From Octopus sinensis (lineage: Eukaryota), in NCBI RefSeq assembly GCF_006345805.1, contig NC_043007.1:7130001-7194000 (forward strand): DNA of 64,000 nt. Reading direction: 5' to 3'. The notes beneath the pieces were generated by a model, which did no database searches, was not told the origin of the DNA, and was given only the letters and a program-made list of their open reading frames with translations. The position numbers were made by a program, and so were the translations under genes. Shown in pieces: positions 1 to 64,000 of the stretch. How positions within the stretch are numbered: the first letter of the stretch is position 1; each line of letters begins with the position of its first letter.

Positions 1-258
1 CTTCTTTGCTTTTTTTTCTTTCTTTTTTGGCAACCAGCGTTACTTGAATTACCTTCCTCTAATTATTAGCTTTGAAAAAAGTAGAATTGCTATAAGTACC
101 AGACTTCAAAAACAGATACTGGGGTCATAATTCGACCAAATCATTCGAGGTGCTTCCTCAGTATGACAGCTTTCCACTGCCTGAAAAGAAAAAAGAATAT
201 GGTTTTATTTTCATAATATGATGTAGAATTCTTTCAACATGTTACATTGACAGTTACA

Positions 259-298
<40 letters not shown>

Positions 299-1844
299 TA
301 TATATATATAAAATATATTTGCTGCTCTCTGCGTTGTGTATTTAAGTAACTCATACGATTTTATTTACATATCTCCTTGCTTATCCACTTATTATTCCTC
401 TGGCATCTATTATTTTGAACATTGTTTTAACCTTTGATCTCAATGATGGAGACAACACATGCGAAAGTATTCAAAACAACAAGTGCCATAGCGAAGCAAG
501 ACATCGATCAGATGAAATTGCAACGGCTGGTGGGGGTGGGGCACTAAGCATTGGAATTGTTCTGAAATTTAGATTAAAATATGTAAAGAGTAAACCTCTG
601 GAAAAAGTATTTAAGAATGTATTGAAATTGAAAGAACTCATGAATTGATCACTAAGTGTACGCTAAGAATATAGATTCTTAACTGCATAATATTCAAGAC
701 AAACGGTGCTCTCATTAACAAAATTCACTTGCCGAAGAACAAATGCGAGGCAGCAGTGAAGCAGCAGTGGCTCACATAATTGTAAATATCAGTTACTGAA
801 CCATGAACAGGGATTGAAAAATAGTCTGAAGGGCCTTAGCAAGGCATGTGTTCATTAGCAGAGGAATTTAAAAGGTATTTCCATTCCTAGAAGCTGTACA
901 ACAGCATGAATACCGAACAAATACATCAGCTATATCAGAGAAAAAGGACAAACGATTCTTCCGGAAAAAGTGAAAGTGATGATTGAAATTAAACCCATTA
1001 CTGCTAGAAGAAGAATATTCTAATGTGGTTATCCCTCGTCACGATTGTATAACTACACACAAAGAGTAAATAAAACCAGTACTATACTCGTATGAAAACT
1101 ACTCTTTCATAGAGACTCCTTAATTGCTCTACTATCCTTTCTAGTTCTGACTCAAATAATTTGCTGAAGAAATCTAACACTGATTATAAATGCCAGACAA
1201 TCCATATGTCGAATCCTCTGTAGCATGAATAGCTGAAAACTATTTGCTAAACAAAATACGCAGCTGGTGACCAGACTAAAAGTGTTTATAAATAAACCAA
1301 GATATAAATATGAATATCAGACGAAACAAAAATGATTAAGTTACTCTAAAAAAGTTGCAGATAGCAAAGCTTAGAATATTAAATTAGATCCATACAAAGT
1401 TATCAGATAATTAAAGCAGAACTTACGTTAGAAATAATTAGAAGCAGTTAAGTCGGTGAGATACAGAACAGGGAGATGATGAAGAAAATTATAAAAAAAG
1501 AATCAGATATATTCAAAACTGAAGTCAATCTTGATATAAGATAATAGATATGAATAAATGAGTTTAGACAAGAAGATACAAGAAACTACTGAGAGTAGTT
1601 TTGATGCCCACCTACACCCGCCCAATACTCATATCGACAGAATATCGCTCTCCTGCACACGGAGAACGTCGACAAAAACAATTAGAAAACTGTAAGAAAA
1701 TAACTTGAGCGGAGCAAGAAAAACACTTGGAAGTATCAAGTGGAACTTACTCGGATGATATTAGCGAAATCTCTCTATCTTACGCTCTTTCTGTGTTTCT
1801 TTTTCTGCTTGTCTCACTTAGTTTCTCTCTCTTTTGTGTCTGAC

Positions 1845-1984
<140 letters not shown>

Positions 1985-2061
1985 GATGGATGAATGAATA
2001 TTGTGCTAAAACGATGACAAGAAAAGTCTTTATATGGGGCGGCAATTTACAAACATTGAAT

Positions 2062-2486
2062 AGGCGCAGGTGTGGCTGTGTGGCAAGACGCTTGCTTCCC
2101 AACCTCATAGTTCTGGGTTCAGTTCCACTGCGTGGCACTTTGAGCAAGTTTCATCGACTATAGCCTCGGGCCAACGAAAATCCTTCTGAGTGGTTTTAGT
2201 AGACAGAAACTGAAAGAAGCCCATCGTATACATATATATATTTATATATATATATATATATATGCATGTTGTTTGTCTCTGTGTTTGTCCCAGCACCATC
2301 GCTTGACAACTGATGTTGGTGTGTTTAACTCCCCCGTAACTTAGCGGCTTGGCAACAGAACCCGATAGAATAAGTACCAGGCTTACAAACAATAAGACGA
2401 GGTGTCGATTTCTTCAACTAAAAGGCGGTGCTCCAGCATGGCCACAGTCAAAAACTGAAACAAGTGAAAGAATAAAAGAAAGAATA
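2062..2486 (+). mobile_element. tRNA-derived SINE, family 1 (octopus OK/OR-like), full length
   Basis: AGGCGCAGG.GTGGCTGTGTGG head, B-box-like GGTTCAGTTCC, internal (TA)n, tail GGCGGTGCTCCAGCATGGCC.CAGTC...GAAACAAGT; homologous to 11431, 17137, 21528 and 26110. Confidence 0.9.
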
Positions 2487-3439
2487 TAATGGTTAAATGG
2501 ATAAAGAAAAGTCGCAAACTTAACGTTGGAGTGGTTTGCAATTGACACAGAATGGTTTTTCATTTTGTGCCAAGTTCAAGGAATTTACACCTTAAACTAC
2601 CAGGAAGCTCTAAAAGAAACAGAATACATTAGCCAAGTATGGAATATATGTGGACATTCGACAGAAACGACGGATCACTTATCTAGAAATTATATATATA
2701 CACCAGCTGTGCCCCAGCATGGCCACAGCCTTAGAATAAAAGAATATCTACAGCAATGATAATGTTGGAGCTTTCCTATTCTAGAAAGGACCCGAACATT
2801 ACGGAATGATATTGAAAGAAATGTAAAGTAATAAATTACTTAGAATGACAAAGCATCAACACATTGGATTAGGTAGAATAATGCAGCCTTGGAGATGAGG
2901 ACAATCGGCGGGAGATTAATGTGAAGGAAAGGTATTTTCTCATGATTCAACTCAGTTATAATAAACGATAGGGTATCATTTACCTTTTATTTGATCTCGA
3001 AATGGAAATAACTTGTATTTTATATCCACACCATGCAATGAAATATGATAACGATGAACATGAGGATGATCAGCGCCAGCAGCGGCATGCAGGAGAGTCA
3101 CTTGACGGGAATCTTACAAAGATATATTACAATTTCTGTAGGGTTTCATATAATTATGTGGTTAAAATAGTGACGAGAGAAGGAAATGAAATCGAAAGAC
3201 AAGAAATTAGTTCCGGTGGGAACGAGGAAATTAAATTGACCGAATATTGGACAGGTAATTTAGAAGGAAGAAAGGCAAATTTTATCCCGGCGTTGTTTGA
3301 ATTCAGAACATAAAGTGCCAACACTAAATATTCTTCTTGTCCAGTGTTCTAATAATCCTTGCTATTCTAGGCACAAAACCTGACATTTTATGGCAAGGGA
3401 ATTCACGATTACATCAACTCCACTGTTTAATTGCTCCTT

Positions 3440-5010
3440 ATTTCATCGATACCGAAATGGTAAAAGGCAAAGTCGACCTCGACAGAATTCGAACTCAGAT
3501 CGTATTGATGGACGAAATGCAGCTAAGCATTTTGCCCCGCGTACAAAATGATGTTTTTACGTCAGAATAAGGCTATAAATTTTACGGGTGATCGATTATA
3601 TCGACCTCAGGAATTTATTTCAAAATATTCTATCGATATCGGAATGTTGAAAAACAGAGTCAATCTCGACAAGTTTTGAACGCAGAAGATAAAGGACCAT
3701 AATGAGTGTAAGATAGGCACAATAAGGGCAATTTTGTGAAGTGACGTTCAGTCAACATTGTAGTCCGCAACACTTGACTAGTCTTATGTTTTATTTACCT
3801 CGAAGGGACGAAAGAAATGATGATCTTGAAAAGACGAAAAATATGTTGAACTGATAAAAAGCCGTGCGAAATACCGCAATGAAAATATTCCACTGCCTAA
3901 CAATCGTAAGAAGGTGACCACCCTCTTGTAATTACTTTTGGTTTGAGAAGTGGGTTAAAAGTTTTGTTTGTGGGGATTAGTCGATTACCTTGACCCCTGT
4001 GATTCACTGCAACTTTATTTTAGAAAGGATGAAAGGCAAAGTTGACCTTAAGAAGAGTTCGAAGAGATATCTTGAGATATTAACGCATTAACTCCAGAGC
4101 GATTCTGCCAAATCGCCGCCCAAATATGGCATTAACATTAGATTCTGATTCGGACACAAGACCAACAAAACTGAGGAAGAGGGATTAGATGATACCATCA
4201 CTTGCAGTTCTTGACTCGTCTTTTATTTTATCGTCCTGAAAAGGATCGAAACCTGTTATCCCCGTACCACGTTTTCTAAACACAGAAAGTAAAAAGATGC
4301 TCTAAGGTCTTTGACAGCTCGTCATAAAATAGTTGCACGAGGCCAGAAATCTTAAGGGAAGCGTGTGAGTGGATTACATCGATCCCAGTGCTCAAATTGA
4401 ACTTATTTTATTGACCCCGATTAAATTAAAGGCAAACTCGGAATTTGAACCCAGAATGTAATGCCATAAGAAATACCTATTTCTTTATTGCCCACAAGGG
4501 GCTAAACACAGACAGGACAAACAAGGACAGACAAACGGATTAAGTCAATTATGTCGACCCCAGTGCGTAACTGGTACTTAATGTATCGACCCCGAAATGA
4601 TGAAAGGCAAAGTTGACCTCAGCGGAATTTGAACTCAGAACGTAACGGCAGACGAAATACGGCTACGCATTTCGCCCGGCGTGCTAACGTTTCTGCCAGC
4701 TCGCCGCCTTCAATGCCATAAGAAATACCGCTAACCATATTATCCGGCATGACCATGATAATGTCAGTTCCCCGCCTTCTTTTCGGCTATAATAACAGTT
4801 TCACGTTTTGTCATAAGGCCGTCAATTTAAAGTGGAGATGAGTGGAATAAATTGACCCCAATTATCGATCGGTACTTATTTAATCTAATTCGAAAGCAGG
4901 AAAGACAATGTTGACCTCGAAGGAATTTGAACTTAGAACGCAAAAAGACGGATGAAACGCTGCTAGGCATGTCCACCGAAGCACAGACTATTCCGCCGGT
5001 TCACCGCTCT
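3440..5010 (-). mobile_element. Pile-up of about 7-8 decayed SINE family 3 cores, all in the same orientation
   Basis: Recurring AAAGGCAAAGTYGACCTC..GGAATTTGAAC.CAGAA motif at ~3462, 3645, 4030, 4428, 4602 and 4900, plus weaker copies. Confidence 0.75.
4478..4711 (-). mobile_element. Young SINE family 3 copy with an 18-bp target-site duplication, nested in an older SINE
   Basis: AATGCCATAAGAAATACC at 4460-4477 and 4712-4729; intact head AAGGCGGCGAGCTGGCAGAAACGTTAGCACGCCGGGCG on the minus strand. Confidence 0.9.
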
Positions 5011-5720
5011 CTTTTTGTCAGTAAAAATGAGAATAATAACAATAACAGTATAAAAAAAAATTACGCTAAATACATTACATTTATTACAGAGAAATAGGAC
5101 ACACGTTAATTGCTACTTTACACAAATTATATTCCTCAACAATTACCGATCGTTATTCCTTCTCATTTCAGTGCGTATTTAGTATTAATTATATTACATA
5201 TATGAATGTCACTTGGTGCTGAAATGGTATAAAGATTATAATCACTTACTGAAGCTATATCAACTCTATATCTCAATACAATGCAACTATAACATCACTT
5301 AAACATACGCCCATATTGTACTGATTTTTTTCCAGTTCTACAATATGTTAGTATTGGTTAGAAAACACTGACATTTATAAGCAGAGGTTGTAAAAGAAGA
5401 GGGAACCTAATGATTGACTAACGGCAGGTAACGTAACACATGATTTTCCTCTACCTCATTGTAAGGCAAAGAGAACAGTGTTGTCTGTCACAACAATAAT
5501 CTGTTCATTCAGTAGTGATGACGCTCAGATTGATATGACATGCTTGTGTACTTATAATAATAATTTCAAGAACAATAGCAGTTAGATTGTCAAGGGTATA
5601 TGTATGTATGGACGTATACATATATATATATATATATATATACTTACACAGACAGATACCTACTTACATACATACATACAAATATGAATATATTTACAGA
5701 CAGATACTTACATACATGTA

Positions 5721-5765
<45 letters not shown>

Positions 5766-5810
5766 TGTTTGTTCATATTCAGGGCATTACTATACATAAA
5801 TGCCTCACGG

Positions 5811-6023
5811 TAGGAGGGACTTTTAAAGTCAAAACTACCATAATAAACACATTTTGTACCAAACGCGAGGGAATGCAACTCTCGAAGCAAGCCTTTTAAG
5901 AAGATATTCTGTTAAAAACTGAATCTGTTTTTGAAAGGCTCGCTTCGAGAATTGCATAACCTCTCGTTCGGTAAACAAAAAATGGGTTTATTATGGTAGT
6001 TTTGACTTTAAGAGTCCCTCCTA
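5811..6023. mobile_element. Fold-back MITE with long TIRs and apparent TA target duplication
   Basis: Outer 38 bp pair at 37/38 (5811-5848 vs 5986-6023); pairing continues inward (TGCAA.TCTCGAAGC.AGCCTT); ends TA|GGAGGGAC...GTCCCTCC|TA. Confidence 0.8.
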
Positions 6024-7012
6024 GCATGATAAATATATTTAAAGGGAATAATTAATAATTTTTTTCCAATTAGCGATGAAATGACAAGCATTTATTTACA
6101 TAAATATCCATTTAGGAAACTTATGCACAACAGTTAGTTGCATAAATCCTTTTCAATAAGGGGTGAGAGTTCAAATTCCATGCGTGCTCACTCTTTTGTT
6201 TCCATCGAGGGCTTATATACCCCGATACTTATCCTTGCTTCTCCGACATTTCTTTACCATTTTGAGAGTAGCCAGGTAGATACAAGTCAATTCTCGAAGT
6301 GCTACTCTAGCGCATCGTAGCCAAAAAGCTAGTCTTTCTCTCTTATTTGTTTTTATTATCTAAAATCACAGGATCCGCTAAATACGAGCAACGATGTGCC
6401 CGGAATATATCTAACCAGCGTCACGGTTCTTGACCTACAATCCATATTCCCGTTTCATACTTCGTGTCTAATTGAGAAACTACCTTCAATTAATTAGATA
6501 CATGGTAGTAAATGAAAGAAAAACACTTTCCTTGCAATTTCATAACAATATTTCTGTGAGCCACAAATATAATCCCAGTTCTGTGTTTCATATAAACAAG
6601 CACGAACTTACAACATTGACAAATACTTATAGTTTAGAAAGAGTTTCAAACTTTTGCCATATTAACACAATGCACTTCGTAGAAGAGAATGGTTTGTTTT
6701 TTATTTTCACTTGAAAGTGTTTATAATAATCACTGTAACTTATCAACGCCTATGAATCGACTTGATCATTAAAATGTTAAACATACAAATTGCAATGAAG
6801 AGATACACAATAGACAGACTTCTGGGAACGATTAAGAATTAGTATTTTAACGGGCATTTCTAGAAATGTGTGTGCTTGTATTATAATGTTTTGTTTCTTT
6901 TCTGATCCCAAAATATATCTCTGCTTTTAGCATTCCTTAGATTCATATATATACATACACATAGAGACACACACATACACACACACAACACACACACACA
7001 CACATACACACA

Positions 7013-7045
<33 letters not shown>

Positions 7046-7186
7046 TTCATTAACGCCCAATACGGAACAGCTTTATAAGCAAGAGCTAGTTGTGTTTTTC
7101 AGCCATGAAAGGCAGTGAGCAGAATTGATACGATTTACATGTCCATAAAATGTTCATTAACTTCTTACACGTATACACACGCTCCC

Positions 7187-7239
<53 letters not shown>

Positions 7240-7445
7240 TATATAAAATTATTACATTATATAAAAGGGCTTAGTCAAATAAATTACTTTGCCACATACT
7301 GAACTCATTAGAAATAGTAGCTAAAAAAACTTTTTTAAAACTATTTCTAATACTTAAAGAAAATCTCTCTCATATAGTGTTTGCTCAATTCAACTCACGA
7401 AAGTATGGGGGTAAAGACATTAAAAAATCAAATGCAAAGGTTATT

Positions 7446-7497
7446 TGAGAACGTACGTTTCTAGATTAGTCAACTCGACATTTCTTTCGTCAGCTCA
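7446..7497 (-). ncRNA. Mirror copy of the same hammerhead motif (left arm)
   Basis: Exact reverse complement of 7783-7834. Confidence 0.75.
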
Positions 7498-7782
7498 GAA
7501 CTCCTTGGTTTGGATTTGAAAACACTGAAATTGGGAGCATACCCTTTCGGCTTCTTATCGCTTCTGAAGATCTGCTCGAACTATCAGTGCCAGCAAACTC
7601 AAAATATGCAAGCGAAGAATTTCTGCTCTCCCCTTTCCACCAGCGTGGGGAGAGCAGAAATTCTTCGCTTGCATATTTTGAGTTTGCTGGCACTGATAGT
7701 TCGAGCAGATCTTCAGAAGCGATAAGAAGCCGAAAGGGTATGCTCCCAATTTCAGTGTTTTCAAATCCAAACCAAGGAGTTC

Positions 7783-7834
7783 TGAGCTGACGAAAGAAAT
7801 GTCGAGTTGACTAATCTAGAAACGTACGTTCTCA
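7783..7834 (+). ncRNA. Type I hammerhead ribozyme motif (right palindrome arm)
   Basis: Stem I TGAG/CTCA, core CTGACGA, stem II AGA..GTC-GAGTT-GAC..TCT, GAAAC, palindromic stem III AACGTACGTT, GUU triplet (cut predicted after 7830). Confidence 0.75.
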
Positions 7835-8116
7835 AATAACCTTTGCATTTGATTTTTTAATGTCTTTACCCCCATACTTTCGTGAGTTGAATTGAGCAAA
7901 CACTATATGAGAGAGATTTTCTTTAAGTATTAGAAATAGTTTTAAAAAAGTTTTTTTAGCTACTATTTCTAATGAGTTCAGTATGTGGCAAAGTAATTTA
8001 TTTGACTAAGCCCTTTTATATAATGTAATAATTTGAATTCGCCTTAAATGGTCCTTTGCATACTGAATACTTGGTGAAATTGATTAATAATTAATTAATT
8101 TTACCCTCAATTGTTG

Positions 8117-8199
<83 letters not shown>

Positions 8200-8219
8200 C
8201 CTCCCATATACATACATAT

Positions 8220-9041
8220 ATAGTGTACGAAGGGGAAATAGTCGCCAGTTTACATTTTTAATTTCGTGCATCCGCATTGGTTTTGATTTTGTCGACTGCA
8301 CAGTATAGTGGGGTGAGAAAGACACCACCATGGTGCAATTCTCTGTGCCAGAAATTTGGAAACTACATTCTGTACTGCATGGCATTTGCAGCGGAAGCTC
8401 AAATACGAACATTTCAGAATGTTTAGGAGTCAGTCTAAGCACAGTGTAAACTGAGGACATGTACCAAGAGTAATAAAAACCAAACATCCAGCCAACATTA
8501 TGGTATTTGGAGTGATCGCTAGTGATGGCGACGTTATGCCTCCATTCATCTTCCAATTCGGCCTCGAACTCAACACGGAGACCTCCATCAAGAGCATGAA
8601 GGAGGTAGTGCTGCCCTGGGTCAAGAGGTGGCTGATGGAAGACTATGTCTGGACTCTGTACCATGCCACACGAGCAAGAGAATTCACTCATGTCTGTCAG
8701 ACAATTTCTGTGACCACAGTGCCCCTAACATCTGGCCACCTAACTCCTCAGGCTGCAACGCCCTTGATTATTATGTGTGGGGTGCAGTTGAGCGCGAGAC
8801 CAAAGATGAGCTAGAGGCAAGGATTATGGTAGCATTCCCCAACTTAAACAAGGAGACCGTCCAGAAGATTTGCAGGAGATTCCCAAGTCGTTTGGAGACC
8901 GTGGTTGATGTCAATCGCGAGTTTATTGAATAAATTTACTCATTAGTATTTCAAGATATTTTTATGTAGTTAAAAACGAGTTGTCAGTGTTATTTTCATT
9001 TTTGCGTAATTTAGACGACAATATATTCACCGCACCCTTTA
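8220..9041 (+). mobile_element. Internally deleted maT/DD37D-like mariner-family DNA transposon
   Basis: TKHPANIMVFGVIASDGDVMPPFIF, DSVPCHTS, IWPPNSSGCNALDYYVWGAVERET, CRRFPSRLETVV..NREFIE*; degenerate TIR pair ending CGCACCCTT|TA. Confidence 0.85.
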
Positions 9042-9737
9042 TATTTGATGAGAAGCTTGTACTATCTACTTTCACTTAGATGGGTTTGAACTGGCAAGGG
9101 GCGAGTTATTCTGACTCTATACGCACGATGATATGATGCAAGCTAAACATATCCGCTGGTTGAAGCGAAGAGGCCGCGAAAAATAAATCGTTAGTCTAAT
9201 ATACGACCGATATATTTAGCCCGGCCTTTCTCTTTGTGTCATAGCTACAGATACATTAAGATTTGGAAGAAAATGAAATCATTTCATTTTTATTTAAGTT
9301 ATTTATTCTTAATTTTTGATAGAAATTTACCCGTCTCTAAGGCGACATCACGGATCTCTTTACGCTTTGTATGTAATTAATTATAAAGTCAAAACACTAA
9401 ACAAGCTATGGAGATTGTGTTACATAAGCCTCTTAGAATTGATCAAAGGATGCAATTGTTTGTGAAGAGTAAATCTAGCCTTGAGCTTTCTGCCGCATAC
9501 AATGCAGAGGTCTATGTTTATCTAACTAATTGCTTGTCTACTCGCGAATTTTTTCTCAACACGAAAAGCTTCAGCTCCAACTAAACGAAGCTACGCTGGG
9601 CTTCCATACAATTACAGCCTTAACGACAAAAGAAATCTCTATGAAAAGGAAATGCGATCGAGTCTTCATTGAATTACAGTAATAAATATTATTTACAGAT
9701 GTGGAATTGATAAATATGAAATATATATATATATATA

Positions 9738-9875
9738 GCTTTTATCCTTTCCTCGCTTCAGTCATTGGACTGCGGCCATGCTTGAGCACCGCCTTGAATG
9801 TCTCAGTCGAACAAATCGGTCCTTGTACTTCAATTCTTAAAACCTCTTACTTATTATATCTGTTTCTTTTGTTCG
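9738..9875 (-). mobile_element. SINE family 1, 3' fragment
   Basis: CAGTCATTGGACTGCGGCCATGCTTGAGCACCGCC tail motif. Confidence 0.75.
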
Positions 9876-9944
9876 AATGGTATCTCAGACCAAAACAACC
9901 CAATCCATGCTGTTAACCCGCGCGAAAAGTGTATACAAATACAA

Positions 9945-10196
9945 AGACTGGCTTAGATGTTAGGGTGTCAGCATCATGATTGTAAGACTGTGGTTTCGAT
10001 TCCTGGACCGGGCGAGGCGTTGTGTTTTCAAGCAAAACACTTCATTTGACGTTGCTCCAGTCCACTCAGCTGAGAAAAAATGAGTAACGCTGCGATGGAC
10101 TGGCGTCCCGTCAAGCTAGGGAACACATACGCCATAGAAACGGGGAAACCGAGCCCGTGAGCCTGGCTAGGCTTTAAAGGGACGCATTTTTTTTTA
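9945..10196 (+). mobile_element. tRNA-derived SINE with Meta/V-domain-like core
   Basis: GGTTTCGATTCC B-box-like head, GCTCCAGTCCACTCAGCTG and CTGCGATGGACTGGCGTCCCGTC core words, T-rich end. Confidence 0.65.
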
Positions 10197-10199
10197 GAT

Positions 10200-10362
10200 A
10201 TACGACGGGTTTTATTATTTTTGTGTTTTTTTTTTCTTTTTCTCTCCACCAAATCCACTCACTCGAGTAGAAGACACTTGTGCAAGACGCCACCTGATGG
10301 AAGAGAACGCAATACCATGTGATTGAGAAGCAAAGTATTTACCACACGGCTACGCCTGCGCC
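10200..10362 (-). mobile_element. Decayed SINE family 1 head
   Basis: CCAAATCCACTCAC, GTAGAAGACACTTG, TTACCACACGGCTACGCCTGCGCC. Confidence 0.65.
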
Positions 10363-10817
10363 GATGTAGTTTGCTGATACTTAAATTACAATCTTATTGT
10401 GATATAAGGAAAAAAAGACGATTATTATTCTGAGATTCTTTATGGAAATAGTTCAGGATTTACTCGTCAAATCTTGCTTACATCTGACGAGGCAACTTTT
10501 CCAAAGACTTTCTCGAATATAAACCTAGAAAAACATTAGTAATGCTTAACACTTTACAATCTTGCAAGGAAATGGAAACATTCCTTTGACAGCTATAGAA
10601 GCCATCTACCAAAGCAGCGGTTCCCGTCTCTAAATATTATTGGGTGAAATATGTAAAAGTTCACTTACTACTCTCAATTTCTTTTCGAACATATGATGAT
10701 GGTCTGGCTGTCTGTCTATCTATCAATCTATCTTATCTATCGCTTTCTTTCTCTCTCCCTCTCTCTCCTTTTCCCCTCTCACCCTCGCTCTTTCGCTTTC
10801 CCTGTCTCTCTCTCTCT

Positions 10818-10869
<52 letters not shown>

Positions 10870-10956
10870 ATATATATAATATAATGAAATTATTGTATAC
10901 AGTGCTCAGGTGCACCACATATATATGTATATGTGAGTGTGTGTGTGTATAATATC

Positions 10957-11019
<63 letters not shown>

Positions 11020-11396
11020 ATATCATATGTGTGATAGTTTCGAGAAATATTAGCAGATTGCAGCAATATCAAGCAGGTTGAGTGGGTGGTGGGAGAAGAG
11101 GACAGATACATGGTCGATCAACTAGAGAAGGAAATGGGATGAGAAGCAGTTTTCTATTTTGAAATCTCATGAGGCAAGTGCCTTCTTGAACAGGCACCTA
11201 TTTAGTAGGGGGCTTCATTAAACATACTCCCACACAAAACTATACACAAAGCACAAAGGCAAACATGCACGAATACACGGATATATATATATATATATAT
11301 TTAAATTTTGCATATGTGTGTATGTCTTTGTGCGTGGGCGTGTGTGTATGAATGTGCGTCCATATATGTTTAATATGTTTATATATATGCACCTAC

Positions 11397-11427
<31 letters not shown>

Positions 11428-11430
11428 ACA

Positions 11431-11843
11431 CTTACTCTACACTCTCTCTTGTTTCAGTCATTTGACTGTGGCCATGCTTGAGCACCGTCTTTAGTCGAGG
11501 AAATCGACCCCAGGACTTATTCTTTGTAAGCCTAGTACATATTCTATCGGTCTCTTTCGCCGAACTGCTAAGTTACGGGGACATAAACACACCAGCATCG
11601 GTTGTCAAGCAATGTTGTGGGGGGATAAACACAGACATACAAATATACACACACACATACATATATACATACATATATACGACGGGCTTCTTTCAGTTTC
11701 CGTCTATCAATTCCACACATAAGGCTTTGGTCGGCCCTAGGCTATAGTAGAAGACACTTGCCCAAAGTTCCACGCGGTGGGACTGAACCCGGAACCATGT
11801 GGTTTATAAGCAAGCTACTTACCACACAGCTATACCTACGCCT
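11431..11843 (-). mobile_element. SINE family 1, full length
   Basis: Colinear with 2062-2486 and 21528-21944. Confidence 0.9.
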
Positions 11844-13635
11844 ATATTTATACATATGCATGTAATGTATATACGGGTATTTGTATTTATGTTTGTTTAT
11901 TTGTTTATACGTATACTAATGTGTTGTATATACTTATATATGTGTCTTTATCTACCCAAGTAGTGTCCTTCTTTGTTTATGTTTGTGGTTGTGTGTACAC
12001 CCACTGCCACATCACATATCAACAAGGACATCTGAGCACACCCTGCCTTTCCCTGCAACTGAACAAGTGGAAAACATGCCTAGAAGCATTAATTGCTCGG
12101 AATGCGTGTGAAGTTGCATAAACAACTTCGAGTATGATGTTGCATGTATATCAAGGACTGTGTCCGGCCATACATTGATAAATGTCAACAAAAGAGGTTT
12201 CAAAGTATTTTGGAAGTTAAATTATTAAATTCCATTAGAACAATGTTGAACTATATCTTCTCACAGCTTTCAGCTGTAAGAACTCTGGAAATGTCACTGA
12301 TCCAATTTGAGAGTGACATAGTAGGAAGACGAATAGACAACAACAAAACGAAGAAAAAAATAGGCCAGCTAAAAATAAAATATAATCATATAAAATGCAA
12401 AGTGAATACTTTTTATAGCTCATTTTTTGCTCAATTTGTGTAGTGAATAGAAACCGTTTATGAAGAGTCACATGAAAGATTTCGAAACCCAGCATCACGT
12501 AAATAATGTTGTTTTTTTAAAAAACTTTTTTCTCTCCAACTGAAGCATTCATTCATTTCCTTCTTCCTTCTTTGTAATGTTTTGCGTTGAAATATGTGCA
12601 TCTAACATTTGCGCTTTTATATACACATGTGTGTGTATGTGTGTTAGTGTGTATACGTACACGTTTGTAAACATATGCATATGTTTAACTGTGTACATGT
12701 GTGCGAGTTGGTGTATGTCTGTGATAGTGTGTACTTATTAGTATTGAACACATTTTCTACAGCTAACTAATTCCTTCCCTTTATATGTCTCTCTCTGTTT
12801 CTTTCTATCTCTCTCTCTCTCTCCTCTCTCTCTCTTTCTGTCTGTCTCTCTGTCTCTCAAGCTCTATCCCCTTCTCTATCTCTACTCTCCTTCACTATCT
12901 CTGCACACAGATACACACAAACACACACATCCAGACACAAACACAAACACACACACACACAAACATAATAATTAGTTCTTTATATCAATGTACATGTTAT
13001 GCATTCGAAAATAAGTATTCTTAGCTCTGCATTTCATATGTATTTAAGAATATATGTATTTACACACACACACACTTACATATATATATATATGGATGTA
13101 TATGTTACATATATATATGTGTGTGTGTGCGTATGCACTCACATACAAACACTCCCATGGATAAGTGCGTACACATGCTTATATGTTCGAGAACACCTAC
13201 CAACTGTAATGAATAGATACAACCACATACCCACTCACACACACGTAACCACCCAGTTGATATTGTCTAAATTCCTATGAAAGGGCCTTGTTTCTGTGTG
13301 TTGCAGTTTGGATCCTTATCTAAAGCAGTGTAATTTGAAACATTAACCAGATTTCACATAGAAATACGAATATATGAATACATGTAGAAGGATGAGTGTT
13401 TCTTTTTCATCACACAGCTTCCACCTCATATAATTCAGTCCTCTGTCTTCTATGAACCTTCATTCTGTTCAAGTTTTTCAGTGTTTTATTGTCTTAGAAT
13501 CCTGCTAGCTTCTATTTTCAAATTACACCGACACTTTAATTCATGTGTGCGTGTCTTTGCGCGTGTGTGTGGTGTGTGTGCGTGTGTATCTTCGTGGATA
13601 TGTGTGTATATGTGTGTATTTTGTGTCTGTATATA

Positions 13636-13843
13636 CGAAGGCGTGCTGAAAAGTTTTGGCTGTAGCGGTATCGCGAAAGGCGTTGCTCGACGCCCAGACT
13701 TCCGCGTTCTTTTACAGGGATCAGTAAAGCTAAAAGACTGCTGCAATATGTCTGAATCTGAGATGGCAAGATGCTCAATAAAATTATAATTAACTGATCC
13801 ACTTGCATTTTCTTTTATACAATGCCAGGAACTTTTCAGCACC

Positions 13844-13846
<3 letters not shown>
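13636..13846 (+). mobile_element. Mariner-derived MITE
   Basis: TIRs TA|CGAAGGCGTGCTGAAAAGTT ... AACTTTTCAGCACCCCG; homologous to 56780-56986. Confidence 0.8.
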
Positions 13847-13905
<59 letters not shown>

Positions 13906-14146
13906 TTATCTTTGTGTTTATATATATATATATATATATACATCTAATGTAGGATAACATTTTTCGAAAAAAGTTCTATCAATGACCAGCATATTAAAAA
14001 ATACCTTTAAAGGTTATATTTATAAACAAGGGCAAATGAATTATATGGTTATTGACGACGTGTCTGTTTTCAGCATATTTAGCATTAGAAATTTTTTCTT
14101 TTGCCCTTGTTTATACATTGTATATATATATATATATACATATATA

Positions 14147-14340
14147 TCCTGTAAATGTTATGTGACAATTATTCGGTAGCCAAGATAAAACTCCGAGTTT
14201 CGGATGCCGAGGTGGAAATACACGCCGCCATTTCTTCAGTTATACGGCCATCGGAAAAATACTATGAATACAGCTAAATTCCTCTATTTACATAATATCG
14301 AGGTCTCTTTCATTCTTTTGTTGTCTTACCATTTATATCA
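14147..14340 (-). mobile_element. Probable PLE pLTR fragment embedded in (TA)n
   Basis: Non-repetitive ~190-bp cassette between TA tracts, carrying a hammerhead motif. Confidence 0.55.
14177..14250 (-). ncRNA. Type I hammerhead ribozyme motif
   Basis: UGGCC-GU-AUAA CUGAAGA [AAUG...CAUCC] GAAAC UCGGA GUU UUAU-CUU-GGCUA; stem I is 4 bp + internal loop + 5 bp; stem III AACTC-G-GAGTT is self-complementary. Confidence 0.7.
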
Positions 14341-14350
14341 ATATATATAA

Positions 14351-14410
<60 letters not shown>

Positions 14411-14749
14411 CGTCTGTGTACTGCTGTGTGTATGAATATGTGAGTCTCTATGCAGCAAGAACGAGTAGCAGGAGGAATCTATTTATCTGTTTATCTATGT
14501 CCCCTTCAACAGCTGTAAAGTTTGTTAGTTTCTGCAATATGCACCTATTTAATGCATATGCAAAAAGGATAACAGATTTAGGCAATTAGGAGAAGATATT
14601 TCATATCTGGAAAGTGTATCAATAATTGAACTTATGAGTGTCTGTGTGTAAGTGCATGTATGTGTGCATGTGTGTGTGTGCACGTATGTATGTTTGTATG
14701 TATGTAAGTATGTATTTATGCAAGTATGCATGTTTGTATAAATTAAAAT

Positions 14750-14787
<38 letters not shown>

Positions 14788-15149
14788 TGACAAATTGTTT
14801 CGTAGCTTTAAAACATGTAAATATTTTATATTATTTAATAATAAATAAATTAGTTACTTGCCTATATTAATGCAAAATGAAAACCAAAAATCTATCAAAT
14901 GCCGATGTTAAGCTACGCCATTTATGTAGAAGTTTATTCTTAGAACACACATCTCAAAGTCTCTATGTCCTTATGAACTCAACAATATACAATTATATCT
15001 GCTAGGAATGGTCCCGCAATGAACAGAGGAATTCGAAGCATTACCTTCGTCCAACACTGTATTTTTATTTATTAATTTATGAAATTTGAGGCGTGATAAT
15101 ATTTATTTTACCACAGAAAGAATTAATATCACAAAAAAATATAACTAAA

Positions 15150-15274
15150 TATTGGCCGCAGAAACCTGCAATATACTGAGGGCTCCGCGATATAACTTTA
15201 CATACATTAGCCAGAAAAATCTGCGACGTACTGAGGGCGCGATAGTCGAACCGCGATAGGGTAAGTGATAACTG
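15150..15274 (-). mobile_element. End of a pogo/Tigger-like DNA element
   Basis: Minus strand TA|CAGTTATCACTTACCCTATCGCGGTTCGACTATCGCG resembles pogo-type TIRs; partner end not found. Confidence 0.4.
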
Positions 15275-15275
15275 T

Positions 15276-15477
<202 letters not shown>

Positions 15478-16253
15478 CGAGATAAATAACTGTAGCTGCA
15501 TTGGGGTGCTTAAGAAACCAAACACAGTATAGCACCAGATCCGTTCATCTTAAACTACGTTAGTAATCAAGATAAAACACGTGAAACTAGTGGTTTGATC
15601 GTAAATATATACAACTGAAATATTCCTTCTGCATTTAAAAATTATTATATACTCCCACATCTGTGAACTTGTATACAAAACTGTTCCGTATGTTTGGGAG
15701 TGTCTGTGAGTGTGTATATGTGTGTGCAGATGCGCATATGTGTTTGCGAGTGAATATATCTAGATTACTATTTCTTTATATGTATATACGTCTGTATATA
15801 ATTGCCTTTGTATGTATTTAGGTATATGCCTGTATGCGTGTATTGGCGCGTTTGTGTGTATGTAAGGCACAAAATCGCACAAAGAAATGTGGTACTGCTC
15901 TGGTTTCGAACAGGTATCTCTTTCATTCTGTGTTGTTTACAATTGTATTAAGAATAAAACACACCTATTGCTCCATCGATTCAGAGAGCGAAGTCGATAT
16001 CCTTCACACGTTTGTGACGTGGGTCGCAAATCTTTACATTTCCAAGGAATCTTCCGGTTTCGTTTTGGACTCTGAAGAATTTCAAAGGGAGAAAGGATCA
16101 TCAACTATAACGTATATGCGTTTGTGGATGTGTGACTCTGTCTGTTAATGTGCACATGGGTGAGCGCTCACGCACTATCTCGAATAGGACTTTCACGCGA
16201 AATGTTGTCAGTGACATGAAAAAATATATACATATATATGTATATATATAGAT

Positions 16254-16308
<55 letters not shown>

Positions 16309-16381
16309 AATATATATAGATATACATATATATATATATACATATATATACATATATATTGATAGATATATAAAGATAGAT

Positions 16382-16418
<37 letters not shown>

Positions 16419-17136
16419 CACGCACGTATATATATACATATACATAAATATATACGAACATATATGTATATATATATACGTATATACACACACATACATA
16501 CATATGTGTGTGTATGAACACTGTCACACATAAAATATAAGCGATACAGATGAACTTATAAAACTTATATGTACACATATCGAAAGACATGTTTAATAGA
16601 TTTGTTTTCGGTAATAATCCTGACCTCTATCTTGGACAATTGGCCGTCTGTTTGCAATGCTATAAAACTTGAAGCTTTATACACGTTTTTTTTTCGTGGT
16701 TAATTAGCTGTATTCTTTAGCTGCGTTAATTAGTTTTTAGAAGCTCACACGTTTGTGCTTATCTAACAATCTATTCTATTTTCAATTTTGAAATTCAGGA
16801 ATTTTAAGAGTGCTCCTTCTAATTTCGGAAGCATATAAACATTCTAAAATACCCACATGCACACATGCACAAATCCTTTTACGGAAATATATGCTTCGTG
16901 TTTGCTTTTCAACGACAGGTAACAGATCTATCAAACTTTGTAACCAAATGGAATCGTAGTTCCTTTTCATCTCAACACCTGTTGACAGTATCACTAATTC
17001 CGTTAGTGTCTACCACGTTACAATTAGTTTAACGACATTTAGCAATACATAAATATGTTGTTGTTTTGTTTTTTTACACGTGTTATATACAACAAAATAT
17101 ATAGAGAAAAAAAGTCAACATAACATAAAAGTCAAC

Positions 17137-17240
17137 AGTCCCACTGCGTGGCACCTTGGGCAAGTGTCTCCTACTACAGCCTCGGGCCGACCAAAGCCTT
17201 GTCAGTGGATTTGGTTGATGGAAACTGAAAGAGGCCCGTC

Positions 17241-17290
<50 letters not shown>

Positions 17291-17505
17291 GTGTGTTTGT
17301 CCCCCTCACCCCGAACATCGCTTGACAACCGATGCTGGTGTGTTTACGTCCCCGTAACTTAGCAGTTCGGCAAAATAGACCGATATAATAGTACTCGGCT
17401 TACACAGAATAAGTCCTGATGTTGATTTTTCCTCGACTAAACGGCGGTGCTCCAGCATGGCCGCAGTCAAATGACTGAAACTAGTAAAGGAGTAAAAAAG
17501 AGTAT
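17137..17505 (+). mobile_element. SINE family 1, 5'-truncated
   Basis: Starts at AGTCCCACTGCGTGGCACCTTGGGC; complete tail. Confidence 0.9.
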
Positions 17506-17628
17506 AACTGGCGAAAATCTAAACAGACAATGTGAAACAAAAATAGACAAAACTGCAAAAGCATGGCCGTGTATGATTGCGTGTTTGTGCAAGTGTGGAT
17601 GTTAGATTAGGGTATAATTAGGTTATCA

Positions 17629-18010
17629 GGAGGCGCAATGGCCCAGTGGTTAGGGCAGCGGACTCGATGTCATAGGATCGCGGTTTCGATTCCCAGACCG
17701 GGCATTGTGAGTGTTTTTTGAGCGAAAACACCTAAAGCTCCACGAGGCTCTGACAGGGGATGGTGGTGATCCCTGCTGTACTCTTTCACCACAACTTTCT
17801 CTCACTCTTACTTCCTGTTTCTGTTGTACCTGTATTTCAAAGGGCCGGCCTTGTCACTCTCTGTGTCACGCTGAATATCCCCGAGAACTACGTTAAGGGT
17901 AGACGTGTCTGTGGAGTGCTCAGCCACTTACACGTTAATTTCACGAGCAGGCTGTTCCATTGATTCGGATCAACCTCGTCGTCGTAACCGACGGAGTGCT
18001 TCCAAAAAAA
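17629..18010 (+). mobile_element. tRNA-derived SINE family 2, young, with 13-bp TSD and A-tail
   Basis: GGAGGCGCAATGGCCCAGTGGTTAGGGCAGCGGACTCG head; AATTAGGTTATCA at 17616-17628 and 18010-18022. Confidence 0.92.
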
Positions 18011-18734
18011 ATTAGGTTATCATAAGATTAAGAATAACAAGAAGACCTTTACTGATCTGGAGAACGGTGGTGAAAGTAGATTCCAATTTATTATAAAAAT
18101 CGTTTCGATTAGGTCTAAAATTTCCGCCAGATGTCGGACAAAACACAACATCGAAGTATAAGCCAAGCATATATCGTGTTTGTGAACGTGCTTGTGTACA
18201 CGTGTGTGAAGGTCGGAATGCGTGTGGACAAGGAATAAGGTTTAGAAAAGATAACAAATCATAGGCGATAATTCACAAAATTGCTCAAACACGTTTGCTT
18301 TCAATCTAATTGCTTAATATTCTGTAATTATTCATGTATATTGTCTGTGTATTTTTTTTTATATCAATGGAATTATTATTTGATATATCAGTTCCTGTTT
18401 GTCTGCCTCTCTCTCTCTTTCTCTCTCTGTCTCTCTCGGTCTCTTTCTGTCTCTCTCTTTCTCTCTCTCTTTCTCTCTTTCTTTCTCTCTCTCTCTTTCT
18501 CTCTCTCACTTTCTCTCTCTCTCTTTTATAAACCCGCTTTCGTTGTTACAACTTACGTAATTATGGGTTTGTGATTAATCTTTATATTTTCTATCTTTTC
18601 ATTTGTCTTGCTCGCTTAAGTTCTGGCGTTTGCTAAATTTTCTTGAGAACAATCCTTTCTTAGTGGTAAGACCGTAGGGAGTCGACATCTAGCATAATAG
18701 ATGTCTACTTAGTGGTCATCCCTCTTATAATATG

Positions 18735-18779
<45 letters not shown>

Positions 18780-19356
18780 TTATTCATGCTTATATATAGG
18801 GGGTCTACTTCTAGCATAATAGATGTCCACTTAGTGGTCATCCCCCTTATAATATGTATATATTCAGACACTTGATAGATAGATAGATAGATAGATATGG
18901 AGAGAGGGAGGACGGAAAGAGACAGACAGACAGACAGAGAAGAGAAGTGCGGGAGATAGGCAAATATAGACACGAGGACTGATTTATCGATTGTTTGATT
19001 AGCTATTTGATTCATCGGTTGACACAATGTGTTAATTCTGAGTGAATGATTAATTGATTAACTGTGAAATATCCTCTTCAGCTTTCTTTAGAAGCAATAA
19101 TTCTCATTGGAGATTTAAAACGTTGAGTATCGAGAGGAAGGCATAGAGAGATGTAGAGTAAGAGGGAGAGGGAAACGCGTAGCAAGAGAGCGTTTGAGAG
19201 AGGGAAAAAGGAGACGGAGAGCAGGTCAAACAACTAAAGTAATTAAACGGGTGATATGTTAAAACAAACAGATTTACGATGTTTACTCTAAGTTGTAATG
19301 TAATGGAGGGCGGCATAGTTTCAACTATAATTGCGTGAGCGTGTCAGCAACTATAA

Positions 19357-19424
<68 letters not shown>

Positions 19425-22400
19425 CACATGTATATAATATTTGTGCTATCAGTTAATGGGGTCATCAGGAGACAGTGTTTATCGTTTCGGGGCCTTCCCC
19501 TCGACGGCATCATTGAACACTGCAAACTAAATCAACTGGTTCTTAGGTTTCTCTAAATATTCATCTAGTCATTGGTCATTGCCTCTTTGTTTAACCAAAT
19601 CCCGTGTCTTGCCTTCTCCATTGTAGACTTGATAGGCCTCACGCACTTTCCAATGAATCCTTGGCAGCCAACTTCGATTGTAAAATATTCTGCTTTCCTG
19701 CCTGCATTTTTATATTCCTTGAGCAATTTTTTCATAACGGTCGACCTTTCGAGATCGAGCAGCATTCATGTTATCTTCATGAGGAACTTTTAAGTCGACT
19801 AGATTTACTAATTATGACACTATATCATAATAAGCGGGGTTTTTTTTCGTAACTGGAATTGGGTAGATTCATTGACATCCTGGTAAATCTGCAGCCACCT
19901 CCCAATAGCCGAACCATTCTTCACGGGAATTTTCTACTTCAACAAGATCTACCGTCATGAACGCACGAAGATAATGAAATCCCTGGTTAGTGCCTTCAGT
20001 GGCTTTTGCCATTGTTGATGAGAGCAATTGTTCACGAAAGCATTGTTGATGAGAGCATTGAAAAACTTCAGGACCAGGTTGTGTCTCCATTTATATCTAA
20101 TCGATGCCAGTGAACAGCGCGAAAGAATATGTTCCAGTGATCCGACTTTTCCGCCTGTGTATTTATGCATTCAATCTTGGTTTTTAGGCGATGGGAAGGC
20201 ATCGTCGGATAAACGAATCAGAAACCTTAGTCATGATGTAGTCCACTTCCATATTTCGCTCTTTTCTCTGCACAATATACTTCTCCTGCTTCTCCATTTA
20301 TCCTTGTTGAGAGCATCAAATCGAATGAAGATCTCTTGTCTCTTTGTTTTGACGCTGTTGCTAATGACAAATCCTATGTTCGCTGCGCATCATACCTGAA
20401 AACGATCGGAACCGATCCGTGCCAAATCCAAGTCTCTTCCGATGAATTTGCCTGGCACCCACTACACCTTGATGTGTAAGTGAAGATATCATCACTGTCT
20501 ATTTCCGTTTTCTACTTCCTGACTGTTTTTATATTTGTTGGATTACGCCTGGTTTCTATATCCTTCGACTCCCTCGGCATCATCGCTGTTTGCACTTTCC
20601 CTAATTAAGACGACTGACGCCAGTGGCAACTGCAACGAACCTCTTTTACGATAAAGAACTGAACTGTTCAATATACGAAATAGGCCAAGCAACTTCCTAG
20701 TGAACATATTGCGCTTTTGCACAAAGATTTGAACTCATGACCAGGAAAGTGACCAGGAAAGGCGCGGATATAAGCCGAACTGTGAGCACCATATTTTGTC
20801 CTTATGTGGTAGCTTTTAACTATCAATTATTGTTAGTACATCCTCGGCTTGTTTCATAATCTGCATCCTGTGACTCCTATCGGAAAATGTTCCAGAATAT
20901 ACACGCTCCAAGTTTTTAACAGGTTCTTCTTTGATTATTGGAATGCTTTCTCCCGCTACTTTAATTTTTTTCTTGTTTTTGTACTCCCTTAATAAATTTC
21001 AGACCAGGCAAATGTTTTACTATGAATCGCATCCCTGACTACTTTATCATCTCGTTTAGCCTCAAGAGGGCACTCTTCAAGATTTGCTTGCTTATCAACA
21101 GAAGTGTCACATCATCTACGAGGGCCTTCTTAGGTGATTGTATGTTCCGAAAAATCTGCCGCTTTCATAATCATCACGATGTCTAGGATAAACCACATGA
21201 CACAGATATTGTAACTCCAGCTGCAATGTCAATCTTCAAGCAGTGCCAATCTGTTGTAAATTTACCAACTGTAAGCCTCATCTCGAAACTGTCATAATAC
21301 ATCCTCATTAAATTTTTTACCTTCCCCGGAGTGTGGAAGTCGTCCATGACACTCATTAACAATTAGCTAGATCAGGCCATACCACGTTCAAATTTATCTT
21401 GTTCTGCTTGGTATACCGGAATGCTTTCCAAATCGAAAAGCAATGCTCAACGCATCCAGCGATAGCAGAGAACCAGGGTTCCAGCCTTTTGAACAGATTC
21501 ATGAACGTACCCATTGTTCTATTGGTATACTCTTTACTCTTTTACTTGTTTCAGTCATTTGACTGCGGCCATGCTGGAGCACCGCCTTTAATGGAGCAAC
21601 TCGACCCCGGGACGTATTCTTTGTAAGCCCAGTACTTATTCTATCGGTCTCTTTTGCCGAACCGTTAAGTGACGGGGACATAAACACACCAGCATCGGTT
21701 GTCAAGCAATGCTAGGGGGACAAACAGAAACACACAAACATACATGCACACATATATATGTATATATATATACATATATACGACGGGCTTCTTTCAATTT
21801 CCGTCTACCAAATCCACTCACAAGGCTTTGGTCGGCCCGAGGCTATAGTAGAAGACACTCGCCCAAGGTGCCACGCAGTGGGACTGAACCCGGAACCATG
21901 TGGTTGGTAAGCAAGCTACTTACCACACAGCCACTCCTGCGCCTTTATTGCTTGTATATTACTGTTCTTCCAAAGAGAAATCCAATAAAGATCTTGCTGT
22001 CCATATTTAATAAGGACATTGGTCTAAACCGTTTTATAATCTCTGCGTTGCGTTCCTTTCGCAAGTAAATGTCTCCTTACATCAATCCTCTACTAAAGTC
22101 TCTTTACGCCAAAGCCATTGCAGCAGGACAAAGAGCATCTTTCGTAGACAATTCCAATACTTTTACACATTACATAAGACGCCTTCACCTCCTAGGGCCC
22201 TCTTTGCTCTGGCTTTTCCCACATATTCTTTCACTTCTTTCTCCTTGATGTCAATAATTTGAAAATTGACATCAGGTATTAAGAGATGCGTTTGTCCATT
22301 TATAGGCGGCAGTGGTTGGCTACGATTTGGACCACTGTAGGTTTCTTTTAGATAAGCATCCAGTTCTCCTTTTGTGCCATGATAAAGTGCTACTCTTTGT

Positions 22401-22930
22401 TTCAGTGAACGGCTTCTTCGTAACCCTGTTGGGGATCTTCAGAAATTGTTCACGAATCCTTTTGCTTTATTTACTTCGTTCCTATCAGCGGATATTTCGT
22501 TGTACATAGCGACATTTTCTTTCTAAACTTTCGTACAGCTGCGTGAGGCCATGTTTTTCGTCTTCTTCTGCACTTTTTATCGCTTTCTTTTCCATTCTCT
22601 GGTTATTTCATTTCCTGGTCCTCTTGCTTGGTCCACCCTTTCCTTTTGCCAATGCAGTCCTATTTTGTTTTACTCCAAATAATCCAATTCCTGTATCGTA
22701 TATTGAGATTGCAAACATTGCCAGTTTTTTCACTGTAGATCCTCTCAATATATATAAATCTTTACCGTGTTCTCACTCTTTATAACTTACTTTTCCAGTA
22801 GCAACAGGCCACAGACTTCTGGGTTTCTTGTGATCCCTATCTGATGCATCGGTCTCATAACCTGCAGATTCCTGTCGGGAAGATGTCTTTGCTGTAGCAT
22901 TTATTGATCCGCTGTGGTTTGCGTCAGGGA
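19425..22930 (-). mobile_element. Decayed R2-group (Hero-like) LINE with RT and restriction-like endonuclease, split by a SINE
   Basis: FRPMSLLN, GYVHESVQKAG, GCVEH, VVWPDLAN, TTDWHCL..IAAG.TIS, ALVDDVT, FLIR..DAFPSP, SLEHILSRC..RYKWRHNLVL, LVDLKVPHEDN, FTIEVGCQGF; many stops and frameshifts. Confidence 0.85.
21528..21944 (-). mobile_element. SINE family 1, full length, inserted into the Hero RT
   Basis: Canonical head at 21944 and (TACTCT)n-like tail at 21528; Hero frame resumes on both sides. Confidence 0.92.
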
Positions 22931-25281
22931 GTGATTTGTCAAGTGTGATATATGTACAAATACACGCAGGAATATATGTGTGTTTGAATGTGTGTGTGTG
23001 AGTGTTTACGTGTGTGTGTGCGCAAATGTTTGTTTGTGTGTTTCGTGGTATTCTCGGAGGACCATTATGCCGACAGAATCTCTTTTAGTACACGATTTCA
23101 CAAGAATCGAAGCCAAATACAAGAAACAAAATACACACATATAGGCTTTTATTATGAATTAGGATTATTATCATTATCCAGGTGAAATCAATGAAGAAAA
23201 ATGGTTTTTGGTAATTAAGCTCTTAGGTTCCGAGACTTTAGACTTTTGTGTGAATTATATTTATGTAAGATCATTTTAGAGTGATGTAGTTTAACTTGAA
23301 TGTTTTCTGGAATGAGTGGTAAAACAAGACTAGCTTGAATATAAAGTGACAATGGAACGAACAATGAAACCTAGGTGAACTTTATATGCAACTAAAATAA
23401 TTTGACAGTGAAATTTACTATCAAGAAATCAGATAGTTAGACTATGAAAATGGCAGACCTAGGCATGCTGCCCTTTTGTGTGAGTGTGGTGGGGAACAGT
23501 TTTAATTATTTGAATATTTCCTGTGAAGAATGATGGAAGGATCTGTTTTCTAATAAAGGAAAGCTCCGTGTTAAAATATTGAAAAGAAAAAATCTTAAAT
23601 TATTACTAGTTGAAGCATAGACAATGCTTTCAAACTGTGCTGTTTCGTAACTAGAGTGACTGTGATAAAAGTGCTTAGTCATCAAATTTGTTGCCTGAAA
23701 AGAATGACTTTTTCGGGTATATCATTTAAACTTTTACTAGACTGGCCAAGTGCATCAATAGTTATTGTAATAAATTGTGAATTTTTAATGCAGATTTAAA
23801 GCAGTTGTTCAGATATGTTCTCTTACTCGCTGATTTTGTGCAAAAATGCCCATGTCAGCAATGCAAACCTCTTCTAAGACTATAAAACATTTATGCCCCA
23901 AATAACTATGGCAGACTTGTTTGCTTGTGCTTGATGGGGAATTTTTACAGGTTCCAACCACTGACCTTGTGTTCATAGGAATAAGATTAGTCAGTATATT
24001 TATCCTATTGCAGACTTTCCGGTGAATGCTTTCTGCATTGTTTTAGCAACAAGATGGTGCTTGGGATTTAGGAGCTTAGTCAACAGACGTTTGTCCCAGG
24101 TGACATAGGATGGCACCATGAGAGATTAAATGTGTCATGATCTCTTTTGTAGATTGGGTATTTCGTAGTTGTCGTAGGTTTTAGAATCAAGTTCTTCGAA
24201 AGGTTATGTAAATCTTTGAGAAGAATTCATGTTAACGTCATTCTCAAGTTAACAACAAACTCGTGGATGCACATGTATAATATGTATGTATATACTTATA
24301 TACAGAGACATATATACAGAGACAGAGAGACAGGTAGGCAGGATGAAAGAGAGGCGCACAGATACATTGATATATCTGGTACGTGCATGTGTGTGTGTGT
24401 GTGGAAAACGAAATGAGAATGAGAGAGTTTTTGTCTGGAGCAGACCGTCTCAGAACTAGGAAGAACAAAGTGGTTATACTCCTGCTTGAAAATTTACAAA
24501 GCATCCGTTACTAAACAGACATGTGCAAGGAAGAGAATTCAATCGGACCAATATTTTGTTCTGTAAAGACTGGTGGTTAACAACAAATAGGTAATGAGAT
24601 GCAGAGAGACATGTGAGTTATGAGAGCATGAAACGAACGGGTGTGAAACAGATTACTTGCCGAAGAACATCAGTCACTGTAGTAGACATAAAACGCAAAG
24701 GGATAGAGACAGACAGACAGAGAAAATTATCCACCAGTACCAGAAATCAAATCAATGGATAACTACGACATTACCAGAATTACTTACAATGTAGTTTTGT
24801 ACCGAATTAGAATTAGAAATACGAGATTGAAAAAGAAGTTTTCCTTTTCTTCTATTTGAACGTCTGTTCTTTTGTTTATGTCTTGCTGCGTATAAACTTG
24901 GAAATGAATTCTGTCGAAATTCTAGAAAGAAATATTAAAACATTAAACGAAAAAAAAAAACATATTCATTGAAGTTTGTCAAAGGAAAACATAGAGAACC
25001 ACTTACCTTTTGTATTATTTTGTTATTTCGCAGTGGAAGGAGAAAATATACTTCCGGCGTTAGATATAAACATTCGTTTTACGTGACAGTTCAAAGTCAG
25101 AAAGAACACGAGACTTTTTTTTCCTATCTGTGATGAGGATTGACGTTTATACTCGATGCTTACCACGTACAAGCTAACAGAGAAGAAACGAAAAATTTAT
25201 ACACACATACACACACATATGTATATATATGCATACATATATACATACACATACACACACACCCACACACACATATATATA

Positions 25282-25560
25282 TATAATCAAAATAAGCAAC
25301 AAGTATATCCAAGGTAGAGTAGTACAATTGTTTCATGCTACTTCATTTTATTAAGCACTGTAAGTACTTATTAAATACTGTAAGTACACTGTTTAATAAA
25401 ATGAAGTAGCATGAAATGATTGTACTACTCTACCTTGGATATACTTGTTGCTTATTTTGATTATAATCACCCCATTTGATTTATATGGATAGTACCATAC
25501 CAAATTCTGGTGCCTTTCACTTAAGTACCATATTCATCTGAATCTAAATTTTGCTGAACT
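25282..25560. mobile_element. Asymmetric fold-back cassette in (TA)n (arms ~25282-25356 and 25391-25465; long arm to 25560)
   Basis: Arms ~75 bp with few differences; spacer carries ACTGTAAGTAC twice; homologous to 42270-42447. Confidence 0.8.
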
Positions 25561-25604
<44 letters not shown>

Positions 25605-26109
25605 GTGTGTGTGTGTGTGTGTGTGTGCGTGTGCTCACATACATACATAACTAGGTATACATACTCGCTCGTACATATCACATGTAGTACACAGATATAC
25701 CCGTGTGTTCATTCAAGAGAGATATTTTATCACTGAGTGTACTCAATGACTCCGAAGGTATTCTGTGTTATGACACGGTGATCGAAGTACAAGAAATGAA
25801 CATCAATAATACCTTGAACCAAAATATAGGAAATATGAAGCGTCCATAACCGAGGCATCGAATAGTTTTGGTGAACCCGCTCGACGTCCTCGATTCTTAT
25901 CTGAAGTCATTTCAGCATGCAAAAGAGAAGTTACCGACATAATGTGTTTGTAGTTGGTAAAGCAAGCACAACCGAGTTGTACCTTGTATGTCATGCAGAA
26001 ATAGCAGTTGTCTTAAATATATTGAAAAACTTTTACCCTTTTCTACTGTAGCAATTATAATTTGCAACCGCACACAGTAGGGACTTAAATATACTAATAG
26101 TATATATAA

Positions 26110-26321
26110 TCTTCTTTTACTTATTTCAGTCATTTAACTGCGGCCATGCTGGAGCACGGCCTTTAGTCGCACAAATCGACCCCAGGACTCATTCTTTGTA
26201 AGCCTAGTACCTATTCTATCGGTCTCTTTTGCCGAACCGCTAAGTTACGGGGACGTGAACACACCAACAACGTTTGTCAAGCGATTGTGGGAGTGGGGGC
26301 ATACACACACGCGCATATATA

Positions 26322-26385
<64 letters not shown>

Positions 26386-26431
26386 TACGACGGGCTTCTT
26401 TCAGTTTCCGTCTACCAAATCCACTCACAAG
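26110..26431 (-). mobile_element. SINE family 1, head-truncated
   Basis: Tail and core colinear with other copies; ends at CCACTCACAAG. Confidence 0.88.
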
Positions 26432-26501
26432 TTAAAGTATATTACTCTGGTATTTGAGTACTATTTTTCCACCTTGTTTCACATTTATGTGCCTACTCTG
26501 G

Positions 26502-26536
<35 letters not shown>

Positions 26537-26560
26537 TATATATATATTATATATATATAT

Positions 26561-27402
26561 ATTTAATCTTTTACACATTTCAGCCGGAAGCTGAAGCCAT
26601 ACTGGTGCACCGCCTATACACCATCCAGTATAGCTTCTGGTGAAGTAGCAAATGGATGTTGCCGCTCGTTTTTGTGCCTCCTCCCGTGATGTAGGTTCAT
26701 CTGGTACTGCAGATAAAAAATTGTCTAGACGTTTTTGGAAGACTTTCATGTCCACACCTTTCAGATCCTTGATGTTCTGTGGTAGGGCATTAAAATTTGT
26801 AGTCACTTGAATCCCAAGCTGTTGCAATATTGGGTATGCATCCACGATGCAGATGGAACAATATGTATGGGAGTGCATATCTCTAGCGACTCCTCTCCAA
26901 GGAGTAGAGTCCCAGTTCCTTTAACCTCTTCCAATAGCCGATGGGTTTTACTGAGTCTATCTTCTTGGTGTACAAGCGCGAGATCGACTCTAATTCTGCA
27001 CTTAGTTTTACGTTCTGCGGTGACCACAGCTTGCACTATCAGTCTAGACGACTGAGGACAAATGTTCTCTACAGCTGTAGCTTTGTGTCTCTGTTCTTGG
27101 TCCTGAAGGATCTCAGGATCCAACCTGCCTCCCTTCTGCATAGTGTTACCATCTGAGCAATTTGCACATGGAAAGTTGCATCGTTGCCCATGTGAATTCC
27201 TAGGTGGCACACCGACTCTAAATCTGGTATTACATTGCCCGCTGCTCCCGTGTATTTCAGTTGTAGTTTGTTTGTGGGCTGATAGTAGAGTGCTTGAAAT
27301 TTTGCGGCATTGACCAGCATATTATTCTCATCTGCCCATTTTATATTGCGTTCATGTCATTCTGAAATATTAGGATGTCAGTAGGATCCTTCACAGCCTG
27401 CG
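26561..27402 (-). mobile_element. 5'-truncated CR1-group LINE 3' fragment
   Basis: WADENNMLVNAAKFQAL, V.HLGIHM.NDATF, AGWILRSFRT, LSRLD..KLWSP, RLKELGLYSLERSR, FNALPQNIKDL..VFQKRLDNFLSAVPDEP. Confidence 0.88.
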
Positions 27403-27432
27403 ATATATATACACATATACATACATATATAT

Positions 27433-27655
<223 letters not shown>

Positions 27656-28064
27656 AGATAAAGTAACAGCATGAGAGAGAGACAGAGACAGAGGGAGAGA
27701 TATATAACGATTTGCGCTTTTCCAGGTTTCCGTTGGAACCATATATCAACTTTTTTAATAACTTCCTTTCAACTTCTGTTCTGTTTTATTAGACCGTTGC
27801 TGGGCGAAATGGTGAAAAGCTATTCCGTCCGGAGGCCTAAAATGTCTTTCCACCAGAATATTGTTATTCCTATATACACTAAAGTGTGTAAAAAATGAGA
27901 AACATTCATATCTGATATATCTATATTGAATATTCTTTTTCTGGAATATGTTATATTTCGTTACTTTTTACGAACACCAAAGGACAAATGCATAAATCTT
28001 TCAAATATATGAAATATTTTGTCGAAAATATCCGTATGTATATGTGTGTGAGTGTGTGTGTATT

Positions 28065-28129
<65 letters not shown>

Positions 28130-28175
28130 ATATGTATGCACAAAGAAGCACATACATGCACCCACAAACACATGC

Positions 28176-28212
<37 letters not shown>

Positions 28213-28483
28213 GAGAGGATGCTGCAACAACTATATTGCTTTAAGTGTCAAATATATTTGGAATTTATTCCTGAAGACATCATGTAGAAAACGGTCCATA
28301 ATACATGATTGTTCCACTTGGGGCCTCAGGGCAGATTATATTGAGCTATAAAATACGAAAGTTTCATTCTTGTAGACAGGCCTGTATATATATATATATA
28401 TACATAAAAATATGTTTAATTTTTCTTATTCTTATTCACTTTCCACTGTTATATGTACGTGGGTGTGTGGTTGTGTATGTATG

Positions 28484-28535
<52 letters not shown>

Positions 28536-28630
28536 TACATACATATGTATTTATAGATATTTATATTTATACATATATGTACATAAACATATACATGCAT
28601 ATATATTCATATATATGCTCATATAGTTAT

Positions 28631-28662
<32 letters not shown>

Positions 28663-28664
28663 GC

Positions 28665-28706
<42 letters not shown>

Positions 28707-29059
28707 TATATATATACATCTTTGTAAGCCTAAAGATTTAACGAACTTTCTTCTTTTTCTTCTGTCAACCTTCGTTCCCCTGTCAATATTCCTCAGATAA
28801 AGTTCAAATCATTCTGGCGACGTTTGGTACATGGAACGAGATAAATGCAAATTTACCTCAAAAATAACAAACTGGAACAGTTGTAAATGTTATTTTTAAC
28901 TATAATAAATATATGACCATTCAATACCAATGATCAACTTCTAATTGTCGATGATTGCTCTATTTCTCCTCAGATAAGTGTGTGTGTGTATACATACTCA
29001 CACACACACATGTATGTATATAAATAACCCCAACCCTACTCCTGGAAGTGTCTCCGTAA

Positions 29060-29380
29060 AGAATAATTCTTTACTCGTGTGGTCCATGTTGTCCGATTCC
29101 TGATTTGAATGACTTCACCAGGTGCTTCTATTAGGTTAGACATGGCTTAATACTGTAATGTAAGCTAAATTGTAATCTAATGGAGGCCTCAAGGGACATT
29201 TTCAGAACAACAAAGATTCGAACATAACTGCAGCTCTTAGTGGTCCAAATCGGATGTGCAATCTATGTGGGTGACTTGTTAAAACATTGGTGTAAAAAGC
29301 TACATTATATGCCATGATGGTTCTAAGGTGTCGGTACAGGAGGTGGTCAATCTCTGCATAAGGAGCAGACAACCACCACA
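29060..29380 (-). mobile_element. Decayed Gypsy-type integrase relic
   Basis: AEIDHL / LEPS.. / RFGPL...MFESLLF resemble RFDHIHIDLVGPLPPS ... RFG.P..ITTD.G.QFES.LF, with frameshifts. Confidence 0.45.
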
Positions 29381-29400
29381 TATATAGATACATACATAGA

Positions 29401-29511
<111 letters not shown>

Positions 29512-29517
29512 TATATA

Positions 29518-29618
<101 letters not shown>

Positions 29619-30500
29619 GTTTTCATATATATATAAATACATATATCTATAAATATATGCATAAATATATACAAATATACACCCACATACATATATATAT
29701 ATAAGTACATTTTATATTTCCGTCTACAGAGAAAAGGTTAAATGTTCTACTTTGATTTAAAATAAAATTTTCAGAACGGATGTGTTTTAGTCAAGAGTTG
29801 ATATAATTTATTTTGCACTTTTAAGTATTATATCGATTGTTGTTGGTTGTTGGGTTGGGAATCTTTTCTTTTTTAATATATCGCTAGGCCACATTCAGTT
29901 TACTACCATTTAACAATGCTGTATTTCATAAATCAAAAGAAACATTATACTGCTATACCTATTATCTTTTCAAATAAAATTATTCTGATGAAAATTTCAT
30001 AAGAGGTGGAGTTCTACTTGTACATTCGCCAATATATTTTTTATTTAATATCTTATTTTTCAAACGTTTATTCCAATTTTTGCTTTAAGAACAATCAAAT
30101 TGTTTTGAAACTAATAATTACAGGTACACATAAAAGAAATATTATAGGTGTTTCTCAAATCCCTAATCAAGTGAAAGAATTGAAATTCAGTTACGAAAGA
30201 TATATCAGCCTCGTGATTTCCTCCCTGAATCTCATTTGGAATGACATGCTTAACACTTCAGTAGGTTATGTCTCCACCTTTCCTTTTAGTTATGGCAAAA
30301 GCCCATGGTCACCTTTTATGGAACAGATATAGAATTTGTAAGATATTGTAAAGCTTAAAGGAGTTTCATCTGCTAATTCTGTGATTGGAGGGTAAACGTT
30401 TATGGATATCTGCGTATTAATTCTAGCGGCAAGAATCACGTTCGCTGTTTTTTCTTGTTTGTTGAATAGCATCCATGTCATAAGGTTATATATATTTATA

Positions 30501-30700
30501 GGGGAAGAATTCACAGAAAAGAAACAAAAGACGAAGACAGGTGGTGTAGACAACAAACAGATGTATTAGTATAAAGCTCGGGAAGTGTAAAAGTCTTTAA
30601 CGTTTCGAGCCTACGCTTTCCCACGGAAAGGATCAGGGGAAGAAACAAGAAGAGAAAGTAAAGAATGTGTAGTGGCTAGCGATCTATCATGGCGAGGGAT
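30501..30700 (-). mobile_element. PLE-pLTR-like repeat, family P3, copy 1
   Basis: AAAAGACGAAG.CAGG.GG...TGTATTAGTAT...ACGTTTCGAGCCTACGCT shared with 45020 and 49088; TA-flanked. Confidence 0.7.
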
Positions 30701-31149
30701 TATATATATATATATATATATAGTAGAACAAGTAGAAAAATATGTTTTTTTTTTCAACACGCAAATACTGAACAGTATATACAAAGGATAAAATCCTTTT
30801 TAAGACCAGAAAAATTTACCTCTTTGAATAAATTTGAAGTATATTGTAAACCGAGTTTATTATTGCGTGAATAAATGATTAACTAGAAACTAAATTTTAA
30901 AACTTACTTTAATATGCAAATGTGTGTCATTAAAAATGAATGATATATCACAGCTACATTCAATCACCAGATATAAAACTGCGACATGGGTATATATATA
31001 TTTTTGGGGCATGATCATTTCTTATTAATATGAATATTCTTTTGTTCTGTCACACAATGTCTTGTAATAATCTCGTTACATTCATGGCAACAATATAGTA
31101 TTGATTGTGTTAGTATTTTCGTTAATTTACCCCTAGTAATACCAAATCC

Positions 31150-31320
31150 AGGAGTCGTACGCTTCAAGTTTTTTCACCTATCGAAATACTTTAAAAAACA
31201 TTTCATTTAATTTTTCCACAATTTAATTGTTTTCATGCTTTACTCTAAATGTCACAAAGTCTGAAACCGGTACTAAAATGTTCCACATAATAAAATTATT
31301 TAAGTGTTTTCTACTTTCTT
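31150..31320 (+). mobile_element. Fragment related to the 3' end of the 40.7-kb Penelope element
   Basis: CTGAAACCGGTACT.AAATGTTC...TAAAATTATTT shared with the reverse complement of 40740-40780. Confidence 0.55.
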
Positions 31321-32649
31321 ATAGTCTTATATATATATATATCACATCATATAACAACATATATACTGTAATATTTATTATATAGATATGCATATACTTT
31401 TTTCAGAAAACCATCTTGTGAACATCATCAAAGAAATCAAAGAACGAAAAGGACCATAAAAATAAATGGTAAGATATTTCTTAGCTTGCAATTATTTATA
31501 CTTGGTGAAATACATCTACGCTGCTGCTTCAGTTATTCTTGCTTATGTCAGGTCTGTATATTAATAACCGGCATCAACTGAGAAGCGTTTAAGGGACGAA
31601 GACAATAAGGATTTAGAAACTAAAAATAACTCAAAATACACAACAGTTTATGCGAGCATCATGCGCTGAGTAACCAATGGTTTCATGGGAATAGGAAATG
31701 ACGATAAAATGATGATTTCTGTACTGTGAAAATACCTTATTATATAAAGGAACTATGCTCTACAAAAAGAGCACAAGTCTAGTTACATGGAGTAGACGAA
31801 GTAGGGGCAGCTGAAGAAGGGGAATATTCCTTGCGTTGTATGTCTTGTAATATGTTTTTTCGTTGTTTGGAAAAAGTCCCTTTCCATGGTTTTGTATTTA
31901 TGTTTTCGTTTCTCATTGTGTTCGACGTTTTTTTTTTTTGGTGTCCTGTACCTATATATGCATGTATATATACATACAGATGTAGGTATGTACATATATG
32001 TATCTATATATGCATATGTTTTATTTATTATTTTATTACATGATCGAACGCCACGCATTCATTTCCAAGTTTATATATATATAACTAGTGTGTGTGTAGC
32101 CATACACGATGTATACACACACATCTATTTATATATATGTGTGTGTGTGTTCGTTCATAGGTAAGCAATTATGTCATTGATTAAATACTCAGACAAAACA
32201 TATCAAAGAGATCAGAAATAAATCCAAAGGCATTTTTATAGCTAGACACAGATTAAACTAAAATTTGTAGCAGATGTTATAAATCTAGATTAATATCGAA
32301 ACATCTCAGGTGAAGGCCTCATTGGAGGCAATGAGGGGGGCTTTGCTTGAGTGGTAGGCCTATTAGAGGCAGCCACTAAAATATCCCCAAAGCGTACGTT
32401 AGTCGCAACTGATAATGATTGTCTCCACGTGAGCTCTGAGAAATAAGCAAATAAATCATACCGAGAAAACGGTCAGAAAACCTTTAATTGGAAGTGGAAC
32501 CACAAAAATGTTTAGAAGAGGATATTGTGGAATGAATGTATTGCACTAGTTAAAACATACTAACATTTTAGAGAGAGGGCGACACCATACGAAGCGTATG
32601 GTTACGTCCAGGTATATACTGATGCTTTCATTTTGAGGTATTTTAGGAA

Positions 32650-33384
32650 ATTCCTTGAGGAATGTGGTTTTTTTTTTGTCAACTGCGTCTGTCTCCAATC
32701 CTTGTACTTAACAGAACCGCAACCGCGGTTTCACTGTTGATCAAGATTTTGTCCTCTAGTATTTGGAGCGCTGTCAAATCTTTATGGTCTTCTAACAATC
32801 AAACAGTGCGATGTCTGAGACAGACCATTGATCATTTGCAGCCAAAATAAATCCTTCCGTTTCTGTTATATATCGAGAGCCTATCAATCATTGTTTGCTA
32901 TCTCACGCTGACTTTTTACTTCCTCTCTGTCGAATCTAGCGTTATATATGGACACGATAAAGCTTCGGTTTCGATTCTTTCATTAGTATTTTTGGATTTC
33001 CGCTTTGATTTCATCTTTCGTTTGTCCTGTTTGTATTTATAAATATTCTGTTATTCTTTTTTCTAAAGAATGGTCTTCTTTCTTATCATTTCGCTGCAAC
33101 TGTTTAATAAATTGTTTCCTTATATTCCTGGAGTCCTTCACTTTATCATTCGTCAATGAACGGCGGTTTTGCTGTGGTGCTGCCTTCAAACATTTAGTAG
33201 AACATATCAATTCTGTATTTATTTAAGCCTATTTGGAAATTCTACTGACCTGCATTTATTGAACTGGGGAGTTACCAATTTATGTATGTCCATATGCATA
33301 AACATAGACAGACACATGCACCACATATGCCACACATACATATATGAATAGGCATATTTATAAACACACACACACATACATACT

Positions 33385-33443
<59 letters not shown>

Positions 33444-33499
33444 TATATATAAACCTGTGAGCAGATTTGTTTACATATGTACATGTGCATACGTACATA

Positions 33500-33555
<56 letters not shown>

Positions 33556-35340
33556 ACTTAGCACGCGAGTTTATTTATATGCTTTCAGTCATACTGTAAT
33601 ATCTCTTATCCTTCACCCGCCCTGAGAAAGATCGGTGAAAGTGTGAAGGTAGAACACTTATAAACGTCAGCATTGCTTGGAACTGCAAGAATTCTTCGCG
33701 CCAAAATTCCTAAGGAGATATAGCTGTTCAATAGCGATTCCAGAATACTGCATATTGCGTGGATTTAAGAGTTTTTCTGGTTTTCTCGTCCATCAATTGT
33801 GATATCTTAGAGAGTCCAATTAATTACGTTAAAGCTTCATTGAACAACTGGTATCGCTAAACCATTTGATGCTTTAAATCGGTTTTGTGAGTTAGACTCC
33901 GTTTTAAGGAAAGTTCTTACTCTGTTCTTACCGTTTTTATCTTTATCTTTTCTTTCATTTTGGAACGTCAGGTCAATCCAAGGGAAAGGCACACTATTGA
34001 AGTCGTTGCTGTTAGCTATCCATGCAGTGCTTAGTTTTTCGCCTCCCATCATAAGTTTTCAATTATCATTTTCTTGAATTTTGCAGGCATTTGAACCTCT
34101 TTTATAGCTCTTCTTTTCAAGAGATAATATATTCTTGTTTTTCAGATATGTATATGCCTATGTTGCTATGAGAGATGTAAGCAATTTTTATGAAGTGGAT
34201 AGACAAATGATAAGCATCCAGTTTTGGGGGACATAGATCTCGTCAGATTTCAGAAGGAAAGTTATGCTGTTCGTTAACCATAATTCCAGCTTTTTTTTTT
34301 TTTTTTGTTCTTTCTATCTGTTCCGCTGTCATTTTGTGTTATTTTAAACTGCTCCATATTTTCCACAAAAAATTTACGAAGTTCAGTATTCGAGGGAGAA
34401 TTTTGAACCGCTATCCTTGTTTTTCTTATCTCCCCCCCCAAAAAGTTCTTTGCACCAATCTGAAATATTTTATGTTGCCTGAAGAAATATGTACGTTTTT
34501 CAAATCTTCATCTTTGTTCTTTTAATGAAATTTCTGACTCGCGTGTCTCCCTAGCTCTAAGTATTTCACCATTATTTTGAAATTCCGTATATCTGTTTCG
34601 TTTTTAAATGCTTTTGGGAATTAATATTAACAGTGCATGCTAATTCATCCAAGATCGAGAGTTCTCCTCTGAGGGCATCTGTTTCTTTTCGGATCTTAGA
34701 CTTCCACGCTAATACCTTCGGCTTGATTCCTAATACACTCTACGCTGCAAAGGCTGTCGCATAGATCGCCTGTGTATATTTCTTACGTCATTATTGATTT
34801 CATTTAGAAGTAACTAAAGTGAACCGTCATATATTTTGATAAGATTCTTTTTTATTTTTATGCGAATTTTAGATTTTCGGAAGATTTTCCCTGTTTTTTA
34901 TTTGGTTTTACGTAGCTCGCTAATATTTTCACTTTTGTAGTGTTTATTTCCAAATCGATTTTCTTCCTATAGATTTATATATTTAGGTCTCGAGTTTCTA
35001 TTGCACTCAATATCGTGTTGTTATCATCAGCTGTGTTTTCTCGTTGATGATTCTCTACGAAGAGGATGACATTTCTGTATTGACTTACTTCTGAACCCAC
35101 ACAGCAAAGTTTGATGAATAAGAAAGAAAACACTATGGATTCTATTAAGTTTCTTAGCTTGCTAGAAATTGTAACCGATCGTTCCATGGAACGAAGACAT
35201 TCGGCTTTAAAACAAAAATAAGCTTCACTGAAGAATGTGGTATTAAATAGTCTAAACCGGTAAAATATAAAACGACATTGTCATGAATTGAAAGCCTTTT
35301 ATCGTAATTCGCTCCAATGATGCTGTCGAGTTTCAATTCA
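32650..35340 (-). mobile_element. Decayed Dong/R4-like LINE relic, internally deleted and interrupted
   Basis: WKSKIRKETDALRGELSIL, FEKRTYFFRQHKIF, RGSNACK, KLSTAWI..SNDFNSVPFPWI (AWIDY.KAFDSVPHSWI-like), MDEKTRKTL, TETEGFILAANDQ. Confidence 0.75.
33605..33705 (+). mobile_element. 3' end fragment of a Dong/R4-like LINE ORF in opposite orientation
   Basis: KIGESVKVEHL*TSALLGTARILR matches the typical C-terminal ALLGTARILR motif. Confidence 0.7.
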
Positions 35341-36939
35341 AACATTAATAATTTATGTTGTTCAAACTAAACATCAAATATATCTTAGCTTTTACTTTCT
35401 CTTTGTCATTCATTGTATTTCTCTCTCATTCTAAATACGCGTGCGCGCATGTGTATATCTGTGTGTGTGTGTATTGTATTTCTTTCTCTGACTTCTGATT
35501 CGTACTCAATATATCTCTTTCTATTGAAATCTATCTTTCATTAACTCGTATCTTTAATAAATCTTGCTATCATGCCACGTAGGTTCTTTTATCTTGACTT
35601 TGATTTTGTAAAAAGATATTATGGTAAAATAATACAAGTGAAGCTGGCAAGATTGTAACAGTTTGATTAAGATACGAAAGTTTAGTTAAATAGAGAAAGA
35701 GAGAAAGTGTGTGTGTGTGTGTGTGTGTGATAGAGAAAAAGAAAATGTGTGAGAGAGAGAGAGAGAGAGAGCGTCAGTCATTCAGGCATCGATATAGTGA
35801 CAACAATTACTACATACAATAACTTTTTGCATCAGCTTTTTTACAAGTATGTATATGTAGGAAAGGATAATTAACAGAAAACAAGTTAATTATCTTCGAA
35901 TTTTTTTGATCGATATAATCTGCTGCTAATTTTCAGTTATCTTGCTTCTGCTCCTCTCCAGAAGCGTTAACTATATGAGCGAAACATCACTCATCGTATG
36001 TCACTGATATCTTCAGCTTTCCTGTCTCGCAGGAAATATTGAACTCACTGCGTGACTGTGAGAAGCACATTTACTGTCTTAAATATTCGGTCGTTTGAAT
36101 TGAGAGAACATACTATGTCATTGGTGTCGTTAATATTCCTCCTGGACCATTTTAAATGAGCTTTTGAAAGGAGTACTTGAGCAGAAATGGAATTCTGGAG
36201 AGCCGACATTCTGAGAAGGAGAGGCTAGAGGTTTGTTGCGATGTCTGGAGGGGACAAAGGCAAAATCATGATGAAGGAGGGCGAAAATTCCCAATAAATG
36301 AACTCAGCTGGAACAGCGATTATTATAGTTGTGACAGAAAAAGAAGATCGAGAAATTCTCGCATCTGAGAGTATGAGGTTAATTAGAAACCCCGATTTAT
36401 CGTTAGTCTGTCATTCTGTTAGGAACCCTTTTGTAAATCAAATCATTATATACAGAAATATAACCCCATTAGTTCCAGATGGAAGACCGTATTTGTTTAT
36501 CAATATCGATGTAAAGTTAGATAAGAAAAGAAGCGATATATGTTTGTTAAGTTGTCATACGCTACGTTTGTATTCGAACAAATTAAGAACAAAGAATTTA
36601 CGAGAAGAATTTGAAAAAGTAGACGGAAAGGAAAACTAATTTATCGTTCATAGAATTTCAGAAAAATATGCATTAGAGTATTTAAAAGTTAAATTTTTAA
36701 CATATAACTTCTACAATAAACTGGTAAATAATTTAAATTATAAAATTTCAAAATAATGAACATAGAAAAATCGTATTTTTATAACATGTCACAGAATTTT
36801 AATACGTGTCTGACAAATTTTAAAAAGGTGTGAATATAACAATACAGTTGATAATAAATCAAAATTAATATTGCGTTTTCTGTCATCTTTGTCAATAATT
36901 AAACACATTTAATGATTATCGGTATTGTTCCTGTTGTCA

Positions 36940-36942
36940 TTA

Positions 36943-37017
<75 letters not shown>

Positions 37018-37046
37018 CATCATTATTATTATTATTATTATTATTA
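36940..37046. repeat. (ATT)n microsatellite
   Basis: Direct reading. Confidence 0.95.
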
Positions 37047-39648
37047 AAGTTATTGAATTTATTAATTTTTTTAATATATATTTCAATTTTAATTTTCGAC
37101 TATCAATGTCAAATATTTCGTTACACTTCTGTGAACTTCTCACTAAATTCCTGTCGCTTTTGTCATGCTTTCAAGCAGGCGACCAGGTGTCATATAGTGA
37201 TTTTATTAAATTCTTGTTTATTCATTTGTTGAACTTTTATTCATACAACTTTTATCTTTATTATATATCCAGAAGTTTCCAGAATTACTTACATATGATA
37301 ATACTTATATACACACACACACATATACATACATGCAAAGAGTTCAGAAGTGGCCTGAAATCTTTGCATGAACACCCTCCCTGTAGATAACTCCATGTCC
37401 CCCTACATGGCCTTGCTTGTTGCTTATTAAGCCAAAAAATTAACTTAACTTATATATATATATATGCATATGATGTTTTTCTTACGTCATGTGTAGCTTT
37501 TAAGATTCATAATCCATGCTAATCCACATGCTTCTGCACCACAAATAGTCCTATAATCTGTTGCGCACTTGAGGTAACAATACTGGTTATCTATTAGCAG
37601 CTGTCATATTCTATTTAATCCAATTAGTGGATGTTTTAAACTACTTAACGTACAACTATAATTAGTGTTATCGCTGTTACTAGCGTTAGGATTGTGAATG
37701 GACGTAAGAACTTGTAAGATTTAATTACGTCTTTTTCCATATAAATTGTATTGACATTGGCCCAAACCTCCCGTAATAACAGTGTATTTCAACATAAATG
37801 TGGTAGCAAAACGTTTAAACACTATGTTTAGCACGGACATAATCACATAAATGTTTTAAAATATTCTACAATCCATTTTGTTTCCTTATCTTGATGCAAA
37901 AATGAATAATTCTACTAAATAGTGTCTATGCAAATATCATTAGATGTGATAAACAATAAATTAGTAATTTATAAGGATAAAAATCTGATGAAGAAAAGAC
38001 TTCAAAAGATTCGTTGATTAATCTAACTAATGGAGTGTGAAAGATGTGAAATATATATCTAAGATTATTAACCATTAATGAACGTTATCAGGATAAAATT
38101 AGTTGAAGAGCAGGATGGGAAAGATGCTTATGTATTTAGATTAATCATTTGCATAAATGTTACCCACCTTTCAGTATTTGATTTCACTCTCAATACAATA
38201 AATGGAACACATTAAGGCTTTATGACTTTTTCTGGCAGTATTATAGTGTTTACAGAATCAATTCCTAATTAAAACTGAAATATATCGCCAATGTGATTTA
38301 ATTGGAAACTTAGCACTGCATCAGGAAGGAAAGCAATACGACAAGAACGTCGCCATAATATATTTCAATTATTGGCTTATTGTGTATCAGATTTCACGTA
38401 TTTATACCACATGAAAGTACGGTGCAATAGATTTTGTGTGAGAGAAAATCGCTTCAAAGATGTATTGTTTTAAAACACAATATATGTCGCATTGATGCGG
38501 ACATTGTTTCAGTAGTAACTCGCATGGGCGTCAGACACGTTTCGGAGCACTTAGGCTTTGTCAATTGCATCTACCTACATCTCACCTGCCTGAACGAAAT
38601 GTTTGCCTTCCAATATATAACAAACAGAGAAGAAAATATTAATGAATATTGCGGAAGGTTTACTATTCTGTAACAAACAAAATGAAGGGAATTGAAACGG
38701 CATTAAATTAAAAGCCATCTGTGAATCATGTTTCAATTAAATGCATCGATGCGAAGCAGGATGTTGTGAGTTTATTTGCGACAAAATTTGTTTAAAGACA
38801 TTTTATATTAAATGTATAATTATCAGAACGAGGCGAATATTATCAGGTTTTCTATGATACAACATCCACTGCATCGTACATTTAACGTCAATGTTGCTTT
38901 AATTGCGTACAATGAGTTTATTACAATCCCGGAAGCTTTCCGCAATATCAATGAATGTCTTATTTACTGCTTGATATAATTTGGAGGGAGCAAACGTCGT
39001 ATAGGTTCATGTCAAGCAAAAATGCATTATTATCAATGTCCAAGACGTTCCGAAATGTGTTTAACAGTTTCGTGAGTCACGATTAGATCGATATTAGCCT
39101 CCATGAAATATATATCTTGTGCCATATTTTTTCTTAAAAAAATTTCTCTCGGACAACACTTATCTTTCAATGATGTATAAAAAATTAAGCATTAAAAAAG
39201 GATCACCTCATTAATTTAATGTTGTTTCAAATGTGTAGACCCAAAATACTTGTTCAATATTTTTTATATGTCGTATTGAGCGTATGCTTCAAGCATACTA
39301 TTTATTTCAAATATTATTAAATTCCAACGAAAGTGAACCGAAGACGTAGGAGATTTAATCAAGACGGGTACTATTTGATATCAGGTTTAATTTATGGACA
39401 TCGGATAATCCAAAAGGCAAATTTCCCTTGTTTCAGATTTGAACCACTCATTCGAATGCGTTTCATTTGTATTAAACATTGTTCATAGCTGTATGAAGCG
39501 CAGATCGAAAGAGAAAAATACTTCCTTCAAATATTCGAAGAACATCTACAATATACAATCTCACTCTCATATCTATTTCTAGTTCTCTCATTCCCTGCAT
39601 ATATATATATATATATATAATATATCTTAGCTGCTTTCCTAGAAAGAA

Positions 39649-39882
39649 TCACTGACAATAGTCATTGTTGATGCAATGTGAGTCACTTGTTTGACTCTTG
39701 AACGCGGCCAAAGATATGCACATTGAATTACATAATGTACAGCTGTGCTGGTTGTCAGAAGGAACAGGTTCCACAGTAAGAACTCTTTTGACATGCCTTT
39801 CCAATCTTCCGACTGCGAGGCACACCTTTCCACATGTTGTACATGTACTGTTGTGAACAAAAGCTACATCACAATTTACCAT
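39649..39882 (-). mobile_element. Probable RTE-like LINE C-terminal zinc-finger relic
   Basis: CTTCGKVCLAVGRLERH and CTLCNSMCISLAAFKS; no TGEKP linker. Confidence 0.45.
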
Positions 39883-40059
39883 GGTTTGATTCCTGTCAGT
39901 TATCTAATGGCTGACCAAGCCTGCACGGCTCAAGCACCTCCTCCCAAAAACAACACACACAAAACTCAACATTCCCTCATTCTCCAAACGCTGATTCATA
40001 TATACGGACAGGTACATGCATATATACACGCACATACACAAACACACACACACAATGTG

Positions 40060-40121
<62 letters not shown>

Positions 40122-40573
40122 TTGTTGAAATGGAAAGATGAATTTTCTTGTTACAGATTATTCAAAAGTTTAACCGATACCTGGGTAGCAAAAATCACAG
40201 CAGAAAAAAACACGGTTGGAGATAAGACCATTTGGTGTTGCAACCGTGCGTTGGTGCGGATAATTGAAGTTTAATATAATTAGTGAATGGAAGAAATGGA
40301 GTTGAACGAAGATTGTACTGAATTCCTTTAATTACATTCTACATATGTTTAACCATGGGCTCTTAAGGAGTGTCCTCGTTCGAATTGCTTTGCTGCGCCT
40401 GTTTTGTTTTGTTCTGTCAACGTAATTCCTGCTTTTTCCTGAACAGAAAGCTGCAATATGGTATCCTTATTTAATCAGAATTTGGAAAATTGTGGCCTTT
40501 GAAACATGTGTAGAATGTAATAAAAGGAATTCTGTACAATCTTCGTTCAACTCCATTTCTTCCATTCACTAAT

Positions 40574-40580
<7 letters not shown>
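40122..40580. mobile_element. Third asymmetric fold-back cassette in (TA)n (arms ~40272-40352 and 40499-40580)
   Basis: ~80-bp inverted arms with a few mismatches, ~146-bp spacer, left arm extends ~150 bp to the TA tract; decayed hammerhead at 40335-40372. Confidence 0.8.
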
Positions 40581-40623
<43 letters not shown>

Positions 40624-40679
40624 CTAATGTAGGATAAAATCTTTTTCGGGAAAATATATATATATATTTATATATATAT

Positions 40680-42110
40680 AAGGATGAAAAGGAACACACG
40701 GGTTAACATATATGAAAAAGCAAGTCAAGATAGAAAATGCTAAAATAATTTTATAAAGAACATTTCAGTACCGGTTTCAGTCATTGAGACTTTTTCAACT
40801 GTAACAATTAAACAATTAAATTTAGAAAAATTAAAAGAAAAGTTTTTTTTTAAATAGTTGTAGAGTGTTCAAATATAAGTGGCATTTTCCTTGTTTCTGC
40901 CTGTCTCTGTCTCTCTTGTTTACTCTTGTGTGTTCGAAGTCGTTGTGAATTCTTGGTAGGGAAGAAGAAGGAGGCGGAGGAGGATGAGGAGGGGGGAGGA
41001 AGAAGACGAAGAATTTGGGAGTGCCATGATTGTAGTGTTTTGAATGGTCAGTGGAGGCTAGCAGTTGCTGTTCAATTCATGAAAGTATTTCTATTGAATA
41101 TTTTGTTTATAGAATTTGCGTAGGTGTTATACTAAAAAGCATTAGTGATAAAGTTAGGAAGGAGAAGGGAGGAGAGGGGGGAGAAGAAGAAGAAGAAGAA
41201 GAAGAAGAAGAAGAAGAAGAAGAAGAAGAAGAAGAAGAAGAAGAAGAAGAAGGAGATGATGAAGGAGAAGGGAGAATATGAATGAGTGAAAATAGTGAGG
41301 TGTTGAATGATTATAGCTGTGATTGGGGCTGATTTTTAATGGATTCTTAGGAATGTAATATTTGCGTGTATATGTGTGTTATTCAAGGCCGCGGTAGACG
41401 CGTTCAGAAGGGGCCTGTATTTTGTAATAAAGATAGTTTCTTTACTAATTCGTTGGCTCCAGGTTGTATCGTCCCTGAATTGGTAGAGGGGAAAAATCCT
41501 GAAGCTTGGAGTTTTGTTGTTGGCGCAAATATCTATGTGTTGGCTGAATGCTATTTTTCTGTGCAGGGCCATTCTTTTACGTATACTATTTTTTGTTTGG
41601 CCTATGTATTGATCTTGACACCCAGAGCAGGTTAGTGTGTATATCAGGTTCTCCGAAGCACATGTGAAGTTGCTTTTCACTGTGAAACGTTGTCTCTGTT
41701 TGAAGGAGAACTCTGATCCCTCAATTAGATAATCGCATATCCCACAATTGGGTCTTACACTTTTTTTTACTGTCGGCTTCTGTGTTGTTGAGCGTATTCG
41801 GGCTTGTGTTAGGATACTTTTCATAGATTTGGGCTGTCTCTTGCTTTTTATGATCGTGTGTGTTTGGAGGATTAAGTTCATTATGTGGTCCTTTTTTAGC
41901 AAGGGTATGTTTTGGAGGATGGTGTCGAAGGCTTCATTGTTGAGAGGGTTGTGTTTGGAGATGTATGGTAAGGCTTTTGGTTGTAATTTTTTCTTTAATT
42001 TGGGATGTCTGAGTTCCTGGATGTTGCGTTGAAGGGCATGTTGAATTCATATGTCAATTAGTGAAGGTGGGTAGTTCCTGGTGATGAGTGTATCTTTTAG
42101 TTTATGTATT
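40680..42110 (-). mobile_element. 5'-truncated Penelope-like retroelement with GIY-YIG endonuclease and (TTC)n-containing 3' region
   Basis: Open frame ~42045-41336: ALPYISKHNP, RPNCGIC, FTCASENLIYTLTCSGCQDQYIGQTKNSIRKRMALH, KETIFITKYRPLLN. Confidence 0.9.
40763..40804 (-). ncRNA. Decayed hammerhead motif downstream of the Penelope ORF, same strand
   Basis: TTACAG TTGAAAA AGTC-TCAAT-GACT GAAAC CG GT A CTGAAA; two core changes relative to CTGAAGA. Confidence 0.5.
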
Positions 42111-42177
42111 CAATATATATATCTACGCACATGCAAAATTTTTATATACTATCTGAATTTTATGCATATATATATAG

Positions 42178-42258
42178 TTCAAAAGACGAGGACAGGTGAG
42201 TGACCAAAAAGCAGGTGTATTAGTTTGACGCTCGGACAGAATGGGAAAGTATTTGCCG
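42178..42258 (-). mobile_element. Partial P3-family repeat
   Basis: AAAAGACGAGGACAGG...GTATTAGT..GACGCTCGG. Confidence 0.55.
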
Positions 42259-42269
42259 TTATATATATA

Positions 42270-42481
42270 ACTTCAGCAAAATTTAGATTTAGATGAATGT
42301 GGTGCTTAAGTTAAAGGCACCAAAATGTTGTATGGTATTATCCATATAAATCAAATGGGGTGATTATAATCAAAATAAGTATATCCAACAAGTAGTGTAG
42401 TACAATTGTTTCATGCTACTTCATTTTATTAAACACTGTAAGTATTACATCAGTTTTAAAATGTCGAGCAATCTTCAGCCA

Positions 42482-42485
<4 letters not shown>
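42270..42485. mobile_element. Sibling of the 25.3-kb cassette, with a decayed hammerhead at 42439-42485 (minus)
   Basis: Reverse complement of 25390-25560; minus strand TAAGTGG CTGAAGA ... AAAAC TGAT GT A ATACTTA. Confidence 0.65.
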
Positions 42486-42525
<40 letters not shown>

Positions 42526-42574
42526 ATATATAACATATATATATATACATATATATATATACATATATATATAC

Positions 42575-42634
<60 letters not shown>

Positions 42635-42650
42635 TATATATATAATATAT

Positions 42651-42682
<32 letters not shown>

Positions 42683-43264
42683 CTTATATTCTATTACATA
42701 TTAGAAAATTCATATTAGAGAGCTATTCCATCAGTTACAAAGAACAAAATCCACATGTAAAGAAAGTCTACGGAATATTCCACACATGTTCAATAATCAA
42801 ACTGTAGTTTATCCAATAATCAGTAAATTCTGTTTCAATACACCTCACCAGCCATAGATTCTTTTATTGGTAATTATGTAAGCCGACCGCTACCTGTCAT
42901 TCTTGTATTCTCGTAATTTGAAAGGTTTTCACGATTGCTTTTTCTATCCATAATATCTCATGAGCCTTCTCACATTTACTCGTTCGTTAAGCAGAACAGG
43001 TAAGCCTTACCTTTAAAGCAAATCATTACAGCGTAAATGAGATATTCTTAGTTTATTCAGAAAATCCTTCTCATTTTTAAAATTTTTCTCTGAACTGAAT
43101 TGCAAAATATCCAATATATTCAGCTTTCAGTACTCTCTCTCTCTCTCTCTCTGTCTATATATATATATATTTCTCTCTATCTATCTCTTCCTCTCCCACT
43201 CTTCTCTTTCTTTCTCTAATTATATCTCTCTTACATAAGTAAGCATGGATATATATATACATAC

Positions 43265-43298
43265 ACTAGCCTAAGTACCCGGCGTTGCTCGGAAGTTT
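43265..43298 (+). mobile_element. Helentron/HINE-like terminal motif
   Basis: ACTAGC...TACCCGGCGTTGCTCGG resembles non-autonomous Helitron/Helentron starts; other end not identified. Confidence 0.4.
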
Positions 43299-44970
43299 AA
43301 AGAATGTTAAAGTACATAAATATATATATTCTGATAAAGAAAGATATTTTCAGAAAAATTCTGTCAGATGACGTGAGTATAAACAAAGTAATTAAAACAA
43401 ATTCTGAAATCAATCACAGTTTAATTTTGTAGAACTTCTAACTAGAGAGTGTTTTCAGTGTGTCCTTTAATTGGTGTACAATGAAAAAGTGATTTCCATA
43501 AGCACGGTATCTATAAAATTCACTGCGTGTATGTTTACGTGTGTGTGTACGTGTGTGTGTGTGTTTCCTCTGTGCACAGCCAAACAGCTGGATCAAACTC
43601 CACCACGTTTGGCATGAAGGTTTTTCATTACTCGCGGAAGCACAATCTCTGAACGTTGTTGGACTTGTCCTTGCTTCTCCTTGCTTTTCACCTGGGCAAT
43701 TGCATATGTAAGAATGCTGACATATATACAATTTGTGCCGTTGTGTGTGTGTGTATGCGTGTCGCGTATGCATGTGTATGCCTTTCATCATGCCTATTTG
43801 AAAATGCATTCAGTGGATATTACGTATATGCAATTGTCTCTCTTACCTCATTAATATGCAGGTCGATATATAATGTATGATAAAGTTAATCAAGATACAT
43901 AATTTAGGGAATTAATGGTACAAACTATAAACAAGTATCAGAAACACCCAACAATTGCAATAAAATAATTGATATATCTAATATAATTAATTTCATTAAT
44001 ATGACAACGCCAATTAAGTCTGTTATTTGCATGCCCTGTTCACTTAGGCAGTATAACGTAAATTCATTAAAGTTTTAATAACAAAATATGATTGGAAAAA
44101 ATATTGCGCATTGGTGGTACTGTAATTATTCTGACACTGGTAATTGTATGATTTACATATTGTCTTCCAGGACAGGACAGGCAGAAACGCGTACATTAAA
44201 CTATGATGTAAATTTAATTAAATTATTTTTATCGCATCAATTTGATTATATTCATTATATGTAATGGCATTAACTATGTAATTGTAATTTTTATCTGTTC
44301 TAGATCTTATTTATTTATAGCCTGCATCTGTTTCTCCAATTAATTCTTAATTATACATCTCGTTAAACATTATATCAATCTTCAGACTAACGTGGTAAGA
44401 GAAACACTTGCTAATCCTTGGGTCCGATGTTGTTGCTTGAAAAGTTTCAAATAGATTATATAAAGCGACCGATGTTAAATCTAAGGACACTTTAGTATTC
44501 AATTAATATAAAGATCGAATGTAAGTTCGGAAAATAGCAGAGGGAGTAAGGAAAATCTTTTAATATAAGACTGGAAACCACTGTAAGTATTCCTTTCTGA
44601 TCCAAGACGTGAGAATTAAAAGAAAAAATATTTGTTATTAAGGATATTTAAGTTCATCTTCATAATCCTTTAAAATCCGAAAAAAGACGTTTAACGATAA
44701 GCTTCCGTATTTATTAATAACAAATTACTTGGGTGTTACGATACATTGAAAGAGTCTCGAGTGATTTTGTTGCGTATTGGCGAGGTGCAGCACGAAATCG
44801 ATTATCGAACATATGTGAGTTTTCCAGATTTTCTTTACTTTTGTGTGTGTGCGCGCGGATAGTGTGTGTGTGTGTGTGTGTACATGTGTGCTGTGAGTAC
44901 AGATGTGTGTATATAACATGTATATATACATATGTGTATGTGTGTGTATGTATGTGTGTATGTATGTGTA

Positions 44971-45017
<47 letters not shown>

Positions 45018-45019
45018 TA

Positions 45020-45200
45020 GGAAGAATTCACCAAAAAAACAAAAGACGAAGGCAGGCGGTGTAGAAAACAAACAGATGTATTAGTATAACGTTCAGGAAT
45101 AGAAAAAGTATTTTACGTTTCGAGCCTACGCTCTTCCACAGAAAGAAACAAGGAGACAAACAAGGAGAGAAAAAGATGTGTGTAGTGGCTACCGATCTAT

Positions 45201-45203
<3 letters not shown>
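45020..45203 (-). mobile_element. P3-family repeat, copy 2
   Basis: Colinear with 30501 and 49088; TA-flanked. Confidence 0.7.
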
Positions 45204-45248
<45 letters not shown>

Positions 45249-45349
45249 TTTAGACTTTCTCTATATACTTGCTGCCAGTCATAAGTTTGATATAAGTGTC
45301 AGTGGAAGTACCTCAGGAATTCTGCACTGCCCGTTGAGTTAATAAAAAA

Positions 45350-45580
45350 AATGTGTGAAACAGACAATGGAATTCATGAGAATCTTCATTCATCACAACG
45401 ATCGTTTCGACCCATGTTGCATCGGTCACTTGCGGGTGGGATACTGTACAACTGGTTGCTTTGCATCTCCCGATGCAGATGCATCTCGTCAGGTGTTTTC
45501 TTTTAAAGAAAGTACCACGCTCGTATACTTACTTTGATTCTACGTTATATTGTTCCTGCCAGTTAGCTGTTGGCATTATA

Positions 45581-45611
<31 letters not shown>

Positions 45612-46400
45612 ATACATACACATAATGTTATACTCCATATACTTAAAGAAAATAGTAGAGACCTTGTTAATAATGTTCTATAGTATGTCTTACATATTCT
45701 TTGGTTCATATATTCAGTCACAGCTGATGTTGCTGCTCATCTTTCCAGAACCTTCGAAACAGAAATACGTCAGTATTCTGTCAATAGCCAAACCCGCTGT
45801 GTTTATGTCTACACAAAAAGAGAATTAGCTCGCTTTATAGTGTATTCGTGAAATAATAGGTTTTTAATAATGATGATGGTTTTAAATACAATTCTTTACG
45901 ATTATGTAGACACAAGCGAGGAAACGGTAATAATAAGCCATTAATAGCTAGATTGGTGAAAGGACAATCTAGTTAAAGATTGGAAGACAAGACACAGCTA
46001 ATAAGAGATAATACGACAGGCGAAGAGGAATCAACAGAGAAATATGTCGAATCAATGTCTTCTTTTGAAATAGTTTGACATCGCACTGCTTGTTCGCAGT
46101 TAATGTTCTCCACCGGAAAGTATTATCCGGATATAAATAAAAGTTTTCCTTGAAATTTAACTGTGTTGTGTACAAGGAGGAAATTAAGATGTGTACTGCG
46201 ACTTAACGGTTCTATTCATTTGACACCCAGGTATTGATTTCTTAAGCTTTAACATATGGGATAGGTTTCAAAAACTGTGATGTGTGCATTATGGCGTATT
46301 GGTACGACGGAGCAACCGTAGCAGAAGACTAGAGGTGTTGGCTGTGACAATACTACATATACGAGAGAAAGATTCTACCTCAGACAAAAAACCCAACCAA
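45350..46400 (+). mobile_element. Ancient CR1/L2-like RT relic
   Basis: NLHSSQRSFRP (QHGFRP-like) followed by RTFETEIRQYSVNSQT (FL..R.Q.V.VN-like); homologous to 47470 and 48770. Confidence 0.4.
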
Positions 46401-47469
46401 GCGAATTATATTGACATATGAACTACTGATCGCATTTTTGAGATGTTTTCTAAGAGAAATCATCAGAGGTAGACTTCGGTGAGACGTAGACTATTAAGAT
46501 TTATGCAAATGAATGGGTTCATTAGCACACTGATAAAAGATGATTAGTAGAAACAATAGAAAGCGACCATCAGTTAATTTGAATTGCCAGAAGTCATTAT
46601 GAGTTATTAAGGGGCTCTAAAGAAAAGAAATGAAGTCGTCGTCTCTCTTTATAGAATATATAAATATTATACGTTGACGAAGTTGCTCTAAAGAGATATC
46701 TATTATGTGATACTTGGTGAGTAAATCTGAGGATGGTTTCAAACAATCTTTTGAAGTCAACAAGCAGTTAAATGAATTCTGCTGAAACCTTAAGAAATAC
46801 TGAAGAACTTTTTCCTTCTCATCATTTCAACGGAACTGTGGTGAAAGGATTATAGGAACCACGATGGGAGAAGAACTTTCTGGACGGCTTGAAGCTGCCA
46901 TCTCCAAGCGTGCGTGACAGAAAGAGATGGAGGGGGAGATAGAGAGAGAGAAAAAGAGAGAGAGATGGTAAAGCAAACACTGGAGTTGACTTGTACTTAA
47001 TTTATGGACAGCAAAGAAGGGAAAAGTGAAGTTGGCCTAGGCGAGATTTGAACAAGTAGCGCAGACACCCAGAATAAATAAGTCTACGTATTGTATGAAA
47101 TATCCAATGACCACCAGTTCTCCACATCCATCCACTTCTCTGAAAGAACAGAACATTCATGGAAAGGTATAAAACTTCCCCATGCTGCCATGTGTTATCG
47201 ACTGAACTAACGAATACAGTGTTTAGTGTATGCGGAATCGTTGTTTGTCTCTGATAAATTAACTTATGTAAGATTCTAAGCGTCCAGCACAAAGATATAA
47301 TTGAAAACACTATATGTAGAAGTGTGTTTATAGATGTACATGCATCCTCTTACATATGAATAGACACAATCAACATCACAGCACACATTCACAACCAGCA
47401 CACACACACACATACGCACGCGTGCACACAGATACACGCGCACGCGCGTCATATATATAAACATATATA

Positions 47470-47730
47470 TAATTGGTGAAGGAAAAGGAAATGGATTTGG
47501 TACGAGTCTTCATTCAACGCGACGATCACGGCGACACATCCTGCAGCTGTGCCATCTTACTGGTAGCATATTGTGCATCTAGTTGTGTTGCATCAACCAG
47601 TACAGTTTGTGACTCGTCGGGTGTTTGGTATAAAAGATATTTTACGACATATACTGATTGTACAATTGTCCTTGTGAATTCACTTAGAAGCTACCAAAAA
47701 TTATACCAACGCGCACACAGAAAAACCGGG
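47470..47730 (+). mobile_element. Ancient CR1/L2-like RT relic
   Basis: AAATGGATTTGGTA..A.TCTT.ATTCAACGC.ACGATCA shared with 48770-48870 (minus); TSCSCAILLVAY resembles RSC.TQLL. Confidence 0.4.
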
Positions 47731-48399
47731 TAAATCCCCAGCACTTTATGATGTCTGTAATATGTTACATGTCGTACGTTGCATGTCATTGCACCCGCGA
47801 ATGTTATAAGTACAATGTTCACCCAGATGTATGTACATCTTTATAATTCCATTTTATCCAATACGTATTGTGGTTATTGTCTGTTTATATACAGTATTTG
47901 TGTTACTGATGTATGTTAATATTGTGTTACTGATGTATGCGTGGAAGAATAAATATTAAGATACACTCCATGAGGTGCGATACACATCTGGGAGAGAGAT
48001 GTTTACGCGTAGATATATAAACGCACAGAAATAAATGCATACGAATGCGTGGTCTAGATACTTATATACGGGATTCCATATGTGAATGGGATACACACAC
48101 ACACACCTATGGATAAAGATATGTATGTCTACGTGTGTATGTATGACTATGTATGGAAATACGTATAAGTTTGGCGTATTTCAACATTCCGTTAAATATA
48201 TGTATGTGTGTGCGTCTATAATTGATGAAGATCTAGGGACCTTCCGTGTCTGTCTTCCATCCGTTTCCTCACTCAGTATACGTATATCATTTTTAGTTGT
48301 CGTGGGTGTATTTTCAAAACATTGTTTTCATTTATTATATATACAAATACTTGTGAGTTTGGCGTGTGCCAACCTACCGCCAGTGCATCTATGTATATA

Positions 48400-48870
48400 T
48401 ACAAATATCTGTGTCTATCTGAGCGTGTCCGCCGAACCAGCCCTTAATGCGTCGGCCCAGTCATCTGCAACCGACCGTAGAATGTTCCACGCAGTGGGGA
48501 GCCTGATACCACTTGTCTACGAACATCTTGGTTGTTTATAGCTACGTTAAATGACTGTCCCTTGTCTATATATGTGTTCATGTCAACAAACGTATACCCA
48601 TCCCTCTTCCTTTCAAGTCCTATCATTTGAAAGGTTTTACTTTCTATCCTTTATTATTTTAATTTATGTTATATGTTGCCAGACCTATCTAGTAATTCTA
48701 GTAACCCTAAAATTATTCTACTCTCAGTCAGTGTGGCGTGACACAGACTGCATTAATTGCAGCAACCCAACATCCTGCCCTTAAGGGACAGCTGCAGGAT
48801 GGGTTGAAATGATCGTTGCGTTGAATAAAGATTTCTACCAAATCCATTTTCCGTTGCCTTCATCAACTAC
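48400..48870 (-). mobile_element. Ancient CR1/L2-like RT relic
   Basis: NGFGRNLYST..FQPIL..KGQDV, then GQSFNVAINNQ..RQVVSGSPLRG (R.Q.V.IN...V.SGVPQG-like), then an FADD-like remnant. Confidence 0.5.
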
Positions 48871-49000
48871 AGACCAAAAGAACACTGCAGAATTGCTGGC
48901 GTAGATCCAGTGAAAATGACATCGTAACCGTGGATGACATCAGGAAGCGCAAACGATGAATGTGCTTTAATCGGGATACTAATAGGCATATACTCCAAGT

Positions 49001-49038
<38 letters not shown>

Positions 49039-49087
49039 TATATATATATTATATATATATATATTATATATATATATATACATATAA

Positions 49088-49340
49088 CGGGAAGCTTTAT
49101 GAAAATAAATAAAAGACGAAGGCAGGTGGAGTACAAACAATTGTATTAGTATGGCGCTCAGGAATAGAAATAAAACAAGTCTTTTACGTTTCGAGCCTAC
49201 GCTCTTCAACAGAAAGATACACAGAAGAGAAACACGGAGAGAAACAAAGAGAGAAAAAAATGTGTGCAGAAGCTAGCGATTCAACATGGCGATATGATTC
49301 TGGCCAGAAGTCAGAGATCAAACGTGAGACGCAAGAGCGA
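49088..49340 (-). mobile_element. P3-family repeat, copy 3, with best-preserved hammerhead-like fold (49180-49217)
   Basis: TCTTT CTGTTGA A GAG-CGTAGG-CTC GAAAC GT A AAAGA. Confidence 0.7.
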
Positions 49341-49554
49341 ATATATATATATATATGTATGTATGCATGTATTTTATATAATATGATGAACATCTGTATT
49401 TACATATACATGTATGTGTATCTAGTGATGGTCTGTTCTTGGGAAGGTCCTGTGCATTTGAACCTTATCCATCACTCAATTTTAGCCCTGGGAACGCCTG
49501 CACCCACTCAAGTAAATTACCTAAACTTCGGCCCCCATGATTAGACTTGGGATA

Positions 49555-49700
49555 GATACTGGAATGGTTTGCTGTTGCTTTTTCTCGGTAGGTGGGATTT
49601 GAACTCAGAATGTAGATAGCCGGAAGACACATCGTAAGGAAATTTTGCCGCCGCGCCAACGCTTCTTTCCCTCTCCCAGTCGCAGAGCAGCGTGAAATGC
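49555..49700 (-). mobile_element. Decayed SINE family 3 fragment
   Basis: GGGATTTGAACTCAGAATGTA...CCGCCGCGCCAACG. Confidence 0.55.
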
Positions 49701-50269
49701 AGAACACAACGCAGAACATATTTCATCATTCGATTTCATTGGGTCGCCATCATACTGAAAAAGCACAATACCAATATGGAGATGGTTATAAAAAAATTCT
49801 GTGGAAATACTGACACTTTAATTCTTCTAGCCCAAAACGAACTCAGATTTGAATGCTAGCAAAACTCTTGTCAACTGTACGTTGCCAATATGTCTAGTAT
49901 TACTGAGCCATATTTCTTAAATAAAATTACTTACAGCTCGGATTATAAGGCTACTAAAATTTAAGCATTGAAAATGATACAAAATACAATAAACCACACT
50001 AAAAAATAGATGTCAACAAAAAGAAGTGTTCGTCAAGAAATACATGAAAAATTATCGAAAATTTAATTTTTAGAAACCCCCACCCACTTCCTTTTAAGTT
50101 GGTGTTCTCAGTATTATGTACAGTAATGTAAATCAAAATAATTACATCTCGATATCTAGATGTGTTCACATGCACAGGACCTGACCAAGATACTAGACGG
50201 GTCGCAACAATTGTCGTGATTAATAATAAAAGTTCTCGTATATTCCATCTTCCGCCTTTCATTTAACAT

Positions 50270-50329
<60 letters not shown>

Positions 50330-51212
50330 GCAGACAGACAGATCTGAAGCCCTTTCACTCTATCTCGTTTCCCTTGTAGTCTGGATTGATATCAATTTTC
50401 CACCATTTCCACGGCGGGAAGCAACAATTAGGAACTGACAGATATGAGAAACAAGTCTAATTGCTTCTTAAAAAGCCAAAAAATGTGTCTAGATGTGCAT
50501 TTCATGCAGAGAAAAGACATAATCATTTTTCCTCTTGACAAACTTCCTTTCTGTCAGTAACAACAAGATTTCTCTTCTCCACAAGAAACATTATGCATAC
50601 ACTTAAACATTGTCACATACAAACAGACATACTCTACAACACACACACATATGCGAGCACTCATTCGATGATATTAGTTATTATAAAACTAGCGAATAGT
50701 GAATACCGGCATTAAATAGAACTTACGATTGTAAGGTCAGGAGCAGCTCAATCACCCTTTCCTGAATTCTGAACAAAATTTACGTGACAAATTCTGTTCT
50801 ATAAAATATAAATTCCATGTTTCTAATCCAGAAGCAAGTATTCTCCAGCAGTTTTTTTTTATAACTATTTCTTTCGACTGCAACAAACCAACATCTTAGG
50901 GAATTCGTTATCCATTACTTAAATCATCTTTTATACATCTTGGCAATTTATTTTATGGCTTTTGCATCAATATTTGAGAAGCTTGAACATCAATATCTAA
51001 TTAGTCTAGAAATGTCATAGTATCGTATAATCAGTAGGGCTTCGAATATAACGAAATGTGTTAATTATTAGCCACCGCATGTCTTATAGAATTGTGTTAG
51101 TCTTGCTGACTCTATACGCTGCTCGGTGTTTGATATAAGGTGTTCTACTTGGAAACGTTTACATTCGGTTTAAAATAAAAATCCCCAAGTATTTTCTATT
51201 TATTTGTTTACG

Positions 51213-51250
<38 letters not shown>

Positions 51251-51361
51251 AGATATGAATTCTAATTCTAATTCATATCTTATATATTTATACTGTGAAA
51301 TTTGATTTAATCCTAAATCTAACTTTTCCCTGTAAGATTGGACCCATACTCCCTAATATTA

Positions 51362-51421
<60 letters not shown>

Positions 51422-52714
51422 ACTGCCAACGAAAATACTTGTCATTCACACAAATCGGCTGACATTTTCAATTTCATCGAAACAGCAGTAGATCACTGGT
51501 CAAAACACCTGCCGTTTTAGACGCATATATTTAAGTGTCGGGTATATAACACAAGTGTGCTCGTTATCACTTCTCACACAACGAATAAAACGGTCTAGTT
51601 AAATGCACCTGTCAATAAATTATTTCGTATCCTACAAATATGTTGCATGCATTCTCCATGAAAACTACAATAAATATTATCATTATTTAAGATGAAAGAA
51701 TGATGATACAAACAGAGGCCACGACAGATTTTGTAACTCAAAAGTGTGTCGTAAGTAAGATGAAGATCCATTTAACCAAAGGTCATCATTCACTACAATA
51801 TTGTTTGCTTCATACAGCAAAAGTTTTCACACATATTTGTGAATTCCATCATCATTACCTTTTCATTTATTTATTTGTTTTTGAAAAGTAAAATAGCGGA
51901 AATAGTTGTACATCGAACATCATTGGTTCTGATGTTTATATTCGTTCCGATATATTCTACATTAAAATCTGTACAGATTTGAATTTTCTTCCCTCTAATC
52001 TCCCCAATTTCAAACATATATATTTACAGCAAATTTGAGTGCGATTTAATTAAGCGCACCCCCAGCGCTCGAAGCCGAGACAATGTGATCAATTAAAGAT
52101 TGTAAGATTTATGTCCTCGTACATGTGCGTTGTAGATGGACTGATAGGTAAAATGCTTGACCAATGGACTGATGGTAAAGAGCCGATGGACTGACTGGTG
52201 AAATACTTTATGTCATTTTACTCAAATTCTCGTCGGAAACTTTCCCTTTCATTTAAGTTCTAAAGCGAAGGAATTTCTGAGTTGATTCTCACAGAATCTT
52301 TGTGGAACTCTGCCTCTTCCACGTTTCTTATTCTACAAGTAATACTGTTCAATTTCGTTCAAATCTCATTATACCTTCTTAGAAGAAGATGGTTTCAGTG
52401 GACAATATAGTTTTAGCTATCTGCAAAAATACTGGAAGCAATGCCTTTTATTGGAAGTTTGCAAAAATCAATGCTGACCATAAGCTAAACAGCAGCGAAA
52501 ACACTCAATATCTTTTGGTGTTATGTTATTAACTTGGTTGAATTTCATTTCATCTTTTTCACAAATCCGGTATATTTTACCTTTGTCATTTAACAACCCA
52601 ATATCATTGACAGAGAAATAGGATTATCATTGCAGGAAGAAAAGTATCAGGTTCTCATCGAAGGTTTTCAATTGCCTACAGTGTACATACATATATATAT
52701 ATATTATATATATA

Positions 52715-52745
<31 letters not shown>

Positions 52746-52977
52746 ATTTGGACTAAGTACATCAAGGGATGTAACTAAGAACAGTAATGTGTTTAGACCA
52801 GTGCTCTACTTTTAACGTGACCCCCACTGCTTTTACCAGAAATCAATAATATGCATAAAACATCAGGAATAATAGTACTGTCTTTTATCTCTGCAACATC
52901 TTCCTTCATTCTCGCTAATCTTTTCTCTTCATCTCTCTCTCTCATTCACTCTCATTCACTCTCTTTCCCTTTTCTCC

Positions 52978-53014
<37 letters not shown>

Positions 53015-53167
53015 TCCCTCTCTCACGTACCCAATTTTCTTCCCATTCTTCTTCATTCTCATATTCACACGCATGTACACGTCTTCCACCTTTTGCCAAA
53101 TTTAGTTAGCAATTTCACTGGAATGCTTATGTATTCGCAGCAAATGCACAGAAAAGAACTGCGTTGC

Positions 53168-53228
<61 letters not shown>

Positions 53229-56200
53229 TGCGTATGTGAGTACGTGTGAGTGTGTGTGTTTGTGTATACCAATTAGTTATATGTAAGCATGTAATAAAAT
53301 ATATTCCTTTGTATATATGTACTTTTGCGGGCGAGCGGGTGCGAAAGTGTGAGTTTGCGTGCGTAAATGAGTGTGTGTGTTTGTGTGCGTGTGTAGGTGT
53401 GTGTATGTGTGTTTGTATGTGCGTGTACTGACACTACACGGATTAAAATAGACAAGTCAGCAATAAGTCAGATAACATTAATATCTTCGTAACAACTGCA
53501 CCTTCATGTAATGCAGATTCTCAATCGATTTCTCTCCTTCCTCCTAAACTATTGTAATCTCCTTTCCCTCCCAAAGTATGGAACATTGTTAACGTTGCGT
53601 CTTTCCGTCTTGCCATATAGAATACTCGGGATGTAATCTATGTTTCTGTAACAATATCATTCCAATTCAAAAGCAGGTTGATTAATGGTAACAGGTGTAT
53701 TCGGAACATTCTTCCATACAGTATGTTGTAGTGATTTTTTCTCATTAAAGGTAGCAGATTGACAGAAACATGTGGAGATAGTTGATTAGCAATAAACAAA
53801 ATGCTCTGATGTCTTTGTTTCGGTTCTGTATGTTCCGAGTTCAAATCCAGCCGAGTTCAGCTATATTTTTTATCCTTCAATGTATCATTAAAACGTTGGG
53901 GAAAATGTGATATTTGTTCCGTTTCTTTACGTTCTGAGTTCAAATATTGCCGTGATTAAATATATTTTGCATCGTTCTGGGACTGAAAGGAAAAATTAGA
54001 GGCCAGAACGGTACATAGACAGAACCAATAGAGAGTTGTGGAGAATGTGGTGTGGTATGGTATTTGTTTCGTCTCATTGCGATGTCAGTTCGCCTGTGAA
54101 GAGAGTGATGCAAGCCCCGTCAGCTTTTGCTCTTTCTTTAGACAATATGAATGACAGGGAGAGAGGATATTTGGTTGCATGGACACATTCAGGCCTTCAC
54201 ACACCACAAAAGAACTTTCCCCGGGACTGCAGCCAGGTGGTGCGGGGACTCTCAGTTGTAGATGCATGAGAAACCTTCTCTGGCGGAGGCCTTGGAAATA
54301 TTCATCAGAATCAGGATGGCAGAAAGGTTACGTTACACAAAAACTTACGTTGGGCAATTATTACTTGCCCTTACTTAGACAATATCATTCCTCGTTAAGA
54401 GTTATATAAATTTGTACCAGTAATATACCAGTGTCATTCCTATCGTTTATGGACCTTCCTGTTTCACATCATAAACTGTTGTCATAAAAACTACTTGTCG
54501 AAGACACAACATTTTGGTTTGTTTATTCCGTTGAGTGGCTGTTCTTGATTTTGTGGGGTTTTTGGGTTTTTTTGCACGAAGGAAATATCTCAGAAGAGAA
54601 AATTGAAGAATCCAAGAATGGCAAAACAAATGTTTCAAATGTTGGCACAAAATCAGTGATTTTAAGGGAAGCGGGGGCCAGAAAATACCGCTATTCGTCC
54701 GGTGTGCTAACAAGTCTGGAGTTAGTTAAATCAATCCAGTACTTGACTGATTCTTTATTTTATCAACCCAATTATGCAAAGTTGACTTCGATTTGAATTG
54801 AAATTGACACTATCGTTAATTTATTACAATTTTCAACTGTTTTTCGCAGTACCCGTGGAATACGGGACTTTATTTTCAAATTCAAATCCCAACCATAAAG
54901 CCATTTTCGATGAAATTTCAATAACGAGATCTGGCAATATTTTCACATTAATATTTATCGATGATTTGCTTTTTGGCTTAATAATAAGGTAGATATTCCA
55001 TATATCAAAATATAAAGAGCGTCTCTCCATAGTACAGGGACGAACTGAGATGTGACATAATTCTGCTAAGCATATTGATAACTGATATTACCAATATCTT
55101 TGTAGCGAAAGTTTAGAACAGGATGATGAATTATGAAACTATTATATATTAACAAAGTACTTTCTCAGTATTATTTGCTATGAGACTCTATCTCTAAAAG
55201 ATCAATCTCCCATTTGTTATATAAGCAGAGTTTAAAGGCATCGAAGAGTATATAACAGAAGCAGTTCTGTTCACCTGAATATCTCGTATAAGCCAATTTG
55301 TCATATTTGGCGTCTATATTTAGGAATTGATACGGAGATAATAGTTTACATAATAAATAATGAGAATATCAGAAATGTGTCTTGAAGTTCTGGTTGTGCA
55401 AATAATTATCTATTAGAGGGGAAATTATTATAGTAGGATATTTCTTTTATATATATCAATAGATTACTTTTTACTTTACGTTTGTGATTATACACGTATA
55501 ACCAGTGATGGCAAATTAGCGAAACCTGTAGTTAAAGGCATTAAAACCACTGAATTACGCATTCGGCTGAAATAGTCTTTAAAAGTGTGCTGTCTGTTAT
55601 TAATACAACATTTCGAACGTTAGAACAATTCAGAATAAGCATTTCAATATATTTCTATAAAGTACAGTTGAGTAATGTTTATGGTTAAACTTTCTCCAAG
55701 ACTACGGGAAGCATTTTCATCGTGGAACATAAGCGCAGAAGATATCATTAAAGCTAATATACATGCGACTGGGTAAATAAATACATGTTTAGAGCTCCAC
55801 TGTAACTAGAAAACGAATTCATTTCATGTCTCTTGAAGTTTCTAAATTCCGAAGATATAAACGGGATGCAGCTCTTGTGATAAGAACAAAGCTTCTCAAA
55901 TCGGTGAAGAAATGTAATGATAGAATGCCTGTCATGTTTACAGATGTGCGTTCGAATCCTACGAGCATCCTTGACTTTTCCCAGACAAAGGTTTTTCTAA
56001 CCCAATATTCTACACGCTACTCTTATTGCTCTGTATGGTCCAAGTTCTACTTTCTCAAAAGAAACAAATTTATTTAGTATATATAAATATGTATCTTATA
56101 ATATATTTAGCTGTTCTGATTATATTGGAGGCGAGCGCCTTTTTCCTTGTGATTGGCTTAGAAACTTAAGAAACTAGGATCTTTTCCTTCATTTCTTAAC

Positions 56201-56779
56201 ATGAAACCAAAATATATGTAATCTCTATCCTATCGTACATTCTACGCTTATACATATTAAATGAATTCGTCTGTACGAGGTTTTATGTATCTGTAGTGAT
56301 GACGAAACTGAAAATGGTGGAATATTATATTTTAAATTGTCACTACATTTGCTCTTTCTTTCGTTACAGTTTCGCTGAGCGTCCGGTGACCATGTATATT
56401 TCCTTCATTGAAGCAGAACACTGATTTAAGGTTGGTATATTGAAATATATATGGATTGCCAATTGAGAGAATTTAATGATGAGTCTATTTTCAATTGCTT
56501 CTTAAACGATAAAAATGTGTCGCAACCAATTGCAAGAACACTACATTCGTTAATGTCATATTTGAGCAGAAATTTTCCAGATGTAGATGCACGTTTAACA
56601 ATTTTGAGGGAAGGGGTTAGTCGGTGTCATAAACCTCAGTACTTGACTGCTACGTTATATTTTGTGCTCCGAGGAGAGGAGCGAAGTTAAATAACCTCGG
56701 CGGAATTTGAGCATTAAAATCCAGAAAAACGCCACACGACCTTTTACCTTCACATACCAAAGGGCATATTAGAGACATA

Positions 56780-56986
56780 CGAGGAGGTCCTGAAAAGTTT
56801 CTGACTTTTGGGTATTGCGAAAGTTCTTATTGGAGGCCCAACATTCCGAGTTGATTTTATAAAGCTCAAAAAACTGAAGGACCGCTGCAAAAAATATTAC
56901 TCTGAGAGGGGGATATATTGAATAAAATCATAATTAACTGATCCCCCTGTATTTTATTTTACCCAAAGCCAAGAACATATGCCTCG
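56780..56986 (+). mobile_element. Mariner-derived MITE, same family as 13636
   Basis: TA|CGAGGAGGTCCTGAAAAGTT start, KLKDRC-like transposase end, AAT(C/T)ATAATTAACTGATCC shared, ends GCCTCG|TA. Confidence 0.75.
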
Positions 56987-58483
56987 TATTTAATAAAATC
57001 AAATTTCCAGCTTGCACACTTAGCCATTGGTCGTTCTTTTGTCTGGGCGATAAACAACGAGAAATTTCGCTTTCGTTTCCCGAACCTTAAATACCTATCC
57101 TGTACATTCATGCATTATCCGCTCATCTTGTACAACCTTCAAGCGTTACTACGATATAAAATATCTGGGATTAATACTTCGTTTTAATTTGAAATAAAAG
57201 GATAAAATATATTTGAAAGATTTATATTTTTTCATTTTTTTCTTTTACTTTACTGATCTTAGTTATAGTACAATTAGTATTGCAGAGCACCGCCTTCGAT
57301 GAATATCACAGGTTTTTATTGTATCAAATTTGGACGTAAGTGTGAAACGGGGTAGAACTTAAAGTATAAAACAACTTAAACCTTAAGAAATTAAGGGCCG
57401 AAACACTTTCCTGAGATGAGGTGGTTTGTCTCTGAAGACTTTCTGCTGTTCAACTCATTTAAATGTTTCTTTATAATAGAAAATATTTCGCACAACGCTT
57501 CGACTTTAACATCATAATGCTACTGAACTTTCGGCTCTAACATGTATTGTAAAGTTCGTTTGCCAATATTTGACCTAATGATTTCCGTTACTCAAAGACA
57601 TATGTTACTAAATGTTGAGACAACCAGAAACAGCGCCAATGACGTATATAACTTCATGATAATGACAGTCGCAAATAGCTTTACCATCAAAGGTGAATTT
57701 TATAGAACTTTTCACTCGCAAAAACCGTGAAAAGGCATCAGTGTCGGAAAGAAAAAAATCTTACATATATAGCATTATATAGTAATATACACTAGAAATG
57801 ACAATATTATTGTGAGAAATGCATAAAAATGTATTCGTAACACAAGAGATTTTTGTTGCTATCCTATAACCATTTCCGAAAAACTCTTTCACTAATTAAT
57901 CTTTTTACTTAATGCCTGTGGTGGGTATGGCCCATCCTTACAAATACTGACAGGTGTGTGCAGCTACGGGTTAATTCCTATCAGGTGCAAATCATATAGA
58001 ATGTAAACGTAACAGCACTATACACATGCCAGTTTCAGATTTATATCAAAACTATCAACTATAGATGAGTGTACTTGGATATTCATGTGTCTGGAAGGGA
58101 ATTAGCGAAGAAATATATCTAGAAATAGATATAATAGATATTTATTTAGGCGAGGTGCAAGTCGTTCAATATAACAATTCTTTATTTCCTGAAAAAAAGA
58201 TTTCTATCAATCGATGACCAGGTATACGGTTCTTCATCAGAAAATTAAGTATTTATTCATGTCACATTTAGTGGGACTAAATTGACGCGGCTTCAACAAC
58301 GTGACTATCACAGCAGATTTCAACGGGCATTGCAGTAGCATAGGCAACACCTGTTGCGTAGCCTAGTTAAACAGCACTATCTGTCCTTAAAATCCATTTA
58401 TCAAATTCCACATTATTGCGTGTATTCTGGTGGAATCTCTGTGAAGAATGGAAATTTTGCATCCCTTCCATCTTTATATAGCT

Positions 58484-58561
<78 letters not shown>

Positions 58562-58564
58562 CAA

Positions 58565-59330
58565 GTAATGTTCATAGCCAGTTCAACATGGCTGTTCCGT
58601 TCGAACGGAGTGTATTGGGATTTTTTAACTTCAAGAGGACATCTCCTCAACTGGTTAACGATGCGCAGCTACATCCAATATATTGTGAACAGGAGAACTA
58701 ACCCCTACCACCTTTTGGCAACGGGATCAGCATACCAGTCTGGTTTTGGTTACTTTTGCCTCCCTTCAGTACTGGACTCCTCATCTGCTAAAGATGGTAA
58801 TAGCCCGCCTCTGCTCGCAATATATATAAATTCAAGCGGCTCACAGTCGCTGATTTTGTAACAAACTAAAAAGCTAATTCTAAAATCTCTCTAAGAAATG
58901 ATTGCAGTAGTTGTACTTGCAGGTAATGCGCATGGCCACTTCAACATTGCTATTCCGTTCGAGCGGAATTTACTACGAATTTTAACCCCAAATGGACATC
59001 TCCTCAAGCTGGTTCATTCTGCTCGAACTGAACAGCCGTATTGAAGTGGCTACAAACATTACTTGCTCGTACAACTACTGCAACCATCTCTCAGAGAGAT
59101 TCTAGAACTAGCTTTTTAGCTCGTTGTAAAGTCAGCGACTGTGTGCCGCTTGAATTTATATATATTCCGAACAGATGCGAGCTACTGTCATCTCTAGCAG
59201 ACGAGGTGTCCAGTACTGCAGAGAAGCAGAAATAGCCCGAAACCAGATTGATGTTCTAGCTCCGTCGCTAGAACGTGGTAGGAGTTCGACGAACCGGTGT
59301 CCTATTCAGGAGAGAATGTTTTGATCGCAG
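58565..59330 (+). repeat. Unclassified element with diverged direct repeats (58565 and 58923) and hairpins
   Basis: GTAATG..CAT.GCCA.TTCAACAT.GCT.TTCCGTTCGA.CGGA...GGACATCTCCTCAA.CTGGTT occurs twice, 358 bp apart. Confidence 0.6.
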
Positions 59331-59395
59331 TCAATTATACACCATAGGAACCTTATCAGTCGTAAAGCTTATGACAGACTTAAGTCAATGCAGAT

Positions 59396-59414
59396 GGATA
59401 GAGAGATAGATAGT

Positions 59415-59512
<98 letters not shown>
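59396..59512. repeat. (GATA)n microsatellite
   Basis: Direct reading. Confidence 0.95.
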
Positions 59513-59578
59513 CGCACACACAAACACGAGCACACACAATCTCTCACACATACACACCCGCGCATAATGCAAATAATA

Positions 59579-60190
59579 CAGACTTAAATGACCAGTTACA
59601 AGTGTTTCTGCACCACTCTGTTTTTAACTCCAATTCGAGCAAAAGTTCATTGTGACCAGTTAGGTAATCCTTGCTGTTTTAAACACCAGAGCGGCCTTCC
59701 TGAGATGAAAATTTGCCTTTTCACATTGTGCATTTTGCTTATAAATCCATCGAGGAATTCAATAAAAGTGTATGTGTAAAAGCTTCTGTGCGTCAGTGTA
59801 GACTCCATATCACCATGTGTATGCAGAGATACAGACCACATCGTATCTTCTTCAAAACCCCTGACGAAGGTTTTTGTTTTCTTAAGGAAAGCTTTGACCA
59901 TTCAAGCACGTCTCTCATCTCCACTACACCATCGGTCTTAAAGGCAAACCCCGCCATGTGACAACCATAGCAGCTTTGTGCAGACGGTATCGGTGGTGTT
60001 GCTGTCAGAAGGCAAAATATTGGGGAAATTACGAAGCAGAGAAATATCAGACACTTGTACAATTCCTCTGATTCTATGCGCTGAGTTCGTCCGTTTCTTA
60101 ACGACTCCACATGCATAAAAGACATATTTGTTTTTGCTTGAATTTGAAGCCACATCGTACAGCGTCTTAACACGATATACTGTATCCAAC
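59579..60190 (-). mobile_element. Probable decayed Tc1/mariner-superfamily transposase relic
   Basis: DTVYRVK and HKAAMVVTW (QK.ASVMVW-like) remnants; TA|CAGACTTAAATGACCAG TIR-like end. Confidence 0.35.
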
Positions 60191-60265
60191 TAACAAGGCT
60201 ACTAGCTTAGCAGCCATTATATTTCCTAATGTGTATGTGTGAGGTAGGAGGGTTATATATATATG

Positions 60266-60352
<87 letters not shown>

Positions 60353-60431
60353 TATGTGTATGTATATATATATGTATATCACCATATATGCATATATATA
60401 TATATACATATATATATATACATATATATAC

Positions 60432-60462
<31 letters not shown>

Positions 60463-60512
60463 CATGTATATATATATATATATATTATATATATATATAC
60501 ATATATATATAA

Positions 60513-60546
<34 letters not shown>

Positions 60547-61155
60547 CACATACATATATATATTAATTTATATATATATATATATGAATATATGTATATA
60601 TATATATATATATGCATATGCTATGAAATGATTTGCATGTCAGTTCTATATGTAGATTGATGCATATATTAATGATATCAGGCATCTGTATATTATTTTC
60701 TTTCCCCGTGTTTATTCATTTATTTGCGTGTTTGAGATGGAATATACCTGTTTGGTATTGGCAAAATATATTATATATTCATTAAATAGTTCTGTAGATA
60801 TTCGATTTAATATATAAGTATTTCATAACACCTTAGATTGATCAATCGCTACGAAATGTATAATAAGAGGAACTGGCACATAGTTGTGTACAATCATACA
60901 TAATACTCCACCTCGCGTTCTATTCATGTTTAGAGTCGATTTCTTATGCTGAGAGATTTAGAAGAATCTGGAATGGCTTCTGTGAATTATCAAGCAGTAC
61001 ATCGTTGGGCGTAATCAAAAGTATTGAACGCCTGAGGTAATGTTGTTTATATACAAGTTCCAAGCAAACACTCCAAAAAGCAAACATGTAGGTACAAGTA
61101 TAAGCGCACAAATATACAGAGATTGAGATTGATACGAATATATGAATATGCAGAT

Positions 61156-61197
<42 letters not shown>

Positions 61198-61499
61198 TTA
61201 CACTCATACATACATATCTGCATATATAAATAAATATATGTATGTGTGTGTGTATATATATATAAGTATGTATATGTATATTATTATTCATTTTCGTCTT
61301 CGTGACGGATATGAGACGCTTCAGATCCGTTAAGAGATGTTTTAAATTAGAAATTGGAGTGAAAGATAATTATTTTCAAGATTTAATTAAATAATCTGAT
61401 AAAAGCACCTGTTCATGTATTCTCTTGATCCATAACTGTGCAATCGAAGAATACTTTGGGAAATTTCCAACAGATGGAATACATGCATATGTGCATCTA

Positions 61500-61563
<64 letters not shown>

Positions 61564-61587
61564 GCACACACATACATATAGATTATA

Positions 61588-62730
61588 TGGTCATCCCATA
61601 AATAATGCGGGTTTGTTATACATCTTTATTTTTCAAAATTAAGATAAAAACGGTTCTTTTAATATGCTCTTCTTCCATCAATCTGGTAGACTTGCAAGGC
61701 CCCTCTTCCAAAATTCATTTGTCCACGATGAAAAATACTCCTCCAGTACTGTTCTGACCTTGTCTAGACACAATTCATGTTTTTTCCCGTCCAAATTATT
61801 TTGAAGACAGCAAAATAAACGATGAGATGGGGCAATGTCCGGCGAATATGTTGGGTGGGCGAATATAATGGATGGGGTATCGTTTCCAATTCAAACTGCC
61901 CCAGCTTTTGGGATGTCATCCTCGCTGTATGTGGCTGAGCATTATCCTGATGGAAGAACGTATTTCATCTTGAAACCAAACTTGGTCGTTTTCCTTTCAA
62001 GCTGCTTGCAGTAGATCTTCTTATCGTTTGGTTTGGGTTTAAAAGTCCAAAGTGGACAAAACCATTTATATCCCACCAAACAGGTAAAAACACCTTACGT
62101 AGGTGAATACCTTCTTTAGCCTGCGCTGCTGGTGTTACTCCTTTCCCTAGTCACTGTCTTCGAGACTTGATATTTTTATAGAGTAACCATTTCTCGTCAC
62201 CAGTCACCATTCGGTCAAAAAAACAAAGGACCCATTCGTGAGACGTGACAGTAAAGAAGAGCACATATTCATTCTCCGCACGCGATTAGAAAGTTTGTGA
62301 GGAACCCATTAACCCAATTTGCTCTGACTCTTCCAATGCCACGCAGGGGTCAATGAATGGTTGACTGAACAAATCCAAGCTTCTCTGCTAGTTCCACAAC
62401 AGTTACGATGGCATTTTGTTCCCCAAGGATTTGCAAGACGTCCTCGTCGAGCACTACAGATCTTCCAGGACGAGACTCGTCTTCTAGTCTGTAGTTCAGG
62501 CTCGGAATTTCTGGAACCACCTTTGACACTGGTTTACGCTTATTGTCCGATCCCCGCATTCTGCATTAATATTTTTCACACTTTCCGTTGCGTTACTGCC
62601 TTTATTGAACTCGTAACGTACAATAGACCGAGTATTCTCCACCACGATCGTGGATAAAATGCTCCCTCTGTTAATTCATCTCAAGATTAACCATTTATTT
62701 GACAGGGCTGATAGTTCTGTCTCCAAAGTT
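61588..62730 (-). mobile_element. Decayed mariner (DD34D) transposon
   Basis: RYEFNKGSNAT, CQRWFQKFRA, LEDESRPGR, LVTGDEKW, KVFLPVWWD, HQDNAQPH, PHPLYSP; TA|TGGTCATCCCATAAATAATGCGG end. Confidence 0.9.
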
Positions 62731-62819
62731 GGAGATAGTATTCATCGTATTTTCGATAAATAGACTCCCACGTCAAATACGCCACTTGTCGCTCCGGGTT
62801 GCGGTTTATGCATGCATGC

Positions 62820-63060
62820 ATCTATGTATGTATGTATGTATGTATGTACGTATGTATGTATGTCTGTATGTACGTATGTATGTATGTACGTATGTATGTA
62901 TGTATGTATGTACGTATGTATGTATGTATGTATGTATGTATGTATGTATGTACGTATGTATGTATGTATGTATGTATGTATGTATGTATGTATGTATGTA
63001 TGTATGTATGTATGTATATACGTATGTGTGTGTGTGTATGTATGTATGTATGTATGTACA
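62820..63060. repeat. (TATG)n microsatellite
   Basis: Direct reading. Confidence 0.95.
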
Positions 63061-63609
63061 TGCCTGTAGTGTGTGTGAGAAAGAAAGAAGGAAAAAAAGA
63101 AAGAAAGAAAGAAAGAATTGGCCGATGTGCATATGCATTATACAAGCATTAGACGAAGAAGGAAATTATTTTGGTCTTATAAGCTATATCTTTTACAGAA
63201 GAGGCAAGGAAATTAACGTCGTACATTACACTCCAATGATTGTATGAATGGCAGGATACCTGAATGGCCATTCCTGGGGTGGGGGGGGAATGAAGCTGAA
63301 AGAAAATAACTGACGTATTGACTGCAATTGTCTTACTATTGTAGAACAGGAGAGAATACTTTTATGAGTTATATTCGGTTGCCCATTTTGTTAGGTCTTG
63401 TTTCGAAATCAGATATTTTGGTCGGTGAGCAGCGCTAAAATTTGTCAATGTGTGCGTGTGCGTGTGCGTGTGCGTGTGTGTGTGTGTGTATGTATTTATC
63501 ACTGTCTTACGGGTGTGTGTATGAGCTTCTATATAGGTTTTGTGTCTTCATGGAGATGTGTTCTAGCATCAGCTTAATCTAGATTGCACATCAGTACTAA
63601 ATATGACCG

Positions 63610-64000
63610 CTTCTTTTGTTGTTGTTGCTGTTGCTGTTAAGCGAAGCGGTCTTCGTCCCAGAGCACGCAAGATCGCGCCTCTCTAGTGGGAGAAGTCCGA
63701 AACGTGCTCCTTTTGCTATTCGTAAGACCAGCAGAATACAGAGCAAGTCAACCACCGACACCGAGAGCATCGACGGATGGATGAATGCGTATCCAAGCTC
63801 AGCGGTTGCGTAGGAAGTCGGGGAAAAGAAACAGGAAGAAAGAGAGAGAAAGTTGGAGCGAAAGAGTACAGCAGGGATCGCCACCACCCCCTGCCGGAGC
63901 CTCGTGGAGCTTTAAGTGTTTTCGCTCAATAAACACACACAACACCTGGTCCGGGAATCGAAACCGCGATCCGCTGCCCTAACCACTGGGCCATTTCGCC
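63610..64000 (-). mobile_element. SINE family 2 head with a different 3' half and (AAC)n tail
   Basis: Head matches 17629 (GGCCCAGTGGTTAGGGCAGCGGA...GAGCGAAAACAC.TAAAGCTCCACGAGGCTC) until CTTCCTGTTTC, then diverges. Confidence 0.88.

What the first reader, a model, noticed from the sequence alone, without database searches (positions are those of the whole stretch)
7246..8034. Perfect 789-bp palindrome (388-bp arms, zero mismatches, 13-nt loop)
Every block of the two arms pairs exactly, in a window where most repeats are heavily decayed. This implies a very recent fold-back event or ongoing arm-to-arm conversion. Such a structure could extrude a cruciform, and transcription from either side gives a 388-bp perfect dsRNA, relevant if the host is an A-to-I-editing-rich coleoid (inference). 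A read fold-back artefact is possible. Against that, the right arm continues 86 bp to a (TA)n boundary and two older cassettes here share the layout.
Basis: partly seen in the sequence, partly recalled or inferred. Interest (0 to 1): 0.8.

Follow-up and report, generated by a model that had tools for sequence, protein, structure and literature searches.

The report
Young head-to-head retroelement palindrome in (TA)n
A flawless 789-base DNA palindrome sits inside a TA-repeat of what looks like a cephalopod genome; it is most likely a very recent back-to-back insertion of a short retrotransposon fragment (Penelope-like style), a known kind of event, but that origin is inferred by analogy and needs read-level and whole-genome checks.

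Summary
Arms 7246-7633 and 7647-8034 are 388 nt and 100% complementary, with a 13-nt loop. (TA)n abuts the left arm. The right arm runs on 86 nt to a second (TA)n.

The same anatomy, (TA)n | inverted copy | spacer | direct copy | extension | (TA)n, recurs three more times in the window in decayed form (C2, C3, C4).

C2 is demonstrably part of a dispersed repeat. A second, non-palindromic, longer copy lies at 42268-42484, with the same 3' end and also inside (TA)n.

A 5'-truncated Penelope-like element (PLE) lies in (TA)n in the window. Its nearest named relative, in Argonauta hians, is a head-to-head inverted pair in (TA)n with a one-sided tail.

Published work describes exactly this for PLEs: (TA)n targeting, inverted 5'-truncated copies, self-priming palindromes and tails.

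Best reading (about 0.5): a retroelement fragment less than about 1 My old, inserted into (TA)n as a self-primed or double-primed hairpin.

Not shown: that C1 itself is multicopy or PLE-related. I found no homology, no coding signal, no hammerhead, and no access to the source genome.

Rivals:
- snap-back at a replication fork stalled at (TA)n
- assembly artefact, disfavoured by the asymmetric outer ends

dsRNA, editing or cruciform roles are untested. Ordinary-to-moderate interest.

The parts
7190..7245 (.). Left (TA)n tract, inferred to be the upstream half of the target microsatellite. It abuts the left arm directly.
   Evidence: TRF; sequence. Only 0.65% of window positions lie within 3 nt of a (TA)>=6 tract edge.
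7246..7633 (-). Left arm: inverted copy of the unit, exact reverse complement of 7647-8034. It lacks the last 86 nt of the unit.
   Evidence: 388/388 complementary.
7634..7646 (.). 13-nt loop TTTCCACCAGCGT, the turn of the hairpin, flanked by CTCTCCCC / GGGGAGAG.
7647..8034 (+). Right arm: direct copy of the unit. Sense orientation is inferred by analogy with C2.
8035..8120 (+). One-sided 86-nt extension: the 3' end of the unit, present only on the right. It ends ...CAATTGTTGAAATT next to (TA)n, and 9 of the last 11 nt match the C2-family 3' end TTGCTGAAsTT.
   Evidence: the pattern was derived from these same sites, so the match is only suggestive.
8121..8199 (.). Right (TA)n tract, inferred to be the downstream half of the target microsatellite.
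   Evidence: TRF.
7929..7973 (+). Small internal stem-loop with a 12-bp stem inside the unit, mirrored at 7307-7351. Possible structured 3' region of the element RNA (speculative).
   Evidence: dG -10.2 kcal/mol, z -2.2.
25282..25560 (+). Comparator C2: an older cassette of the same layout (arms 25282-25367/25380-25465, extension about 95 nt, (TA)n on both sides).
42268..42484 (-). Second, non-palindromic copy of the C2 unit. It is 87% identical, has the same 3' end, extends further 5' than the C2 hairpin turn, and lies between (TA)n tracts. This shows that the C2 unit is a dispersed, 5'-truncatable repeat.
40123..40580 (-). Comparator C3: (TA)n | arm' 40502-40580 | 151-nt spacer | arm 40272-40350 | 149-nt extension | (TA)n.
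58561..59390 (.). Comparator C4: an old complex. (TA)n is followed by a partial direct copy (58562-58656 = 58920-59014, 79%) and then inverted arms 58748-58969/59016-59237 (82%).
40623..42112 (-). 5'-truncated Penelope-like element (GIY-YIG endonuclease with a CxxC linker, ORF 41336-41902), bounded by (TA)n. It shows that (TA)n-inserting PLEs live in this genome.

Best explanation
The 875-bp block 7246-8120 is one insertion into a (TA)n microsatellite. It was made from a single short piece of retroelement (loop + right arm + extension, about 487 nt, the 3' end of a 5'-truncated or non-autonomous element).

Proposed steps, all inferred except the anatomy:
1. An element-encoded endonuclease nicked the AT-rich target.
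2. Reverse transcription started at the element's 3' end (...TTGTTGAAATT) and ran about 487 nt.
3. Either the nascent cDNA folded back on itself at the loop and copied 388 nt of its own sequence (self-priming), or a second cDNA primed from the other DNA strand, starting 86 nt inside the RNA, ran to the same 5' end.
4. The free end was joined to the other side of the (TA)n.

Both arms therefore come from one template at one moment, which explains the zero mismatches. This is the head-to-head, one-sided-tail architecture described for Penelope-like elements, so a PLE-type enzyme is the most likely agent. A microsatellite-targeting LINE is possible instead.

The event is very young. Using an octopus substitution-rate calibration, the upper bound is roughly 1 My. 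The block probably has no function, but it is a potential fragile site or dsRNA source.
For: (1) The anatomy is exact and one-sided.

(2) In an unbiased scan for short-loop hairpins, only two non-simple hits exist in 64 kb, C1 and C2. Both start within 3 nt of a (TA)n edge. The chance is about (2 x 0.0065)^2, or about 2e-4. Both then reach a second (TA)n after 86-95 nt, which has P of about 0.1 each. C3 and C4 repeat the theme.

(3) C2's arm plus extension is a dispersed repeat. A second copy at 42268-42484 is 87% identical, has the same 3' end next to (TA)n, is not palindromic, and extends further 5'. The C2 palindrome turns exactly at a natural quasi-hairpin of that family, as expected for self-priming.

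(4) A 5'-truncated PLE bounded by (TA)n is in the window.

(5) Its Argonauta hians relative (L001) has the layout (TA)n | 36-nt tail + inverted copy 6091-8296 | 2154 nt | direct copy 10451-12601 | (TA)n. The arms are 96.7% identical overall, and the inner 576 nt are 100% identical.

(6) Literature:
- PLEs show (TA)n insertion bias, an adjacent inverted 5'-truncated copy and a one-sided tail (PMC8557442).
- Inverted junction palindromes are interpreted as self-priming, head-to-head (PMC3846280).
- A PLE protein nicks and extends both strands at AT-rich DNA and initiates internally on the RNA (PMC11167929).
- PLEs and many SINE families have been recently active in Octopus vulgaris (PMC13282606).

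(7) C4 has a partial-tandem-plus-inverted arrangement typical of PLE pseudo-LTRs.
Against: C1 itself is not shown to be a repeat. There is no second copy in the window (blastn word 7, E<0.05). There are no exact matches in the metagenome, prokaryote-genome or viral collections. A six-frame protein search found nothing, but these negatives are weak because the source genome is barely represented: even the neighbouring Tc1-like remnant has no hit above about 51% identity over most of its length, with 65-67% only over 30% of it.

C1 shows no significant similarity to the window PLE 3' UTR, the Argonauta PLE 3' end, or C2, C3 and C4 (Smith-Waterman z <= 2.1). It has no coding signal and no hammerhead ribozyme.

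The 86-nt extension is longer than the 30-40-nt PLE tail. In the Argonauta PLE the asymmetry lies in the centre, not at the outer end. The 3'-end motif shared by C1 and C2 is only 9 of 11 nt and was noticed post hoc.
Confidence: 0.5

Rival explanations
1. Replication-based snap-back of resident sequence. A fork copying a native inter-(TA)n interval (loop + arm + extension) stalled at the hairpin-prone (TA)n. The nascent strand folded back, copied 388 nt of itself, then re-annealed to the (TA)n. This made an inverted duplication with no transposon involved, or long after a transposon had inserted.
For: It reproduces the same geometry, including the arm that abuts (TA)n. The four cassettes are unrelated in sequence, as expected of a sequence-independent process. 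C1 has no detectable repeat or coding identity. Fold-back and template-switch mechanisms, and the fragility of AT-rich and palindromic repeats, are established (papers listed).
Against: It does not predict the second (TA)n 86-149 nt beyond the direct arm in all three cases (joint P about 1e-3; this is a post hoc estimate). C2 consists of a retroposon copy oriented with its 3' end at the far (TA)n. C4's tandem-plus-inverted form and the Argonauta PLE pair point to element-driven events. From my own recollection, reported short-range template switches are mostly far shorter than 388 nt.
Confidence: 0.2
2. Assembly or polishing artefact: a chimeric fold-back long read, or arms homogenised by polishing.
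For: Perfect identity is what an artefact would give. Fold-back artefacts exist on ONT and PacBio platforms (PMC12870357). PLE-type inverted structures are known to trouble assemblies (PMC8557442). (TA)n tracts are easy places to mis-join.
Against: A fold-back read retraces its path, so it would put the inverted 86-nt extension and then the inverted right flank to the left of the arm. Instead the left arm stops at 388 nt and joins (TA)n and an unrelated flank. The same layout occurs in three mutated, hence real, cassettes. Reads were not available, so this rests on geometry only.
Confidence: 0.1
3. An old palindrome kept perfect by ongoing arm-to-arm gene conversion.
For: From my own knowledge, closely spaced inverted repeats can convert each other, as in sex-chromosome palindromes. 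Zero mismatches would fit.
Against: Cassettes of the same class in the same window have diverged by 4%, 7% and about 20%, so conversion is not keeping such arms identical. The flanking (TA)n tracts are long and fairly pure.
Confidence: 0.05
4. A fold-back or MITE-type DNA transposon whose arms are its terminal inverted repeats, or a dedicated hairpin-RNA gene.
For: The whole element is an inverted repeat. TA is the Tc1/mariner target. A Tc1-like remnant lies 300 bp away. Generic miRNA-precursor models score on the hairpin (MIR5649, 76.5 bits).
Against: There is no target duplication at the palindrome borders (TA...GA). With the extension included there are no terminal inverted repeats. In C2 the extension belongs to the repeated unit, and the second copy has no inverted repeats and a variable 5' end, which is retroposon behaviour. 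The arm is unrelated to the Tc1-like remnant. All Rfam hits are below their gathering scores and simply reflect a perfect stem.
Confidence: 0.05

Closest known systems
Penelope-like element (PLE) insertions with an adjacent inverted 5'-truncated copy and one-sided 'tail' (Penelope/Poseidon, Neptune, Naiad)
   Same: Insertion into AT-rich or (TA)n targets. Head-to-head inverted copies with a palindromic junction. One end longer than the other. 5' truncation. Near-identical arms when young. Seen here directly in the Argonauta PLE and described in PMC8557442, PMC3846280 and PMC11167929.
   Different: C1 carries no RT or GIY-YIG coding sequence, no pseudo-LTR tandem and no hammerhead, and has no detectable homology to a PLE. 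Its extension is 86 nt rather than 30-40 nt. Its two copies end within 13 nt of each other, giving a near-complete hairpin, whereas typical PLE pairs are asymmetric in the centre.
LINE-1 5' inversions by twin priming (Ostertag and Kazazian 2001; my own knowledge)
   Same: The second DNA strand primes internally on the same RNA and gives an inverted 5' segment joined to a direct 3' segment within a single insertion.
   Different: Twin priming normally inverts a different part of the element, with only a small overlap or deletion at the junction. Here the two segments are the same 388 nt.
Fold-back inversions, short-range template-switch mutations, and self-primed palindromes at stalled forks or breaks
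   Same: A nascent strand copies itself after a hairpin turn with a short spacer. There is an association with secondary-structure-prone AT repeats.
   Different: Those act on resident DNA and need no element 3' end. They do not predict (TA)n at both ends of the unit or a retroposon identity like that of C2.
AT-rich palindromic fragile sites (human PATRRs) and long perfect palindromes in model organisms
   Same: A several-hundred-bp, near-perfect, AT-rich palindrome with a minimal spacer, expected to extrude cruciforms and to be unstable (review PMC7999016, listed).
   Different: No evidence of breakage or rearrangement here. The origin appears to be element-mediated.
Drosophila hpRNA loci and Foldback elements
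   Same: A long inverted repeat that would give a long hairpin RNA if transcribed.
   Different: No evidence of transcription, conservation or small RNAs. No FB-type subrepeats.

Membership tests
Penelope-like retroelement insertion | Encodes, or is derived from an element encoding, a PLE reverse transcriptase plus GIY-YIG endonuclease | tested here: not met
   No Pfam hit in any of the six frames of arm + extension. A GIY-YIG PLE fragment exists elsewhere in the window (41336-41902), but it is unrelated in sequence. A 3'-UTR-only or non-autonomous copy would also fail this test.
Penelope-like retroelement insertion | Insertion into AT-rich or (TA)n target DNA | tested here: met
   (TA)n on both sides: 7190-7245 and 8121-8199. 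The adjacency is non-random.
Penelope-like retroelement insertion | Adjacent inverted 5'-truncated copy (head-to-head) with a palindromic junction | tested here: met
   388-nt inverted copy with a 13-nt junction. The orientation as head-to-head is inferred from C2, where the extension is the 3' end of the family.
Penelope-like retroelement insertion | One-sided terminal extension ('tail', 30-40 bp) | tested here: inconclusive
   There is a one-sided extension, but it is 86 nt. The Argonauta PLE shows the canonical 36 nt.
Penelope-like retroelement insertion | Hammerhead ribozyme motif in the pseudo-LTR (canonical clades; absent in Naiads) | tested here: not met
   No hammerhead at the gathering threshold or at E<=10.
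Penelope-like retroelement insertion | Sequence homology to a recognised PLE, or to other genomic copies with a shared 3' end and variable 5' ends | tested here: not met
   Smith-Waterman against the window PLE 3' UTR and the Argonauta PLE 3' end gives z <= 2.1. There are no other copies in the window. The source genome could not be searched.
Non-LTR/PLE-type retroposon (generic) | Defined 3' end, variable 5' truncation, dispersed copies | not testable with these tools
   Met for the sister cassette C2. For C1 this needs the source genome.
MITE / Foldback DNA transposon | Terminal inverted repeats bounded by a target-site duplication; copies with constant ends | tested here: not met
   Palindrome borders are TA...GA, so there is no duplication. 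With the extension included there are no terminal inverted repeats. The C2 family copy lacks inverted repeats.
miRNA / hpRNA gene | Match to a curated family at its gathering score, or conservation or expression | tested here: not met
   The best hit is MIR5649 at 76.5 bits against a gathering score of 100. It is symmetric on both strands, so it is a generic perfect stem. Expression is not testable.
Long-read fold-back assembly artefact | The inverted segment retraces the forward path, including everything distal to the arm | tested here: not met
   The left arm lacks the inverted 86-nt extension, and the left flank is unrelated to the right flank. Read support is not testable.

The most novel reading that the evidence does not exclude
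(TA)n microsatellites in this (probably cephalopod) genome are sites of an ongoing, sequence-independent process that turns whatever lies next to them into long perfect palindromes. The process could be fork-stall snap-back, or an element enzyme acting in trans on arbitrary RNAs. It would continually seed the genome with perfect long hairpins that, when transcribed, are ready-made dsRNA substrates for ADAR editing or RNAi.
Probability: 0.12. Interest if true: 0.6.

Novelty: new member of a known kind. Interest (0 to 1): 0.3.

Why it matters
If the reading is right, this is a snapshot of a retroelement insertion caught before any decay. Both arms, the turn, the one-sided 3' extension and both target halves are intact. 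Such copies are the most informative natural substrates for working out how Penelope-type elements make their puzzling inverted structures, whether by self-priming or by priming from both strands. It would also indicate that the element family and its enzyme are active now in this genome.

Practically, it warns annotators that perfect palindromes next to (TA)n in cephalopod-like assemblies are likely element products, not necessarily assembly errors or hairpin-RNA genes. Perfect palindromes of this size are also candidate fragile sites and polymorphic markers.

Tried and rejected
1. Other copies of the arm in the window: none (blastn word 9 and word 7).
2. Exact-word scans of public collections with three different 24-26-mers of arm or extension: none in the JGI metagenomes, GTDB genomes or IMG/VR.
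3. Exact look-ups of the window ORFs 7510-7725 and 8107-8691 in the assembly index: not on record.
4. A search of 5.8 billion protein clusters with concatenated stop-free six-frame pieces of the arm: no hit. I judged this uninformative, because the adjacent Tc1-like remnant also finds nothing close.
5. Coding potential of the arm: none.
6. Rfam: only sub-threshold generic miRNA hairpin hits and no hammerhead; no tRNA.
7. By eye I saw resemblances between the C1 extension and the Argonauta PLE 3' end and tail (CCTCAATT..., TAATGGTCC...). A shuffle test rejected them (z = 2.1, 15 of 300 shuffles as good), so I make no homology claim.
8. Pairwise tests among C1, C2, C3, C4 and the window PLE 3' UTR: nothing significant.
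9. A link between the palindrome and the neighbouring Tc1-like element (long inverted terminal repeats): no similarity.
10. The two ENA contigs carrying the closest PLE endonuclease relatives are metagenome scaffolds and did not identify the host.

Full report
**1. Observation**

The window shows the palindrome exactly as described. Positions 7246-7633 and 7647-8034 are perfect reverse complements (388/388), separated by the 13-nt loop TTTCCACCAGCGT. Pairing ends at 7245/8035 (A versus G). As single-stranded DNA the block folds into one uninterrupted stem of -477.5 kcal/mol, against -73.7 +/- 5.3 for shuffles.

The window is 34.8% G+C and crowded with microsatellites. There are 69 (TA)>=6 tracts covering 4.3% of it. 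There are no tRNAs and no Rfam families at gathering threshold. The ORFs are transposon debris. It is therefore eukaryotic, repeat-rich DNA.

**2. Anatomy and context**

- (TA)n 7190-7245 abuts the left arm.
- The right arm continues for 86 unique nt (8035-8120), ending ...CAATTGTTGAAATT, and then meets (TA)n 8121-8199.
- The block is thus (TA)n | inverted copy | 13 nt | direct copy | 86-nt extension | (TA)n.
- The arm has no coding signal in any frame.
- The only Rfam hits are generic miRNA-precursor models well below threshold, scoring equally on both strands. This simply reflects a perfect stem.
- Immediately to the right (about 8330-8933, + strand) lies a frameshifted Tc1-like DDE_3 transposase remnant. 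It shares no sequence with the arm.

**3. The layout recurs**

A scan for hairpins with loops <=80 nt, excluding simple sequence, returns only two hits in 64 kb: this one (C1) and C2.

- C2 has arms 25282-25367/25380-25465 (86 nt, 93%). It begins at a (TA)n and runs on about 95 nt to another (TA)n.
- A wider search adds C3: (TA)n 40579-40622 | arm 40502-40580 | 151 nt | arm 40272-40350 (96%) | 149 nt | (TA)n 40064-40121.
- It also adds C4: (TA)n 58487-58560, then a partial direct copy (58562-58656 = 58920-59014, 79%), then inverted arms 58748-58969/59016-59237 (82%).

Only 0.65% of window positions lie within 3 nt of a (TA)n edge. A random position has about a 10% chance of meeting a (TA)n within 100 nt. 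The double association with (TA)n is therefore not chance, although the second figure is a post hoc estimate.

**4. C2 is a retroposon fragment**

The arm plus extension of C2 has a second copy at 42268-42484 on the minus strand (87% identity over 180 nt). That copy is not palindromic and lies between (TA)n tracts. It ends with the same 3' sequence (AAATTTTGCTGAAsTT followed by (TA)n) and extends about 50 nt further 5' than the point where C2 turns.

A defined 3' end, a variable 5' end, no terminal inverted repeats and a microsatellite target are the behaviour of a retroposon. The C2 turn coincides with a natural quasi-hairpin of the family (CATTTTAAAAC...GTTTAATAAAATG; dG -6.8, z -2.4). The reverse complement of the left arm matches the second copy better than the right arm does. 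This is what self-priming at a structured site would give. The last 11 nt of the C1 extension match the C2-family terminus at 9 positions. That is suggestive only, because the pattern was drawn from these sites.

**5. Penelope-like elements in this genome and a relative**

Window 42112-40623 (minus strand) is a 5'-truncated Penelope-like element (PLE). It has a CxxC linker and a GIY-YIG endonuclease (ORF 41336-41902) and is bounded by (TA)n.

Its best named relative is an Argonauta hians protein at 44% identity. This is weak support for a cephalopod-like host. The Argonauta locus (L001) is laid out as follows:

- (TA)n 5991-6062
- a 36-nt one-sided tail
- an inverted copy 6091-8296
- 2154 nt of the longer copy, including RT-like ORFs
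- a direct copy 10451-12601
- (TA)n 12591-12618

The arms are 96.7% identical overall, and their inner 576 nt are identical.

One scheme describes all of these cases: (TA)n | rc(E[q..z]) | E[p..q] | E[q..z] | E[z..end] | (TA)n. Only p, q and z differ between them.

**6. What is known**

- Craig et al. 2021 (PMC8557442) describe PLE insertions as highly 5'-truncated. They often have an inverted 5'-truncated copy adjacent, a 30-40-bp tail at one end, and a strong bias for (TA)n in Naiads and Neptune-type elements.
- Arkhipova et al. 2013 (PMC3846280) infer self-priming from the palindromes at head-to-head junctions.
- Frangieh et al. 2024 (PMC11167929) show that a PLE protein nicks AT-rich DNA, extends both strands, and initiates reverse transcription internally. 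This explains the tail.
- In Octopus vulgaris, 31 PLE families and about 900 SINE families have recent insertions. Dong/R4 LINEs are also very active (PMC13282606). From my own knowledge these LINEs are microsatellite-targeting, so a LINE partner cannot be excluded.

**7. Most likely mechanism (inferred)**

A short element RNA was reverse-transcribed from a nick in (TA)n. After about 487 nt, one of two things happened. Either the cDNA folded back and copied 388 nt of itself, or a second cDNA primed from the opposite strand, starting 86 nt inside the RNA, ran to the same 5' end. The product was then sealed into the other half of the (TA)n.

Because two independent cDNAs ending within 13 nt of each other is unlikely unless both reach an RNA end, I favour self-priming for C1 and C2. 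Double-strand priming fits C3 and the Argonauta pair better.

Identity of the arms then measures age. The octopus calibration in PMC13282606 (Jukes-Cantor 0.09 at about 25 My) implies about 3.6e-9 substitutions per site per year. At that rate, zero differences in 388 paired sites give a 95% upper bound of about 1 My. By the same arithmetic C3 is about 5 My old, C2 about 10 My, and C4 tens of My. These figures are rough and assume an octopus-like rate. The decay of the older cassettes argues against arm-to-arm conversion as the reason for perfection.

**8. What is not shown**

C1 has no second copy in the window and no match in any collection I could scan. Those collections hardly contain this genome. 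C1 has no significant similarity to either PLE or to the other cassettes. Resemblances I saw by eye failed a shuffle test. C1 has no hammerhead. Membership in the PLE family is therefore not established. The claim is that it works like a PLE-type head-to-head insertion.

**9. Rivals**

- *Snap-back at a fork stalled by (TA)n.* This would give the same geometry from resident DNA. It explains why the cassettes are unrelated, but not why a second (TA)n closes every unit, nor why C2 is a retroposon oriented with its 3' end at the far (TA)n.
- *Fold-back read artefact.* This would have carried the inverted 86-nt extension and the inverted right flank to the left of the arm, which is not the case. 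Only reads can settle it (PMC12870357). Polishing could also have erased a few real differences.
- *MITE/Foldback and hairpin-RNA-gene readings.* These fail their defining tests.

**10. Verdict**

The structure is real in the sequence and very young. It is most probably one more product of a known retroelement behaviour in a (TA)n-rich, probably cephalopod, genome. It is interesting as an undecayed example and as a possible fragile site or dsRNA source, but it is not a new kind of system. The functional suggestions (cruciform, dsRNA, editing, siRNA) remain untested.

Noticed in passing
window 8330-8933 (+): Frameshifted remnant of a Tc1-like transposase: HTH at 8330-8449 and the DDE_3 part at 8500-8933. 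Over most of its length the best database relatives are only 46-51% identical (a salmon-louse protein among the named hits at 42%, and metagenome contigs); two short matches reach 65-67% over 30% of the query.
   Followed up: partly
window 40623-42112 (-): 5'-truncated Penelope-like element with a CxxC linker and GIY-YIG endonuclease (ORF 41336-41902) and a (CTT)n run in its 3' UTR (about 41190-41255). It is bounded by (TA)n on both sides. The best named relative is from Argonauta hians (44% identity).
   Followed up: partly
window 42268-42484 (-) and 25282-25560 (+): Two copies of a short retroposon-like repeat with the 3' end AAATTTTGCTGAAsTT next to (TA)n. One is plain and one is in hairpin form. 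The hairpin turns at a natural quasi-hairpin of the family. The plain copy begins GTGGCTGAAGATT, which echoes its own 3' end GCTGAAGTT.
   Followed up: partly
window 40123-40580 and 58561-59390: Two further inverted-repeat cassettes abutting (TA)n. C3 has 79-nt arms at 96% with a 151-nt spacer. C4 has a partial tandem copy plus 222-nt arms at 82%. Neither has other copies in the window.
   Followed up: partly
L001 (Argonauta hians, GCA_054771915.1 BAAFZT010000013.1) 5991-12618: A Penelope-like element present as a head-to-head inverted pair inside (TA)n. The arms are 2.2 kb (96.7% identical, inner 576 nt identical). A 36-nt tail, CTTTATTTGCATAGTTCTCAACCTCAATTTTCAATA, is present at one end only.
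   Followed up: yes
window 5811-5848 / 5986-6023: 38-nt inverted repeat (TAGGAGGGACTT...) with a 137-nt spacer, not next to (TA)n. Possibly a small MITE.
   Followed up: no
window 28476-28585 / 29381-29490 and 47470-47553 / 48785-48869: Two wider-spaced inverted repeats: 110 nt at 81% with a 795-nt spacer, and 85 nt at 81% with a 1231-nt spacer. They could be terminal repeats of DNA transposons.
   Followed up: no
window 26432-27210 (-): Overlapping ORFs whose ends (…LDNFLSAVPDEP…) look to me like the C-terminus of a LINE ORF2. There was no Pfam hit.
   Followed up: no
window 59391-59512, 27405-27660, 50270-50343: (GATA)n arrays that cross-match each other at 89-96% identity.
   Followed up: no
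window 7045-7189: A 145-nt unique segment enclosed by (CA)n(TA)n 6949-7044 and (TA)n 7190-7245, just left of the palindrome. It could be another small insert within the same microsatellite.
   Followed up: no
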